Counted from the stretch's first letter, positions 1-64,000 are shown. The stretch is DNA of 64,000 nucleotides from an uncultured Candidatus Saccharibacteria bacterium (GCA_964531785.1 CAZHFF010000002.1:93851-157850), one strand, 5' to 3'. Numbers and translations are program-made. The notes: generated by a model from the letters alone, not told the origin.

Positions 1-1254
1 CTTCTGCTGCTCACCCTGTTCCTATTCGCCGGCAGTCTCCTTATCGTGAGCATTGCCTTCAGCCTCGTCGGTTCCCAGGTCAAGACCATGAGCGAGCTCA
101 ACCTGAGTCTACGGAGCTACCAGATGGCGGAAGCAGGGCTCGAGGATGTCGTATACCGGATCAAGACGGGCAAATTCTACTCGAGTACCGAAACGCTCGA
201 GGACGCTGGGTACAGCGCGACGGTAACAACGACGGACACGACCGAGGGTAAGGACGTCCTCTCGGTCGGGAATGCCGATCAGCGGATCCGGAAGATCGCA
301 GTGACGCTGATCGAGGGCGACGGTGCGTCGTTCGGGTTCGGGGTACAGACCGACGTGGGCGGCCTCTATATGGAGAACAGCTCGGAGGTCGTCGGTAGCG
401 TCTACTCGAACGGTCCCATCGTTGGGTTCAACAAGAACATGGTACATGGCACCGCGGTCTCAGCGGGTCCAAGCGGCTCCATATATGAGGTCAACGCGAC
501 CGGAAGCATGTATGCCAACGAACTCAAGCGGTCTATTGTAGGCAAGAACGCGTACTACCAGGTCATAGATGCGCTTACCGAAGGTGCGGTCAGTGGGACC
601 AAGTACCCGGGGAGTCCGAACCTCACCACGACTAGTTTACCCCTGACCGACGCTAAGTTGGATGAATGGGAGACGTTTGCCGCTTCGAGCAATGTGGTGA
701 GCGGTTCGTGCCCACGGGTCTATAATACGGACGTCTCGCTCGGTCCCGGGAAGATCGAATGCGATGTGGAGTTCAGTGGTAATGGTAAGACCATTACCAT
801 CAGCGGCGTCCTCTGGATCGCCGGAAATCTGAACGTCCGTCAGGGGGTGACGATCAAAGTAGACCCGGCGATCGGGAACAAGAGCGTTCCGATCATCGTA
901 CACAAACCGAGCAATACGGAAACGAGCAGCCAGGTCTCGCTCGACAACTCGAACACCTGGGAGGGTAATGGCAATCGGTCGTACATACTGGTCGTAAGTC
1001 GGAACACGAGTGCGGAGGATGGCGGGTCCGAGAAGGCTATAGAGGTCAAGAATTCAGCTGGCGGTGCGCTCCTTGTCTATGCCGGTCACGGTGAGATCTT
1101 GCTCAGGAACAACGTCGACCTTACCGAGATCACCGCGTATCGGGTGCGGACCCAGAACTCCTCCCAGGTCATCTACGACCAAGGTCTCGCGAATGCGGTG
1201 TTCGAGGGTCCCGGCGGGTCGTATGTTATCGACTCGTGGGAAGAGGTGGAGTAA
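1..1254 (+). CDS. PilX-N-like pilus/pseudopilin-associated surface protein (5' end off-window)
   Basis: Frame 1 is open from base 1 (LLLLTLFLFAGSLLIVSIAF helix) into tracked ORF 46..1254. YQMAEAGLEDVVYRI resembles the PilX N-terminal motif. The rest is G/S/T/N-rich and beta-like. Confidence 0.45.
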   Translation, partial: LLLLTLFLFAGSLLIVSIAFSLVGSQVKTMSELNLSLRSYQMAEAGLEDVVYRIKTGKFYSSTETLEDAGYSATVTTTDTTEGKDVLSVGNADQRIRKIAVTLIEGDGASFGFGVQTDVGGLYMENSSEVVGSVYSNGPIVGFNKNMVHGTAVSAGPSGSIYEVNATGSMYANELKRSIVGKNAYYQVIDALTEGAVSGTKYPGSPNLTTTSLPLTDAKLDEWETFAASSNVVSGSCPRVYNTDVSLGPGKIECDVEFSGNGKTITISGVLWIAGNLNVRQGVTIKVDPAIGNKSVPIIVHKPSNTETSSQVSLDNSNTWEGNGNRSYILVVSRNTSAEDGGSEKAIEVKNSAGGALLVYAGHGEILLRNNVDLTEITAYRVRTQNSSQVIYDQGLANAVFEGPGGSYVIDSWEEVE

Positions 1255-1308
1255 TAGCCACGCGAGCGGTTTTGCCGTACCTGACCATACCTATGCTAGA
1301 ATGATCAC

Positions 1309-2073
1309 ATGCAACGGTACGTGATCGCGAACTGGAAGATGAACCCCGGCAAGCCCTCGGAAGCAAAAAAGCTCTTTGCGGGCATTAAGTTGGGTGTAAC
1401 AAAGGAACGGCGTGTCGAGGTCGTGGTGTGCCCCCCACACCCGTTCTTGGGTGAGCTCACCAAAGAGCTTCGCGGGAGTAAGGTCAAGCTCGGTGTTCAG
1501 GACCTCTCCTTCAAAGATACAGGCGCGTATACCGGCGAGGTGTCAGCGCCGATGGTGCAGGCGTACAAAGCGACCTACGTGCTCATCGGACACTCTGAGC
1601 GCCGCGAGCTCGGCGAGGGAAATGACCTTGTGGCGCGCAAGGTCGAGTACGCGATCGCGTCCGGCTTGCGCGTGGTCTTGTGTGTCGGAGAGCGTGAGCG
1701 CAGGGACGACGGAGCATACTTTGCGTTCATTGCCGAAGAGCTCACGACCGCGCTTGCCGGCATGAAACGGAAGGACCTTGAGCGGCTCATGATCGCGTAC
1801 GAGCCGGTCTGGGCTATCGGCAAGACCGCACAGGACGCCATGACGACTGAAGCGCTCTACGAAATGGTGCTCTTCATACGGAAAGTGTTGTCCGAACTGT
1901 TCGGTAGAGCATACGTGGCACGGGTGCCCATACTCTACGGAGGTTCGGCAAAAGCGGAGAACGCGGCAGAGCTCGTAACGGAGGGCGGCACCGACGGTCT
2001 GTTGGTCGGTAGCGCATCGCTCGTGAGCAAAGAGTTTACCAAGATAGTCGCTGCAGTGGGTGCAGTGCGTTAA
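1309..2073 (+). CDS. tpiA: triosephosphate isomerase
   Basis: ANWKMN, IGHSERR and AYEPVWAIGKT motifs; 254 aa. Confidence 0.95.
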   Translation: MQRYVIANWKMNPGKPSEAKKLFAGIKLGVTKERRVEVVVCPPHPFLGELTKELRGSKVKLGVQDLSFKDTGAYTGEVSAPMVQAYKATYVLIGHSERRELGEGNDLVARKVEYAIASGLRVVLCVGERERRDDGAYFAFIAEELTTALAGMKRKDLERLMIAYEPVWAIGKTAQDAMTTEALYEMVLFIRKVLSELFGRAYVARVPILYGGSAKAENAAELVTEGGTDGLLVGSASLVSKEFTKIVAAVGAVR

Positions 2074-2090
2074 CACACCATACCATCTAT

Positions 2091-3236
2091 ATGGCAGAGT
2101 ATCGAACCCTTCGCGAGCTCCCCGAGGTGCGCGGCAAACGCGTCCTCGTGCGCAGCGAGTTCAACGTTCCGGTCAAGGACGGCGTAGCCGGGGACCGGTT
2201 CCGCATCGAGGCAGCGCTCCCCACCCTGCGCGAACTGATCGCGCGCGGAGCGCGGGTGATCGTCATCGCGCACCTGGGGCGCAAACCGGAAGACTCGCTC
2301 GCACCGGTCTACGCGGTGCTGCGGGAGCTCATTCCCGACGCACGGTTTGTTCCTGACCTTGTAGGTGACGAGGCGCGACGGGCGATCGATGAGTTGCCGG
2401 AGGGCGGTCTTCTGCTCCTCGAAAACCTGCGCCGCGACCCGGGCGAAACCGCGAACGACCCCGCGTTTGCCGATCAGCTCGCATCGCTCGCTGATTACTA
2501 CATCAATGATGCGTTCGGTGTTTGCCATCGGGCGCAAACATCGGTCGTCGGGGTGCCGGAGCGTATCCCCGGCTTCGCGGGTTATCTGCTCGAGAAAGAG
2601 CTGAGCGAACTGAGCAAGGGACTCACACCGGAGTCGCCCTCGCTCTTTATTCTTGGCGGTGCGAAGTTCGAGACCAAAGAGCCGCTGCTTGAGGCTGCGC
2701 TTCCGCGCTACGACCTGATCTTCATTGGCGGAGCGCTCGCGAACGATTTCCTTCGGGCAGAAGGGTTCTCGATCGGTGCGTCGCTCGTGTCCGACAGCGG
2801 CAGTGAGAAGGTCGCGGAGCTCCTGGCGAGCGGCAAGCTTTTGCTTCCGGTCGATGTGACCGTCGTGGGCCCGAGCGGCGTGAGCATCAAGCCGGCAAAC
2901 CAAGTCCAACCGGACGAAAAGATCGTGGATGTTGGACCTGAAACGGTCACCGCGCTCGGCAGCCACCTCGCGAAGGCTAAGACCATACTCTGGAACGGCC
3001 CCCTGGGGCTCTTTGAGGAAGGATATACACAGAGTACACTCGATGTTGCACAGCTCGTTGCGCACGCGGATGCGCTCTCGCTCGTTGGCGGTGGGGACAC
3101 GGTAGCGGCTATTCGCGATCTCGGCCTGGCAGCCGATTTCAGTTTCCTTTCAACGGGCGGTGGTGCCATGCTCGACTATCTTGTTGATGGTATCCTTCCG
3201 GGGGTCGAGGCGCTCAAGACCTCTCCACAGGCCTAG
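2091..3236 (+). CDS. pgk: phosphoglycerate kinase
   Basis: RSEFNVPV, LLENLRRDPGE, GGGDT and STGGGA motifs; 381 aa. Confidence 0.95.
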   Translation: MAEYRTLRELPEVRGKRVLVRSEFNVPVKDGVAGDRFRIEAALPTLRELIARGARVIVIAHLGRKPEDSLAPVYAVLRELIPDARFVPDLVGDEARRAIDELPEGGLLLLENLRRDPGETANDPAFADQLASLADYYINDAFGVCHRAQTSVVGVPERIPGFAGYLLEKELSELSKGLTPESPSLFILGGAKFETKEPLLEAALPRYDLIFIGGALANDFLRAEGFSIGASLVSDSGSEKVAELLASGKLLLPVDVTVVGPSGVSIKPANQVQPDEKIVDVGPETVTALGSHLAKAKTILWNGPLGLFEEGYTQSTLDVAQLVAHADALSLVGGGDTVAAIRDLGLAADFSFLSTGGGAMLDYLVDGILPGVEALKTSPQA

Positions 3237-3237
3237 T

Positions 3238-3879
3238 ATGCGGTACACACGAGCACACTATCTGGTACTCGGGCTCAATCTCGCGTACCTCATACCCTTC
3301 ACTGCGCTCTTTGTCGGGCAGGGAAACTACGAATTCTTGGGCTATGTCGCCCAGGTCGTGGTGCTCGGCATGCTCATCATCGCGACCCTCAACAGGACAG
3401 GGTTTCCGATCTGGCTGCTCGGCCTTCTGTCGGTCTGGTCCTTCCTCCACATGGCGGGCGGAGGTGTCGTGGTCGGGAATGAGGTCCTCTACCGTTATGT
3501 GCTCATCGACCTGTGGCGATCGGGCGAGGACGTCATTCTCAAGTTCGATCAGGTCCTCCACTTCTACGGGTTCTTTGTCGCGACGTTCGTTTCGTACTGG
3601 CTCCTTGTGCCGCAGCTTCGGCCAGGAGCACGTGTCGGTGTTGTTGCGTTCATTGCGGCCATGGCCGGTATGGGATTTGGAGCCTTGAACGAGGTGGTCG
3701 AGTTTACCGCGTACGCGCTCCTGCCTGCGACCGGAGTCGGTGGGTACCTCAACACGGCGCTCGATCTTGTGGCCAATGGGCTCGGGGCGATCGTTGCTGC
3801 GTTCGTGATCACGTTCAGCGGCATGGTACAAAAAGAGCCTGATAATACTGAGCTTGTCAATACTGCAGAGGTAGCGTAG
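3238..3879 (+). CDS. polytopic membrane protein (possibly DUF2238/YjdF-like)
   Basis: Internal ATG at 3238, 1 nt after the pgk stop. Multiple hydrophobic helices. Shares a D..LH..G / NE..E / D...N.LGA pattern with the 60905 gene. Confidence 0.6.
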   Translation: MRYTRAHYLVLGLNLAYLIPFTALFVGQGNYEFLGYVAQVVVLGMLIIATLNRTGFPIWLLGLLSVWSFLHMAGGGVVVGNEVLYRYVLIDLWRSGEDVILKFDQVLHFYGFFVATFVSYWLLVPQLRPGARVGVVAFIAAMAGMGFGALNEVVEFTAYALLPATGVGGYLNTALDLVANGLGAIVAAFVITFSGMVQKEPDNTELVNTAEVA

Positions 3880-3915
3880 TCTGAAGCTGGAACCAATTGA
3901 CGCGAGGAGGTGCCC

Positions 3916-4320
3916 TTGGCACTCGTAGCTACCGAACCGATACCTGCGTCCTACAGTCTTCGTCAAGTGCTCACTGCACATACTGGCGTGCTTGAAGCGC
4001 ACGCATTACGGGTCGTATGTGAACGAACGTCACCGTTCGTTGCCACGGTGATCGTACTCTGGCCGGAGTTCATATTTGTTTCAAGGTCAGTCCTCGATCT
4101 TCGTGGTGTCCGGGTCAGCAAGATCCCACGCCTCAGCTGGCATCGGCTCATTGAGCTCAACAGCATAAAAAAAGTGACGGATCTACTGGATGTCGAGAAC
4201 GATCGTGCCGGACACTTACAGTACGCGGTCTACGTGAGCAGCGGCCTGCGGGATCGGAAACTGATCGGCCTCGTCATGTCACGGTCACAATACGAAGCAT
4301 ACGCTTTTTTTCAGAGCTGA
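3916..4320 (+). CDS. hypothetical protein
   Basis: ORF 3910..4320. GAGGAGG sits just upstream and an in-frame TTG at 3916 is the best-spaced start. A hairpin follows the stop. Confidence 0.4.
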   Translation: MALVATEPIPASYSLRQVLTAHTGVLEAHALRVVCERTSPFVATVIVLWPEFIFVSRSVLDLRGVRVSKIPRLSWHRLIELNSIKKVTDLLDVENDRAGHLQYAVYVSSGLRDRKLIGLVMSRSQYEAYAFFQS

Positions 4321-4326
4321 TCGACG

Positions 4327-4344
4327 GCCGCCCACCCGGGCGGC
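4327..4344. terminator. GC hairpin between convergent genes
   Basis: gccgccc-accc-gggcggc lies between the 4320 (+) and 4352 (-) gene ends. No clear U-tract. Confidence 0.35.
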
Positions 4345-4351
4345 TGGTTCC

Positions 4352-4774
4352 TTACGCATGCAGTGCGCGTATGGTCTGCCGGATCCGTTCACCTACAGCC
4401 TCAAGCTCGACTGGTGCTCCAGTATGCCCCTGCCAGTGCGTCAATCCGTCGTTCGTAAACCTCGGTATCAGATGGACATGCAGGTGCGGCACTTCCTGAC
4501 CGGCTGCGGCACCGTTGTTCATCTTTATGTTGATGCCGTCTGCTTTGACCGCCCGCATGACACAGGGCGCGAGGAAACGGACCGTTCGCATGACCGCTTG
4601 CCAGGTCTCTTCCGGTACGTCGAGCAGGTTCTCGTATACGACCTTCGGTACGACCAAGAGGTGACCGGGCGTATTCGGCGCAATGTCGAGGAATGCGCAG
4701 GTCGCGTCATCTTCATACACGATCACGGCAGGTACCTTGCGCGCTATGATCTTTTCGAACACGGTCGCTCCCAT
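4352..4774 (-). CDS. HIT-family nucleotide hydrolase
   Basis: HLHVHLIPR histidine-triad motif. The internal Met MGATVFEKIIARK is taken as the start. Confidence 0.9.
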   Translation of the reverse strand: MGATVFEKIIARKVPAVIVYEDDATCAFLDIAPNTPGHLLVVPKVVYENLLDVPEETWQAVMRTVRFLAPCVMRAVKADGINIKMNNGAAAGQEVPHLHVHLIPRFTNDGLTHWQGHTGAPVELEAVGERIRQTIRALHA

Positions 4775-4798
4775 AACGATAGTTATGGTACCATAGCG

Positions 4799-6217
4799 AT
4801 GACCCTGCTCGCTATGCGTACCACCAGCTACTCGTTCGACACACAAGGCTTCCTTTTCGTCTGCAAGGTGGTACTCGCACTGTTCGTGGTCGTCTTTGTG
4901 GTTCGAGCGGGCGGCGGCCTGGTGTTCGGGGAGTCGTTCGGTAAGTTCGCACAGGGAAGGGCGCTCGCAGAAGACGTTGCTTCAGAGTCTCTCATCGGAG
5001 GAGTGCTCGCTCGGCTCGCCGAAGGGGCACGCTCCGGCGAGACGTCGGTCACGACCGAGCAGATGCGTGCACATGCGATCGCCGAACATGTCCCGGCGCG
5101 AGGGGTTTTCGTAGGTGTGGACCTCGCCACGGAACTCCTCACGGTCTATCGCGACGGGCTCGTGGTCCAAACGATCGAGATCAAGCATCGGCCACAGGAA
5201 GGTACGCCGGACAGCATACCGACCGGTCTCTATAGCGTGACCGAGCTCGAACGTGAGCATTTTTCGCAGATCGCCAAAGTTTACCTGCCGGACCGGATCA
5301 AGTTCGAGGACCGGTTCTCCATACATGGTCCTCCGAAGAGCGCGACCGGAGCGCTCGGTGAGGATATTGCCCACGGTCGCTCGATCGAGCTTGGTGCTGA
5401 GGATGCGGCACGGCTGTTCGACCTCATGGACGAGGGTACCCCCATCTTTGTGCTTGCCGGTACGCCGCTTACCATGCGCGGTACGCTCACGGAGCTCGCA
5501 CTCAAGAAGGGCTCACTGCCGGCGCTCAGTGCCCGGAGTTTTGCGCTTGCGGATGCGATCACTGGCGAGGTGTACCTCGAGCATAACGCCGACAAGCGGT
5601 ACCCCATCGCTTCGATCACGAAGCTCATGACCGCGCTTGTGGCACACGGGACCTACCCGGTGAATGAAGAGATCCGCGCGCCTGGCGGCGATCGGTACGT
5701 GATCGGCGATCTGTACTACCCGCTTTTACTTCGTTCGGACAATGCGGTCGCGCATGCGCTCGCGGCCCACGGTGGGACGCCCGTATTCCTTGCACGCATG
5801 AATACCCAGGCACGCGCGATAGGTATGTATCAAACCTCGTTCTCGGATAGCTCGGGCCTCTCCGCGCGCAACACCTCGACCGCACACGATCTGAGCGTTC
5901 TTGGGCGCTACCTGTACCACCAGAAACGGTTCCTGCTCGACATATCGAGCGCGGACCGGATGACCATAACCGGTAGTCAAGGAACGGTGTGGAACATGGT
6001 GAACCAGAACAAGCTCGCGCCCGAGGCGCAGTTCATAGGTGGCAAGCTCGGCTATACCGATGCGGCCGGACAGACGTCGCTTGCGCTCTTTACGGTGCCG
6101 ATCAAAGATGAGGTGCGGGTCGTGACCGTTGTCATTCTCAACTCACGTGATTGGAAACAGGACACCCGTACGCTGTTGCGCTGGTTCGCGGAACAGGCGG
6201 AGCCGGTCGGCCGCTAG
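4799..6217 (+). CDS. D-alanyl-D-alanine carboxypeptidase (S11/PBP5-like) with N-terminal anchor and YkuD-like domain
   Basis: SITK (SxxK), SDN (SxN) and KLGYT (KTG-like) motifs. There is an N-terminal TM helix and a middle SIHGPP...HGRSIEL block. The ORF part 5' of 4799 is antisense to the HIT gene. Confidence 0.8.
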   Translation: MTLLAMRTTSYSFDTQGFLFVCKVVLALFVVVFVVRAGGGLVFGESFGKFAQGRALAEDVASESLIGGVLARLAEGARSGETSVTTEQMRAHAIAEHVPARGVFVGVDLATELLTVYRDGLVVQTIEIKHRPQEGTPDSIPTGLYSVTELEREHFSQIAKVYLPDRIKFEDRFSIHGPPKSATGALGEDIAHGRSIELGAEDAARLFDLMDEGTPIFVLAGTPLTMRGTLTELALKKGSLPALSARSFALADAITGEVYLEHNADKRYPIASITKLMTALVAHGTYPVNEEIRAPGGDRYVIGDLYYPLLLRSDNAVAHALAAHGGTPVFLARMNTQARAIGMYQTSFSDSSGLSARNTSTAHDLSVLGRYLYHQKRFLLDISSADRMTITGSQGTVWNMVNQNKLAPEAQFIGGKLGYTDAAGQTSLALFTVPIKDEVRVVTVVILNSRDWKQDTRTLLRWFAEQAEPVGR

Positions 6218-6237
6218 CGAACGTGTCAGTTACGACC

Positions 6238-7962
6238 ATGCGTCACGAATCATCATCCTCACCGCAGGCTGGTATCGCCAACCCACCCCTCCTGCAAACG
6301 CTCCTTGAGCGCATCGGACTATATACACACGAGCATGCCGAGCGGTTCCTCGCTCCGGACTTCGAACGGGACACGCATGATCCGTTCCTCATGCCTGACA
6401 TGGAAAAGGTCTGTGCCCGGATCGCGTACGCCCTCACCACGAACGAGCGTATAGCTCTGTGGAGCGACTACGATATGGACGGCATACCCGGTGCGGTGGT
6501 GCTCTGGGATCTCTTCCACAAGCTTGGGCATCGGAACATCGTACACTACACGCCGCACCGCAATCGGGACGGTTTTGGACTCAATGCCCGGGGACTTGAA
6601 ACCTTGCACCATGAGGGTGTTTCGCTCGTCATTACGATTGACTGCGGTATAGGCGACGTAGAGCAGGTCGCCTTTGCGAATACGCTCGGTCTCACGGTCA
6701 TCGTGACCGATCACCACCTGCCCGGCAGCGCACTGCCCGAAGCATTCGCGATCGTGAACCCAAAACGCGCTGATAGCGTCTATCCGGAGCCGATGCTCTG
6801 CGGTGCGGGCGTTGCGTTCAAGCTTGCGCAGGCGCTCCTTACCTACCAGAGGAGAGACGAACGGTTCGCGGAGCATATGCCACAGCCCGGTTGGGAGCGC
6901 TGGCTCTTGGACATGGTCGGTATGGCAACGATCGCCGACATGGTGCCGCTTGTCGGTGAGAATCGAGCCTTTGCGCATTTTGGTCTCGTTGTACTCAGAA
7001 AATCACGCCGACCCGGACTCCAGGCGCTCCTTAAGAAGGCGCGCGCACGTCAGCAGTACCTTACCGAGGAAGACATCGGCTTCACCATAGCGCCGCGTGT
7101 GAACGCCGCGTCCCGTATGGGCCATGCACAGGATGCGTTCCGGTTGCTGGTCGCTGACGATGAGGCAGAGGCGCAAGTACTTGCCGATGAGCTTGAGCGC
7201 ATCAATGCGGCGCGCAAAGGCCACGTGGCGGCAATGGTCAAGGAGGCGCGGATGCGACTCGAGTCGCGACAGGAGCTCCGGAGCGTGATCGTGCTGGGTA
7301 ATCCGGCTTGGAAACCCTCGCTTCTTGGGCTTGTGGCAGGTACGCTTGCAGAGGAGTACGAGCGCCCCGTTTTTCTCTGGGGACGCGAAGAGGGGGTTAC
7401 GATCAAAGGCTCCTGCCGGTCGTATGGTGGCGCGAACGTGTTCGCGCTCATGCAAAAGGTAGAGACGCGCTTCATCGAGTGTGGCGGACATGCGTTTTCC
7501 GGCGGTTTCAGTATCGAAGAAGCCCACCTCTTCACGCTCGAGGATGCGCTGGTCGAGGCGAACGGCGTCGCTGCAAATGAGGAGGAGTCGATGACACCCG
7601 AACCCATCGCCCTTTCCCCCGAGGAGGTTTCCTGGGCCACGTTCCGCACGGTGCAACGTTGCGCGCCGTTCGGTGTCGGTAATCCTCGGCCGCTCTTCCG
7701 CATAGGACCGGTCATGCTCACCTCGGCTCGAGCGTTCGGTAAGACCGGCGAACATCTTGAGCTGACGTTCACCAGGAAGGACGGGAGCACCATGAGCGCC
7801 ATCGCGTTCTTCACGCCCATGTCGCGGTTTGCGTGTGCGGGGGAGGCGCCTGTACTGGTCGAGGTGGACGGATACCTCGAGGCTTCGTATTTCAAACGCT
7901 CCCCGGAGCTGCGGCTCCGGCTGGTATCGCTCCGAGCGCTCGGTACATCCAGGCCGCTCTGA
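6238..7962 (+). CDS. recJ: single-stranded-DNA-specific exonuclease RecJ
   Basis: DYDMDGI and VTDHH (DHH) motifs and DHHA1-like GGHAFSGG. Start placed at Met 6238. Confidence 0.9.
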   Translation: MRHESSSSPQAGIANPPLLQTLLERIGLYTHEHAERFLAPDFERDTHDPFLMPDMEKVCARIAYALTTNERIALWSDYDMDGIPGAVVLWDLFHKLGHRNIVHYTPHRNRDGFGLNARGLETLHHEGVSLVITIDCGIGDVEQVAFANTLGLTVIVTDHHLPGSALPEAFAIVNPKRADSVYPEPMLCGAGVAFKLAQALLTYQRRDERFAEHMPQPGWERWLLDMVGMATIADMVPLVGENRAFAHFGLVVLRKSRRPGLQALLKKARARQQYLTEEDIGFTIAPRVNAASRMGHAQDAFRLLVADDEAEAQVLADELERINAARKGHVAAMVKEARMRLESRQELRSVIVLGNPAWKPSLLGLVAGTLAEEYERPVFLWGREEGVTIKGSCRSYGGANVFALMQKVETRFIECGGHAFSGGFSIEEAHLFTLEDALVEANGVAANEEESMTPEPIALSPEEVSWATFRTVQRCAPFGVGNPRPLFRIGPVMLTSARAFGKTGEHLELTFTRKDGSTMSAIAFFTPMSRFACAGEAPVLVEVDGYLEASYFKRSPELRLRLVSLRALGTSRPL

Positions 7963-7975
7963 TATACTGTCGTCT

Positions 7976-8401
7976 ATGCGAACGATATACCTCTATACCG
8001 ACGGTGGCGCACGGGGGAATCCGGGGCCTGCTGGAGCAGGTGCGGTAGTGCTCGACGAGAGCGGCAAGACCCTCAAGGAGGCGTCCAAGTACCTCGGTCA
8101 CCAGACGAACAACTTCGCAGAGTACCAAGCCGTCGTGCTCGGTCTTGAGACGATCAAGACCCACTTCGGCTCGCCACAGTGCAAGCAGCTTGCGGTCGTG
8201 GTGCGCATGGACTCCGAGCTCGTGTGTAAGCAGCTCAATGGCGAGTACCAGATCAAAGAGCCAACGCTCTGGCCACTCTATATCGCGATACACAACCTGC
8301 GCGTGTCGACGTTCCCTCACGTTTCCTTTGAGCACGTACCGCGAGCCGAGAATAAGCGAGCCGACGCCATGGCGAACGAAGCGATGGATCGGGGGAAGTA
8401 G
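7976..8401 (+). CDS. rnhA: ribonuclease HI
   Basis: YTDGGARGNPGPAGAG, NNFAEY, DSELV and NKRADAMAN motifs. TATACT lies 7 nt upstream of the ATG. Confidence 0.9.
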   Translation: MRTIYLYTDGGARGNPGPAGAGAVVLDESGKTLKEASKYLGHQTNNFAEYQAVVLGLETIKTHFGSPQCKQLAVVVRMDSELVCKQLNGEYQIKEPTLWPLYIAIHNLRVSTFPHVSFEHVPRAENKRADAMANEAMDRGK

Positions 8402-8498
8402 CGGGAGCAGACGGGACATATGTTTTGCAGTTCCGTGTTGCACCAGCACCGCTTTTAGTCTGGTGGAATCGGCCTCGGTCATTTATTGAAATGAGCAC

Positions 8499-9992
8499 AT
8501 GTACCGATTCATATACGCGCTCATTGGTGGGTGTATGCTGGGCGTGCTCGTACGTTCATATTTTGATTGGGGCGCTGTTCCGGTGTATCTCGTACTCATG
8601 CTTGGCGGTGCATGCGTGCTCGTGCTGCGATCCAGGTTAGGACTCGTTGCGGGTCTGTTCGTCTTGTCGGTTGGGCTCGGCGTTGTGCGGACCGAGCTCG
8701 CGCTCCGTGCGCTTGAGCCGTACCCTGTGTTTGCGGAAGGTGCCATGGTCGTGATCGAGGGTGTCGTCGTGCGCGAACCGGACCTGCGAGACACGAAGAC
8801 CCTTCTTACCGTAGACGTGGATATGGTCGACGGCGGGAACGCCGCACTGCGCATACGTGCGAGCGTGCCGCAGTACCCGGAGGCCGCGTACGGAGATCGC
8901 GTGAGTCTCAAGGGAAAGATCACGGTCCCGGATCGGTTCGAGACCGAGAGCGGACGAGTATTCGATTACCCGAACTACCTGAAGAAAGAAGGCGTGCACT
9001 ATGAAATGATGCGTCCGACCGTTAGTATCTTGAGTAGCGGCGAAGGGAACCCGTTCGTACACCACCTGCTTTCGCTGAAGCACGCGTGGCTTCAAGCGAT
9101 CGCCTTGGTGGTGCCGGAGCCCCGTGCAGCGCTCCTCGGTGGTTTGGTGGTGGGTGCGAAACAGTCGCTTGGCGAGACTTGGCTTTCGCGGTTTCGCGAC
9201 ACCGGGATCGTGCATATCGTCGTCCTTTCCGGGTTCAACCTGACGATCGTCGCGGATGCGATCACTCGTTTGACCCAGTTCCTGCCCAGGAGCGGCGGTT
9301 TCTCGCTCGGTCTCCTTGGTATCGCAGGTTTTGCTCTCATGACCGGCGCTTCCGCCACCGTCGTTCGCGCGAGCATCATGGCGGCGCTCGGGCTCACCGC
9401 GCGCTACCTCAACCGGCCGTACAGCATCGTCCGCGCACTGTCACTTGCTGCGCTCATCATGGTGCTGCATAACCCGCTCATCCTGGCGTTCGACCCCGGT
9501 TTCCAGTTGTCGTTCATTGCGACGCTCGGCCTAGTGCTCGGATCCCCGCTCGTCGTGCCGTACCTCACGTGGGTCCCCGAGGGTTTCCAGGTGCGCGAGA
9601 TCGTTGCTGCAACGCTTGCCACGCAGGCCGCAGTGCTGCCGCTCCTCCTCTACCAGGTGGGCGAGCTCTCGATCGTGGCGCTACCGGTCAACCTGCTGGT
9701 CCTTCCGCTCGTGCCGGCGACCATGGGCATCGGTCTAGTTGCAGGGCTTTTTGGGAGCGTTGCACCGGTCCTTGCGCTTCCGCTTGCGTTCGTAGCAGAT
9801 CTCTTGCTCTCGTTCATGTTCACGGTCGTTCATCACTTCTCGCTCCTGCCGTTCGCATCGGTCGGTGTTCCTCCCCTGCCGTTCGCCGTAGTCGGACTCC
9901 TCTATGGAGCTGTCGGGCTCTGGCTCCACCGTCGCTTCGTTCGAGCCGAGCGTGCGCTTAGCGTGCAAGTTTCTCGAACCGATCCGCAATGA
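8499..9992 (+). CDS. comEC: ComEC/Rec2 DNA-uptake channel (DUF4131 + competence domain, no MBL domain)
   Basis: 497-aa polytopic protein with an N-terminal OB-like region and then a long membrane domain typical of ComEC. Confidence 0.8.
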   Translation: MYRFIYALIGGCMLGVLVRSYFDWGAVPVYLVLMLGGACVLVLRSRLGLVAGLFVLSVGLGVVRTELALRALEPYPVFAEGAMVVIEGVVVREPDLRDTKTLLTVDVDMVDGGNAALRIRASVPQYPEAAYGDRVSLKGKITVPDRFETESGRVFDYPNYLKKEGVHYEMMRPTVSILSSGEGNPFVHHLLSLKHAWLQAIALVVPEPRAALLGGLVVGAKQSLGETWLSRFRDTGIVHIVVLSGFNLTIVADAITRLTQFLPRSGGFSLGLLGIAGFALMTGASATVVRASIMAALGLTARYLNRPYSIVRALSLAALIMVLHNPLILAFDPGFQLSFIATLGLVLGSPLVVPYLTWVPEGFQVREIVAATLATQAAVLPLLLYQVGELSIVALPVNLLVLPLVPATMGIGLVAGLFGSVAPVLALPLAFVADLLLSFMFTVVHHFSLLPFASVGVPPLPFAVVGLLYGAVGLWLHRRFVRAERALSVQVSRTDPQ

Positions 9993-10548
9993 CCGTCCAG
10001 TTGATCGCATTCTGGTATGCCTCGACGTATGACCCCTTCTGCGCGGGCTTGTAGTCCACAAAGTACGCGTGTTCCCAGTGGTCGAGTACGAGCACCGCAG
10101 GCAAGGTCGCGAGCTGCCCTATCTCATGATCGGCGACCCAGGTGTGCAGGAACTGCTTGGTCACGGGGTCGTAGTTGAGTATAGCCCAACCTGGACCGCG
10201 TGCTGCAACCTTGGCGAACTGCGCCTGCCACGCCGAGAGGCTGCCGAACTGGCCGGTAAGCATGGTGTACAGTGTAGACTCCGCATTGATGACCTGGGGC
10301 CCACCCTCGAGCACCTCGAAATAGAGCTCGTGGAGACGCATGCCGTTCCACTCGAATCCCAACCGGCGACGGAGCTCCGCGACCGCATACGCATGTTCGT
10401 CTCCCTGTGCCGAAAGCTTCCTCAGCTCATCGGTCAGTATGTTCACGTGCTTGACATAGCCTTCGTAGAGGCCGATGTGTAGCGAAAGTTGCTCTGCGGA
10501 CAGGCCTGGTATCTCTGGGAACTGAAAGGTACGTGCTTCGTATTGCAT
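9958..10548 (-). CDS. Fe/Mn superoxide dismutase family protein (divergent N-terminal half)
   Basis: C-terminal LDHWEHAYF...NW signature. N-terminal LSLHIGLYEGYV replaces the HHxKHH motif. Start at Met MQYEARTF. Confidence 0.75.
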   Translation of the reverse strand: MQYEARTFQFPEIPGLSAEQLSLHIGLYEGYVKHVNILTDELRKLSAQGDEHAYAVAELRRRLGFEWNGMRLHELYFEVLEGGPQVINAESTLYTMLTGQFGSLSAWQAQFAKVAARGPGWAILNYDPVTKQFLHTWVADHEIGQLATLPAVLVLDHWEHAYFVDYKPAQKGSYVEAYQNAINWTVIADRFEKLAR

Positions 10549-10642
10549 GTTGGAATAGATTAAGGGTACCGTCCCATGGTACCACGGTGAGCGTGCACTG
10601 CACGCTATGTTCTCAAATGTAGCAGGTGCTATACTGTGCAAT

Positions 10643-10828
10643 ATGAGGACGATACTCATCGCGCTTGTCATCATAGGACTTGGCTGGGTGTACCTGAACA
10701 GGGACCGATACTTCAAGCCCGTGGTCGATCCTGACAAGTGTGCTGAGTGGAATGCGATGATGGCTGATCCTGACCGGAATCTTTCGTATGAGGATCGCGC
10801 ACGCGCGGCCGCGAACGGTTGCTTGTAG
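10643..10828 (+). CDS. small membrane-anchored protein
   Basis: MRTILIALVIIGLGWVYL anchor. TATACT lies 7 nt upstream of the ATG. No recognisable family. Confidence 0.35.
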   Translation: MRTILIALVIIGLGWVYLNRDRYFKPVVDPDKCAEWNAMMADPDRNLSYEDRARAAANGCL

Positions 10829-10829
10829 T

Positions 10830-11984
10830 ATGGCCTCTCGACCACGCACACCAAAGACCGTAGCCCATCGTGCGCTCGCACTCCACGCAAAGCACAAGGG
10901 TAAACTGACCACACGTTCGATCGCGCGTGTCACGAGAGAAACACTCCCCCTTCTGTACACACCCGGGGTGGGGGCAGTGTCATCATTTCTGCATGAGCAC
11001 CCGGAGCGGGCGAGAGAATACACGCTCTCCGGCAGGACCGTCGCGGTCGTGTCCGATGGTTCGGCCGTGTTAGGTCTCGGTAACATCGGCCCGGAAGGGG
11101 CACTTCCGGTCATGGAGGGGAAGGCCGTGCTGTTCAAGGAGTTCGGCGGGGTCGATGCGGTGCCTATTGTGCTTGCGACCCAGGATACTGAGGCCATCAT
11201 TGCCACGGTACGGGCGCTTGCGCCCTCGTTCGGCGGCATCAACCTCGAGGACATTGCTGCGCCGAAATGCTTTGAGATAGAGGGTCGTCTGAAGCGCGAG
11301 CTCAGTATTCCGGTGATGCACGACGACCAGCATGGCACGGCAATTGTGGTATTGGCTGGTCTCATTAATGCGCTCAAGGTAGTGAAAAAGAACAGTGCAC
11401 GAAGTCGCGCGGCGATCATTGGTGCTGGTGCGGCGGGCACGGCGATAGCGAACCTGCTCGTGCTCTATGGTTTCGACGACGTGGTGGTTACCGATACCCG
11501 TGGCATACTTACGCTGAGCCGCTCGGACCTCAACCCTGCAAAGCGTGCACTTGCCCAACATACGAACAGAGAACAGCGGGAGGGTGGTGTGCTCGAGGCG
11601 GTGGCGGGCGCAGACATACTCATTGGCGTATCCGGTCCTGGCACCATATTTCCGGAGCATCTTCGGGTGATGGCCCAGAAGCCGATCGTATTCGCACTGG
11701 CAAACCCGACCCCAGAGATACTTCCCGACCTTGCGCTTGCCGCCGGGGCCGCTGTTGTTGCGACCGGAAGGAGCGATTTCCCCAACCAGATCAACAACGT
11801 GCTTGCATTTCCTGGGATCTTTCGAGGCGCGCTCGATCACGGAGTAACCATGATCACCGAAGAGATCAAGCTCAAGGTGGCAAAGAAGATCGCTTCGCTC
11901 GTTGCAAAGCCTGTAGCAAATAAGATCATACCCTCGGTCTTTGACAGGCGGGTAGCGAAGGCGGTCGCGAGCGTAGTGCGCTAG
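10830..11984 (+). CDS. NAD(P)-dependent malic enzyme (short form)
   Basis: LALHAKHKGKL, LYTPGVG, VVSDGSAVLGLGNIGPEGALPVMEGKAVLFKEFGG and IGAGAAG motifs. Confidence 0.9.
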   Translation: MASRPRTPKTVAHRALALHAKHKGKLTTRSIARVTRETLPLLYTPGVGAVSSFLHEHPERAREYTLSGRTVAVVSDGSAVLGLGNIGPEGALPVMEGKAVLFKEFGGVDAVPIVLATQDTEAIIATVRALAPSFGGINLEDIAAPKCFEIEGRLKRELSIPVMHDDQHGTAIVVLAGLINALKVVKKNSARSRAAIIGAGAAGTAIANLLVLYGFDDVVVTDTRGILTLSRSDLNPAKRALAQHTNREQREGGVLEAVAGADILIGVSGPGTIFPEHLRVMAQKPIVFALANPTPEILPDLALAAGAAVVATGRSDFPNQINNVLAFPGIFRGALDHGVTMITEEIKLKVAKKIASLVAKPVANKIIPSVFDRRVAKAVASVVR

Positions 11985-12709
11985 TTGCCCCACGGGGAGA
12001 ATCGCATGCCGCGGTCGTAGTGGTCGATCGACTCAGCGCGCTTTAGGTATGCAACCACTGCGTACGTGACCGGTGTGAAGAGTGCCTCGACGGCCACCTT
12101 GAATATGTAGTTCGACACGATGAGTGCCACGAGCACGCCTCCAGAAAAGATGCCGGTGAACGCTATCAGGATGAACAGTGCCGTATCGAGCAGTTGTCCC
12201 ACCAGTGTCGAGCCTATTGTTCGCATCCAGAGGTGACGCCCGTCCATCCAGACCTTCATTTTGGCAAGGACGATACTATTCATGAATGAACCAACCAGAT
12301 AAGCGATAAGGCTTGCGACAACGATCCGTGGTGTAAGGCCGAGTATCGCCAGGTATGCCTCCTGGTTCCCCCAGTCAGGCGATGGGGGCAGCATGCCGAC
12401 CAGGATGAACACGCCGGAGGCTAGCAAGGTCGCTCCAAAGCCGAGCCAGATCACCGCACGTGCGCGCAAAAAGCCGTACACCTCGGTCAACACGTCCCCA
12501 AAGATATACGAGAGGGGGAAGAGCAGGGTACCTGCATCGAGCGTAAGCCCCCAAAACTCGGTGAGCTTGGTGCTCGCGACGTTCGAGACCAAGAGGACGG
12601 TCACGAAGAGGACGGCGATCGGGGTGAGGAAGCGGAATTGCTGCACACCGTAGAGCATAGCACGGCAGATCAGCGGCGCCAGCAGGTAGGCGAGCGGTGT
12701 CATGTGCAT
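11981..12709 (-). CDS. yhhQ: queuosine-precursor transporter family protein (YhhQ/DUF165)
   Basis: VSNVASTKL and FPLSYIFGDVLTEVYG motifs. Polytopic. Start uncertain (Met at aa 1, 3 or 18). Confidence 0.8.
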   Translation of the reverse strand: MHMTPLAYLLAPLICRAMLYGVQQFRFLTPIAVLFVTVLLVSNVASTKLTEFWGLTLDAGTLLFPLSYIFGDVLTEVYGFLRARAVIWLGFGATLLASGVFILVGMLPPSPDWGNQEAYLAILGLTPRIVVASLIAYLVGSFMNSIVLAKMKVWMDGRHLWMRTIGSTLVGQLLDTALFILIAFTGIFSGGVLVALIVSNYIFKVAVEALFTPVTYAVVAYLKRAESIDHYDRGMRFSPWGN

Positions 12710-12753
12710 ACTCCTTGTGTCGGCACGTACCTCACGGGTGTATGCTCGTGGTA

Positions 12754-13611
12754 ATGGACCTGATACGTCAGTATGCGCCCTGGGGCACGCTCTGCATACT
12801 GCTCGCGATCTTTCTGCTCCTCGTTCGACTTGTTACTGCGCACGGCGGAAGCGGCATGCTCACGGTCGCCTTTCTCGATGTGGGACAGGGTGATGCGATC
12901 TATATTGAAGCGCCGAACGGGAACCAGATGCTGATCGATGGTGGAGCAGGTCGTGCGGTGCTCGAGGAGCTGGCGACGGTGATGCCGTACGGCGATCGAA
13001 CGATCGATGTCGTGTTGGCGACCCATCCGGACCTTGACCACATCGGGGGTCTGCCAGAAGTGTTCGCACGGTATCAGGTCGGAATGTTCATCGAGTCTGA
13101 CGTAGAGGACGGAGGCGACGACCACGCTGCGCTTCGGGAGGCGGTCGAAGCGGAAGGTCTGGAGCAGGTGGTGGCCCGGGCAGGACAGGTGGTCGCACTG
13201 GATGAGGGTGTCTATCTCGAAATACTCTTTCCGGATAGAGACATGAGCACGGCTGAGGCGAACGCTGCATCGGTCGTAGCAAGACTGGTCTATGGAGAAA
13301 CGTCATTTCTGTTCACGGGAGATGCGCCGAGCTCCATAGAGACATACCTGACCGGGCGTTACGGCAGTCTTCTTGCAAGCGATGTCCTCAAGCTCGGTCA
13401 CCACGGGTCAAAGACCTCGTCAGCAGAGGCGTTCCTTGGTTTTGTTGCGGCACCGTATGTCGTGGTATCTGCAGGGTGTGACAACCGCTACGGTCATCCG
13501 CACGCAGAGGTGATCGACAGGGTAACGTCTGTCGGTGCGGAGGTTGTCTCGACGTGCGGTGACGGCACGATAACCTTTACGACCGACGGTAGCTTGCTGC
13601 GTCGGAATTGA
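12754..13611 (+). CDS. membrane-anchored MBL-fold hydrolase (ComEC C-terminal nuclease-type domain)
   Basis: FLDVGQGDAIYIE, ATHPDLDHIGG and LKLGHHGSKTS motifs, with an N-terminal TM helix. Confidence 0.8.
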   Translation: MDLIRQYAPWGTLCILLAIFLLLVRLVTAHGGSGMLTVAFLDVGQGDAIYIEAPNGNQMLIDGGAGRAVLEELATVMPYGDRTIDVVLATHPDLDHIGGLPEVFARYQVGMFIESDVEDGGDDHAALREAVEAEGLEQVVARAGQVVALDEGVYLEILFPDRDMSTAEANAASVVARLVYGETSFLFTGDAPSSIETYLTGRYGSLLASDVLKLGHHGSKTSSAEAFLGFVAAPYVVVSAGCDNRYGHPHAEVIDRVTSVGAEVVSTCGDGTITFTTDGSLLRRN

Positions 13612-13628
13612 CCTCCTCTTCTGTGCTG

Positions 13629-14399
13629 CTATTGCTTGGTGCCGGGCTTTTCAAGGTTGACGCCGATCCGTTCAAAGGCGCGAAGAACCTCCAGCGGTAC
13701 CGCGAAAATGATGGTGTTAGATTGATCTGAGCTGACGTCGTTGAGCGTCTGGAGCGAGCGGAGATGCAGTGCGCCGCTGTGCGCGGTCATGATGTCCGCC
13801 GCTTTCCCAAGGTTCTCAGCTGCGATCACCTCACCCTCTGCCTTGATGATGACAGCACGCTTCTCCCGTTCAGCCTCTGCCTGCTTGCCGATCGTGCGTT
13901 TGAGGTCCTCAGGAAGCTCTATGTGCTTGAGGTCGACACCGACGACCTGGATACCCCACGGGTCGGTCGCGCTGTCGACGATCTCCTTGATCTTCTGTGA
14001 GACGTGGTCCCGGTGGGCAAGAAGCTCATCAAGCTCCATTTCTCCAACGATATCGCGCATGGTGGTCTGTGCGAGCTGGCTGACCGCATAGCGAAAATCC
14101 TCTATCTCGATGACCGCCGCACGCGCATCCTTTACCTTGTAGTAGACGACTGCGTTGACGTTGAGAGAAATATTGTCACGAGTGATGGCGTCTTGGTCCG
14201 GCACATCGATGACCGAGACGCGCATGTCGATCTTGATCAACCTTTGGAATATGGGTATCACGATGCGCCAACCCGGCTCCTTTACCCCGGAAAAGCGGCC
14301 GAGGGTGAGCATGACTCCGCGCTCGTACTGATCGATCTGTCGAATGATGAGGACAGCGATCGCGAGCGCGACGAGAAGAGCGATAAAGGGTGTGAACAT
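13629..14399 (-). CDS. SPFH/band-7 (stomatin-like) protein
   Basis: TM helix, then YERGVMLTLGRF...PGW and a coiled QAEAEREKRA region. Start at Met MFTPFIALL. Confidence 0.9.
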   Translation of the reverse strand: MFTPFIALLVALAIAVLIIRQIDQYERGVMLTLGRFSGVKEPGWRIVIPIFQRLIKIDMRVSVIDVPDQDAITRDNISLNVNAVVYYKVKDARAAVIEIEDFRYAVSQLAQTTMRDIVGEMELDELLAHRDHVSQKIKEIVDSATDPWGIQVVGVDLKHIELPEDLKRTIGKQAEAEREKRAVIIKAEGEVIAAENLGKAADIMTAHSGALHLRSLQTLNDVSSDQSNTIIFAVPLEVLRAFERIGVNLEKPGTKQ

Positions 14400-14505
14400 A
14401 GAGAGGTGAACTGGTAACAAGTGCGCTAGTCCTCCATTGGGGGAGAACAGAGCGGTGTGTATAGCGGGAGTATAGCACAGGGGTTTCTGGGGGTATACTG
14501 GGTCA

Positions 14506-14745
14506 ATGGGTGCTGCGAACTCGATGGCTGCCCTTGATCTTATCCCGCTCGATCTGGTGCTCTTTGGCGTTACCGGAATCGCACTCATTGCTTTCCTTGC
14601 CTGGAGCGGCCTCCTGTTCTGGCACTGGCAGCTCTACTCGACCGGGAAGTACACCACGATGGGCACGTTCATCGTGTACCTGTCCGTGAGCGGTGCGCTC
14701 CTTACCCTTATGGGTCTCTCAGCGTTCTGGTTCGCTATACACTAG
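14506..14745 (+). CDS. small two-helix membrane protein
   Basis: 79 aa with two hydrophobic helices. TATACT lies 6 nt upstream of the ATG. Confidence 0.5.
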   Translation: MGAANSMAALDLIPLDLVLFGVTGIALIAFLAWSGLLFWHWQLYSTGKYTTMGTFIVYLSVSGALLTLMGLSAFWFAIH

Positions 14746-14747
14746 CT

Positions 14748-15272
14748 ATGCAGCATCAAGCGATCACGTTAGGAGAAGGAGAGCATGTCATAACCACCGT
14801 GCGTCGCCACTGGTACCACCTGGCACTCGAGGGTGTTGCGTTCGCGTTCGTTATGCTCGTGCTCGCATTCGGCACCGGTATGGCACAATCGTACGTCCAT
14901 GCCACGTACCCTGAACGGTTCATTGACACGGTAGCGCTCGGTACGTTCGTGCTTGCGTTCGTGGGTCTCCTGGTCTGGATGCGGTTCTTCGCCGTATGGT
15001 CTGACCACTGGCTCGACGCATGGATCATCACCAACAAGCGGATCATCGATATAGAGCAGCACGGATTCTTCCGTCGTCAGGTATCGAGCTTTCCACTCGA
15101 CCGCATACAGGATGTGACCTATGAGGTGCGAGGTATCATAGCGATGTGGCTTCACTTTGGCGATGTGCGCATACAGACCGCAAGCATCACGAGCGATCTT
15201 GTGCTGCGGCAGGTCCCGTTCCCAGACCTGGTGAAGGAGGAGATCGCCTCGCTGCTCAACAGGCATAACTAA
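14748..15272 (+). CDS. bacterial PH-domain (bPH_2/YdbS-like) membrane protein
   Basis: Two TM helices, then ITNKRIIDIE...FPLDRIQDV...GDVRIQTAS. Confidence 0.75.
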   Translation: MQHQAITLGEGEHVITTVRRHWYHLALEGVAFAFVMLVLAFGTGMAQSYVHATYPERFIDTVALGTFVLAFVGLLVWMRFFAVWSDHWLDAWIITNKRIIDIEQHGFFRRQVSSFPLDRIQDVTYEVRGIIAMWLHFGDVRIQTASITSDLVLRQVPFPDLVKEEIASLLNRHN

Positions 15273-15288
15273 AAACGCCCTCAGGCGT
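15271..15288 (-). terminator. candidate intrinsic terminator of rpmB
   Basis: Minus strand reads acgcc-tgag-ggcgt followed by ttttt. The stem is short (5 bp). Confidence 0.45.
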
Positions 15289-15314
15289 CAGGTGCTGCCG
15301 CGTCTCTGAGCATC

Positions 15315-15557
15315 CTACAGCAGCCCCGCGTCCTTCAGGGTCTTGTAGGCACCGTTCTTGTGGATCGTTTTGAGCGCTTTGGTGCTCAACGAAATCGTGA
15401 CCGTTTCATTTGTCTCGGGCACGAAAATGCGCCGCTTCACAAGGTTGGGCTGTCGACGGGTCTTACCGCAGGGGTTGAACTGCGTTGCGCGGGTCCGGTT
15501 GCTGTAGCGACCGCCGACCTGCGAACCCTTTCCTGTTACTGCGCACTGTTTCGCCAT
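15315..15557 (-). CDS. rpmB: 50S ribosomal protein L28
   Basis: MAKQCAVTGKGSQVGGRYSNRTRATQ...; 80 aa from the internal Met. Confidence 0.9.
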   Translation of the reverse strand: MAKQCAVTGKGSQVGGRYSNRTRATQFNPCGKTRRQPNLVKRRIFVPETNETVTISLSTKALKTIHKNGAYKTLKDAGLL

Positions 15558-15675
15558 AGGTTCACGCATGGTACCATAGTCGGTGCAGAGTGCAATAGTA
15601 CGCGTTCCGATAGCTTGATATAAAGGAACGGCACGGCAGTGCAGGCCCATCAGGCGTACACCGAACTCAGACCAC

Positions 15676-16335
15676 ATGGAACCCATCACCCTATTCTTTC
15701 TCATAGCGCTCATACTCTCGATCATCATTCATGAGGTTTCTCATGGCTATGCAGCAGAGATGCTGGGCGATCCAACGGCTCGGCTTGCCGGACGATTGAC
15801 GCTTAACCCCGTGCCCCACATCGACCTCATGGGTTCGATCGTGCTGCCTGCCATCCTCGTGCTCACCTCGAGTCCGTTCTTGTTCGGATGGGCGAAACCT
15901 GTCCCCTACAACCCGTACAATCTCAAGAATCAGCGCTGGGGCGAGGCGATCGTCGCAGGGGCTGGTCCGGGCATTAACCTGCTCTTGGCGCTCGTATTCG
16001 GCCTCGTGATCCGTTTCGGGATCGGCGAACTACCGACCAGCTTCATCGCACTTGCCGCGCTCGTCGTGTACATAAACGTGCTCCTCGCGTGTTTCAACCT
16101 CATACCGATACCGCCGCTCGACGGCTCCAAGCTCTTGAGGACACTGCTCCCGTTTCGGGCGCAAATGGCATACCAGCGGTTCGAGAGCGCGCTCATGGTC
16201 ATGGGCCTGCTCGGCGTTTTCCTGGTGCTGTTCCTCTTGCTCACCCTGGTCGGCCCCCTGTTCCAGGCGTTCATTTCACTCGTTTTCACGCTCCTTACGG
16301 GGGTACCGGTCGGGGTCGCGCTCGGCGGTCTATAG
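15676..16335 (+). CDS. site-2 protease family (M50) membrane metalloprotease
   Basis: HEVSHG (HExxH) and NLIPIPPLDGSKL motifs; polytopic. Confidence 0.85.
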   Translation: MEPITLFFLIALILSIIIHEVSHGYAAEMLGDPTARLAGRLTLNPVPHIDLMGSIVLPAILVLTSSPFLFGWAKPVPYNPYNLKNQRWGEAIVAGAGPGINLLLALVFGLVIRFGIGELPTSFIALAALVVYINVLLACFNLIPIPPLDGSKLLRTLLPFRAQMAYQRFESALMVMGLLGVFLVLFLLLTLVGPLFQAFISLVFTLLTGVPVGVALGGL

Positions 16336-16374
16336 GGTGTTCGCTCGCTCAACGTGCGGATCACTACCTGATAC

Positions 16375-16403
16375 TTGCATATTATCGGCGTCCGTAGTAG
16401 AGT
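16375..16403 (+). promoter_or_regulatory. sigma70-like promoter of rpsL-rpsG
   Basis: TTGCAT - 17 nt - TAGAGT, about 30 nt upstream of the rpsL ATG. Confidence 0.5.
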
Positions 16404-16435
16404 GGTGACCACTGCAAAAAGCGACAGAAGTACCC

Positions 16436-16846
16436 ATGCCAACGATCAATCAGCTAGTTCGCAACCCGCGAAAGGACAAACCGACCAAGTCAAAAGTGCC
16501 TGCGCTGGGGCGCGGTTTCAACCTGCTTAAGAACAAGCCGACCATATACCCGGCTCCTTTCAAGCGCGGCGTCTGTGTCAAGGTGACCACTAAGACCCCC
16601 CGCAAGCCGAACTCTGCCGTTCGTAAGTATGCGCGTGTACGTTTGACCAACGGTATGGAGGTCTCCGCATACATTCCCGGCGAGGGACACAACCTGCAAG
16701 AACACTCAGTCGTGCTCATCCGCGGTGGTCGTGTGAAGGACGTCAACATCCGCTACACGATCGTGCGCGGTAAGCTCGACGCAACCGGCGTTGATAAGCG
16801 TAGGAAGGGGCGCTCCCTCTACGGCGCGAAGCGGCCTAAGGCATAA
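16436..16846 (+). CDS. rpsL: 30S ribosomal protein S12
   Basis: [13 protein letters not shown]...[20 protein letters not shown]. Confidence 0.97.
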
Positions 16847-16851
16847 TCACC

Positions 16852-17322
16852 ATGCGACGACCGATCAAGAAAAAGATACGCATAGCACCTGATAATCGCT
16901 ACCAGAGCGAGCGACTTTCGAAGTTCATCAACTGCGTGATGCTCGATGGGAAGAAGGAGACGGCTCGCAAGGTGGTCTATGATGCGCTCGAGCTCATTCG
17001 CAAAGCTGATGAGACCAAAGAACCGATCGAGGTGTTCGAGGATGCGATACGGAACGTTGGACCTACGGTCGAGGTGCGTAGCCGCCGCGTCGGCGGTGCG
17101 AACTATCAGGTTCCGCGCGAAGTGCGACCGGAGCGTCGGCAGGCCCTCGCCATGCGTTGGATACTCAATGCTGCTCGCAGCAAGAGTGGCGGTCCGACCT
17201 CGAAGTTCCTTGCAGATGAGATCCTTGCTGCGTCGAAGAACGAAGGCGCTGCTGTCAAGAAGCGCGAGGATGTGCATAAGATGGCGGAAGCCAACCGCGC
17301 GTTCGCGCACTTTGCTTGGTAA
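16852..17322 (+). CDS. rpsG: 30S ribosomal protein S7
   Basis: ...[23 protein letters not shown]...[10 protein letters not shown]. Confidence 0.97.
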
Positions 17323-17480
17323 AATAAAGCCCCTGCAAGGGGATTTATTTTACTTAGCAAATGCGGTGATGCCCCTTGCGGGTACGCGCACTTTGCCTGG
17401 TAATTTGGAGCTGCATAGCAGCGAACAAATTCCAGCTGCAAATGCGGTGATGCCCCTTGCGGGTACGCGCACTTTGCTTG
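17276..17480 (+). repeat. three copies of an rpsG-3'-end-derived unit at exact 81-nt period
   Basis: 17357-17396 and 17438-17477 are 40/40 identical. Their 3' 22 nt match the true rpsG end (17298-17319) with a few mismatches. Copy 1 even keeps the ...AHFAW-TAA reading. Confidence 0.85.
17323..17350 (+). terminator. hairpin + T-run directly after rpsG
   Basis: aaataaagcccctgcaaggggatttatttta. Confidence 0.6.
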
Positions 17481-17604
17481 CGACACAGACACCCCATACA
17501 GGGGTTTTGCTGTACTAAACCCGCGACCCGTTCGTAGGACAGGTCTGCGATGCGGTCGCCCGCATATGTGGCCGCAAAGACGCGCTTGGGTCTGTTGCGA
17601 ACAA

Positions 17605-17622
17605 GCGCGGCCCAGGCCGCGC
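17605..17622. terminator. GC hairpin flanked by T-rich runs on both strands
   Basis: gcgcggcc-cag-gccgcgc, with ttctctttat on plus and ttgttcgc on minus. It lies 7 nt past the stop of the 17629..17832 ORF. Confidence 0.5.
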
Positions 17623-17628
17623 TTCTCT

Positions 17629-17832
17629 TTATGTCTCCGCTTGTAAACGGAAGCCGTATTCTGCTGCCGCTCCGCGCTCGTCACCAGTGACAGCCCATCT
17701 GTTGCCTTGTGTGTCGAACACGATCGTGGTACCGGGTTTCGCCAGGTACGTGCCGGGGATGCCGCCTTCCGCGTCAACCCGACGGAAGTTCAGTTCATGA
17801 ATTATGCTGTAGTTCACTGTAGCTGGTTCCAC
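17629..17832 (-). CDS. small hypothetical protein (67 aa), antisense to the str operon
   Basis: GTG start with AAGAGGTGA 6 nt upstream. A hairpin follows the stop. No recognisable family. Confidence 0.45.
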   Translation of the reverse strand: MEPATVNYSIIHELNFRRVDAEGGIPGTYLAKPGTTIVFDTQGNRWAVTGDERGAAAEYGFRLQAET

Positions 17833-17916
17833 GGTCGCTCACCTCTTGCTGCGTCGTCTGTCCTCTATCTAAGCACTGAGCCAGGACACGCACAACCGGG
17901 CCAGCTTTGCAGGTGC

Positions 17917-17948
17917 TTGAGTCTTTTACCAACACACTGTATAGTGTG
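17917..17948 (+). promoter_or_regulatory. fusA promoter with overlapping inverted repeat
   Basis: TTGAGT - 17 nt - TATAGT. CACACT-gtat-AGTGTG (17933-17948) overlaps the -10. Confidence 0.5.
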
Positions 17949-17995
17949 CGCAACTCCCGCGTTTGCGGCTTTTTATTCAATTAGCTCGATCCCCT

Positions 17996-20146
17996 ATGAG
18001 TCGTGATTATCCACTAGAGCGCGTTCGTAACTTCGGCATCATCGCCCACATCGACGCGGGCAAGACCACCACATCCGAGCGCGTCCTCTTTTACACGGGG
18101 ATGAGCCATAAGATCGGTGAGGTGCACGAAGGTGCCACGGTGACCGACTGGATGGAACAGGAGCGTGAACGCGGCATTACCATCACCTCGGCAGCGATCA
18201 CCTGTTTCTGGACGAAGACCGGCGGGGACACGCAGAACAAGGACACCAAGTACCGGTTCAATATCATCGATACGCCAGGTCACATCGACTTCACTGCCGA
18301 GGTGCAGCGCTCGATGCGCGTTCTTGACGGCGCGGTCGTCGTCTTTGACGGCGTCGCCGGGGTGGAGCCGCAGAGCGAGACCAACTGGCGCTATGCTGAT
18401 GATGCGGATGTTCCGCGCGTTTGCTTCATTAATAAGCTCGACCGCACGGGTGCTTCGTTCGAGCGGAGCTACGCCTCGATCCTCGATCGTCTCTCGAAGA
18501 AGGCGGTCCGCATGCAGATCCCTATCGGGGAAGAGGATGGTCATGTTGGTGTCGTCGATCTCCTGACCCGCCAGGCGGTGTACTTCGAAGGCAATATGGG
18601 TATGGAGGTCCGCAAAGACGACACTATTCCAGAGGCGTTGCGCGCGGACGTCGAGAAGTTTCGTGCGGAGCTCATCGAGCGCATCGTCGAGAACGATGAG
18701 GCCATGATGAACGCGTACCTCGAGGGAACCGAGCCCTCACTTGAAGACCTCAAGAAGCTCCTGCGCAAAGCGGTGATCGCCAACGAGATATTCCCCGTAT
18801 TTTGCGGCTCTGCGCTCAAGAACAAGGGCGTGCAGCTCGTGCTCGACGGCGTTGTGGACTACCTTCCTTCGCCGCTCGACCTGCCTCCGGTCACTGGCAC
18901 TGACCCGAAGACCGAAGCAACGATCGAACGCCACGCTACCGATGATGAACCGTTCGCCGCACTGGCGTTCAAGATACAGGCAGACCCGTTCGTTGGTTCG
19001 CTCACCTTCTTCCGCGTGTACTCGGGCAAGCTCGAGGCCGGTTCCTACATCTACAACTCCACGACCGGCAACAAAGAGCGTGTGGGCCGCATCGTGCGCC
19101 TCCAGGCAGACAAGCGCGAGGACCTCAAGGTGGTCTATGCCGGCGAGATCGCGGCTGCGGTCGGCCTCAAGGATACCAAAACGAGCCACACCCTCTGCGA
19201 TGAAGCGAACCCTATCGTCCTCGAGCAGATCGTCTTTCCCGAGCCCGTTGTGTCGGTCCGCATCGAACCCAAGACCAAGGCTGACCAAGAAAAGATGGGC
19301 ATCGCGCTTAAAAAACTCGCCGATGAGGACCCGACGTTCCGCGTGTCGAGCGATGAGGAGACCAACGAAACGATCATCAGCGGTATGGGTGAGCTCCACC
19401 TCGACATTCTCGTGGACCGCATGAAGCGTGAGTTCAAGGTGGAGGCGAACATCGGCAGGCCACAGGTCGCCTACCGTGAGACCATTCAGCGAAGCGCCGA
19501 AGCGGAGTGTAAGTACATCAAGCAGACCGGTGGTCGCGGCCAGTACGGACATGTGAAGATCGCGATCAAGCCGCTCGAGCCCGCTGCGGAGGGCGAAAAG
19601 GTGGCGAAGAACGTGACCCGTGACGACCACTTTGAGTTCATAAACAACATCAAGGGCGGCGTCATCCCCCAAGAGTTCATCCCGGCCGTGCAGAAGGGCA
19701 TACGCGAGGCTATGGATCGCGGTATCGTCGCAGGCTTCAAAATGGTCGATGTTTCCGTGGATCTCTTCGATGGAAGCTACCACGACGTTGACTCGAGCGA
19801 GATTGCATACAAGATCGCGGGAAGCCAGGCATTTCAGGAAGCCGCGAAGAAGGCTGGAGCGGTTCTGCTTGAGCCGATCATGAAGGTCGAGGTCGTCGTG
19901 CCAGAGAAGTTCATGGGTGACATTAACGGCCACCTCTCGAGCAAGCGCGGACAGATCGAAGGTATGGAGCCGCGTGGCGTGGACATGCAGACGGTCAAAG
20001 CGAAGGTCCCGCTATCCGAGATGTTCGGGTACACGACGACCCTGCGCTCGATGACCGAGGGTCGCGGTCAGATGACCATGGAGTTCGACCACTACGCCGT
20101 GGTCCCGCCAAATGTCGCAGAGGAGATCAAGTCTGCGCGCGGCTAG
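17996..20146 (+). CDS. fusA: elongation factor G
   Basis: [20 protein letters not shown] and DTPGHIDF motifs; full five-domain length. Confidence 0.97.
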
Positions 20147-20149
20147 CGT

Positions 20150-20528
20150 ATACGGAAGCGACGCTGAGTATGAGCACGACACCCGGGGAGACCCGGGTTT
20201 CGCGTACAAGCCGTAGAAATGGAGCATACAATCGGAACAAGCTCCTTGCAGCATACCCTTCCAGAACACTGCACGAGCCGTGCAAGTAGGCGCCGCAACC
20301 CACCCTCGGGAGGAGGGTACGAAACCAGCTGATGTGTGGCGCATCTACAAGCAGTAGCTCTATAAGCAGAAACCGAAAACTGGCAGCGGTCAGCACCCTG
20401 GTTACCTCCACAGCCGGGGATAAACCCATGTTTCCTGCTGTGTGGCGTGTATACTTGCAGTAAGAGTCATGGGTTCTAGCCTCTCGAAGGCATCCTTGTT
20501 GGGCTACTGGGGTGCCTTCTTATTTATA
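20150..20528 (+). other. structured noncoding region downstream of fusA (possible ncRNA or 3'UTR element) ending in a terminator
   Basis: No credible ORF. Hairpins at 20182-97, 20221-45, 20270-84 and 20302-18. A long-range helix pairs 20423-30 with 20468-75. Terminator gaaggcatcc...ggggtgccttc + ttatttat lies at 20486-20528. Confidence 0.35.
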
Positions 20529-20650
20529 CAAAACAACAAAGCGCTAGTCTTATGAAGCACAACCTTTTATAAACCAATACATTTACCATGGCATTTACCG
20601 TGGCAATACGACTCCGCCATGTACCACAGCAATAATCATGCTCACTACGT

Positions 20651-20813
20651 ACACTATGAAGAGAACCTACCTGTACGGTGCCGTGGCTCTTGTGCTTTTG
20701 GTAGGCGCGGCGTATTTTTTATTCGTTCAACTACGGATATTCGATGTAGGGGATGAAAAGATGGTGCAAAATGATCCGACCGATGATCCGCTCGCAGAAG
20801 AAACGAAAAACGA
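20651..20813 (+). repeat. 163-nt direct repeat, copy 1 (5' module of paralog A)
   Basis: Matches 21287-21449 with 2 mismatches at an offset of 636 nt. Confidence 0.9.
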
Positions 20814-21237
20814 TGGTTCGGCTCAGTCTAATGGTGCCTCCGAAGGCTACACTGAATACCGCAATGAAAGCTTAGGTTTCGCGTTAAGCCTACCGCCCGG
20901 AGCGTCTGTCGATAAAGTACTGGACGACAACCACAATCGCCTTGTGACATTCGTCGCCGGCGAGAGGCGCTTTGAGGTGCGTGTCAAACAAGGCGGCTCG
21001 ATAGAACTCGACAGTTTCCACTATCTCGACTTCCCGCAGGCAGGCAAGAGCAGATTGGGGGGGAAGGACGCAGTTGTGTTCAAAGCGCCCAGCGGGTACT
21101 GTGACGGCCCAAAGTGCGGAGAGCCTTTTGTAGCTTACTCCACGAAGGTAAATGGCGACTTCTACAATCTGGTGTTTTTCGGAGACACAGAGGTGGATGC
21201 AACCGAAGATACTATCCTAAAGTCGTTTAAATTTTAG
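20656..21237 (+). CDS. signal-anchored hypothetical protein, paralog A
   Basis: MKRTYLYGAVALVLLVGAAYFLF anchor and an acidic linker. The C-terminal domain begins YTEYRNESLGFALSLPPG. AT-richer than the flanks. Confidence 0.7.
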   Translation: MKRTYLYGAVALVLLVGAAYFLFVQLRIFDVGDEKMVQNDPTDDPLAEETKNDGSAQSNGASEGYTEYRNESLGFALSLPPGASVDKVLDDNHNRLVTFVAGERRFEVRVKQGGSIELDSFHYLDFPQAGKSRLGGKDAVVFKAPSGYCDGPKCGEPFVAYSTKVNGDFYNLVFFGDTEVDATEDTILKSFKF

Positions 21238-21286
21238 CAACTCGACTATTATAAGCCGCTTAATTGTCAGTATTATGAGCAAACGA

Positions 21287-21449
21287 ACACTATGAAGAGA
21301 ACCTACCTATACGGTGCCGTGGCTCTTGTGCTTTTGGTAGGCGCGGCGTATTTTTTATTCGTTCAACTACGGATATTCGATGTAGGGGATGAAAAGATGG
21401 TGCAAAATGATCCGACCGATGATCCGCTCGCAGAAGAAACGAAAAATGA
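21287..21449 (+). repeat. 163-nt direct repeat, copy 2 (5' module of paralog B)
   Basis: Matches 20651-20813 with 2 mismatches. Confidence 0.9.
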
Positions 21450-21963
21450 AGATGTCGGCTCTGTGGCAGAAGAAGGATTGGAGGAAACGAATGCTTCTGG
21501 TATACGGACATATCGACATGAAGTATGGGGCATTGAGTTTCAGTATCCGGCACAATGGGGGGAGGTGAGAACCACCTTACCGAATCAACTTATGATAACT
21601 CCTCAAGGGGCCGATAAACATAAGATACTCATTTATATGAGCAAAGCTGAACCAACTGGGCTGAGGATTGACAAAATAGCGTACCTTCAGAAGGATCTCG
21701 ACTGTAGATTGGAACTTACGACGTATAGAAAATTAGGCGATGAGAGCTTCACCATTATACACATGCGAACAATGGAGGAAATGTTAGCGCAGGACGATTG
21801 TAATGTGCTATTCGAAAGCTTCCCGCCCGAGCGGAAAGACGAGAGGGCGAACGAGAGTCACAGGTATACACTAATCTTCCTTGAGGAATCCGAAATACCC
21901 GCACTCATGAACGACGATTATCAAAAGTTTAAGGGTATGGTTAATTCTTTCTCTGGTCTCTAA
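21292..21963 (+). CDS. signal-anchored hypothetical protein, paralog B
   Basis: The first 52 aa are identical to paralog A. The C-terminal domain is unrelated in sequence (IRTYRHEVWGIEFQYPAQW...). Confidence 0.7.
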   Translation: MKRTYLYGAVALVLLVGAAYFLFVQLRIFDVGDEKMVQNDPTDDPLAEETKNEDVGSVAEEGLEETNASGIRTYRHEVWGIEFQYPAQWGEVRTTLPNQLMITPQGADKHKILIYMSKAEPTGLRIDKIAYLQKDLDCRLELTTYRKLGDESFTIIHMRTMEEMLAQDDCNVLFESFPPERKDERANESHRYTLIFLEESEIPALMNDDYQKFKGMVNSFSGL

Positions 21964-21970
21964 TCAAGTC

Positions 21971-22306
21971 ATTAAACGAAATGGTCGTGGTACTTGGTTA
22001 AACATTAGTGCGGTTATCGTTGTGCTTGCATTTGCACATGCTGCGTCCGCTATCGAAAGCAAGCAGGTACAGCGTGCGGTAGCTGTACACGGAGCACCGC
22101 CGCTACCGACTAGTCTCGGAGATCTAGACGGGGTAGCGACAAGGGAACGTGCTCCGGGAGCGCTACACGTCGATTCCGTCGCACCTCCAGCACTGCTGCA
22201 TAACGGCAACTACCGAGCCTTGAAGCAGTCGATCGAGCGAGGTGCGCCTTTGCCAGAGGAGCACGAGCTGAGGCCAGCGTATGAGCTGCCTGTGCAGGCG
22301 CGCTAG
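21971..22306 (+). CDS. possible small secreted protein lacking a canonical start (or a decayed gene)
   Basis: The frame of ORF 22022..22306 is open upstream and reads IKRNGRGTWLNISAVIVVLAFAHA|AS, which looks like a signal peptide. No ATG/GTG/TTG sits before the h-region. Confidence 0.2.
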   Translation: MKRNGRGTWLNISAVIVVLAFAHAASAIESKQVQRAVAVHGAPPLPTSLGDLDGVATRERAPGALHVDSVAPPALLHNGNYRALKQSIERGAPLPEEHELRPAYELPVQAR

Positions 22307-22394
22307 ACCTGGTGCAACGCGACATCGAATTGTGTGACAACTACGTGTACCAGTTCACAGAAGACCAGACAAAGTTCGACACGCTCTACAGCAA

Positions 22395-22426
22395 CCCCGC
22401 CGAAGACGGCGGGGTTTGGGTTTTGG
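22395..22426 (+). terminator. canonical intrinsic terminator
   Basis: ccccgccg-aaga-cggcgggg followed by tttgggttttgg. Confidence 0.6.
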
Positions 22427-22602
22427 TCTGTTGCACTGGTGCAACGCTGCGCTCGCACTGCGTGCGCTGTTTCCACAGACGACGTACAAGTGCCGTGTAG
22501 ATAGTGAATGATAACCACGTTCATCATGCGCAACTGTGTGAGGTTACCGCCCACGGTATTGTCGATGTTTCGGTCACGATGGGTATGCCGTATACTGCTA
22601 CC

Positions 22603-22821
22603 ATGGAAGCGCAAATAGAAGCACTGCTCACCAAGGTCCGGCCGTACATCGAGATGCATGGCGGGGATGTCCGGCTGCTGCGTATCGAGGGGAGCACTGC
22701 AGTACTTAAGGTGTACGGCGCGTGTGTGGATTGTGGGCTCGCGAGCGTCACGTATAATAAGACCATCGCGCCGCTCCTGGTTCAGGAGATCGAAGAGCTT
22801 GAGTCTGTGGTGTTCGAGTAG
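22603..22821 (+). CDS. NifU C-terminal-domain (Nfu-type) Fe-S carrier
   Basis: VRPYIEMHGGDVRLL...GACVDCG motif. TATACT lies 6 nt upstream of ATG 22603. Confidence 0.85.
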   Translation: MEAQIEALLTKVRPYIEMHGGDVRLLRIEGSTAVLKVYGACVDCGLASVTYNKTIAPLLVQEIEELESVVFE

Positions 22822-22932
22822 ACTGGTCGCGAGATCAGGTACACCTCGCACAAGCACCAGAGTCGCAAGCGCACGTGAGTGCTGCACCTGTCGTATTTAT
22901 AAACCGTTACCACTAACCACAACACCTACCAT

Positions 22933-23193
22933 ATGGCAGATCTACGTGAGTACACACGCCAAGCAGAGGGGAGCAAAATAGCAAAGATCGTCGTTGATCG
23001 AGATCTCTGCATTGCTGCTGTTTCATGTATCGCGGTCGCGGCTGAAACATGGGAGCTCGATGGCGAAAATAAGATTGTTGTTAAAGATGCGAATAGTGTC
23101 GACGATGCAACACTCATTGCGTCCGCAGAAGCATGCCCTACAAAGGCGATCCTTCTCTACGATACCGAAGGCAACCAGATCTACCCACAGTAA
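22933..23193 (+). CDS. small single-cluster ferredoxin
   Basis: VVDRDLCIAAVSCIAVAAETWELD...ACPTKAIL pattern; 86 aa. Confidence 0.8.
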   Translation: MADLREYTRQAEGSKIAKIVVDRDLCIAAVSCIAVAAETWELDGENKIVVKDANSVDDATLIASAEACPTKAILLYDTEGNQIYPQ

Positions 23194-23210
23194 GATCGTG
23201 CACGTGTCGC

Positions 23211-23240
23211 ACAAAGCCCGCAAGGGCTTTGTTTTGTGCT
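23211..23240 (+). terminator. intrinsic terminator after ferredoxin
   Basis: acaaagccc-gcaa-gggctttgt followed by tttgtgct. Confidence 0.65.
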
Positions 23241-23290
23241 GGGGATAGCTCTAAGGGGACGACGATCCGCTCAGGTACAATGGTTGAGAT

Positions 23291-23848
23291 ATGAATAGAG
23301 CTGAATCGGTGCTGCTCTGGTCGAGCAACCTGCTCGCGCTTGGTTCGGGCATGCTCGGCCCTCTGTACGCAGTGTTCGCACAGCAGGTAGGCGGCGACGT
23401 GTTCGAGCTCACGTGGGTGTACGCGCTCTATTTAGCGATCATGGGTGTTGGTATGATTGTCTCAGGCAAGGTTGGCGATCGTGTCGGGCATGAGCGGTTG
23501 CTCCTCGTAGGGTATATGCTCATCACCCTTGCCACCTTTGGGTACTTGCTCGTCCAATCGATCACCGGCCTTCTCGTCGTGCAGGTCGTCATGGGTGTAG
23601 GTATGGCGCTCCAAGGGCCGACGTGGTCAGCGCTCTACGATCGGCACTCGGGTTCGGGCGACCGCGATGGCTACGTATGGGGCCTTTCGTATGGCCTCTG
23701 GTACATCTTTCAAGCAATATCGGTCCTCACTGGAGGCTACATTGTGACGCGTTACTCGTTCGATCTTCTGTTCCTGTTCATGGGTGCGCTGCTCGTGTTG
23801 TCCACCGGTATTCAGGCACAACTCCTTCGGTATCGGACAGCGCCCTAG
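23291..23848 (+). CDS. half-size (6-TM) MFS-like transporter
   Basis: Six predicted helices and MFS motif A (GKVGDRVGHERLL) between TM2 and TM3. Only 185 aa. Confidence 0.55.
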   Translation: MNRAESVLLWSSNLLALGSGMLGPLYAVFAQQVGGDVFELTWVYALYLAIMGVGMIVSGKVGDRVGHERLLLVGYMLITLATFGYLLVQSITGLLVVQVVMGVGMALQGPTWSALYDRHSGSGDRDGYVWGLSYGLWYIFQAISVLTGGYIVTRYSFDLLFLFMGALLVLSTGIQAQLLRYRTAP

Positions 23849-23865
23849 TACAATAGCAACTAACT

Positions 23866-25143
23866 ATGCAACCATACAGGTACGTCATCATCGGCGGCGG
23901 CATTGCGGGCACGACCGCAGCGGAAACGATCCGCAAGTGCGACACTGAGGGGAAGATCGCCATCATTTCCGATGAACCGCATCCGCTCTATTCGCGCGTA
24001 CTCCTCAGCAAGCCGAAGTGGGTGCTTGGCGAACAGCCCTTCGACAATGTGTGGATCAAGAAGCCGGAATGGTACGTTGAACAGAACATCCATCTGTTCC
24101 GGGGCCTTTCCGCTACCCGGCTTGATCCTGATAGGAAGCAGCTCACGCTTTCGGACGGCGACGTGCTCGTGTATGAAAAGCTTCTCATTGCGACCGGGGC
24201 GCACTCGCGCCCGTGGAACGTGCCCGGGGCACGCAAGCAGGGCGTCCTCTCGCTTCGTACCGTCGACGATGCCAGGAAGATAGCCGAAGCTGCCCAGGGA
24301 GAGCCCAAGCGCGTCATTACGATCGGGAGCTCGTGCGTCTCGTTCGAGATCATTGAGATCTTGCGCTCGCGCGGTTTCACGGTAACCGAGGTGATGCGCG
24401 AACGGTACTACTTCGAGCCATCGCTCTCACGGGAGGAAGGTGAGCTCATCGAGCGGGTGCTCCTCGGCAATGATGTCGAGATCATCCGCGAGAATGAGGT
24501 GGTTGAGGTCTTGGGGGATGAGGTCGTGACCGGGGTTCGGCTCCGGGACGGGAGAGAGCTTTCCGCCGATATCGTGCTCGCGTTCATTGGTGTGATCTAC
24601 CCACTCGAGTGGCTCCAGAGCTCAGGTCTTGCGATACATCGCGGTATCCTCGCGAACGGGTTCCTTGAAACGAACCTTCCCGGCGTGTATACGGCGGGTG
24701 ACACGGCCGAGTGCTGGGATGAGGCGCTGGGCGAAGTCCTCATTATGGGTAACTGGATGAGCGCGCGGCTACAGGGCGAGGTCGCAGGCAAGAACATGAC
24801 CGCAGCAAGCTGTACCGAGCGAACACAGTTCGAGCAGGTTTCTTTTCACACGAGCCACGGCTTCGGTTACCAGATCGGGTGGGTCGGCGATGTGCGCATC
24901 GCTGCCGATCGCACGTACCTCCACTACCCGACACCTGAAGAGCACTCCTTCTGCCGTATCATCGTGTGGCATGGTCGCGTAGTCGGCGGTACGACCGTCA
25001 ACCGGCCTGACCTCATGGGCATGATCACGAAACTCATACAGAGCAGAGAAGACGTTTCCGGACGGTTCGGCGAGCTCGGCACCGTGCTCGAACACGAGCA
25101 CGGTAGCGACGACACGACCGCACGGGGCGGCTCGTGCGGGTAG
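23866..25143 (+). CDS. FAD-dependent pyridine-nucleotide-disulfide-family oxidoreductase
   Basis: YVIIGGGIAGTTAAE (FAD GxGxxG), a second Rossmann motif ITIGSSCVSFE, and YTAGD. Confidence 0.85.
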   Translation: MQPYRYVIIGGGIAGTTAAETIRKCDTEGKIAIISDEPHPLYSRVLLSKPKWVLGEQPFDNVWIKKPEWYVEQNIHLFRGLSATRLDPDRKQLTLSDGDVLVYEKLLIATGAHSRPWNVPGARKQGVLSLRTVDDARKIAEAAQGEPKRVITIGSSCVSFEIIEILRSRGFTVTEVMRERYYFEPSLSREEGELIERVLLGNDVEIIRENEVVEVLGDEVVTGVRLRDGRELSADIVLAFIGVIYPLEWLQSSGLAIHRGILANGFLETNLPGVYTAGDTAECWDEALGEVLIMGNWMSARLQGEVAGKNMTAASCTERTQFEQVSFHTSHGFGYQIGWVGDVRIAADRTYLHYPTPEEHSFCRIIVWHGRVVGGTTVNRPDLMGMITKLIQSREDVSGRFGELGTVLEHEHGSDDTTARGGSCG

Positions 25144-25200
25144 CTTGTGTTATCGCTGACACATGCTCTAATGTCCTGAGTACCAGGAGGAGAAGGTCAC

Positions 25201-25605
25201 ATGACGATCGTGTACGCGCTGCACGTCAGTCCAAGCGGATCAGAGAGATCGGAAGCGGTCGAACAGCTTGCAGAGACCCATGTCGCCGGGTGGTGGGTCG
25301 TGGAACCACCGGATCGTCCCCGGACTCCTCGACCCCGAGTCTCCGGCGTGTTGTCTGCTGTCCCGACCACAATGAGCGTGGTGCGACGGGCGTGCAGGTC
25401 AGACCCGCTACCCATCCATGCGTTCACGATCGACGTGAACGAGAACCGGGTTGCTCTCGTGGACCTGATCACGCTCTGCTTTGATGATAATGATGAAGGG
25501 GATGCGTACGTCGTTCTCATCGCGAACGACCAGCTGGGCGATCCTGTTTCGGTCACCGTGACACGCTTCAAACCAGAGCTCATTAGCCATCCAACCTATG
25601 AGTGA
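25201..25605 (+). CDS. hypothetical protein
   Basis: AGGAGGAGAAGG Shine-Dalgarno 6 nt upstream of the ATG; 134 aa; no family recognised. Confidence 0.5.
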   Translation: MTIVYALHVSPSGSERSEAVEQLAETHVAGWWVVEPPDRPRTPRPRVSGVLSAVPTTMSVVRRACRSDPLPIHAFTIDVNENRVALVDLITLCFDDNDEGDAYVVLIANDQLGDPVSVTVTRFKPELISHPTYE

Positions 25606-25643
25606 GGGTGCGGCACGCCAACAGCGTGCCGTCTTGCGTTGTC

Positions 25644-25892
25644 CTATGCAGGCGAACGCTCGGAGAGCTCCACGCTCGCTACCTCCACGATGCGCTCCAT
25701 TTGACGTACGATGAGCGACGCACGTTCGGGGCTCGCATCGATCTCGATGGTAAAGCAGGAGATGTGACGCACCGGGTCGATCTCGTGCACCGACAAGCTC
25801 TCGATGTTCACCTGGCGGCGGAGGAAGAGGTCAGCGATACGGTAGAGCACGCCCGGCTTGTTCTCTGTATGTGCGGTGATGGTGTACTGCAT
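25644..25892 (-). CDS. ilvN: acetolactate synthase small (ACT-domain) subunit
   Basis: ENKPGVLYRIADLFLRRQVNIESL ACT motif. Lies immediately downstream of ilvB. Confidence 0.8.
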   Translation of the reverse strand: MQYTITAHTENKPGVLYRIADLFLRRQVNIESLSVHEIDPVRHISCFTIEIDASPERASLIVRQMERIVEVASVELSERSPA

Positions 25893-25898
25893 AGGCGG

Positions 25899-27581
25899 TT
25901 ACGCAAGACGGATATCAGCCATCGTACCCCCGCCTGGCACCATGGGGAACACGTTCTCTTCCGCGAGCACGCGTACCTCAAGGAGATAGGATGCAGGGCT
26001 TTTTAGGCAGGTCATCACAGCATGATCGAGCCCTTCACGTTCGCTCACACAGCTACCTGGTATACCATACGCCGCCGCAAGGGCTACAAAATCAGGGCTG
26101 GCGATCGCCACCGACGAGTAGCGTTTTTCAAAGAAGAGCTCCTGCCATTGGCGTACCATACCAAGAAAGCCGTTGTTGAGGATCACGATCTTGACCGGCA
26201 CCTTCTCCTGCATGATGGTGCCAAGCTCCTGGATGTTCATCTGCGCGGAACCGTCCCCCATGAACGCAAGCACGGTCGCAGCGGGTTTCCCCAGCTGTGC
26301 GCCTATCGCGGCGGGAAGGCCAAAGCCCATGGTACCGAGTCCTCCCGAGGTGATGAGGCGTCCACCTTCCGCTAACCGATAGTAGCGCGCTGCCATCATC
26401 TGGTGCTGTCCCACATCGGCGACAACGATCGCGCGGCCATTGGTCTTTTGCTCGAACGAGCGCACCACTTCCGCCATGGTGAGCGGCCCCTCCGTCCGAA
26501 CAAGCGCTGGCCGCTTGATCGCGCGTTCCTCCTCTTGGTCGAGCGCACGAAACGTCCTCTGCCATGTGTCACGACGTTTGTGTATCATGAGCGGCAGGAG
26601 CGCCTGGAGCACCTCCTTTACGTCGCCAACGAGGGAAACCGCCGGCACTATGATCTTGCCGTGCTCTGCAGGATCGATGTCGACGTGGATGACCTTTGCC
26701 TGATTCACGTATGAGCTCGCTTTTCCCGTGACTCGATCATCGAAGCGCATACCGAGCGCAAGAATAACGTCCGCCGCATCAGTCTGCTTGTTTGCCGCAA
26801 AATTCCCGTGCATGCCGAGCATCCCCCGGTTGTTGGGATGGTCGGCCGGGAGCGCGCCGAGCCCAAGCAAGGTGGAGGCACAGGGCAGGTCGGCCGTTTC
26901 AATGAGCGTGCGGAGCTCGTGCTCCGCGTGCGCAAGGAGCACCCCGTGTCCTACGAGGACGTACGGACGTTCGGCGTTGTTCAAAAGCTCTGCAGCTTGT
27001 TGTAGCGCCTCAGGAGCAAGTGAGGGAACACGTTTTTCTATCGGTGTACGTGCGACAGGAAGTTTGTCACACACCTCAATGAGCGCGTTCTTGGTTATGT
27101 CGACGAGCACGGGACCGGGGCGACCGCTCTGCGCGATGTGGAACGCACGCTCGAGCGTTCCGCGTATGTCGCGTGCGCTTGTGACCTGCGTGCACCACTT
27201 GGTGACCGGGGTCGCCATACCGATCACGGGGGACTCCTGGAATGCATCGGTACCGAGGAGCGCTTCGGCGACCTGGCCGGTGATGCAGACGATCGGCGTA
27301 CTGTCCATCATCGCGTTCGCTATTCCGGTGAGGAGGTTGGTTGCGCCGGGGCCGGAGGTCGCCATCGCGACCCCGACCTTGCCGGTTGCCTGTGCGTAGC
27401 CCTCGGCTGCGTGTGCTGCGGCCTGTTCGTGACGCACGAGGATGTGCCGGATTTGTGTGCGATAGTCGTACAGCGCATCGTACGCGGGCATGATCGACCC
27501 ACCCGGGTAGCCGAATATCGTATCGACTCCCTCGCTCATGAGGGTATCAATAAGTATCTCCGCTCCTGTTCTCTGTTCCAT
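25899..27581 (-). CDS. ilvB: acetolactate synthase large subunit (ThDP enzyme)
   Basis: GYPGGSIMPAYDAL, GPGATN and GLGTMGFGLPAAIGA...GDGSAQMN motifs. Confidence 0.93.
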   Translation of the reverse strand: MEQRTGAEILIDTLMSEGVDTIFGYPGGSIMPAYDALYDYRTQIRHILVRHEQAAAHAAEGYAQATGKVGVAMATSGPGATNLLTGIANAMMDSTPIVCITGQVAEALLGTDAFQESPVIGMATPVTKWCTQVTSARDIRGTLERAFHIAQSGRPGPVLVDITKNALIEVCDKLPVARTPIEKRVPSLAPEALQQAAELLNNAERPYVLVGHGVLLAHAEHELRTLIETADLPCASTLLGLGALPADHPNNRGMLGMHGNFAANKQTDAADVILALGMRFDDRVTGKASSYVNQAKVIHVDIDPAEHGKIIVPAVSLVGDVKEVLQALLPLMIHKRRDTWQRTFRALDQEEERAIKRPALVRTEGPLTMAEVVRSFEQKTNGRAIVVADVGQHQMMAARYYRLAEGGRLITSGGLGTMGFGLPAAIGAQLGKPAATVLAFMGDGSAQMNIQELGTIMQEKVPVKIVILNNGFLGMVRQWQELFFEKRYSSVAIASPDFVALAAAYGIPGSCVSEREGLDHAVMTCLKSPASYLLEVRVLAEENVFPMVPGGGTMADIRLA

Positions 27582-27600
27582 GGGTGTGTGGTGAACTGGT

Positions 27601-27626
27601 AAAAAAGAAACCGCCTGCGGCGGGTG
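27601..27626 (-). terminator. terminator-like hairpin 20 nt upstream of ilvB (attenuator, or the acd terminator)
   Basis: Minus strand reads cacccgcc-gca-ggcgg + tttctttttt. The upstream hairpin 27671-27684 has a GGCGGG segment able to pair with CCCGCC. Confidence 0.4.
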
Positions 27627-27826
27627 AGCTTCGGTTCGTAACTTGTTGTGAGTGCGTTACGACAGAGACCCCGCCTGAAAGCGGTAACCTAGGACGACGA
27701 CGAGAACGAGCGAAGTCTGTGGTCTCATACGGTGATAGTAGCAGAGCAGTATGTTGTGTCAACTGTGTGAACTGTACAAGTGCACGATCGAAATAACGCG
27801 GCGCCGCAGTGCGTGTTCGTTCTTAT

Positions 27827-29863
27827 CTACAGCATCACGCGAGCGTCGACGATGTGCGCACCGTTCGGCGTGGCAAACACCGGGTTGAAGTCGACCTCGG
27901 TTATCTCAGGGTGATCGAGCGCAAGCTGTGAGAGCGAGGTGATGATCGTGGCAAGTGCGTCGAGGTCGGCAGCTTCTTTTCCGCGTGCGCCCGTTAAGAG
28001 TGCAGCGCTCTTGATCTCGAGCAACTGAGCATGCGCCTCATCCTTCGTTACGGGCGCTATGCGCATGCTCGCGTCCTTGAGGATCTCGACAAAGATACCA
28101 CCGAGACCGAATACGATGACCGGGCCGAAGGTCCGGTCCCGCTTCATGCCGATGATCGTCTCTGTTCCCTTGGTCATACGCTGCACAAGCATGCCATCGA
28201 TCGTTGCGCCCGGGGTATGGGTTTGGACATAGCCATAGATCTCACCCCATGCACGTTCAAGGTCAGTGACCGTTTCCAGACCAAGCGCTACCGCACGAAG
28301 GTCGCTCTTATGGACGAGCTCCTGCGAGATCGCCTTGATCGCGTACGGACCGGCACCGAGCCGGTCGATCGCCTGCGGTAGCTCGTGCCCCTCGCGAACG
28401 AACTCACCCTCGAGCGTCAGGTCGTACTCGGTGAGGAGCTGTTGCATCTCCTCGATGTGCATCATGGTGCTTGTCGGCGTGCTTACCTGCACATGGCCGG
28501 CGTTTTGCGCTCGTGCTACCAGCTTCCCAGCACCGAGCCGTGCGAGCGCATCGATAGCATCAGAGGGGAAGTCGAAGTTCTGCATCCCGCTCTCTTTGAG
28601 GCGTGCAATACCGGCAGCGACCGCGCTACCGCCCATCATGACCGGAATGACGGGCGTCTCGCGCCGGTAGGCGAGGAGGACATCCGCGATGCTCTCTGCA
28701 TGGGTCATCATTTGCGGGGTGACAAGCGTTAGTATCGCGTCGATGGTGGGAAGGGCCGTAAGTATCGAGAGGCAGCGGTCGTATCGGTCGGGACCCGCGT
28801 CGCCGATCACGTCGATCGGGTTATTGACCGCTGCCATGGGCGGGAGCACTGCCCTGAGCGCGTCCTTGGTCTCAGGTGAGAACGCCTCCAGGGTAAGTAT
28901 ACCGGTCGCCTCGACGAGGTCGGTGGCGTTGACGCTCGGACCTCCGCCGTTCGTGAGGATCACGAGGTTTTGCTTAGGTTCCGTGATGTTGAGTGCAAAG
29001 AGCTTTGCGAGCGCAAAGAGTTCGCGCAGAGAATCGACGAGGATCATCTCCGACTGCCGTGCTGCAGCTTCAAAGACCGCGCTCTCAGGTGCGAGCGATC
29101 CGGTGTGCGAGGAAACGGCGGTCGAGCCCCGGGCGCTCTTACCTGCTTGGAGCACCACGAGCGGCTTCTTGGTCGTGAGGTGCCGGGCGAGCTTCATGAA
29201 CATGCCGCCGTTCTCGATGTGCTCAATGTACATGAGCACAGCGGTCGTTTCGGGGTCGTCGGCAAGGTGCTCGAGGAACTCCGTTTCGGTCAAGGTCGCC
29301 TCATTACCTAAGCTCACGAACTTGGAAAAACCGATACCCTCACGGTTTGCCCAGTCGAGAAGTGCGGTGCCGATCGCGCCTGATTGAGATATGAAGGCTA
29401 GCCCGCCCTTCTTTGGTGCCTCGACCGCGAACGATGCGTTCCACGCGCTGTGGGTGTTCATGACGCCAAGACAGTTGGGACCAAGGAGCGTGATACTGTG
29501 CTTTCGGGCGACCTCAGCAACGTCGTCTTCAAGCTTGGCACCCGCCTCGCCTATCTCCTTAAAACCCGCACTGATAACGATCGCGGTCGTAATACCGGCA
29601 TGGGCGCAGTCATGGAGGACGCTCGACACGAGATCAGCCCGCACCGCGATCACCGCAAGGTCGATATCGTCAGGCACTTCAGCGATCGAACGGTAGGCTT
29701 GTTTGCCGAGGATCTCGGATGCGTTCAGGGTGACCGGATACACGGCCCGCGTCGGGTCGCCATCGACGATGTTCTTGAGGAGCGCATAGCCTACCTTCGA
29801 GGGATCACTCGAGGCACCGATCACTGCGACCGAACGAGGATCAAAGAGCGTGTGTAGTGACAT
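27827..29863 (-). CDS. acd: ADP-forming acetyl-CoA synthetase (fused alpha-beta, NDP-forming acyl-CoA synthetase)
   Basis: FDPRSVAVIGASSDPSKVGY CoA-binding N-terminus, succinyl-CoA-synthetase-like middle and ATP-grasp C-terminus. ATG at 29863; an in-frame GTG lies at 29869. Confidence 0.9.
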   Translation of the reverse strand: MSLHTLFDPRSVAVIGASSDPSKVGYALLKNIVDGDPTRAVYPVTLNASEILGKQAYRSIAEVPDDIDLAVIAVRADLVSSVLHDCAHAGITTAIVISAGFKEIGEAGAKLEDDVAEVARKHSITLLGPNCLGVMNTHSAWNASFAVEAPKKGGLAFISQSGAIGTALLDWANREGIGFSKFVSLGNEATLTETEFLEHLADDPETTAVLMYIEHIENGGMFMKLARHLTTKKPLVVLQAGKSARGSTAVSSHTGSLAPESAVFEAAARQSEMILVDSLRELFALAKLFALNITEPKQNLVILTNGGGPSVNATDLVEATGILTLEAFSPETKDALRAVLPPMAAVNNPIDVIGDAGPDRYDRCLSILTALPTIDAILTLVTPQMMTHAESIADVLLAYRRETPVIPVMMGGSAVAAGIARLKESGMQNFDFPSDAIDALARLGAGKLVARAQNAGHVQVSTPTSTMMHIEEMQQLLTEYDLTLEGEFVREGHELPQAIDRLGAGPYAIKAISQELVHKSDLRAVALGLETVTDLERAWGEIYGYVQTHTPGATIDGMLVQRMTKGTETIIGMKRDRTFGPVIVFGLGGIFVEILKDASMRIAPVTKDEAHAQLLEIKSAALLTGARGKEAADLDALATIITSLSQLALDHPEITEVDFNPVFATPNGAHIVDARVML

Positions 29864-30050
29864 ACACACCTAAGTATAAAGGAGAAGGCAGTATGGAGAA
29901 AGGGAAAAGTACGATACCAGCATGGGGAAGTGGTATCCTCCTCCGCGCTTGCGAGAGCTACGCAAGAGCACGTATGTTTGCGGACAACGGACAAAACAAT
30001 GCCGCCCTAGGGCGGCATTGTGCCTCGTACACATTTCTGTCCCTCATACG

Positions 30051-30833
30051 TTACGCTCGTGTCTGCTCCTCGAAGGTCGGTTGCGCGGTTTGGTAGAGGA
30101 TGCCGAGGGGTACGTCCTGCGCTATGGTCGAACGTGCGATCGTGAAAGCCGCGTCAAGGTTCGATGTGTCGTGATCCTCGGGCAGCCACGTGACATGGTC
30201 CTTGTAGTACTCTCGGGTGTCGAAGAACGTGATGCAGGGTTGGATGATGTCGACGAACGCGAAGCCCTTGTGGCGCATGGCTGCCTGCATGATTGCCTTG
30301 GTCCTCGGTATATCGCCTGCGAACGTGCGCGCAACGAACGTTGCGCCGAGGGAGAGCATAATGAGAACCGGGTTCATGGGCTCGTCCACGGAACCGAACG
30401 GCGTCGTGCCCCCCTTGAAACCTTTCGGACTCGTGCCGGTCGCCTGTCCGGTAGTGAGCGCAAAGAGCTGGTTGTTGTGTATGAACAGGCTGATGTCAGA
30501 GTTCCGACGAGCCGCATGCGCAAGGTGACTGAATCCTTCAGAGAACGAATCACCATCACCAGAGAAACCAACGACCTGGAGTTTTGGGTTCGCGAGCTTG
30601 ATGCCTGTTAGGGTCGGAATGACCCGTCCATGGAGGCTGTTGAAGGTGTTCACCTCAAGGTAGTCACTGATCTTGCCGTGACAGCCGACACCCGCACCTG
30701 CAACGAGCTCATGGAGCGCAAGTTCACCATGTTCCACCATCTCGGTCACCGCAGTGCGGAACGCAACGAGTATCTGGCTGTTCGGACAGCCGGGGCACCA
30801 GGTTATCTTAATGTCGGTTGCTAGGTCGAGCAT
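30051..30833 (-). CDS. 2-oxoacid:ferredoxin oxidoreductase beta (ThDP-binding) subunit
   Basis: WCPGCPN, GVGCHGK and GFSGDGDSFSEG motifs. Confidence 0.9.
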   Translation of the reverse strand: MLDLATDIKITWCPGCPNSQILVAFRTAVTEMVEHGELALHELVAGAGVGCHGKISDYLEVNTFNSLHGRVIPTLTGIKLANPKLQVVGFSGDGDSFSEGFSHLAHAARRNSDISLFIHNNQLFALTTGQATGTSPKGFKGGTTPFGSVDEPMNPVLIMLSLGATFVARTFAGDIPRTKAIMQAAMRHKGFAFVDIIQPCITFFDTREYYKDHVTWLPEDHDTSNLDAAFTIARSTIAQDVPLGILYQTAQPTFEEQTRA

Positions 30834-30837
30834 GGTA

Positions 30838-32550
30838 CTAGAGGAATCGGTTTATCTCCGCCGCGAGCTCGGTCGGGGTAAAGGGCTGTGCGTCGTATTT
30901 TAGCACCTTGTTCGTGATCTCGATCGAGGTCTTTTCGCGTATGAGCGCTGCAAGTTGCGCGGTGTGGTTCGCTTCGACATCGATCACGACCTCGGCGTCC
31001 TGAAGCTCTTGTTTCACCCGGTCCGCGTCGAAAGGCTCCATCCACAAGATCTGGACGAGCTTCACCGGACGCTTGAGCTGTCGGAGTGCTTCGAGCGCCG
31101 CCCCCTTGGTCGATCCCCAAACGACCACCACCGCTTTGCTGTCGAGGTCGCCATAGGTCTTCACGGTCGGGAAGTAGGGGAACTCACGGTAGAGTCCCTC
31201 GAGCTTGCGGAACCGCTTGTCCTGCATCGCTTTCACCTCGTTAGCATGTTCGGTCGCCTCGCCCTCTTCATTGTGCTCATAGCTCGTGCCCTTGACCATC
31301 ACGTTCGGTGTGCCGGGGAAAGCGAGCGGGGAGATGCCGTCGTCGGTCAATGAAAAGCGCTTGTACTCCTTCCCGGGGTCTACCGCACGCTTGCCGAAAT
31401 CGGGACCTTTGGAGGCGAGGTCGAGCGACGTCGTCATGTAGCTTTCCGAGAGGTGCTTGTCGGAGAGGAGGATCGCGGGCAGCTGGTACTTCCAGGCAAG
31501 ATTGAGGACATCTGCGGCACAGGCGAAACATTCCTCGACATCGCCCGGGGCGATGACGAGCTTGGGGAACTCCCCGTGGCCTGCGTGGAGTACGAACTGC
31601 AGGTCCCCCTGGCTCGTGTGAGTTGCGACACCGGTAGCCGGTCCCATGCGCATGGAAACCAGGATAGCGATCGGCAGTTCCGATACACCTGCGAGCGATA
31701 CGGTCTCCTGCATGAGCGCCAGGCCGCCGTTCGCCGTTCCGACCGCCGCACGCCTGCCTGCGTATGAAATGCCGAGCGCCATGTTGAGCACCGCGATCTC
31801 GTCTTCCGGGTGCACGACGATCACATGCGTGTCACGTCCCGCTCGAGCCAGGTACTGGAGCGCCGAGGTCGAGGGGGTCATCGGATAGCCGACATAGAAC
31901 TCGAGTCCCGCAGCGACAAAGCCTTTCGCCACGGCCCGATTACCATCCTCGATCGCATGTGCAGCACCCGGAGTTTCCGGGAGGCAACAGGTGTCCTGGG
32001 GAATGTTCAGTTGCTGCATATGGGCGTAGCCGCGCTCGACGAGCGCCATGTTCATCTCTGCCCCAACGTTCTCGAACACGATGGCGGCAAGTGCCTTGAG
32101 GCGATCGAGCGGGATACCAAGCGTGTAGCCGTAGGCGCCGAACGCCGATGAGGTGCGGGCGACCTGAGGTGCGTTCGCCTCCTCAGCGATCTTTTTCATC
32201 GGGAGCGGAATGAGTGGCACGCCACAGTCTGCAAGCTGGGGCAGCACAGCCTCCTCTACGAACACGCGTGCACCCTCGCGCAGCGAAGCTTTGTGGATCT
32301 GGACCGACTCGCTATTGACCGCCACGAGCACATCGAGCTCGCGGTAATCAGCGTGCAGCGTTTCGGTCGCATAGCTGATGCGTGCAAAGTTGTGTCCGCC
32401 ACGAATGAGGGACGGATAGTCGAACGAGGAGAAGGTCCGGTAGCCGAGCTCGTTCAGGAATTCGGCGAAGTTCACACCAGCCTCGCGGATACCATCACCG
32501 GCAGCACCGCCGATCGCTATGGTGCGAACATCGAGAGAACCAGCGTCCAT
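30838..32550 (-). CDS. 2-oxoacid:ferredoxin oxidoreductase alpha (fused gamma-alpha) subunit
   Basis: 570 aa with GGAAGDG at the N-terminus and YPMTPST. Adjacent to the beta subunit. TATACT lies 7 nt upstream of the ATG. Confidence 0.9.
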   Translation of the reverse strand: MDAGSLDVRTIAIGGAAGDGIREAGVNFAEFLNELGYRTFSSFDYPSLIRGGHNFARISYATETLHADYRELDVLVAVNSESVQIHKASLREGARVFVEEAVLPQLADCGVPLIPLPMKKIAEEANAPQVARTSSAFGAYGYTLGIPLDRLKALAAIVFENVGAEMNMALVERGYAHMQQLNIPQDTCCLPETPGAAHAIEDGNRAVAKGFVAAGLEFYVGYPMTPSTSALQYLARAGRDTHVIVVHPEDEIAVLNMALGISYAGRRAAVGTANGGLALMQETVSLAGVSELPIAILVSMRMGPATGVATHTSQGDLQFVLHAGHGEFPKLVIAPGDVEECFACAADVLNLAWKYQLPAILLSDKHLSESYMTTSLDLASKGPDFGKRAVDPGKEYKRFSLTDDGISPLAFPGTPNVMVKGTSYEHNEEGEATEHANEVKAMQDKRFRKLEGLYREFPYFPTVKTYGDLDSKAVVVVWGSTKGAALEALRQLKRPVKLVQILWMEPFDADRVKQELQDAEVVIDVEANHTAQLAALIREKTSIEITNKVLKYDAQPFTPTELAAEINRFL

Positions 32551-32667
32551 ACTGTCGAGTATAGCAGCTCGTCATGTAGGCGCGCAGGGTAATTATCCAC
32601 GGCGCCCTCATGGTGCACTGCACAGATTAGAGTTTCGGTCTGTGCCATTGTTCGGTACAATATGCCT

Positions 32668-33174
32668 ATGGACGAGAATATCCCCTTTGAAAAGATCAAG
32701 ATAGGTTGGTTCGTGTTCTCCTGTAGCGAGGACAACACCATCATGTTCACCGAACTCATGAACGATCATTGGCAGGAGTGGAAACGGATCTTCGACTTCC
32801 GTCACGTGAAGGTCTTGAAGAAGAACAACATTTACGATGCGTTCGATATCGCTTTCGTCGAGGGTGCGATCGCAAGTGCCGAGCAAGAGGAGAAGCTCAA
32901 GGATATTCGAAGCCGCTCGACGAAGCTCGTGGCGGTCGGCGCCTGTGCCGTGACGGGACTGCCGGCGAGCCAAAGGAACACGTTCACCAATGCACAGAAG
33001 AACGCCATCAAGTTCCTGGTGCAGCGGTTCGGCGCATTACCTGAGGTGAAGAAGGTGCCCGATGTCGTTACGGTCGATGCCTCAGTGCCTGGGTGCCCCA
33101 TGAACACCGATATGTTCCTCAAGGCAGTGAACGATTTGGTGGTAGAGCTACGACCCGAGTTGGCTAAGCAATAG
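32668..33174 (+). CDS. [NiFe]-hydrogenase small subunit, short single-cluster form
   Basis: KIGWFVFSCSED (C-x2-D), VAVGACAVTG and VPGCPMN motifs; 168 aa. TACAAT lies 6 nt upstream of ATG 32668. Confidence 0.8.
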   Translation: MDENIPFEKIKIGWFVFSCSEDNTIMFTELMNDHWQEWKRIFDFRHVKVLKKNNIYDAFDIAFVEGAIASAEQEEKLKDIRSRSTKLVAVGACAVTGLPASQRNTFTNAQKNAIKFLVQRFGALPEVKKVPDVVTVDASVPGCPMNTDMFLKAVNDLVVELRPELAKQ

Positions 33175-33341
33175 GAAGGAGTTAGGTGAAGGCAATTCAA
33201 AGGGCAAAATTCAAAATGCAAAAGTACAAGTCAAAATACACGAGTTTCCGAAAGCAAGGGCCGAACCTGGTACTCCAGCCCCACTCCTCACTTTTGAATT
33301 GGATTTTTTGCTTTTGATTTTTACATTTTGACGTTCTTATC
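33175..33341. other. AT-rich spacer between the hydrogenase subunit genes
   Basis: A-rich block 33193-33240, GC-rich core, T-rich block 33290-33333. Complementary words: aattcaaaa/ttttgaatt and gtcaaaat/attttgac. Confidence 0.6.
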
Positions 33342-34637
33342 ATGCACAAAGTAGACATCGACCTGGAGCACATCACCAAGATAGAAGGCGACGCCTCGAT
33401 CCACATCAAGACCGAGGATGGCAAGGTGACCGATGTGCGGTTCGTGACCGAGGAGTACAAGCGCTTCTTCACCGAGGCCCTGAAAGGTAAGAGTGTCATG
33501 GCGGTGCCCGCGCACCTCAGTAGGATCTGTGGCACCTGTAGCAACGCTCACATCATGGCAGCGATCGAGGCCTGTGAAGATGCGCTCGGCATTACGCCGT
33601 CAGAGCAGACCGAGGTCCTCCGTGCGCTCACGATGCACGGGCTCATCATTCGCGACCACGCGCTCCATCTGTACCTGTTTTGCCTCCCTGACATCTATAG
33701 AAAAGATGCATTCCTTGATTTCGACGAGAACGATCCCCATGAGCATCAGCTGCTGCATGACGGGTTCGACATTAAGCGGGCGGGGAACTTCCTCGCGACC
33801 CTGGTCGCCGGTCGCTCGGTCCATGCGATGTATCCCACGATCGGCGGTTTCATCAAGTTTCCCGACCAAGCGGGTGTAACTGAAGCGATCGACAAGCTCA
33901 AGGGTGTCCGCGATGCGGCGCTCCGTTGTGTCGAAGAGTTTCGGAACGCGCCGTTCCACTTCGACCGGAAGACCAACTACATGGGGCTCGTTCCGTATGG
34001 TACCTATGGGTACATCAAGGGCAGGATCATGACCTCGACCGGGATCGAGTACGAGGAAAAGGACTACCGCTCATTGCTCGAGCACGTGGTCTTGCCGTAC
34101 TCGCAAGCGTCCGCCTACGAGCATAAGGGTGAATCGTACATGGTGGGTGCGCTCGCGCGCGTGAACGTCGCGAAGGACCGACTCCACCCGAACACCAAGG
34201 AATCGCTCAAGGACGTTCTCGAGCTTTTTCCCTCGACCGATATCTTCTTCAACAATCTCGCGCAGGCGATCGAGATCGTCCATTCTATCGACGAATCGAT
34301 CGACCTCCTTTCCGGTCGCGTATTCGTTCCTGAACCGCCTGTGAAAGCCTCGTACCGAGCCTCAACGGGTGTGGGGGTGGTCGATGCGCCGCGCGGACTC
34401 CTCTACCACAAGGTAGTTCTCGATGCGGAGGGAAAGGTAACGAACGGCGAGGTCATCGTGCCGACCGGCCAGAACCAGATCAATATCGAGCAGGATGCCG
34501 GCCGTTTGGTGCAGAACCTGCTCGACCAAGGGGTAACGGATACGGAAGCGATCACCTGGGAGCTCGAAAAGCTCATCCGGGCGTACGACCCCTGTATGAG
34601 CTGTGCTGCACACTTCCTCAAGGTGAAGTGGGTGTAG
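33342..34637 (+). CDS. [NiFe]-hydrogenase large subunit (group-3-like)
   Basis: N-terminal RICGTCSNAH and C-terminal DPCMSCAAH, followed by the 7-aa tail FLKVKWV; 431 aa. Confidence 0.92.
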   Translation: MHKVDIDLEHITKIEGDASIHIKTEDGKVTDVRFVTEEYKRFFTEALKGKSVMAVPAHLSRICGTCSNAHIMAAIEACEDALGITPSEQTEVLRALTMHGLIIRDHALHLYLFCLPDIYRKDAFLDFDENDPHEHQLLHDGFDIKRAGNFLATLVAGRSVHAMYPTIGGFIKFPDQAGVTEAIDKLKGVRDAALRCVEEFRNAPFHFDRKTNYMGLVPYGTYGYIKGRIMTSTGIEYEEKDYRSLLEHVVLPYSQASAYEHKGESYMVGALARVNVAKDRLHPNTKESLKDVLELFPSTDIFFNNLAQAIEIVHSIDESIDLLSGRVFVPEPPVKASYRASTGVGVVDAPRGLLYHKVVLDAEGKVTNGEVIVPTGQNQINIEQDAGRLVQNLLDQGVTDTEAITWELEKLIRAYDPCMSCAAHFLKVKWV

Positions 34638-34701
34638 CACGAAGTGCTCGTATGGGGAAACCGGAATGCGTATGGAGTGCCGATGGATACTAGTACCAAT
34701 A

Positions 34702-35100
34702 CTAGTATCCTTTTTCAGATAACCGAGAAAGTTTTGATGCAAGCCACGCAATGGCGGTATTCTCAGCTGCACCAGGGGGGAGTCCAAGTATGGTGACGGT
34801 ATCGAGCTTGCCAAGCTTCTTAAGCAGCATGAGGCCCGCATAGGCGTCGTAATCGTGGCAGGAAATACGCGGTGCGCTCATAAACTGCGAAAGATCCGTG
34901 AAAACAGCAGGCTCATTGATGTTCACGACCGTATCGATAATGATCATATGCTCCGGTACATCCCAATCCTCGTTGGGGTCGAGGGTTGTAAAAGTGCAGG
35001 ATGGAAACGCAGTTTGTAGATCAGGCAAGAGCCGAAGCGGAAGCGAATCCATTGCAAGATCTGAGTTGCCGAATACGAACACCTGCTTGGGTAGATCCAT
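34702..35100 (-). CDS. hydrogenase maturation endopeptidase (HycI/HoxW/FrhD family)
   Basis: VFVFGNSDLAMD, MIIIDTV and RISCHD match the GN..D / VDA / H metal-ligand pattern. Start at Met MDLPKQ. Confidence 0.75.
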   Translation of the reverse strand: MDLPKQVFVFGNSDLAMDSLPLRLLPDLQTAFPSCTFTTLDPNEDWDVPEHMIIIDTVVNINEPAVFTDLSQFMSAPRISCHDYDAYAGLMLLKKLGKLDTVTILGLPPGAAENTAIAWLASKLSRLSEKGY

Positions 35101-35162
35101 GTGAGTAGTATAACGCAAAAGAAAAGAGCGGCCCTATTGAAGCCGCCCGCGTCATTCGTAAA

Positions 35163-35651
35163 TCACTTATCCGTCGCGAGGAACCATGTGCATGTAGGCC
35201 AGTCCCCGCGCATGCTCCCTCCGTATTCAGACATTCCCATAAGCCATCGCTCCACGCCGTCACACATTGGCCACTTCTCGCGCCATGCAACCAGTACCTT
35301 GCGAACTGGAAACCGTGTGCCAAGCGCCACAAATATATCGACTGGGAATAATGTTTCGTTGAGTTGGCCGGACATACATAAGCTCGTAAGCTGCCCTGCT
35401 CCGGCCGACTGAAGAGACTGATTGGCAAGCATGTATTCCACGCCGTCCGAATGTACCCAGTCGTTGCAACGGACGAGGTAGCACTGCGCTGATGTGCCGA
35501 CAATTAGTGGCGACCGTGCCATTTTCGCAAGGTCATCGCTTTCATTGTCAGGCCAATTGCAGGTGACAAAACCTGCTTCCCGTATGCAAGTCGTACCAGG
35601 TGCGACAATGTAAGGACCCCGTTTTTCAACAATGCTCGGCTCAGTTAACAT
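35163..35651 (-). CDS. Cys/Trp-rich hypothetical protein
   Basis: GGAAGGAAGG lies upstream of ATG 35651; 162 aa with 7 Cys. Same strand and operon context as the endopeptidase. Confidence 0.5.
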   Translation of the reverse strand: MLTEPSIVEKRGPYIVAPGTTCIREAGFVTCNWPDNESDDLAKMARSPLIVGTSAQCYLVRCNDWVHSDGVEYMLANQSLQSAGAGQLTSLCMSGQLNETLFPVDIFVALGTRFPVRKVLVAWREKWPMCDGVERWLMGMSEYGGSMRGDWPTCTWFLATDK

Positions 35652-35840
35652 CGGACCTTCCTTCCTATCCGCTGTGTTCAGAGCGCAGTGTAGTAAAGGC
35701 AATCATCTGTGTCAATAGCATCGCTTACCTAAACTCACCTACAAGGGCATCGAAAAGATACCTGTCCCTAGACATTATTCATACACATCTCTTGCACAAG
35801 TGTCACATGCGCCAAAAAAAGAAAGCCGGTGAACAAGGTG

Positions 35841-36305
35841 TCACTCGGCTTGTGTGGGTACATGCTCCGCTATCGTCTGCACGTGGAGGTACACGTCATC
35901 GCCCGGATCGAGCTGAAGTCTGCGCGGGTTGTAGACCATGCGTTCGAATCGCGACCCGAGCTCCCGCACTTTGCATGCGCATTGCGTGGGCATGACGTCG
36001 ATCGTGCGGAGAAATGTCGCGCGCCACACCGGAGTCTCCCCTACGTGCCTGGTACGCCAGTATAGGGCGACCGTGGATAACGACCATGCGTCGCGATGGG
36101 TACCTGCGGCGAACCGATAGAGCGCCACGCAGTCCTCTGGATATGCTTGAAAGAGCAGCGGAATGGCAACAGGTTGGTCGGCGCATACACAGAACTCGAG
36201 TTCGCGATAGAGTGCTTCAGACATACACCCACACTCCAGTTTGTGATCAGCGTCGCCCCACGCATACGCATGGAACAGAATGCGTGCCGTGTCAGTGTTC
36301 TCCAT
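35841..36305 (-). CDS. hypothetical protein, paralog 3 of the HypC-like-tail family
   Basis: ARILFHAYAWGDA at the N-terminus. C-terminus reads QCAC(111)KVRELG...LDPGDDVYLHVQTIAEHV. Confidence 0.5.
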   Translation of the reverse strand: MENTDTARILFHAYAWGDADHKLECGCMSEALYRELEFCVCADQPVAIPLLFQAYPEDCVALYRFAAGTHRDAWSLSTVALYWRTRHVGETPVWRATFLRTIDVMPTQCACKVRELGSRFERMVYNPRRLQLDPGDDVYLHVQTIAEHVPTQAE

Positions 36306-36397
36306 CGTTTCCTCCAGTATTGTTCTCGTGCAACTCTACGGTGTTTTTGGTCGGGTGGTCAACGTGGTGGCTGTGCATGAAACGGCTGACCTTGTGG

Positions 36398-36814
36398 TCA
36401 GCCGTGCGCCAGCTCCTCGGCGGTCATCGCGAGCGAGCAATGATGGATGAGCACCAGGTCACCCTCGCTGAGTACCAGGTTCCGGTAGTTGCGCACGAAC
36501 GCGAGACGGACCTGACCGATCGCGTATATCATCTGTACCTGGACAAAGCCCGTATTGACCCAGGTGAGATCGTAGACCCGTGCGTACCGGACCGGCGTCT
36601 GCTCCTTCATGCACGCGTGTACGATGGTCCAGTACCGTACCACCCGCTCGTACGTGAGCGGCACAAGGTGGGGGTACAGTCTCGGGAACTCCTCCCTGAT
36701 CAGTGCTTCGTCGGCGGTGTGCTCGCCCAGGTGGCGAGCGAGCCGCTCCGCACGCGTGTCCTCGTCGACGCAACCAAGCGCAAATGCCAGGCACAGTTCT
36801 GCTGCGCGTTGCAT
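36398..36814 (-). CDS. hypothetical protein, paralog 2 of the HypC-like-tail family
   Basis: Contains LYPHL, YERVVRYW, HAC(68)M and ...SEGDLVLIHHCSLAMTAEELA. Confidence 0.55.
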   Translation of the reverse strand: MQRAAELCLAFALGCVDEDTRAERLARHLGEHTADEALIREEFPRLYPHLVPLTYERVVRYWTIVHACMKEQTPVRYARVYDLTWVNTGFVQVQMIYAIGQVRLAFVRNYRNLVLSEGDLVLIHHCSLAMTAEELAHG

Positions 36815-36859
36815 ACTAGCCTCTCATGCTGTTCTCACCTCACCGTACCTCATGCGGAG

Positions 36860-37705
36860 CTAATGGCAAAGTGTTTCGTTCGCGAGTGCGATGCTCTGGA
36901 GGGTATATGCACGCAAGCGCCGTGCCTGTTCTTCAGAAAGCACCTCACAGGGTGTGTCCCAGTGCATCGTGATGACCTGGCCGGGTCTAAGCATATCGAT
37001 GTCGTAGTCTGCGTCGAGCTGCCGCATGATCGACTTAGCTTCCGGGTTCCCAAGCGCAAGCCTACCCGCCTGTTCGGTAAGCGGTTCGTAGCGGACGGTT
37101 ATCTTCGGACCCGCTACCGCGGTAACGGTACCCCAGCTGATGCGACACGCGTCCTTGAACGCAACGCCGCTTTCGACCTCCTGATGGCCCATCCGTTTGG
37201 GTACATTGAGCACGTGGAAGTTGTGGTTCGCACGGATGCCGTGACCGACGCGCTCTTCAAGCAAGCGCCAGGTCCGCCAATTCATGCGGTCCTTGAGCCG
37301 CATCACGTCAACGTAGTGTCGGTGCAGCGTGGGCTTATCTATACGGTCGAGCAGCGCATTGCCAATCCAGTACGCATCAACGACGCGCTCGTCGAACGGA
37401 TCGCGGATGCCGCTCGCTATTGCGATCCGTTCGAGGTACGGGTAGAGCACCTCGAAACCCTTGAGGAGCTTGATCAACCCAAAGTCCGTAAAACCGTCGT
37501 TCAGGTACTCCGTCATTTCCCGATTCGCATCCGGTCCGCAGTACATGAGCCGATTCGGCCCGAACGCATACCGTGAACACCGGAGGACACCGTTAAGCGT
37601 GTGTGCGGTGGCTCCCCCGTATCCGTCCTGTACTTCCTTTTGTTCGTTCACCCGCATGTCGGTATTGTAACAAAAACGCCCAAAGCGGGCTTCATGTGAC
37701 AGCAT
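36860..37705 (-). CDS. hypothetical protein, paralog 1 (longest): YAFGPN..YCGPD N-domain + HypC-like C-terminal domain
   Basis: Contains LYPYL, ERVVDAYWIGNA, DAC(187)RISWGTVTAV and ...LRPGQVITMHWDTPCEVLSEEQARRL. Alternative start at 37657 with TACAAT 6 nt upstream. Confidence 0.6.
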   Translation of the reverse strand: MLSHEARFGRFCYNTDMRVNEQKEVQDGYGGATAHTLNGVLRCSRYAFGPNRLMYCGPDANREMTEYLNDGFTDFGLIKLLKGFEVLYPYLERIAIASGIRDPFDERVVDAYWIGNALLDRIDKPTLHRHYVDVMRLKDRMNWRTWRLLEERVGHGIRANHNFHVLNVPKRMGHQEVESGVAFKDACRISWGTVTAVAGPKITVRYEPLTEQAGRLALGNPEAKSIMRQLDADYDIDMLRPGQVITMHWDTPCEVLSEEQARRLRAYTLQSIALANETLCH

Positions 37706-37717
37706 GCTGCACGAACG

Positions 37718-38653
37718 CTACGACACCGCCAGACTTGGTGAACGTACGGCACGGGAGATGCCGGCGATCAGGATGACCGTTCCGATCACGAACAGGTAAC
37801 CCGCGAATACTTGGGGTACCGTAAGGGTGTGGGTGACGAAGAGGGCAGATAGGAGGGTGGTGATGAGGGTCGACGGCACCAAGAGCGCGGCGACGTACGA
37901 TGCGGGAGCCCGTTTTAGGGCGGCGTACCAGGTCGTCACATAGCCGAGGAGGAACGCTGCGGTGAGGAGCGTCCAGAGGAAGCTCTCCAGGGTGAGTGAT
38001 CCTAGACCCGCTATACGGCCCGTAGCGGCGAGGAATATGAACAGGAACGTGGACCCGAGCATCATGCGTGCGCCGGCGACGGTAAGGCTCGACAGCTCCG
38101 CGAGCGCTCGTTTCGCCAGGATGTTTTCTGCCGCCCAGAACAGGGTCGCGGTAAGGACGAGCAGTTCGCCGAGCGATCCCTCGAAACCCGTGAAGCCGCC
38201 CAACAAGAGGTTTGCGCCGAACAGTGCAGCGACCGCGAGCCACTGGAGGAGTGAGAACCGTTCGCGCAGGAACACCATGGCCAAGAGGGCGACCCACACG
38301 AACAGAGTCTTGTGTATCAGGGCGCCTGTTGCGGCAGGCATCATCGCGAGTCCGGTGAAGAAGAGCGCGAACGGGATAGCACCGCCGACAAGCCCGATGA
38401 GCGACAGTTGGCCCAGTTGGCGCCTGGTGAGCGAACGCACCTCGCGGTGCCTGCCCATGAGCACGATGAGCCCGGTAAGGAGCACGCCGACGATCGCGTT
38501 CTTAAAGCCGCTGAAGAGTACCGGGTCGGATACAGTCGAGACAGCGAACTTGTTCACAAAGAGCGACACGCCTGATATGCATGCGGTCGAGAGGGCAAGG
38601 ACCGTGCCGGTCCTGAGCGTTGTTCCGAAGAGAAATGCGCGCGCCTGTTCCAT
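37718..38653 (-). CDS. EamA/DMT-family transporter
   Basis: 10-TM pattern with two EamA-like halves. TAGAAT lies 6 nt upstream of the ATG. Confidence 0.85.
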   Translation of the reverse strand: MEQARAFLFGTTLRTGTVLALSTACISGVSLFVNKFAVSTVSDPVLFSGFKNAIVGVLLTGLIVLMGRHREVRSLTRRQLGQLSLIGLVGGAIPFALFFTGLAMMPAATGALIHKTLFVWVALLAMVFLRERFSLLQWLAVAALFGANLLLGGFTGFEGSLGELLVLTATLFWAAENILAKRALAELSSLTVAGARMMLGSTFLFIFLAATGRIAGLGSLTLESFLWTLLTAAFLLGYVTTWYAALKRAPASYVAALLVPSTLITTLLSALFVTHTLTVPQVFAGYLFVIGTVILIAGISRAVRSPSLAVS

Positions 38654-38723
38654 GTGCCTATTCTACGCTATCAAAGCGGTGCGCGAACTATGCGTATCCC
38701 CATGTGCCCCGTATACTACAGAC

Positions 38724-40088
38724 ATGCCCAGAACGTCGAAAAAGCGCACGAAGGTTCCGGTCCAGGCCATACAGCGTGGCCTTACGCGCTCGCTCGTGGA
38801 GCACATTTCAGCAACGAAGTGCGAGCCGGAGTGGATGAAAGAGAAGCGACTCAAGGCATACGACCTCTATCAAACGAAAACCTTACCCAAATGGGGTCCC
38901 GATCTTTCCGGGCTTGACCTTACGAACCTGGTCTACTATATCGACCCGGAGGTCATGGAAACGACAAGGTGGGACGAGCTCCCCACCGACATCGTCGAGA
39001 CCTTCGACAAGCTCGGCATACCTAAAGCAGAGCAGGAATACCTGGGCGGTGTGGGTGCTCAGTACGACTCGGGTATGGTGTACCACAAGCTCAAGGAGGA
39101 ACTGAGCAAGGAAGGTGTCATTTTTGAGAATATGGACGTTGCGGTACAGAAGTACCCCGACATCGTCAAGCAGTATTTTATGGAACAGTGTGTGCCAATC
39201 CATGATCATATCTTTGTTTCGCTCCATGCGGCTGTCTGGAGCGGAGGAACGTTCATTTACATACCAAAAGGGGTGAAAGTAGTACAACCGCTCCAAGCGT
39301 ATTTCCGTATGAACCGGAGTGCCTCCGGTCAGTTCGAGCACACGCTTATCATCGCGGATGAGGGCAGTGAGGTAACCTACATAGAAGGATGCAGTGCGCC
39401 CCGGTACAATGCCTCATCGCTCCACGCCGGGTGTGTGGAACTTTTCATCCACAAGGGCGCAAAGATGAAGTACATCAGCGTCGAGAACTGGTCGCTCAAT
39501 ACCTATAACTTGAACACCAAGCGCGCGCTCGTATATGAACAAGGCGAGATACAGTGGATAGGGGGCAATATGGGCAGTGGCGTCACCATGCTCTATCCCT
39601 CCTCGGTCCTTATCGGTGAGGGTGCAAAGAGCGATAACCTGGGCCTCGTGTTCGCCGGCAAAGGGCAGGTACAGGATACTGGCGCGAAGGCCATTCACCT
39701 TGCACCGAACACGACCTCGACCATACGCTCGAAGTCCGTATCCAAAGACGGCGGCATAGCGAACTATCGCGGGCTCATCAAGGTGGGGCGCAGTGCGAAA
39801 GGCGCCTCAGCGTCGCTCGTCTGCGATTCGCTCCTCATGGATTCCGAGAGTGCGGCGAACACGTATCCTGCCGTTGAGAATCGACAGGAAGATGTGCAAA
39901 TAAGCCACGAAGCGACCATTGGCCGTATCGGCGACGAAGAGCTGTTCTACCTCATGAGCCGCGGTCTTTCGCGTGATGACGCGGTCCGTATGGTCGTGCA
40001 AGGGTTTGTCGACCCGATCACCCGAGCGCTCCCGCTAGAGTATGCAGTGGAGTTCAATCGGCTTGTCGAATTAGAGATGGGAGGGTAA
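38724..40088 (+). CDS. sufB: Fe-S cluster assembly scaffold SufB
   Basis: Typical SufB beta-helix sequence (...FIYIPKGVKV..., ...HTLIIADEGSEVTYIEGCSAP..., ...HEATIGRIGDEELFYLMSRGL...). The ORF 5' of 38724 is antisense to EamA. Confidence 0.93.
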   Translation: MPRTSKKRTKVPVQAIQRGLTRSLVEHISATKCEPEWMKEKRLKAYDLYQTKTLPKWGPDLSGLDLTNLVYYIDPEVMETTRWDELPTDIVETFDKLGIPKAEQEYLGGVGAQYDSGMVYHKLKEELSKEGVIFENMDVAVQKYPDIVKQYFMEQCVPIHDHIFVSLHAAVWSGGTFIYIPKGVKVVQPLQAYFRMNRSASGQFEHTLIIADEGSEVTYIEGCSAPRYNASSLHAGCVELFIHKGAKMKYISVENWSLNTYNLNTKRALVYEQGEIQWIGGNMGSGVTMLYPSSVLIGEGAKSDNLGLVFAGKGQVQDTGAKAIHLAPNTTSTIRSKSVSKDGGIANYRGLIKVGRSAKGASASLVCDSLLMDSESAANTYPAVENRQEDVQISHEATIGRIGDEELFYLMSRGLSRDDAVRMVVQGFVDPITRALPLEYAVEFNRLVELEMGG

Positions 40089-40182
40089 GTTCTTTGTAGA
40101 AAGTAGAAAGACTACGAGAACGTAAAGTAAAACCCGCCCTTGTGATGGGGGCGGGGCGGTGCAAGCACATGACCGATGTTTG

Positions 40183-40449
40183 TTATTGCGGGAAGAGTCG
40201 ACGCATCGCGGCTCCGCCGTCATTCGACATGGGGACATGGCCTTCCTTTTTGAACCCACCTGTAATTTCAAATGTGCCGGGTTTTACCCACGGCTTGCCC
40301 TCTTCATCATAGACCACAGTAACGCCGTTATTGGTGTTCCAGGTCAAGGGAGCGCCGCGGTCGATATTGTAATTGAGACCCCCAATACTTTCGGGCAGGT
40401 CCAGTACTTTAATAAATCCAGCTGCGCGCAAGCTTTCCGATGCTAGCAT
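40183..40449 (-). CDS. small hypothetical protein (88 aa)
   Basis: GGAG lies 8 nt upstream of the ATG. AT-richer islet. A terminator is shared with sufB. Confidence 0.45.
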   Translation of the reverse strand: MLASESLRAAGFIKVLDLPESIGGLNYNIDRGAPLTWNTNNGVTVVYDEEGKPWVKPGTFEITGGFKKEGHVPMSNDGGAAMRRLFPQ

Positions 40450-40508
40450 TGTCGGTACTCCATTCGAGGGTGCGGTGCATCATTCAATTTGAATAATGTC
40501 ACTAATAT

Positions 40509-40524
40509 ATATTGACGTCAATAT
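40509..40524. promoter_or_regulatory. 16-bp perfect palindrome (candidate operator / -35 region)
   Basis: ATATTGACGTCAATAT, 60-75 bp upstream of the 40449 start. A second inverted repeat ATTCAA-t-TTGAAT lies at 40482-40494. Confidence 0.4.
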
Positions 40525-40626
40525 GCCACAATGGTGGGTGACGGAGAAGCGTTTGTTCTTATAGGTGAGCACGGCACAGCAACAAATGTACACGTCCAAA
40601 CCATGTTGTGGAAGCTATAAGTGGAA

Positions 40627-40655
40627 CAGTCCTGTCTCTGGAAGAGACAGGACTG
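40627..40655 (-). terminator. 12-bp perfect-stem hairpin after the WG-repeat gene
   Basis: cagtcctgtctc-tggaa-gagacaggactg. Confidence 0.5.
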
Positions 40656-40674
40656 GGCGGTACATATGTACCAA

Positions 40675-41001
40675 TCAGTCGACGCGGCTGCCGTCAGGAC
40701 GGATGTAGAACTCCACACCATCTTTTTCGGCCAATGCTAGGCCTTTAGAAAAGTCGCTGACCGCATCGAACCGTTCTGCATACGCAGGGGAGCCGTCGTG
40801 ACAGATATGGAACTCCTCGCCATCCTTCATGACCCATGCCAAGTCTCCTTCTTCGAAGGGGGCGACCATATCGTATCGCTCCTGGTATGCAGGGGAGCCG
40901 TCTGGAAGGATATGGAACTCCTGGCCGTTTTTTCTGACACACGCAAAGCCGTCATGACAGTCGACGACCAGATCATATTTAACCTTACCTACTTTCGGCA
41001 T
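40675..41001 (-). CDS. WG-repeat-like small protein
   Basis: Three repeats of F..V.K.G.EF.I..DGSPAY.ERFD.V..F..G.A. AAAGGAGAA Shine-Dalgarno. Confidence 0.6.
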   Translation of the reverse strand: MPKVGKVKYDLVVDCHDGFACVRKNGQEFHILPDGSPAYQERYDMVAPFEEGDLAWVMKDGEEFHICHDGSPAYAERFDAVSDFSKGLALAEKDGVEFYIRPDGSRVD

Positions 41002-41157
41002 ACGATTCTCCTTTGGCTACGCTATTTGCAGCTGTTACGGAAGATAAATTTCCTCCAGTTCGGGCTATACGCTCTTGGACTGTTATAGATTAGATTATGA
41101 TATGCGTCAATACTCACCGTGGCAGTGCACTACCCCCTCTTCCTGTACCATGGAGGA

Positions 41158-42426
41158 ATGGCTGAAGGTACACAGGCACTCTCGATTCCGCACTCCGACT
41201 TCCCATCACTAAAGCGTGAACAGGTGTATCTCGATACTGCTGCCACGTCGCTTACGCCGGAGCCTGTGTTGCGTTCGATGGAGGAGTACTATCGCGAATA
41301 CCGAGCAAGTACGCATCGGGGACTCTATGCGAGTGCAGAGCGGGCAACTGAGGCTTACGAAAAAGCGCGCGCTGATGTGGCTCTGTTTATCTCACACCCC
41401 GTCCAGAATAACAGACGTAGCACAACTCTACGACCGTTCCGTTGTGCTACTGCCGATGAAATCGTGTTCACCAGTGGTGCTACCTCGGCATCGAACATGC
41501 TCATCTATATGCTCGAGCACTCGCTTGATCTTGTTGCGGGGGACGAGATCGTGACGACCGTGATGGAGCACCATGCTTCGCTTATACCGCTCCAGGAGCT
41601 TGCGAAGCGCAAGGGTCTAGTCCTCAAGCACATACCCCTCGATGGCATATGCTTCGACTACAAGAACGCAGAAACGCTGATCACTGAACGTACCAAAGTA
41701 GTATCGGTACTCCTTGCTAGTAATGTCCTCGGCACGGTCAATGATGTAGCGCGTATCGCAAAAAAAGCTCATGCGGTTGGTGCGGTCATGGTCGTCGACG
41801 GTACAGCGGCAGTTGGTCATATGCCGGTCAATGTTCGCGAGCTCGACTGCGACTTCTTATACTTCTCGGGACACAAGATGTGCGGGCCGACCGGCATCGG
41901 TGTGCTCTATGGGAAACGAGCTATGCTCGAAACGTTGAAACCGGGCATGTATGGAGGTGGTATCGTTGATGCGGTCACGCTCGAGACCGCACGGTACACC
42001 GACATTCCTCAGCGTTTTGAGCCGGGCACCCCGAACATAGCAGGTGTGATAGGGCTCGGTGCTGCGGTCGAGTACCTGAGCACTATTGGCGTTGACCATA
42101 TCCGCGAACACGCTAGGGAATTGACGTCGTATGCACAAAAAACACTTGGTGCACTGCACGGCGTTACGATGCACAGCGCGCCACCGGAACACAACATCGG
42201 TATCGTATCCTTCACCCTAGAGGGGGTCCATCCGCACGATATCGCACAAGTCTGCGCCGATCGTGGTGTCGCGATACGGGCGGGGCACCACTGTGCGATG
42301 CCGCTCCACGCTGAGCTTGGTGTGTCTGCTACCGCTCGAGCTAGCTTTTATCTGTACAACATAAAAGACGATGTGGACGCACTGGCACTGTCTGTTAGCG
42401 CTGCACTGAACGTGTTCCGGACGTAG
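41158..42426 (+). CDS. sufS: cysteine desulfurase SufS (class V aminotransferase)
   Basis: YLDTAATS, FSGHKMCGPTGIG and RAGHHCA motifs. TACCAT lies 6 nt upstream of the ATG. Contains a 16-aa lineage-specific insertion. Confidence 0.9.
   Translation: MAEGTQALSIPHSDFPSLKREQVYLDTAATSLTPEPVLRSMEEYYREYRASTHRGLYASAERATEAYEKARADVALFISHPVQNNRRSTTLRPFRCATADEIVFTSGATSASNMLIYMLEHSLDLVAGDEIVTTVMEHHASLIPLQELAKRKGLVLKHIPLDGICFDYKNAETLITERTKVVSVLLASNVLGTVNDVARIAKKAHAVGAVMVVDGTAAVGHMPVNVRELDCDFLYFSGHKMCGPTGIGVLYGKRAMLETLKPGMYGGGIVDAVTLETARYTDIPQRFEPGTPNIAGVIGLGAAVEYLSTIGVDHIREHARELTSYAQKTLGALHGVTMHSAPPEHNIGIVSFTLEGVHPHDIAQVCADRGVAIRAGHHCAMPLHAELGVSATARASFYLYNIKDDVDALALSVSAALNVFRT
41417..41450 (+). repeat. 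10-bp perfect inverted repeat inside sufS
   Basis: gtagcacaac - 14 nt - gttgtgctac. Lies within the extra HPVQNNRRSTTLRPFRCAT segment. Confidence 0.8.
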
Positions 42427-42458
42427 AAACCCCGCTGCGCGAGCAGCGGGGGTAGAGG

Positions 42459-43808
42459 TTACCAGTATTGACCATCGGTACATGCACTGCAGTAGAGGTC
42501 CGGCTCCTGTACGGCTTCTCGAAGCTCTGCCTGGGGCAGAAAGGTAAGGGAATCAGCCCCGACATGAGCGCGCATTTCTTCTATCGAGCGTGACGCAGCG
42601 AGGAGTTCTTCCTCCGTTGGGGTGTATATCCCGTAGAAGCACTGGTGCGTAAATGGTGGGCTGCCCACCGCGACGTGTACCTCTACAGCGCCGCACCAGC
42701 GTAGCACGTCGACTATCCCCGGCATGGTTGTGCCGCGCACGATCGAGTCGTCGATAACAAGGACCACCTTGCCCCGCACCGCGCTTTGGTTGACGTTGAA
42801 CTTCCGTGCGACCTTAGTGCACCGTATGTTCTGGTTGCCCGCGGTGAATGTCCGCGCTGCGCTCGTTCTATCCAGGTTGCGTGAAAGGACGGCATAGAAT
42901 CGTCCCCACTGCGTTGCTTCTGCGTAGCCGACCGCGATCGGTATGCTGCTTAGCGGCACCGGTACCACAAGATGGGGTCGCTCGATGGCGCACACGCGGG
43001 CGAGTCTCCGCCCGATGTCCATGCGCACCTCGCTCACGCTCTTACCGAACACCACGCTCTCAGCTTTGGCAAAGTAGACGTGCTCAAAGATGCACCGCCT
43101 CTCAGTTGGTTCAGCGAATCGGGTAACGCGGCATCCGTTCGCGTCGATCGTGACCATGGTGCCCGGTTCAACATCCATGACGTGCGCTGCACGCAAGCTC
43201 GGGAACACACAGTCTTCTGAGGCGACGCAGTACCCATCGCCGACCTTTCCAATGGAAAGCGGTCGACAACCGCTCTTGTCACGCACAGCGATCAGCCGGT
43301 CTGGTAGTAGAATGACCAGCGTGACGCTTCCTTCAAGCAGCGAGAGGACGTGAGCAAGATCTTGTTCGATATGTCCAGTCTCATAAAGCTCGAGGAGGCG
43401 CAGGACATACTCGGTGTCCATGGATGTGGTGCGCGTCACGCCCGTAAGGAGTGTATCCAGATACTCAAGGTTCGTGATGTTGCCGTTATGCGCGACGGCG
43501 ATAGCCTGGTTGCTGTACCTCCCCAAGATCGGCTGGATCGTGCTCAGGGTCTCACGTGACGCGCTCTCCCCAAGCGAACTAGTAGGGTATCGCGCATGTA
43601 CGATACCGGTCTCGCCGGGGAGTAGTGCTAGTTTTTGCTCTGGAAGCACCTGATACACGGTGCCGTGACCACCCTCCACATAGAACCGATTTCCGTCCGT
43701 CGTGACGATCCCAACGCCATCGCCGCCTCGGTGCTGCAGACCATGCAGACCGAGCGTTAGCAGCGTTGCGGCATCGCGCACCCCAAAGAGTCCCAGTATT
43801 CCGCACAT
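42459..43808 (-). CDS. purF: amidophosphoribosyltransferase (Fe-S type)
   Basis: N-terminal MCGILGLFG, PRPP loop VVLVIDDSIVRGTT and C-terminal CSAC. Confidence 0.93.
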   Translation of the reverse strand: MCGILGLFGVRDAATLLTLGLHGLQHRGGDGVGIVTTDGNRFYVEGGHGTVYQVLPEQKLALLPGETGIVHARYPTSSLGESASRETLSTIQPILGRYSNQAIAVAHNGNITNLEYLDTLLTGVTRTTSMDTEYVLRLLELYETGHIEQDLAHVLSLLEGSVTLVILLPDRLIAVRDKSGCRPLSIGKVGDGYCVASEDCVFPSLRAAHVMDVEPGTMVTIDANGCRVTRFAEPTERRCIFEHVYFAKAESVVFGKSVSEVRMDIGRRLARVCAIERPHLVVPVPLSSIPIAVGYAEATQWGRFYAVLSRNLDRTSAARTFTAGNQNIRCTKVARKFNVNQSAVRGKVVLVIDDSIVRGTTMPGIVDVLRWCGAVEVHVAVGSPPFTHQCFYGIYTPTEEELLAASRSIEEMRAHVGADSLTFLPQAELREAVQEPDLYCSACTDGQYW

Positions 43809-43993
43809 AGCTGTTCCTTTCGGCCTGACCGTGCTGATCTGTATATGATCTGGCCTGAGTATATACGGATGCGGCGTGCTGTGCCATACAAAGCGCGGTG
43901 GTGGCTTCCATGGTCAGTGGCGAACAATCGCGTAGAATAGGAATGGAGCAGAACGACGTTCCGAAACGTTCGAGCTTGAGCTAAGCTGCAAGT

Positions 43994-44359
43994 ATGTCCG
44001 ATCTGTACCGACAACATATTCTCGACCACTACAAGCGTCCACGGAACTTCGAGGTGCCAGAGTGCAATGGCCGATGCGCGCGAGGAAGTAACCCGAGCTG
44101 TGGCGATACCCTCGAGCTTTGCATTGTTATCGACGATAATTTCGTCAAAAAAGCAACCTTTCAGGGCTCGGGGTGCGCGATCTCGGTCGCCGCAGCGTCG
44201 CTCCTTAGCGAGCAGCTACGCGGCATGACGCTCGACACTGCCAAAGCGCTCGCTCCAGCCGATGTCTACCGTTTGCTCGGTATCGAGGTGGGGCCGGGCA
44301 GGGAGAAGTGTGCGCTCCTGTGTCTTCGAGCGCTTCACGATATACTCAAGCAACGATGA
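43994..44359 (+). CDS. sufU: SUF-type Fe-S scaffold SufU/IscU-like
   Basis: NPSCGD, GSGCAIS and C-terminal CALLCL motifs. Confidence 0.88.
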   Translation: MSDLYRQHILDHYKRPRNFEVPECNGRCARGSNPSCGDTLELCIVIDDNFVKKATFQGSGCAISVAAASLLSEQLRGMTLDTAKALAPADVYRLLGIEVGPGREKCALLCLRALHDILKQR

Positions 44360-45030
44360 GCCTCTCACTTTCAGATGTCTCTGTCCGCGTAGCCGAGCGC
44401 ACGGTGCTCGAGTCCGTGTTCCTGGAGCTCGCACGCGGTACCGTGGCGGTCCTCACCGGGAGCAATGGCTCAGGCAAGAGCTCGCTCGCGAACGCGCTCA
44501 TGGGGCACCCGAACTACAGCGTCGCACGCGGTACCGTTCAGCTTGACGGGGAGGACATCACCTTGTATCCGCCTGATAAAAAAGCGCGTAAGGGACTCTT
44601 TCTCTCCCAGCAGCACACGCCGAGGATCGGCGGAGTCACGTTGGCTACGTTCCTCCACAAGGCATACGAGACCGTCCACTGTCGTGAGGTCCCTGCACTC
44701 GAGGCGTACCTATCGCAGAAGAAGATAGCGGCGTCGCTCGGTCTGGACGAGTCGCTCCTTGACCGACCCCTCACCGCAACACTATCCGGTGGTGAGCGCA
44801 AGCAGTCCGAGGTCCTCCAGCTCGCGGTGCTGACCCCCAAGTACGCGATCCTTGATGAGATAGATTCCGGCGTCGACCGTGACGCGCTCACCCGTGTGTT
44901 CCGTGCCATTCAGGAGCTTAGGAGCCAGGGAACCGGCATCATCATCATATCGCACCACCCCGACGCCGTACGGTATGCGCAGCCGGACATGGTGTATACG
45001 GTAGAAGGGAAGACCATCCGGATCACATGA
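44356..45030 (+). CDS. sufC: Fe-S assembly ATPase SufC
   Basis: GSNGSGKSSL, LSGGERKQSE and ILDEIDSGVD motifs. ATGA overlap with the sufU stop. Confidence 0.92.
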   Translation: MSLSLSDVSVRVAERTVLESVFLELARGTVAVLTGSNGSGKSSLANALMGHPNYSVARGTVQLDGEDITLYPPDKKARKGLFLSQQHTPRIGGVTLATFLHKAYETVHCREVPALEAYLSQKKIAASLGLDESLLDRPLTATLSGGERKQSEVLQLAVLTPKYAILDEIDSGVDRDALTRVFRAIQELRSQGTGIIIISHHPDAVRYAQPDMVYTVEGKTIRIT

Positions 45031-45093
45031 GGCACAGGAACAGGTGATCGAGCCTAGTGGACAAACAGGGTATATGTTGTTGAGAAAAGACGC

Positions 45094-45121
45094 TCGTTTT
45101 TTCTTGACAGTTCGGCCAGCT
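45094..45121 (+). promoter_or_regulatory. near-consensus promoter upstream of tuf
   Basis: TTGACA - 16 nt - TAGTAT; about 160-nt leader to tuf. Confidence 0.55.
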
Positions 45122-45284
45122 GCGGTAGTATAGCCACACCGCTAATAGCGCGTATTTTTTCTTTGTACCGACAGCGGTCAGTACAAGCGCGCTAGGGCTT
45201 ATTAGAGCGCACCTTCCGAGGCTGAGGCCATGTTCTCGCGCCTTCACCTTCGTAAGGAGCGCACAACCATTAAGTATTATCATC

Positions 45285-46487
<1,203 letters not shown>

Positions 46488-46509
46488 GCACCTCATTTTA
46501 CCCACCACC

Positions 46510-46875
46510 ATGGCAACTACAGCGGCAACTAAGAAGAAGAGCAGCAGAGCGAGTGCTGCCGAAGCGAGCCTGAGCAAGCTCCGTATACGCATTCGTGCGT
46601 ACGAGCATAAGATACTCGACGCTTCGATCAAGCAGATCATGGATACGGCTCTCCGCTACGACGCTGTGATTGTCGGACCGGTGCCGCTTCCTACCGAGAT
46701 CAAGAAATACACCGTGAACCGTGCCGCTTTCGTTCATAAAGATGCGCGAGAACAGTTCGAAATGCGGGTACACAAGCGGGTAATAGACATCATGAACCCC
46801 TCAGGCAAGGTCATCGAGGCTCTCACGAACCTCTCACTTCCCTCGGGAGTGAACATAGATGTGAAGATGTCTTAG
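46510..46875 (+). CDS. rpsJ: 30S ribosomal protein S10 (N-terminal extension)
   Basis: LRIRIRAYEHKILD...GPVPLPT...HKRVIDI, preceded by a Lys/Ser/Ala-rich tail of about 20 aa. Confidence 0.95.
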   Translation: MATTAATKKKSSRASAAEASLSKLRIRIRAYEHKILDASIKQIMDTALRYDAVIVGPVPLPTEIKKYTVNRAAFVHKDAREQFEMRVHKRVIDIMNPSGKVIEALTNLSLPSGVNIDVKMS

Positions 46876-46878
46876 TAA

Positions 46879-46922
46879 GTCAAAACAAAATACCGGCCAT
46901 CAGGCCGGTATTTTGTTTTGAC
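46879..46922. terminator. 20-bp perfect-stem hairpin after rpsJ
   Basis: gtcaaaacaaaataccggcc-atca-ggccggtattttgttttgac. Confidence 0.7.
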
Positions 46923-47205
46923 TGTCTTATATCCTGCATACCCTCTATGCGCTTCGTAGCCTCGGCGGAAAAGCGGGCGAAGCAAGGGGGTCGGGGGTAG
47001 TTTTCTTGCACCGCGTAGCCTCGGTCGAGATGAGATAGAGCATGTCCGATGCGGTGTGGGGCGGGTAAAGCAAACAGCGCACCGAACTGGATACGCTTTT
47101 TCAAGGTTGGTACGCAGTGTCGGTTTATCACTAGTTAAGGAGAAAAGCGCCAGCCGAACTGAATACGCCTTGGTTGCAGAACACTAATCTGCCTAGAGAA
47201 GGTGC

Positions 47206-47499
47206 TTAGGTTGGGATACCCTGAGCTTGTTCTAGCAATGCATATACATAGAACTGGGAGTTAGTTCTGTGGTTGCTTCGTATCATTTCCTGCTCGAAGC
47301 TATTTCGTAGGTCTTCGACGAAACGAGCTATATCTGCCCAATCGGTGTTTCCGTTACAGTGAATGATATATTCACTCCCGGCCGGTCCTATTACTGGTTC
47401 CCATATACTGCGGGCCAATCGCTGCTGCGAGACATTTTGGTGTCTATTGAGGACAGAATCGATAAACTTTCCAGGATCAAAACATTTCGGCGTTCCCAC
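47206..47499 (-). CDS. orphan AT-rich ORF antisense to the r-protein cluster (possibly a gene remnant)
   Basis: 97 codons with A/T-ending codons, unlike the neighbours. GTG start without SD. An in-frame TGA lies 10 codons upstream. Confidence 0.3.
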   Translation of the reverse strand: MGTPKCFDPGKFIDSVLNRHQNVSQQRLARSIWEPVIGPAGSEYIIHCNGNTDWADIARFVEDLRNSFEQEMIRSNHRTNSQFYVYALLEQAQGIPT

Positions 47500-47679
47500 T
47501 AACAGTAAGTTCTCGAATTTGCTTATTCACTTCACACCTTCGTCAGTAGCGCAAGCACATCTAGAGCAAATCTAGCTGGAATAGGTGCAATCTGTCAAGA
47601 CTTTCCTCATCGTTGAGGAATATTTCACCATATCCGGCTATTGCGCCGAACCTTGGTATGTAATGGTGAGGGAAGAAAT

Positions 47680-47708
47680 TTGCATTCTGTACGACCTTCC
47701 TGTATAGT
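47680..47708 (+). promoter_or_regulatory. promoter for rplC and downstream genes
   Basis: TTGCAT - 17 nt - TATAGT. Confidence 0.55.
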
Positions 47709-47784
47709 GCATGGGCTTATAGGTTAGTCCGCCAGCTGGCGGAGCACTAACTCCATGTTCCCACGTCGGAACCTCTGGACCTTT

Positions 47785-47822
47785 CGCCTCACTGGTGCTT
47801 GGTTCAGTGTAGGCGCTTTTTA
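47785..47822 (+). promoter_or_regulatory. terminator-like hairpin in the rplC leader (candidate attenuator)
   Basis: cgcctcactg-gtgcttggtt-cagtgtaggcg followed by ctttttatt, 10 nt before the rplC ATG. An earlier hairpin lies at about 47722-47752. Confidence 0.45.
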
Positions 47823-47832
47823 TTGCAATTCC

Positions 47833-48444
47833 ATGAAATTCTTCCTAGCAACCAAACAGTGCATGACCCAGGTCTTTGACGAGACCGGCAAGGTGCACCC
47901 GGCAACCGTGCTCCTCGCGACACCGAACACGGTGACCCAGGTCAAGAATAGCGAAAAAGACGGCTATACTGCGGTGCAAGTCGGCTACGGCGAGCGCAGC
48001 GAGAAGAACGTCAACAAGGCGCAGCGTACCAAGGGGCTCTTCCGGGCGATGAAGGAGTGTCGGTTGCATGACGGCGAGACCACTGACCTGACACCAGGTA
48101 CGGTGCTCACGGTCGGCGAGGCGTTCACGGTCGGCGATGTCGTCATGGTGAGCGGTACGAGCAAAGCAAAGGGATTCCAGGGCGTCGTGAAGCGGCACGG
48201 TTTCAGTGGCGGTCCTCGCTCGCACGGTCAGAAGCACAACGAACGTTTCCCTGGGTCGATCGGCGGCGGTTTGCGAGCCCGGGTACCGAAGGGTATGCGT
48301 ATGGCCGGGCGTATGGGCGGGGTGCGGACCACCGTGAAGAACCTCAAGGTGGTCGGTATCGATACCGAGAAGAACCTGCTCATCATAGAGGGCGCAGTAC
48401 CGGGACGTCGCGGTACGCTTATCGAGGTGCGTGGCATCAAGTAA
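47833..48444 (+). CDS. rplC: 50S ribosomal protein L3
   Basis: KQCMTQVFDETGKVHPATVL...FQGVVKRHGFSGGPRSHG. Confidence 0.95.
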   Translation: MKFFLATKQCMTQVFDETGKVHPATVLLATPNTVTQVKNSEKDGYTAVQVGYGERSEKNVNKAQRTKGLFRAMKECRLHDGETTDLTPGTVLTVGEAFTVGDVVMVSGTSKAKGFQGVVKRHGFSGGPRSHGQKHNERFPGSIGGGLRARVPKGMRMAGRMGGVRTTVKNLKVVGIDTEKNLLIIEGAVPGRRGTLIEVRGIK

Positions 48445-48445
48445 C

Positions 48446-49138
48446 ATGGAAGCAACACTCTACAACAAGGAAGGTAAAGCAGCTGGTACCATCGCGCTCC
48501 CCGAACAGGTGTTCGGCGCGAAATGGAACAACGATCTGGTACACCAGGTGGTCGTCGCAATGGAGGCGAACGCTCGCACGCCCATAGCACACACGAAGAA
48601 CCGTGCCGAGGTGAGTGGGACCGGTAAGAAACCGTGGCGTCAGAAGGGTACCGGCAGCGCGCGGCATGGTTCACGGAGGAGTCCGATCTGGCGAACAGGT
48701 GGCGTGGCACATGGACCGAGGAACGAGCGGAACTACTCGCAGAAGATCAACAAGAAGATGCGGGTAAAGGCCCTCTATAGCGTTCTTTCAAAGAAGTACG
48801 CGGACGGTGAGGTGCTCTTCCTGGAGGACCTTGCGTTCGAGACACCCAAGACCGCACTCGCCAAGAAGACACTTGCCGCACTCGCTTCAGTGGCCGGCTT
48901 TGAGAAGCTTGCAACGAAGAAGCGCAATACCGCCGTGCTCGCGCTCGGTGACGCATCGGATGCGGCCGTGCTCAGCTTCCGCAATTTCGGTAACCTGACC
49001 ATGGAAGAAGTGCGCAACCTTAACCCGGTACTCCTGCTCCGCCATAAATATCTTGTCATTGTGAACGCAGCGTCCGCCCTCGAGGTTCTCAGTGCAAAGG
49101 AGGGAACGACGAAGCGTGCGGTATCAGCACAGGCATAA
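48446..49138 (+). CDS. rplD: 50S ribosomal protein L4
   Basis: ...RAEVSGTGKKPWRQKGTGSARHGSRRSPIWRTGG. Confidence 0.95.
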   Translation: MEATLYNKEGKAAGTIALPEQVFGAKWNNDLVHQVVVAMEANARTPIAHTKNRAEVSGTGKKPWRQKGTGSARHGSRRSPIWRTGGVAHGPRNERNYSQKINKKMRVKALYSVLSKKYADGEVLFLEDLAFETPKTALAKKTLAALASVAGFEKLATKKRNTAVLALGDASDAAVLSFRNFGNLTMEEVRNLNPVLLLRHKYLVIVNAASALEVLSAKEGTTKRAVSAQA

Positions 49139-49155
49139 CATTCACCCCGATCACC

Positions 49156-49551
49156 ATGGCAATCTTTACAAAAACCGAAGACGCAGCGAGCACCGCATCC
49201 AAGCCGGTCGCGGCGAACCCGGCCAAGAAGGACCCTAAGAAGGCTGGGGCGAAGGGTGCGGCACTAACGAAGAGCCCGGTACGCATCCTCAAGGGTCAGC
49301 GTATCACCGAGAAGGCGGCATATGCTACCGCACAGGGAGTGTACGTGTTCGAGGTCGCGATGGATGCGACCAAGCAGGACGTAGCCGCGGTCGTGAAAGC
49401 GGTGTACAAGGTGACCCCCAAGAAGGTGAACATCGTTCGAAAAGAACCCCGCACATTCGTGGCTCGGGTGCGGGGACGCAGCGGCATTAAGGCGGGTATG
49501 AAGAAGGCCTATGTCTATCTGGAGAAGGGCGACAAGATAGAGCTCATATAA
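49156..49551 (+). CDS. rplW: 50S ribosomal protein L23 (N-terminal extension)
   Basis: ILKGQRITEKA...YVFEV...KKAYVYL core, preceded by about 35 aa of Ala/Lys-rich tail. Confidence 0.93.
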   Translation: MAIFTKTEDAASTASKPVAANPAKKDPKKAGAKGAALTKSPVRILKGQRITEKAAYATAQGVYVFEVAMDATKQDVAAVVKAVYKVTPKKVNIVRKEPRTFVARVRGRSGIKAGMKKAYVYLEKGDKIELI

Positions 49552-49576
49552 CTTTCGAAGCGCTAGCACACTTACC

Positions 49577-50422
49577 ATGAAAAAGTATCGTCCAACCACA
49601 GCATCACGCAGGCACATGACCACACGTTCGTACAAGGACGTCGTGACCACGAGCGCGCCGCATAAGAAGCTCGTGAAGGGCGGTAAGCGCGCGGTCGGCC
49701 GCAACGGACAGGGACGTATCACGACGCGCCATAAGGGCGGTGGCCACAAGCGGAGTTTTCGCACGATCGATTTCACGTTCGACAAGCATGATATTCCCGC
49801 GAAGGTGGAAACGATCGAGTACGATCCGAACCGCAGTGCCTACATCGCGCTCCTGTGCTATGCAGATGGTGAGCGGCGGTACATCATAGCTCATAAGGGC
49901 CTCACGGTCGGTGATACGTTCATCGCATCAGCGACCGCAGTGCCGACTCCGGGCGTTCGCATGCCGCTTGGCCAGGTGCCGATCGGACAGGAGGTCCATA
50001 ACATCGAGACCAAACCGGGAGCAGGTGCACGGTTCGTGCGCTCAGCGGGCAACTCTGCGGCGGTCATTGCGCAGGACGGAGTCCATACCCACCTTAAAAT
50101 GCCGTCGAGCGAGGTACGGAAGGTGAACAGTCTTGCTTGGGCAACGATCGGGGTCGTTTCAAATGAAGAGCACCAGCTTGCGCACCTCGGTAAGGCCGGC
50201 AGGAGCCGCTGGCTCGGTGTTCGGCCGACCGTTCGTGGTAATGTGATGAACCCGGTCGACCATCCGCACGGAGGTGGTGAAGGTAAGCAGGGACGCGGAC
50301 ACCGTCGGGCACGCTCGATCTTCGGTAAGCCGACCGGTAAGGGTCACAAGACACGCGCTCCGAAGAAGTACAGTAACAGCCTTATCGTGAGCCGTCGTAA
50401 GGTCGGAAAGAAAAGAAAGTAA
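49577..50422 (+). CDS. rplB: 50S ribosomal protein L2
   Basis: ...RHKGGGHKR...VRGNVMNPVDHPHGGGEG. Confidence 0.97.
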   Translation: MKKYRPTTASRRHMTTRSYKDVVTTSAPHKKLVKGGKRAVGRNGQGRITTRHKGGGHKRSFRTIDFTFDKHDIPAKVETIEYDPNRSAYIALLCYADGERRYIIAHKGLTVGDTFIASATAVPTPGVRMPLGQVPIGQEVHNIETKPGAGARFVRSAGNSAAVIAQDGVHTHLKMPSSEVRKVNSLAWATIGVVSNEEHQLAHLGKAGRSRWLGVRPTVRGNVMNPVDHPHGGGEGKQGRGHRRARSIFGKPTGKGHKTRAPKKYSNSLIVSRRKVGKKRK

Positions 50423-50430
50423 GCCGTAAT

Positions 50431-50459
50431 TTGACTTTTTGGTTCGCGTTGCGTACTAT
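50431..50459 (+). promoter_or_regulatory. internal promoter-like element between rplB and rpsS
   Basis: TTGACT - 17 nt - TACTAT. The -10 lies in the loop of a gcgttgc/gcaacgc hairpin. Confidence 0.4.
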
Positions 50460-50494
50460 AGTGCAACGCTCAAAAAAGGAACTAGAGCACAACC

Positions 50495-50839
50495 ATGACA
50501 CGAAGCCTCAAGAAAGGACCATATGTCGACCCGCGCGTTCTCAAGAAGATCGTGGGCAAGAAACCGCAGGAGACCGGGGTCATTAAGACGTGGTCGCGCT
50601 CATGCACGATCAGTCCAGAGATGGTCGGCTTCTCGTTCGGTGTCCATAACGGCAAGACCCACGTCGCGGTCCTCTGCACCGAGGAGATGGTGGGCCACAA
50701 GCTTGGAGAGTTTTCCCCGACGACCAAGTTCATCCGCCATGGAGGCAAGATCCAGAAAGAGCTCGAGCAGCGTAGAAAGGATGCTGAGATCCAGGCTGCC
50801 AAAGCTGCCAAAGCTGCCGCCGGTGGTGCAAAGAAATAG
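50495..50839 (+). CDS. rpsS: 30S ribosomal protein S19 (C-terminal extension)
   Basis: SLKKGPYVD...HNGK...GHKLGEF.PT, plus a [12 protein letters not shown] tail. Confidence 0.96.
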
Positions 50840-50842
50840 ACC

Positions 50843-51211
50843 ATGAAGGCTTCGCTCAACAACTATCGCCAGGCACCACGGAAGGTTCGTCTCATCGCGA
50901 ACGAGATCCGTGGCAAGCAGGTACCTGTAGTCCTCGATCAGCTCGTGTTCATGCCCCAGAAGACCGCACTGCCCCTTCGAAAGCTCGTAGAGTCTGCGGT
51001 CGCCAATGCTAAGCGTGCTGACGAGCGGGTCGAAGCTGAGTCTCTGTACGTCGAGAGCATTACGGTGGACAAGGGACGCACCTTTGTGCGCTACATGCCC
51101 CGAGCCTTCGGCCGCGCAGCGCCGATCAACCGCGAGTCCTCGCACGTGAAGCTGACCTTGGGTACCCGTGCACCGAAGGCGGTGAAGGCGGCAAAGAGCA
51201 AGACAAAATAA
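50843..51211 (+). CDS. rplV: 50S ribosomal protein L22
   Basis: ...YRQAPRKVRLIANEIRGK...PRAFGRAAPINRESSH. Confidence 0.95.
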   Translation: MKASLNNYRQAPRKVRLIANEIRGKQVPVVLDQLVFMPQKTALPLRKLVESAVANAKRADERVEAESLYVESITVDKGRTFVRYMPRAFGRAAPINRESSHVKLTLGTRAPKAVKAAKSKTK

Positions 51212-51231
51212 CGTAAGCGCATTAGTATCGT

Positions 51232-51903
51232 ATGACACACATCGCCCATCCATATTCGCTTCGTCTTGGAATCGTCAGGGACTGGAAAAGTCGCTGGTTC
51301 GTGCGCGACGGCAAACGCTTTCGTGAATTCCTCAAGGCTGACACGGTTCTGCGCGACTGGATGAAGAAGCGGCTCAAGGGCATGTACGTAGCCGCGGTCG
51401 AGATCGAGCGTAGCGCAACGACCTTGCGGATCATCATCAAGACCGCACGCCCGGGCATGATCATTGGGCGGAGCGGAGAGGGGGTGCAGCGATTGCGTAA
51501 GGATGTGGAAAAGAAGCTCCAGAGCCTGAAGCTTGCGGAAATGCCCGAGCTCAAGATAGACATAGAAGAAGTACGCAACCCTGAGGCGAATGCGCAGATC
51601 GTTGCTGAAATGATCGCGGAAGGCCTCGAAAAGCGCATGCCGTTCCGCCGTATCCTGAAGCAGACGGTCGAGAAGGTAATGGCGAACCGGGAGGTGCTCG
51701 GTGTTCGTATCGCGCTTGCGGGCCGGATCGGCGGTGCAGAGATGAGCCGGAGCGAGCAGATAAAGCGCGGCCGGGTGCCCCTTCAGACGCTGCGTGCCGA
51801 TGTCGAGTTCGCTCGTACCGAGGCGTATCTCGCCTACACGGGTCTCATCGGGGTCAAGGTTTGGATATACAAAGGTGAGATATTCGATACGGACAGCAAG
51901 TAA
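51232..51903 (+). CDS. rpsC: 30S ribosomal protein S3
   Basis: HPYSLRLGIVRDWKSRWF...KH domain...GRIGGAEMSRSE. Confidence 0.96.
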   Translation: MTHIAHPYSLRLGIVRDWKSRWFVRDGKRFREFLKADTVLRDWMKKRLKGMYVAAVEIERSATTLRIIIKTARPGMIIGRSGEGVQRLRKDVEKKLQSLKLAEMPELKIDIEEVRNPEANAQIVAEMIAEGLEKRMPFRRILKQTVEKVMANREVLGVRIALAGRIGGAEMSRSEQIKRGRVPLQTLRADVEFARTEAYLAYTGLIGVKVWIYKGEIFDTDSK

Positions 51904-51923
51904 CGCAGCTAAGTACCACCACC

Positions 51924-52343
51924 ATGTTACTCCCCAAGAAGGTCAAACATCGCAAATGGCACCGTTCCCGGAACGCGCTTCCGCACCGCCAGAACGCTAC
52001 GCGCGGCATCACGGTTGCGTTCGGTTCGTTCGGTATCAAGGCGACCGAGCAGGGCCGCATCCGAAGCAACCAGATCGAGGCTGCGCGACGGACCATTAGC
52101 CGCACCTTGGGTAAGAACGGCCGTACCTGGATACGCATTTTCCCTGACCGACCGTACACTCAGAAGGCTGCCGAGGTGGGTATGGGAAAGGGTAAGGGCG
52201 ATGTCGAAGCATACGAGGTGGAAGTGCTGCCTGGCCGCGTGCTCTTTGAGGTGGACGGCGTGAACATCGAGGTCGCTCGCGAAGCGCTGCGCAAAGCTGG
52301 TGCGAAGCTGCCGGTCAAGGTGAGGTTCTGTTCCCGTGGCTAG
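51924..52343 (+). CDS. rplP: 50S ribosomal protein L16
   Basis: MLLPKKVKHRK...IEAARRTISR...MGKGKG. Confidence 0.96.
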   Translation: MLLPKKVKHRKWHRSRNALPHRQNATRGITVAFGSFGIKATEQGRIRSNQIEAARRTISRTLGKNGRTWIRIFPDRPYTQKAAEVGMGKGKGDVEAYEVEVLPGRVLFEVDGVNIEVAREALRKAGAKLPVKVRFCSRG

Positions 52344-52385
52344 AAGTTGCGTCAGCCGAACGTACGTGATATACCCTACAGACCT

Positions 52386-52589
52386 ATGGCAAAGAAACCG
52401 ATGGAAGCGTTGACAAAAAAGACGACGGACGAGCTCCAAGCCCTGCTTGCTGAGAAGCGTGAGGCGCTGCGGGCGTTCCGGTTCAGCATGAAGGGAAGCC
52501 GCATACGCAACACCAAAGAGGGGGCGCTCCTGCGCAAGGACATCGCCCGGATTCTCTTTTTGACTGGCACCCGTCGTGAGGAAGCATAG
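52386..52589 (+). CDS. rpmC: 50S ribosomal protein L29
   Basis: ...TTDELQALLAEKREALRAFRF... Start taken at the internal Met. Confidence 0.88.
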   Translation: MAKKPMEALTKKTTDELQALLAEKREALRAFRFSMKGSRIRNTKEGALLRKDIARILFLTGTRREEA

Positions 52590-52597
52590 CAAAGACC

Positions 52598-52882
52598 ATG
52601 ACCAAGCACACAGAAACAGCTTCACAGACAGGGCAGGTGACCAATAACAACGGCAAGGTGCTTTCCGGTGTCGTGGTGTCCGCCAAGATGCAGGATACGG
52701 TCGTCGTAGCGGTAACGCGCTTCGTGAAGCACCCGAAGTACCATAAGTTCATGAAGCTTGTGAAGCGGTACCACGTTCATGACCCCGGGAATAGCGCCGA
52801 GCTGGGAGCACGGGTCGAGATACGCGAGACGCGTCCGATCAGCAAGCGGAAGCATTTTGCGCTCGTCACCCCGGCTAAGTAG
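52598..52882 (+). CDS. rpsQ: 30S ribosomal protein S17
   Basis: GVVVSAKMQDTVVVAV...KHPKYHKF...HVHD. Confidence 0.95.
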   Translation: MTKHTETASQTGQVTNNNGKVLSGVVVSAKMQDTVVVAVTRFVKHPKYHKFMKLVKRYHVHDPGNSAELGARVEIRETRPISKRKHFALVTPAK

Positions 52883-52906
52883 CTCGAGCAAGACCAGGAA
52901 ACCACT

Positions 52907-53278
52907 ATGATACAGCCACAGACCATCGTAAAGATAGCAGACAATACCGGCGGCAAGGTCGGACGCGTGTTCAAAGTGCTTGGCGGGTCGAAGAAGCGAT
53001 ATGCCCGCATCGGGGATGTCGTCGTGCTCTCGGTACAGGTCGCAGAGCCTCGGAAACAGGTCAAGAAGAAGGATGTGCTTCATGCGGTCGTCGTTCGGTC
53101 GACAGCCCCGCTTCGCCGTCGCGATGGTTCATACATACGGTTCGACGAAAATGCGGTCGTGATCATCGATAAGACCAAGCGAGAACCGCGTGCGAACCGC
53201 GTGTTCGGCCCGATCCCTCGTGAGCTCACCGAGCTCGGGTTTCAAAAGATAGCATCCCTAGCACCGGAAGTGCTCTAA
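52907..53278 (+). CDS. rplN: 50S ribosomal protein L14
   Basis: MIQPQTIVKIADNTGGK...RFDENAVVI. Confidence 0.97.
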   Translation: MIQPQTIVKIADNTGGKVGRVFKVLGGSKKRYARIGDVVVLSVQVAEPRKQVKKKDVLHAVVVRSTAPLRRRDGSYIRFDENAVVIIDKTKREPRANRVFGPIPRELTELGFQKIASLAPEVL

Positions 53279-53281
53279 ATC

Positions 53282-53599
53282 ATGAAGATCAAGAAAGGTG
53301 ATACCGTCATAGTGCGCGCAGGAAAAGGTCGAGGCAAGACCGGCAAGGTCGTGCGGGCGCTTCCGGGCACCGACCAGGTCATCATTGAGGGTGTGAACGT
53401 GCAGAAACGCCACGAAAAGGCGAGGAAGAACACCAAACAGGGTGCCGGGATCGTTGAGGTTGCCGCACCGATCCATGTTTCTAATGTTGCGCTCGTGGAC
53501 CCGAAGACCAACAAAGCGACCCGCGTTGGCAAGCTGTTCGATGAGAGCAAGAAGAAGTTCGTACGAGTCGCTAAGAAGAGCGGAACTAAGCTATCGTAA
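53282..53599 (+). CDS. rplX: 50S ribosomal protein L24
   Basis: MKIKKGDTVIVRAGKGRGKTGKV...EGVN KOW motif. Confidence 0.95.
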   Translation: MKIKKGDTVIVRAGKGRGKTGKVVRALPGTDQVIIEGVNVQKRHEKARKNTKQGAGIVEVAAPIHVSNVALVDPKTNKATRVGKLFDESKKKFVRVAKKSGTKLS

Positions 53600-53604
53600 C
53601 CACC

Positions 53605-54138
53605 ATGCAAACCCTCGCAGAGAAACAATCGAACATCTTCAGCGCACTTGGCACGACGTATGGCTACGTGAACGCGATGCAAGCTCCTCGTATCGAGAAG
53701 ATCGTCATTTCGACCGGGATCGGCAAGGTAAGTGATCCCAAACAGATAGAGCTTATCCAAGACCGTCTGGCTCGCATAACAGGGCAGAAAGCGGCCCCTC
53801 GTGGCGCCAAGAAGTCCGTTGCTTCGTTCAAGGTGCGTGCAGGCGACATCGTTGGCTACCAAGTTACCCTGCGTGGCGCTCGCATGCGCGATTTTTTCGA
53901 CAAGCTGGTCAATATCGCACTGCCTCGCATGCGCGACTTCCGCGGGCTCAATGCAAAGGCGATCGATGAATTGGGCAACATTACGCTTGGCCTCCCGGAA
54001 CACACCATTTTCCCTGAAACGTCAGATGAGGAGCAGCGCAACGTGTTCGGCATCGCGGTCACCATCGTTACCTCGGCTCGTTCGAAACACGAAGCAGAGG
54101 CGCTGTTGCGTGCGCTCGGTTTGCCGCTCAAGAAATAG
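53605..54138 (+). CDS. rplE: 50S ribosomal protein L5
   Basis: ...PRIEKIVISTGIG...VTLRG..M..F...RDFRG. Confidence 0.96.
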   Translation: MQTLAEKQSNIFSALGTTYGYVNAMQAPRIEKIVISTGIGKVSDPKQIELIQDRLARITGQKAAPRGAKKSVASFKVRAGDIVGYQVTLRGARMRDFFDKLVNIALPRMRDFRGLNAKAIDELGNITLGLPEHTIFPETSDEEQRNVFGIAVTIVTSARSKHEAEALLRALGLPLKK

Positions 54139-54154
54139 ATCTTGTGCCCCCATC

Positions 54155-54180
54155 AAAAAAGCACCGATCGGTGCTTTTTT
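54155..54180 (+). terminator. strong intrinsic terminator inside the spc cluster (after rplE)
   Basis: aaaaaagcaccgatcggtgctttttt. Confidence 0.7.
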
Positions 54181-54196
54181 CGTTCCACGCACGGCA

Positions 54197-54225
54197 TTGA
54201 CAGCACGCAGCTGGACTGCTAGTAT
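54197..54225 (+). promoter_or_regulatory. promoter-like element P1 between rplE and rpsN
   Basis: TTGACA - 17 nt - TAGTAT. Shares CTGCTAGTATGC with P2. Confidence 0.5.
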
Positions 54226-54310
54226 GCCCTGACATTTCACCTCGTCTTTGTTTTTGCAAAGCACTACGTGAGATCACACCGAAAGCGATACGGTAAGTCA
54301 GGAACGACGT

Positions 54311-54339
54311 TTGACGTCCGGTACTGATACTGCTAGTAT
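54311..54339 (+). promoter_or_regulatory. promoter-like element P2 upstream of rpsN
   Basis: TTGACG - 17 nt - TAGTAT, 32 nt before the rpsN ATG. Confidence 0.5.
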
Positions 54340-54370
54340 GCGCCAAGCTCGAAAGGGCACGTATTCCCGT

Positions 54371-54556
54371 ATGGCAAAAAAATCAGTCATCGCACGATCA
54401 AAGAAGACGCCGAAGTTCTCTACCCGGGCCGTGAACCGCTGCTTCCGCTGCGGGCGTGGTCGCGGGTTCATGCGCGACTTCGACCTCTGCCGCATCTGTT
54501 TTCGCGAGCTCGCGAACGAGGGACAAATACCCGGTATCAAGAAATCCAGCTGGTAA
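54371..54556 (+). CDS. rpsN: 30S ribosomal protein S14, zinc-binding type Z
   Basis: [12 protein letters not shown]...[10 protein letters not shown]...CRICFRE...W; 61 aa. Confidence 0.95.
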
Positions 54557-54560
54557 ACCT

Positions 54561-54953
54561 ATGACCGACCCTATCTCAGACATGATCGTTCGCTTGAAGA
54601 ACGCTCGCATGGCAGGCAAAGACGTCGCGGAAGTACCGCTTTCTCGACTCCGACTTGCGGTCGCCGAGAAGCTCATGGAACGCGGGGTCATCGCACGTGT
54701 GGTCAAACGCGGCAAGAAGACCAGGCAGTCCCTGGAGCTTACGCTTGCACGCGATGGAGAGGGGATGTACCGCTTTACTGATGTCGACCGTGTCTCGAAG
54801 CCGGGACGACGCGTATACGTTGGTGCAGGCGAGATACAGGGCGTGCGCGGCGGTACCGGTTTCCTCCTCGTGTCGACCCCGAAGGGCGTGCTTTTTGGGG
54901 ATGAGGCGCGCAAGGAGAACGTCGGCGGTGAAGTCCTCTTCAAGATCTGGTAA
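54561..54953 (+). CDS. rpsH: 30S ribosomal protein S8
   Basis: MTDPISDMIVRLKNA...GGEVLFKIW. Confidence 0.96.
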   Translation: MTDPISDMIVRLKNARMAGKDVAEVPLSRLRLAVAEKLMERGVIARVVKRGKKTRQSLELTLARDGEGMYRFTDVDRVSKPGRRVYVGAGEIQGVRGGTGFLLVSTPKGVLFGDEARKENVGGEVLFKIW

Positions 54954-54972
54954 TCAACAGTCTTCAAACGAC

Positions 54973-55506
54973 ATGAGCAGGATAGCAAAACGACCTATAG
55001 CAATACCCCAGAAGACGGACGTGTCGGTCGATGGTCGTGTGCTTTCGGTCAAGGGACCGAAGGGCACCCTCACCAAGGAGGTCCATCCGTTCGTGACCGT
55101 GACGGTCGAGAACAATGAAGTGCTCATTACCCCCAAGAATCAGACCAAGCTCGCGCGCTCTCTCTGGGGCACCTTCGGTTCCCACGTCCGGAACATGCTC
55201 CGCGGGGTGAATGAGCCCTATGTGAAGAAGCTTATCCTGGATGGCGTCGGATATCGCATGGCACTCGCCGGTTCGGACCTGACGCTCAATATCGGGTTTT
55301 CGCATCCTGTGAAGATGAAGGTCCCTCAGGAGGTAACGGCAACCTTGGAGAAGAACGAGCTCACGCTCACCTCTGCGGACAAAGAAGTGCTTGGCCAGTT
55401 CGCGGCGAACGTGCGCGCGATGAAGAAACCGGAGCCCTACAAGGGCAAAGGCTTCCACTATCAGGGCGAGATCGTGCGCCGGAAGCAGGGCAAAAAAGCG
55501 TCATAG
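54973..55506 (+). CDS. rplF: 50S ribosomal protein L6
   Basis: MSRIAKRPIAIP..V.V....L.VKGPKG.L...PYKGKG. Confidence 0.96.
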   Translation: MSRIAKRPIAIPQKTDVSVDGRVLSVKGPKGTLTKEVHPFVTVTVENNEVLITPKNQTKLARSLWGTFGSHVRNMLRGVNEPYVKKLILDGVGYRMALAGSDLTLNIGFSHPVKMKVPQEVTATLEKNELTLTSADKEVLGQFAANVRAMKKPEPYKGKGFHYQGEIVRRKQGKKAS

Positions 55507-55518
55507 TCTACAGTTTCC

Positions 55519-55869
55519 ATGAAATCTTCAGCTATCAAAACCGCAAAGAGGGTACGCAGACACGGTAGGATCCGTGCGAAGGTCAAGGGTACCGCAGAAC
55601 GACCTCGACTCGCCGTGTTCCGCAGCAATCGTGCGCTCTATGTCCAATTGGTGGATGACGAGCGCGGGGCAACGCTCGCAGCATCCGATACTCGCAGTGT
55701 CGCAGGTGAAGGCATGAAAGCGCGGGCACGTGCAGTCGGGGCTGATATAGCGGAGAAGGGCAGAAAAGCCGGTATTTCCAAAGTGGTGTTCGATCGAGGT
55801 GGCTTCCTCTATGCAGGCTCCATTCGTGAGCTCGCAGAAGGAGCGCGAGCGGCCGGGCTAGCGTTTTAA
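55519..55869 (+). CDS. rplR: 50S ribosomal protein L18
   Basis: ...RPRLAVFRSNRALYVQLVDD...VFDRGGFLYAGSIRELAEGAR.AGL.F. Confidence 0.95.
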   Translation: MKSSAIKTAKRVRRHGRIRAKVKGTAERPRLAVFRSNRALYVQLVDDERGATLAASDTRSVAGEGMKARARAVGADIAEKGRKAGISKVVFDRGGFLYAGSIRELAEGARAAGLAF

Positions 55870-56501
55870 TGAAAGAGAGCGAAAACAACCGTATGACCGA
55901 AACCAAGGCAACAACTACAGCGAAGGGCACGAGCGGGCGGCGCGCCGATACGCAGGGCGCTCCGCGCACCGAGGGACGCGAGCGTCCCCAGCGCCGCGTG
56001 CGCCGTGATCGGCAGCCGCGTGCTCGGAGCGAGTTCGATAACAAGATCCTCGCGATACGCCGCGTAACGCGTGTGGTGGCCGGCGGACGCCGCTTCTCGT
56101 TCAGTGTGGCAATTGCGATCGGCAATGGGCGCGGACAGGTGGGTGTCGGTTTGGGAAAGGCTTCAGATACCGCCCTTGCGATCGAGAAAGCGACCCGGGA
56201 TGCCAAGAAGCATCTCGTGCGCGTGCCTATGACGGACGGTCACTCGATACCGCACGAGGTCGACTACAAGTACGCTGCGTCGCATGTCCTCCTGATACCG
56301 GCTCCGGGGAAGGGACTTAAGGCAGGAAGTGCGGTCCGTACGGTGCTGGAGCTCGCTGGCTTGCGCCACGTGTCCGGGAAGATCCTTTCACGAAGCAAGA
56401 ACCATCTCAACAATGCACGTGCGACGACCCATGCACTTGCTGCCCTCCGCGCAGGACGGAAGCGTAAGCCGAAAGCAGAAGCTGCTCCGGAAGCGGCATA
56501 G
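55869..56501 (+). CDS. rpsE: 30S ribosomal protein S5 (Arg-rich N-terminal extension)
   Basis: ...RRVTRVVAGGRRFSF...GNG.GQVG.G.GKA core. TAATG overlap with rplR. Confidence 0.95.
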   Translation: MKESENNRMTETKATTTAKGTSGRRADTQGAPRTEGRERPQRRVRRDRQPRARSEFDNKILAIRRVTRVVAGGRRFSFSVAIAIGNGRGQVGVGLGKASDTALAIEKATRDAKKHLVRVPMTDGHSIPHEVDYKYAASHVLLIPAPGKGLKAGSAVRTVLELAGLRHVSGKILSRSKNHLNNARATTHALAALRAGRKRKPKAEAAPEAA

Positions 56502-56512
56502 TATCCAAATGT

Positions 56513-56962
56513 ATGCAGCACAACGATCTCACAGCAACAAAAGGTAGGACCACAGCACGTCGCATCGGCCGTGGCGGTAAGCGTGGCAAGACGAGCGGTA
56601 AGGGGCACAAGGGCCAGAAGGCGCGCGCTGGGCGCAAGATACGTCCCGTGCTCCGCGATATAATCAAGAAGCTCCCGAAGCGTCGTGGTCACGGCAAGAA
56701 CCGTGCGCGTACGGTCAATAGCGGACGGGTGAAGCCCGCAGGTGTGAACCTGCGCGCTCTTGAGATCGCGTTCGAGAGCGGAGACCGGGTCACACCAGGT
56801 GAGCTCGTGGCACGCAAGCTGGTGCGCACGGTGAGCGGCCGCCCGCCGATCGTGAAGATCCTAGGCACCGGCCAGCTCACGAAGCGTCTTACGATCATCG
56901 GATGCACCGCTTCTGCCGCAGCACGCGCAGCGGTCGAAAAGGCAGGAGGCAAGGTGGCATAG
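56513..56962 (+). CDS. rplO: 50S ribosomal protein L15
   Basis: ...RRIGRGGKRGKTSGKGHKGQKAR...K.LG.G. Confidence 0.94.
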   Translation: MQHNDLTATKGRTTARRIGRGGKRGKTSGKGHKGQKARAGRKIRPVLRDIIKKLPKRRGHGKNRARTVNSGRVKPAGVNLRALEIAFESGDRVTPGELVARKLVRTVSGRPPIVKILGTGQLTKRLTIIGCTASAAARAAVEKAGGKVA

Positions 56963-57010
56963 CGGCCGCTGTCTTTCGCAAGGGTTCATCGGAGCCACGA
57001 CACATTCAGT

Positions 57011-58285
57011 ATGTTCGCAACGTTCACCCAGAAGCTCAAACTCATTTTTTCAGACAGCAACCTTCGTGGCCGTATACTGTTCGTGCTTGGTGCTCTGGTC
57101 GTGTTCCGTGCGCTTGCTGCGATACCTATACCGGGCGTTGACACGCTCCAGCTTGAAGCGTTCTTCGCTCAGAACCAGTTTCTGGGACTCCTCAACCTGT
57201 TCTCTGGTGGCGGTTTGGCGAACCTCTCGATCGTCATGCTCGGCGTAGGTCCGTACATCACCGCGTCGATCATCATGCAGCTCATGACCATCATGTCGCC
57301 AAAGCTCAAGGCCCTCAATACTGAAGAGGGCGAGGCAGGTCGGCAGAAGTTCACCCAGTACTCGCGCTACCTGACCATACCGCTCGCTTTCATCCAGGCG
57401 TTCGGTTTTCTCATGCTGCTTTCTCGCCAGGGTATCATCGGCGACCTGACGCTCTTTTCGTTCCTGGTGAACGTCACGGTCGTTGCTGCGGGCTCGATCC
57501 TGCTCATGTGGATCGGTGAGCTTATCAGCGAGTTCGGTATCGGCAACGGCGTTTCGCTCATCATTTTCGCCGGTATCGTTGCGACGCTTCCTACCACGTT
57601 CAGCCAACTCCTTTTCAACTACGATCCATCCAAGATCCCCCTCTACCTGGGCTTCCTGGTCGCGGCGATACTGGTGACGGCGCTTGTAGTTGTTATTGCG
57701 GAGGCAGAACGGCCGGTTCCGGTCACCTACGCAAAGCAAGTCCGTGGGGGACGCACGTACGGTGGTGTCCAGAGCTACCTGCCGCTCCGCGTGAACCAGG
57801 CGGGGGTCATCCCGATCATCTTCGCACTGTCGATCCTGCTCTTTCCACAGATGATACTCAATTTCTTGATCACGGTGGAGAACGCCCAGGTCGTGGCCAT
57901 TGCGCGTCAGGTCCTTGGTTACTTCGAGAACCAGTGGATCTATGGCGCTACGTACTTCGCGCTGGTCTTTCTCTTCACGTATTTCTATACTGCGGTCACG
58001 TTCGATCCGCAATCCATCGCCACGAATCTGCAAAAGTCTGGAGCGTTCATACCCGGTGTCCGCCCCGGGGCTGCGACCGCTGATTACCTCGGAAACATCC
58101 TGACGCGCATTACCCTAGTCGGGGCCGTGTTCCTCGGCGCGATCGCCGTACTGCCGATCGCCATGCAGGGACTGACCGGCGTCTCTGCGCTCGCCATAGG
58201 GGGTACCGCAGTACTCATTACCGTATCGGTCGTGCTTGACCTCGTGCGCAAGATCGATGCACAGATCTCTATTCGTGAATACTAA
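57011..58285 (+). CDS. secY: preprotein translocase subunit SecY
   Basis: ...GVGPYITASIIMQL...; 10-TM; 424 aa. Confidence 0.97.
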   Translation: MFATFTQKLKLIFSDSNLRGRILFVLGALVVFRALAAIPIPGVDTLQLEAFFAQNQFLGLLNLFSGGGLANLSIVMLGVGPYITASIIMQLMTIMSPKLKALNTEEGEAGRQKFTQYSRYLTIPLAFIQAFGFLMLLSRQGIIGDLTLFSFLVNVTVVAAGSILLMWIGELISEFGIGNGVSLIIFAGIVATLPTTFSQLLFNYDPSKIPLYLGFLVAAILVTALVVVIAEAERPVPVTYAKQVRGGRTYGGVQSYLPLRVNQAGVIPIIFALSILLFPQMILNFLITVENAQVVAIARQVLGYFENQWIYGATYFALVFLFTYFYTAVTFDPQSIATNLQKSGAFIPGVRPGAATADYLGNILTRITLVGAVFLGAIAVLPIAMQGLTGVSALAIGGTAVLITVSVVLDLVRKIDAQISIREY

Positions 58286-58313
58286 CACGCTGGCATGTGG
58301 CAAAACGCCAGCG

Positions 58314-58341
58314 TTGCATGCCCCGTCACGTGCGGTACAAT
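58314..58341 (+). promoter_or_regulatory. promoter-like element upstream of adk
   Basis: TTGCAT - 16 nt - TACAAT, 12 nt before the adk ATG. Preceded by an acgctggc/gccagcgt hairpin. Confidence 0.45.
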
Positions 58342-58353
58342 AGAGCTCACGTC

Positions 58354-58953
58354 ATGGCACAACCAGTACGCACGTATGTATTCATGGGCCGGCCTGGTTC
58401 TGGCAAGGGTACACAGGCCAAGCTCCTTGTGGAAAAGCTTGGGTGCAGGTACTTTTCGACCGGGGATGAGTTCCGTCGTATCGCGGCTGAAGATTCAACG
58501 CTCGGTCGCCGCACGGGTTCGACCCTCGCGCAGGGCCGCCTGATGCCGCATTGGTTCGCCACCTATGTCGTGAACAGGACGATCCTCGGTCTCGACGAAA
58601 CGGACATGATCATTTTCGACGGCACGAGCAGGACCCTCCCGGAGGCCAAGCATTTTTTCGAGGTCATGGAATGGCTGGAGCGACCGTACCAGGTGCTCTA
58701 CCTTGAGGTCGGCGAACAGACGATCACCGAACGTATCATGGGTCGCGCAAAGACGAGTGGTCGGTCAGATGATACGCCGGAGAGCATCGTGACGAGGATA
58801 CAGGAGTATGATCAGAACACGGAGCCATCACTTGCGTTCCTTGAAGAGAAGGGTATCGTGATACGGGTCGATGGCGAGCGAAGCATCGACGAGATACAAG
58901 AGGACCTCTTTCGTATCGTGTCCGAAACCCGAGGACCAGAGCGGACCGAATGA
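58354..58953 (+). CDS. adk: adenylate kinase
   Basis: FMGRPGSGKGTQAK P-loop. Start at the internal Met MAQPVRTY. Confidence 0.92.
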   Translation: MAQPVRTYVFMGRPGSGKGTQAKLLVEKLGCRYFSTGDEFRRIAAEDSTLGRRTGSTLAQGRLMPHWFATYVVNRTILGLDETDMIIFDGTSRTLPEAKHFFEVMEWLERPYQVLYLEVGEQTITERIMGRAKTSGRSDDTPESIVTRIQEYDQNTEPSLAFLEEKGIVIRVDGERSIDEIQEDLFRIVSETRGPERTE

Positions 58954-58987
58954 ATGGCCGGGTACGAGTTCTGAAGCCAACGACCGC

Positions 58988-59758
58988 ATGAGCCGCATCA
59001 AGACAGACGCAGAGATTCGAGCCCTGCGGGAGCTCGGTAAGGTCCATGCGGCCATCCTTGATGCGCTTACGGCAGCGGTTGTGCCCGGCGTTAATACGGC
59101 AGAGCTTGAATCGCTCGCGCTCGCAGAGATCGAGGCTGCCGGCGCGGTTCCGGCCTTCAAGAACTATCGACCGGAGGGTGCGCCACGACCATTCCCTTGC
59201 GCCCTCTGCGTCGCACCCAACGATGTCGTGGTACACGGTATCCCGACCGAGCTCGCCCTCGTCCTAGAGGAGGGGGCTATCGTTGGACTCGATATTGGCT
59301 TGAAACGTGACGGTGTCGTGACCGATGCGGGCAGGACGGTGGGTGTGGGCAGGATAGACGCACATGCGGTCGATCTCTTGCACACGTGCGAGGAGGCGCT
59401 CATGCTCGGTATTGCTGAAGCGCGTCCCGGCAAGACGATCGGCGATATCGGTAACGCGATCGAAACGTTCGTGCGTACGAAAGGGTACGGCTTGGTGCGT
59501 GATCTGTGCGGACACGGGGTTGGACATGCGGTACACGAAGATCCTCAAGTCCCGAACTACGGCGATCCAGGCCGCGGCATGCGACTCGTGCCCGGCATGG
59601 TGCTTGCGATCGAGCCCATGATCAACGAGGGGAAAGGCGCTGTGCTTTTTGAACGAGACGGCTACACCGTCCGTACCCGCGACGGATCACGGAGCGCGCA
59701 TTTCGAGCATGATATTGCCGTGACCGAGGACGTGCCGCTCGTCCTGACGGTACGATAA
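58988..59758 (+). CDS. map: methionine aminopeptidase type I
   Basis: ...VVHGIP..., DIG..., GHGVGHAVHE..., LAIEPM..., FEH metal-ligand pattern. Confidence 0.94.
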   Translation: MSRIKTDAEIRALRELGKVHAAILDALTAAVVPGVNTAELESLALAEIEAAGAVPAFKNYRPEGAPRPFPCALCVAPNDVVVHGIPTELALVLEEGAIVGLDIGLKRDGVVTDAGRTVGVGRIDAHAVDLLHTCEEALMLGIAEARPGKTIGDIGNAIETFVRTKGYGLVRDLCGHGVGHAVHEDPQVPNYGDPGRGMRLVPGMVLAIEPMINEGKGAVLFERDGYTVRTRDGSRSAHFEHDIAVTEDVPLVLTVR

Positions 59759-59786
59759 GGGCCCGCTTGGGGCCCGATGCTTTTTT
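59759..59786 (+). terminator. intrinsic terminator after map
   Basis: gggccc-gcttg-gggccc, then gatgc and tttttt. Confidence 0.65.
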
Positions 59787-59916
59787 AGAGTGCGAGATCT
59801 CGAATGATCTCGCGGCGTAGCCGTTCATACTCTTCCGTGGGTATGCGGGCGATCATCTTGCCGACCATGTTCCAGCGAGTCGTACTGTCGCGTTGGTCCT
59901 GTTCACGTTCGTTCAT
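59785..59916 (-). CDS. possible 43-aa ORF (below the track cutoff)
   Basis: My own translation: MNEREQDQRDSTTRWNMVGKMIARIPTEEYERLRREIIRDLAL. GAGGAA lies 3 nt upstream of the ATG. Confidence 0.25.
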   Translation of the reverse strand: MNEREQDQRDSTTRWNMVGKMIARIPTEEYERLRREIIRDLAL

Positions 59917-60066
59917 GGCTTCCTCGTTCGACCGTATCTTACTCTTGTAACCTGGGTCAAGGACACCAGGTTTCGCGTTTCAGCATGTGGTGTGTATACT
60001 ACAGCCACCAGGGGGATGTGGCCGTGAGACACGTCACCTACGGCACTACTTACTAACTTGTCTTTT

Positions 60067-60672
60067 ATGTCAGAACATCACAAAGAGCGGACACTCGTCA
60101 TCATCAAGCCCGATGGTGTCCAACGCTCGCTCATCGGAGAGATCATCGGTCGGTTCGAACGGGTCGGCCTCAAGCTCGTCGCGCTCAAGCTCCTTGTTCC
60201 TAAGGCCGCAATGGTCGAGGAGCACTACACGCTGGACCCGAACTGGAAACGTGTCGTGGGCGAGAAATCTATCGAGTCGTACCGGAAGAAGGGCGAAACA
60301 CCCCCTTCAGAGGACCCGATCGAGATAGGCAACGCGGTGGTCGAGCGCCTCAAGGGGTACTTGACCTCCGGACCCGCTGTCGTCATGGCCTGGCAGGGTG
60401 CGCATGCGGTCGAGCTTGTGCGAAAGCTGGTAGGTGGTACTGAGCCGCGGTCGAGCGATGTTGGTACCATACGCGGTGATTTCGTGCTGGATTCCTACTC
60501 TATGGCTGATTCGGACGAGCGCGCTATCCGCAACCTCATCCATGCTTCGGGTTCAGTGGCCGAGGCAAAGCAGGAACTCGCACATTGGTTTTCTGACGAT
60601 GAGCTGGTCGATTACCGTCTCGTTCAGGAGACGATCCTGTACGATGTGAACCTCGACGGGATTTTGGAATAG
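60067..60672 (+). CDS. ndk: nucleoside-diphosphate kinase (long form with insertion and C-terminal extension)
   Basis: ERTLVIIKPDGVQR, ...TSGP.VVMAW.G... and NLIHASGS (active-site His). Confidence 0.88.
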   Translation: MSEHHKERTLVIIKPDGVQRSLIGEIIGRFERVGLKLVALKLLVPKAAMVEEHYTLDPNWKRVVGEKSIESYRKKGETPPSEDPIEIGNAVVERLKGYLTSGPAVVMAWQGAHAVELVRKLVGGTEPRSSDVGTIRGDFVLDSYSMADSDERAIRNLIHASGSVAEAKQELAHWFSDDELVDYRLVQETILYDVNLDGILE

Positions 60673-60842
60673 GTATTTCTTCTGATATAGTGAATTTGGG
60701 AGCGGAACATATTGTCCTTACAAACCAACTGTCAGGGATCCGGAATACATGAGTTTTACCGTCGGTCTAACGACTTTCGAAAGAACTGATGAGACTAGGA
60801 ACCCACCTAGGTATCCTAGGGCAGTATTGTTTCGCGCCCACC

Positions 60843-60870
60843 ACAAAACCGCCTGAAAGGGCGGTTTTGT
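60843..60870. terminator. symmetric terminator hairpin
   Basis: acaaaaccgcc-tgaaag-ggcggttttgt. Confidence 0.6.
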
Positions 60871-60904
60871 GCATGATGCCGACTGAAAAAGGTATACTGG
60901 AGCG

Positions 60905-61321
60905 ATGCGTTTAACCCGCGTGTTCCTTGCGTCGGCGATCGTACTCTGGACGCTCGCGTCCGTTCACCTCACCGGTGTCTACCTGTCGTGGTACGAGCGG
61001 TTTGCGTGGTTCGATCTGCTTACCCATCTGCAGGGCGGTGTGTGGCTCGGCATGATCCTGCTCTACCTCGCGATCCGTTCGGGTGTTGTCGCTCCAGAGC
61101 GCGTCCGATCCTCGCACACACGTGGTCTTGTCTTGGCAGGCGCCCTTGTTGTTGGGCTGCTCTGGGAAGGGTATGAGGTGGTCGTTTGGCAGGTGACCAG
61201 GTTCGGTATACCGGCAGACTACCTCACGGACACATTCCTTGACCTGGGTATGGATATGTTAGGCGCTCTTGTCGGGTACCTGATCGCACGTACGATATGG
61301 GTTCGAGGCTCTAGCAAGTAA
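60905..61321 (+). CDS. membrane protein, distant paralog of the 3238 gene
   Basis: 4-TM protein with DLLTHLQGG, WEGYEVVVW and FLDLGMDMLGALVGY patterns. TATACT lies 6 nt upstream of the ATG. Confidence 0.55.
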   Translation: MRLTRVFLASAIVLWTLASVHLTGVYLSWYERFAWFDLLTHLQGGVWLGMILLYLAIRSGVVAPERVRSSHTRGLVLAGALVVGLLWEGYEVVVWQVTRFGIPADYLTDTFLDLGMDMLGALVGYLIARTIWVRGSSK

Positions 61322-61348
61322 CAAACCGGCCCAAAGAGGGCCGCTTTG

Positions 61349-61696
61349 TTACTTGGTGACTTCCTCTACAATACGCTTGAACGTTTCCGGCTGGTCCTTG
61401 GCGAGCTCTGCAAGCATTTTGCGGTTGATCTCGATGTGCTTGCTCTTCAATACGCTGATGAACTTACTATAGGAAAGGCCGAACGGTCGGACGCCTGCAT
61501 TGATACGTAGGGACCAGAGCGCACGGAAATCACCCTTCTTCTTTTTGCGGTGCTGGAATGCGTGGTTGCCCGCATGTGCGAGTACCTCGTTCGCCTGGCG
61601 TTCCTTCTTGCGGATATTACCCCGCATGCCCTTCGTCCGCTCCAGGACATTGTGGCGGTGTTTGAGCTTGGTTGTGCCTCGTTTAACGCGTGCCAT
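61349..61696 (-). CDS. rplT: 50S ribosomal protein L20
   Basis: MARVKRGTTKLKHRHNVLE... Confidence 0.96.
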   Translation of the reverse strand: MARVKRGTTKLKHRHNVLERTKGMRGNIRKKERQANEVLAHAGNHAFQHRKKKKGDFRALWSLRINAGVRPFGLSYSKFISVLKSKHIEINRKMLAELAKDQPETFKRIVEEVTK

Positions 61697-61724
61697 AGAA
61701 GTGTAGTGTTTAGTCTTGCAGTGT

Positions 61725-61907
61725 TCAACCCTTAAGGAAACGGCCGGTTGTCTTGGGGTTGAGCGTCAACGTCCTCCCGGTGCGCTTACGATCGAGCTGC
61801 TTCTGACGTCGTTCTTGCGCGTTGAAATGGTTACCTCCCGGTTTGCGGACCAATAGCTTGCCCTTAGGGCTCACCCGAACTCGTTTTGTGTATGATTTAT
61901 TTGCCAT
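61725..61907 (-). CDS. rpmI: 50S ribosomal protein L35
   Basis: ...KRVRVSPKGKLLVRKPGGNH...; 60 aa. Confidence 0.9.
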   Translation of the reverse strand: MANKSYTKRVRVSPKGKLLVRKPGGNHFNAQERRQKQLDRKRTGRTLTLNPKTTGRFLKG

Positions 61908-61909
61908 GA

Positions 61910-62488
61910 TTATTCGTCGTCTGTGGTTTCCGCTTCCACGTGCTGCTTTCTGTCAGTTACGGAAGGCCGTAGAAGTACGTCAGGAATGGGCTTGGTCCGG
62001 TCTCGCTCGATGGTGCAACTGAGCCCTTTCGGACTTCGGCGCATCTCCTCGGCGATCTTATGGGGTACTGCTATGAGGTCGAGGAACCGCTGGAGTCGTT
62101 CTTTCAGGAAGACCTCTTCCATGAACTTGTACCTTCCCCAGAGGAACAGGTCTATCTTGACCCGGTGCCCCTCACAGAGCCATTCTGCGGTACGTTCTGC
62201 CTTGATCTCCTTGTCCCGCTCGCCCGTTCCGATCTTTACCTGGACCGATTTCGTCTCGGTCACATGCGCTTTTGCCTTTATCTCACGCTGCTTTTTCTTC
62301 TGTTCATACGTATATTTACCATAATCTGTGATTTTTGCAACGGGGGGCCTGGCCATGGCCGATATCTCGATGAGATCCAGCCCGAGCTCCTCAGCTTTGC
62401 TCAGGGCATCGCGTAGCGGTAGGACACCGAAGTTCTCGCCCGAAGGTCCGACCACCCGGACCTCCGGGGCTCGGATCTCATGGTTCAT
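61910..62488 (-). CDS. infC: translation initiation factor IF-3 (start uncertain; may use an upstream non-AUG codon)
   Basis: NHEIRAPEVRVVGPSGENFGVLPLRDAL...VAKITDYGKY. The frame is open upstream, with GTG at 62512 and an ATA codon nearby. Confidence 0.9.
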   Translation of the reverse strand: MNHEIRAPEVRVVGPSGENFGVLPLRDALSKAEELGLDLIEISAMARPPVAKITDYGKYTYEQKKKQREIKAKAHVTETKSVQVKIGTGERDKEIKAERTAEWLCEGHRVKIDLFLWGRYKFMEEVFLKERLQRFLDLIAVPHKIAEEMRRSPKGLSCTIERDRTKPIPDVLLRPSVTDRKQHVEAETTDDE

Positions 62489-62626
62489 GCGTACTTTTAC
62501 GGGTTCTGGCACGGGTGGTATGGGATTAAGTCGATGCAGTATACCACACCTTACGTCGCCACGCCATGTGTTACCCGCACCTGACGCGGTGACGAATCGA
62601 CCGGAGTGCGGTATACTGGGCTCCGT

Positions 62627-64000
62627 ATGGATCGCGACAAAGACCCAGGTACGCACGAAACCGGACCCAGCTCGAAAGGGTCGGGCAAGTTCACGCCGAG
62701 CCGGCAGTTCTGGATGAACCTGCTCATCATCTTCACGGTCCTCTTCGCACTCACGAGCGTCTTCTCATACTTTTCAGAGCGTGACAAAGGCCCTGAGGAG
62801 ATCCCCTTGTCACAGCTCGCCACCGCCATCCTCGAGTGGCGCGTTGCTGCGATCGAAGTAGAGGGCGACACCCTGACCATACGGTATCGGGCGCAAGAAG
62901 GGCAGGAGGAGTTGGTGAAGATCGCCAAGAAAGAGGCAGGCACCGCACTCTCGGAATCGCTCTCGAACTACGGCGTGACGGGTGAAGCGCTGCGCGCCGT
63001 GAACATCGAAGTGGTCAATGAGAGCGGATTTCGGTTCTGGTTCATCACGCTCGCCCCGTTTCTCTTTCCGCTCATCTTCATACTGATACTGCTCTGGTTC
63101 CTCATGCGACAGGTCAAAGGGGCGGGTATGCAGGCGTTCACGTTCGGTCAGAGCAAGGCCCGCATGATCGATCCCGGAGATAAGAGCCAGCGGATCACCT
63201 TCAAAGACGTGGCAGGTGCCAAGGAGGCAAAGGAAGAGTTGACGGAGATCGTTGATTTCCTCAAGAACCCAAAGAAGTTCCTGGAGATCGGTGCGCGCAT
63301 TCCCAAAGGCGTGCTCCTCATGGGTGCGCCCGGTACGGGCAAAACGCTCCTCGCGCGAGCGGTTTCGGGCGAGGCTAACGTGCCGTTCTTCACGATATCC
63401 GGCTCAGAGTTCGTTGAGCTCTTCGTGGGCGTAGGTGCGAGCCGCGTACGCGACCTGTTCAAGATGGCCAAGAAGGCGGCGCCCGCGATCATATTCATCG
63501 ATGAGATCGATGCGGTGGGCAGGGTGCGCGGCACCGGGGTCGGGGGTGGTAATGACGAACGTGAGCAGACGCTCAACCAGATACTGGTCGAGATGGACGG
63601 CTTCGAGCCGAACGAGAAGATCATCATCATGGCGGCGACCAACCGCCCAGATGTCCTCGACCCGGCACTCCTTCGACCTGGTCGGTTCGATCGCCGCGTG
63701 ACCATCGACCTGCCGGACCGGAACGACCGGGAAGCGATCCTGAAGGTGCATTCTCGCACAAAACCGCTCGGCGAAGACCATGATCTGCGGGTCATCGCGG
63801 AACGGACCGTCGGCTTCTCTGGTGCTGATCTGCAGAACTTGATGAACGAAGCTGCGATCCTAGCGGCTCGTGAAAATCGCAAGAAGATCACCCAGTACGA
63901 TCTGATACGGTCGATCGAGAAGGTCATGCTCGGCCCGGAACGCAAGAGCCACGTTCTGTCGAAGCGCGAGCGGGAGATCACTGCCTACCATGAAGCGGGG
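62627..64000 (+). CDS. ftsH: ATP-dependent zinc metalloprotease FtsH (3' end off-window)
   Basis: My own translation from ATG 62627. Two TM helices, [13 protein letters not shown] Walker [10 protein letters not shown] Walker B and the [23 protein letters not shown]. Open to base 64000. Confidence 0.95.

Follow-up and report, generated by a model that had tools for sequence, protein, structure and literature searches.

The window, i.e., the whole stretch of 64,000 nt that was analysed, carries rpsG, the gene for ribosomal protein S7, directly downstream of rpsL. The DNA that separates rpsG from fusA opens with a regular succession of repeats and hairpins. The S7 homologues place the organism among Paceibacteria-like CPR bacteria. 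The features of the locus are given below in order; L006 and L180 are two of the related lineages used for comparison.

16436–16846, rpsL, directly 5′ of rpsG (ORF list)
16852–17322, + strand, rpsG (ribosomal protein S7, 156 aa), from the ORF list and from homologues with Pfam PF00177; P0001 is 100% identical
17304–17322, + strand, O1, the working rpsG terminus CGCGCACTTTGCTTGGTAA (A-H-F-A-W-stop), the last 19 nt of the gene, from the sequence and short-word BLAST
17303–17369, + strand, long hairpin 1, in which the last ~18 nt of rpsG and the stop codon are predicted to pair with arm a′ (17357–17365), S1 being enclosed
17323–17356, no strand assigned, S1 (“spacer 1”), a bidirectional intrinsic-terminator-like hairpin, from a terminator scan of both strands, BLAST and alignments; its core CCCCTGCAAGGGG (17330–17342) lies between A and T runs
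17357–17396, + strand, 40-mer copy 1, composed of a′, a top (GATGCCCCTTGCGGGTA) and the first 12 nt of O2
17385–17403, + strand, O2, a displaced but intact rpsG terminus CGCGCACTTTGCCTGGTAA in the rpsG frame, with one synonymous change relative to O1
17404–17437, + strand, S2 (“spacer 2”), a hairpin without a U run, from BLAST and alignments (predicted fold −17.7 kcal/mol, z −4.8)
17438–17477, + strand, 40-mer copy 2, 40/40 identical to copy 1
17466–17480, + strand, O3, a truncated terminus CGCGCACTTTGCTTG, read as the oldest, orthologous to the ...TTGCCTGATAG pseudo-end of L006 and L180
17491–17510, + strand, a terminator-like hairpin CCCCATACAGGGG followed by TTTTG, in the same place as the terminator closing the rpsG 3′ UTR in L006 and L180
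17511–17916, no strand assigned, lineage-specific filler of the rpsG–fusA spacer, without counterpart in relatives
17629–17832, − strand, a 67-aa ORF in the filler, with no family match
17917–17995, + strand, a conserved fusA promoter-like site TTGAGT-17-TATAGT and a leader hairpin, then TTTTTATTCA

The fusA ORF is listed from 17963, and its true ATG is at 17996. The promoter-like and leader motif preceding it is also found in L001, L006, L176, L180, L182, and L196.

The 40-mer GCAAATGCGGTGATGCCCCTTGCGGGTACGCGCACTTTGC is found at 17357–17396 and 17438–17477 with 0 mismatches (40/40 identity between the copies), and the real end of rpsG lies 81 nt before the first copy, just as an earlier reading of this DNA from its sequence alone (the sequence-only reading) had described. 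No further match to the 40-mer at ≤3 mismatches was found in the 64 kb, and 0/100 shuffles gave a match. Its 18-nt core likewise occurs only in the two copies in the 64-kb window, and short-word BLAST detected no weaker copy elsewhere in the window. A repeat search stretches the 40-mer to 43 nt (98% identity between the two copies) and adds a third copy (63%) at 17276–17318, inside rpsG, with start-to-start spacings of 81 and 81 nt. The last 19 nt of rpsG, CGCGCACTTTGCTTGGTAA, recur as CGCGCACTTTGCCTGGTAA (17385–17403) and CGCGCACTTTGCTTG (17466–17480). Thus CGCGCACTTTGCYTG(GTAA) is present three times, and rpsG is completed by the upstream copy. Since 81 nt correspond to 27 codons, copy 1 in the rpsG frame still reads ...GYAHFAW*.

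The two intervening segments, 17323–17356 and 17404–17437, are 34 nt each and match at 11/34 positions by our own count, i.e., they are unrelated. Tandem Repeats Finder reported no repeat, as expected for units that resemble each other over only about half their length. Plain tandem duplication, which the sequence-only reading had considered inadequate, was rejected on both grounds: the units are not homologous over their full length.

The 40-mer has as its 5′ arm a sequence, a′ (GCAAATGCG), inversely complementary to the end of rpsG (CGCACTTTGC), so that the 40-mer, and each spacer together with its flanks, form hairpins. Folding the array as RNA, which the sequence-only reading had proposed, predicts both the long hairpins and the 40-mer hairpin. 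The inverted repeat of long hairpin 1 (I1) has 24-nt arms that are 88% complementary, and its predicted folds reach −30.3 and −32.9 kcal/mol (z −6.7 and −5.4). O2, S2 and the next a′ make up a second long hairpin (−30 kcal/mol, z −3.8), and the 40-mer alone folds as a hairpin of −16.5 kcal/mol (z −1.5). The fold of the whole region (−98.9 to −106.7 kcal/mol, z −5.5) is dominated by two long palindromes centred on the spacers. Each displaced terminus forms the 3′ arm of a hairpin of ~40 nt. Both vestiges are preceded by an identical segment of ~28 nt (a′ and the top), whose 5′ arm is complementary to the rpsG end.

The locus was compared with those of ~10 related lineages, comprising loci whose S7 proteins are 79–89% identical to that of the window and more distant ones. 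By BLAST, window positions 17276–17352 (O1 and S1) are 80–81% identical to the rpsG end and terminator of L001-5 and L171-5, and the alignments show S1 to be orthologous to the rpsG terminator of L171, L178, L177, and L001. Window positions 17386–17480 (O2, S2 and copy 2) are 72% identical to L006 2164–2254, which comprises the real rpsG end of that lineage, the hairpin behind its stop codon and then a hairpin of 40 nt with GCACACTTTGCCTGATAG at its end. S2 accordingly has its orthologue just after the real rpsG stop codon of L006, and likewise in L180, which has the same one-unit layout; the CGAC following O3 is common to L180 as well. In L178, the working end and an S1-like terminator are followed by an insert and then, ~200 nt downstream, by AAGCACTTTGCCTGGTAG and TTTGGAGCTGCAT. 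This stretch is 28/29 identical to O2 and the start of S2 in the window, and the first 13 nt of S2 are identical. The alignment shows that L171/L178 carry unit 1 of the window with an insert of ~125 nt inside the hairpin top. The 28/29 match and the position of the insert indicate that the two-terminus layout is common to the window and the L178/L171 lineage.

Three layouts can therefore be distinguished: rpsG-O-S2-hairpin (L006, L180), rpsG-O1-S1-hairpin-O2-S2... (L178, L171), and rpsG-O1-S1-hairpin-O2-S2-hairpin-O3 (the window). The sequence-only reading had suggested comparing the rpsG–fusA junction across relatives, and it is this comparison that yielded the one-unit (L006, L180) and two-terminus (L178/L171) layouts. 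It also overturned the description of the locus as a repeat-spacer array, since each spacer is orthologous to native post-stop rpsG sequence in some relative.

At least five lineages carry displaced rpsG termini downstream of the working end, at +62 in L006, ~+200 in L171 and L178, +97 in L094, and +1086 in L097. In L094, the working end and a terminator are followed by GCAAAATGG, complementary to this lineage's own rpsG end; after 47 nt come CACTTTGCTTGGTAA and another terminator. The displaced terminus has its own stop codon. In L097, a Kaiserbacteria MAG, an insert of 1.1 kb with two ORFs (159 and 184 aa) lies between the working end and a 27-nt copy of it, AAGGCCTTTGCCCACTTTGCCTGGTAA. Direct copies of the terminus within ≤300 nt of the stop codon have shuffle p-values of 0–0.04 in the window, L006, L171, L094, and L178. 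No displaced copies were found in lineages in which fusA directly follows rpsG. Working and displaced termini differ at 12 positions in five lineages; 10/12 differences fall at third codon positions and 9/12 are synonymous (binomial P = 5e-4). The derivation of the repeat from the rpsG 3′-end, put forward in the sequence-only reading, is supported; among the origins that it offered, gene-end-restoring events fit best, given these recurring displaced termini and their mainly synonymous differences. Vestiges held constant next to a working end that drifted synonymously would give this third-position pattern too.

The rpsG–fusA gap in the relatives varies from 5 to 2090 nt. Its ORFs are mutually unrelated ORFans, of which most lie on the minus strand and none occurs in the window, and the spacer ORFs of the window and the relatives have no Pfam or PADLOC match. 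In L001, the cassette in the gap is flanked by 19-nt direct repeats of local sequence.

Sequence comparison shows three rpsG 3′ termini stacked at the locus, namely the working O1 and the displaced vestiges O2 and O3. Each terminus appears to keep its own post-stop hairpin: S1 after O1, S2 after O2, and the terminator-like hairpin after O3. The period of 81 nt then results from 47 shared nt and a post-stop hairpin of 34 nt, a length on which S1 and S2 happen to agree.

As to the origin of the stack, we lean towards ectopic recombination in the hypervariable rpsG–fusA spacer, followed by gene conversion. Unequal homologous recombination would have joined the working terminus of one allele to the vestigial terminus of another allele or of a sister chromosome, the exchange taking place in a spacer with fast turnover in the clade. 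Gene conversion, or else a recent re-duplication, would later have removed any differences between the two 40-mers. The array of the window could be the product of one exchange in which an L178-type allele crossed over with an L006-type allele at the terminus and S2 segment that they have in common, and a deletion between O1 and O2 would return it to the L006 type. We infer that gain and loss of units between terminus copies could interconvert the layouts of the window, L006/L180, and L178. Unequal recombination or gene conversion between short direct repeats would explain unit gain and loss, the S1/S2 mosaic, the identical 40-mers and the synonymous differences, and vestiges are known to be left by in situ allele replacement in bacterial genome evolution. 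This stack differs from the usual products of such recombination in being unusually regular, and in that at least one vestige carries a compensatory change, suggesting later constraint.

Several observations sit less easily with recombination. S1 and S2 are both exactly 34 nt long yet unrelated, which counts against it as a mild coincidence, with a chance of perhaps 10–20%; S-type segments in the relatives are ~30–34 nt long by our own count. The homology at the locus (15–24 nt, or ~30–50 nt with S2) is short for RecA-type exchange. Because the stack is common to L178, whose rpsG third positions are only ~50% identical to those of the window, it appears to be old; the 40/40 identity of the 40-mers thus requires gene conversion or a recent second event in addition. 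Finally, the hairpin is more conserved than a neutral scar should be, which counts against the stack being purely a by-product.

Two other derivations of the 40-mer were tried and rejected. Its 5′ half as a diverged direct copy of upstream rpsG codons gave p = 0.5 in the window and did no better elsewhere; the AAAATGG found in register in L006 is uninformative, because Lys-Met-Ala codons by nature complement Ala-His-Phe codons. An origin of the decoy terminus (the displaced terminus with which a′ could pair) as a fold-back copy of a′ is contradicted by O2, which is closer in sequence to the working terminus than to the complement of a′ and runs on into TGGTAA and the native S2.

If recombination did build the stack, the locus would be a small-scale record of an essential gene end replaced repeatedly in CPR bacteria, its old termini pushed downstream like growth rings beside a spacer that gains unrelated ORFan genes. 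It would then be of use for tracing recombination and gene flow where genomes are available from metagenomes alone. The array is a real, sharply defined structure whose explanation is most likely, on the whole, ordinary, a curiosity of genome evolution and not a new genetic system. It would also be a warning to annotators and to users of CRISPR and repeat finders that regular repeat-spacer geometry can come from gene-end vestiges.

Among the other explanations, an att site is classically recognised by direct repeats of the 3′-end of its target gene, one of which restores the gene end. The array could accordingly be the scars of serial site-specific integration at an att site in the rpsG 3′-end, with each decayed element restoring the gene end and the palindrome of a′, top and terminus serving as the recombination site. 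Here the direct repeats are indeed the rpsG 3′-end, and the upstream copy completes the gene; like many recombinase sites, the repeated segment is imperfectly palindromic, and in L097 the two-gene insert of 1.1 kb is flanked by the 27-nt duplication of the terminus. Tandem accretion of decayed elements at gene 3′-ends has been described, among other sites at rpsI and rpmG, two ribosomal-protein genes of streptococci (PMC5704250; PMC5357655). By analogy, accretion of such CIMEs is the closest documented counterpart of the locus: in both, the last nucleotides of a conserved gene are stacked, the upstream copy restores the gene end, and one- and two-unit states occur in relatives. Unlike in CIMEs, however, the DNA between the repeats is only 62–66 nt of native hairpin-forming rpsG 3′-UTR sequence and not element DNA. 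No integrase or other recognisable gene was found in the rpsG–fusA spacer of the window or the relatives, and no integrase or recombinase among the ten window ORFs tested within ~10 kb. The large and variable ORFan cargo of the relatives is not bounded by terminus copies, except in L097. In viral contigs, the AFAHFAW-stop terminus pattern GCNTTYGCNCAYTTYGCNTGGTAR had 0 matches, and a degenerate hairpin pattern had 10, all without hairpin context and attributed to chance, so that no attP was found there. A scan for tRNA and tmRNA genes found none, which means that the rpsG locus is not an att site of the tRNA type, and to our knowledge rpsG is not a reported integration site. We consider serial integration distinctly unlikely. 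Repeated site-specific integration and excision, another of the origins offered by the sequence-only reading, finds no support in the 62–66 nt gaps, the neighbouring genes or the viral contigs. An error of assembly, in which an 81-nt unit was falsely duplicated or strain variants with S1 and S2 alleles were concatenated, has to be considered since the window is part of a contig of a MAG, and exact repeats of 40 nt and strain variation are typical trouble spots for assemblers. Given how k-mer assemblers work, the junction GGGTACGCGCACTTTGCCTGGTAATTTGG should not be producible from S1 and S2 alleles unless it is present in the reads. L178, an independent assembly, has the equivalent junction of hairpin half, displaced terminus, stop codon and S2 start, and one-unit forms were assembled repeatedly in different samples; an artefact is therefore judged very unlikely. 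It is scarcely credible that the locus is a CRISPR-like mini-array, or a mobile palindrome of the REP or MITE type that resembles the rpsG end by chance. The palindromic repeat of 40 nt and spacer of 41 nt do have CRISPR-like geometry, in repeat and spacer lengths as well as in the partly palindromic repeat, and REP-like elements are hairpins sitting after stop codons. Unlike in a CRISPR array, the repeat is a gene end present in only two full copies, and the spacers are native hairpin sequences with orthologues at the same position in relatives; no cas-like or defence matches were found among the ten ORFs at 11.9–27.6 kb and the spacer ORF. The similarity to rpsG extends past the 40-mer into TGGTAA and then S2. 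The sequence-only reading had named a dispersed REP-like element as the finding that would undo its own account, and in the 64-kb window there are only the two copies, both at the rpsG locus.

A functional RNA element in the rpsG 3′ UTR is also unlikely, though not negligibly so. Arm a′ would pair either with the working terminus or with a decoy terminus, and a ribosome at the rpsG stop codon would switch the downstream fold, altering termination or mRNA stability; selection would have retained the decoys as exapted vestiges, with two such units in the window. In seven independent contexts the rpsG end is predicted to pair with an arm lying downstream, each context having a different arm sequence that fits its own terminus (z −3.6 to −6.2), and a′ tracks the synonymous state of the working terminus in L006, L094, and L171/L178. 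The base of the stem reads CAAAATG/CACTTTG in L006 and CAACATG/CATGTTG in L180, i.e., one compensatory pair and one repaired mismatch, and this change keeps the a′:decoy stem though the decoy becomes non-synonymous. The module of S2 and hairpin is 65–73% identical among the window, L006, and L180 (0/500 shuffles as high; gapped null ~48%), above the rpsG third codon positions, which are only 45–48% identical. O2 and the start of S2 are likewise 28/29 identical between the window and L178. Against such an element, the canonical terminator S1 lies ahead of the rest of the array in the window, so that most plus-strand transcripts should stop before reaching it. Folding favours the two long palindromes in every state: when the ribosome-covered terminus is masked, no 40-mer hairpins appear and the last hairpin is unchanged. 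A ribosome-driven toggle in the window was rejected on this result. The 40-mer alone is not unusually stable, the covariation term of RNAalifold on three sequences is ~0, and the close relatives L176, L177, L001, and L196 lack the hairpin entirely. Rfam 15 gave no family match at gathering thresholds in the whole window; at E ≤ 5 it gave two chance-level matches only (an animal miRNA and an animal lncRNA) in 17200–18000, and nothing meaningful in 20100–20700. When the 40-mer, the two 81-nt units and the hairpins of L006 and L180 were aligned locally with the 16S rRNA of E. coli, which is not the host's own, the p-values against shuffles were 0.15 to 1.0. This comparison thus gave no significant similarity in favour of an S7-binding mimic of 16S rRNA, and no support for the regulatory decoy for a factor binding the rpsG 3′ region that the sequence-only reading had suggested. 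Distinctly improbable in our judgement is the further proposal that the decoys belong to a conserved 3′-UTR RNA device of Paceibacteria, in which a′ would alternate between sequestering the stop codon and pairing with the decoy. Such a device would link downstream termination or mRNA decay to ribosomes reaching the stop codon of S7, as a translation-sensing element made from a fossil gene end and doubled in the window.

With recombination retained as the preferred origin of the stack, what remains of interest at the locus is the hairpin carrying the vestige, which appears to be under constraint. The compensatory change suggests some selection on structure, and on the strength of this one change in the stem a structural role in the 3′ UTR is possible. 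Together with conservation above that of synonymous sites, it makes the hairpin a candidate new 3′-UTR RNA motif, on a basis of three to five lineages. Elsewhere in the window, a 13-nt match AAATGGAGCATAC at 20217 to the L006 hairpin has E = 0.13 and was taken as chance.

The identification of one spacer as the rpsG terminator hairpin, made in the sequence-only reading, agrees with the terminator scan, in which S1 scores on both strands. At 17330–17351, CCCCTGCAAGGGG and ATTTATTTTA give a putative terminator on the plus strand, a G+C-rich stem-loop with a U run behind it, and there is a mirror site on the minus strand. With lower confidence, we infer that S1 ends the rpsL-rpsG transcript; it probably also ends incoming minus-strand transcripts, again with lower confidence. 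The rest of the array is predicted, at a similarly low level of confidence, to form very stable long hairpins that would serve at most as 3′-end structure. S1 resembles known bidirectional intrinsic terminators in its G+C stem between A and T runs and in scoring on both strands. It differs from ordinary ones in that the stem is predicted to run ~18 nt into coding sequence across the stop codon, and in that the arm would serve a second time, pairing with another copy of the terminus. The window has further long terminators that are perfect palindromes, at 46878–46923 and 61315–61355.

The spacers between rpsG and fusA in close relatives of the window carry differing open reading frames of 69-163 aa, located mostly on the minus strand, in the following regions of the rpsG loci (L numbers) compared with it:

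L171, 3330-4887, spacer ORF region
L176, 781-1215, spacer ORF region
L177, 3143-3586, spacer ORF region
L178, 3766-4419, spacer ORF region
L001, 3824-4306, spacer ORF region

The spacer ORFs of L001 and L171, the two loci compared in this respect, have no relationship to each other, and no Pfam or PADLOC match was obtained for the scanned spacer ORFs of L001, L171, L176 and L177. This combination of differing, unrelated ORFs and the lack of family matches points to the rpsG-fusA spacer as a hypervariable ORFan hotspot within the str operon. The 163-aa ORFan gene of L171 also contains a perfect 21-nt tandem duplication (TATATTTTTGCTCGTGCTTCG, twice, at 4430-4471), which results in the repeated peptide EARAKIY.

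In L001, a 596-nt segment encoding a 160-aa ORFan on the minus strand lies between 19-nt direct repeats (CCCCTTGAGTATTMCGTCA) at 3750-3768 and 4346-4364. The repeated sequence is copied from the fusA promoter, namely from its −35 region, and the segment is a second case of an insert with a duplication of local sequence at its borders. A 1086-nt insert separates the working rpsG end from its 27-nt copy in locus L097 (2938-4067; Kaiserbacteria MAG JACQBN010000018), where ispG, not fusA, is found downstream of rpsG. It contains two plus-strand ORFs (159 and 184 aa), both encoding a protein with a hydrophobic segment at its N-terminus. The working end and the copy differ at three positions in an aligned 26-nt block, and all three differences are synonymous.

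The region upstream of fusA has a conserved layout:

Window 17917-17995, promoter-like site before fusA, CCCCTTGAGT...17 nt...TATAGT, conserved

Within the same interval, the promoter-like site is followed on its 3′ side by a conserved hairpin with a 4-bp stem and a tetraloop (CCGC-NNNN-GCGG), and then by TTTTTATTCA, approximately 20 nt upstream of the fusA start codon. The layout of site and hairpin recurs in L001 (~4346-4420), L006 (~2405-2480), L176 (~1275-1345), L180, L182 and L196. The hairpin, which is absent from Rfam, could together with TTTTTATTCA form a leader terminator or attenuator of EF-G in this clade. Across the whole window (1-64000), ARAGORN predicted no tRNA or tmRNA genes, and no Rfam family reached its gathering score.

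Adjoining the 3′-end of fusA, upstream of a drop in G+C content, is a stretch of ~490 nt (20147-20637) that has no convincing ORF and no Rfam match, even at E ≤ 5. It is followed by two neighbouring low-GC ORFs (20638-21237 and 21292-21963), neither with a Pfam match, whose 5′-ends form a 167-nt direct repeat of 98% identity (20647-20813 and 21283-21449). The encoded proteins share an identical N-terminus of ~52 aa, comprising a membrane anchor and an acidic linker, and their C-terminal parts are unrelated. It looks as if a common N-terminal module had been shuffled in the manner of a cassette or had undergone gene conversion.

Long near-perfect palindromes at 46878-46923 and 61315-61355, with arms of 18-21 nt that are 94-100% complementary, have the shape of bidirectional terminators, and this genome seems to favour terminators of the extended palindromic type. 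An 85-nt direct repeat of 73% identity, with a spacing of 105 nt, is found at 40759-40843 and 40864-40948.
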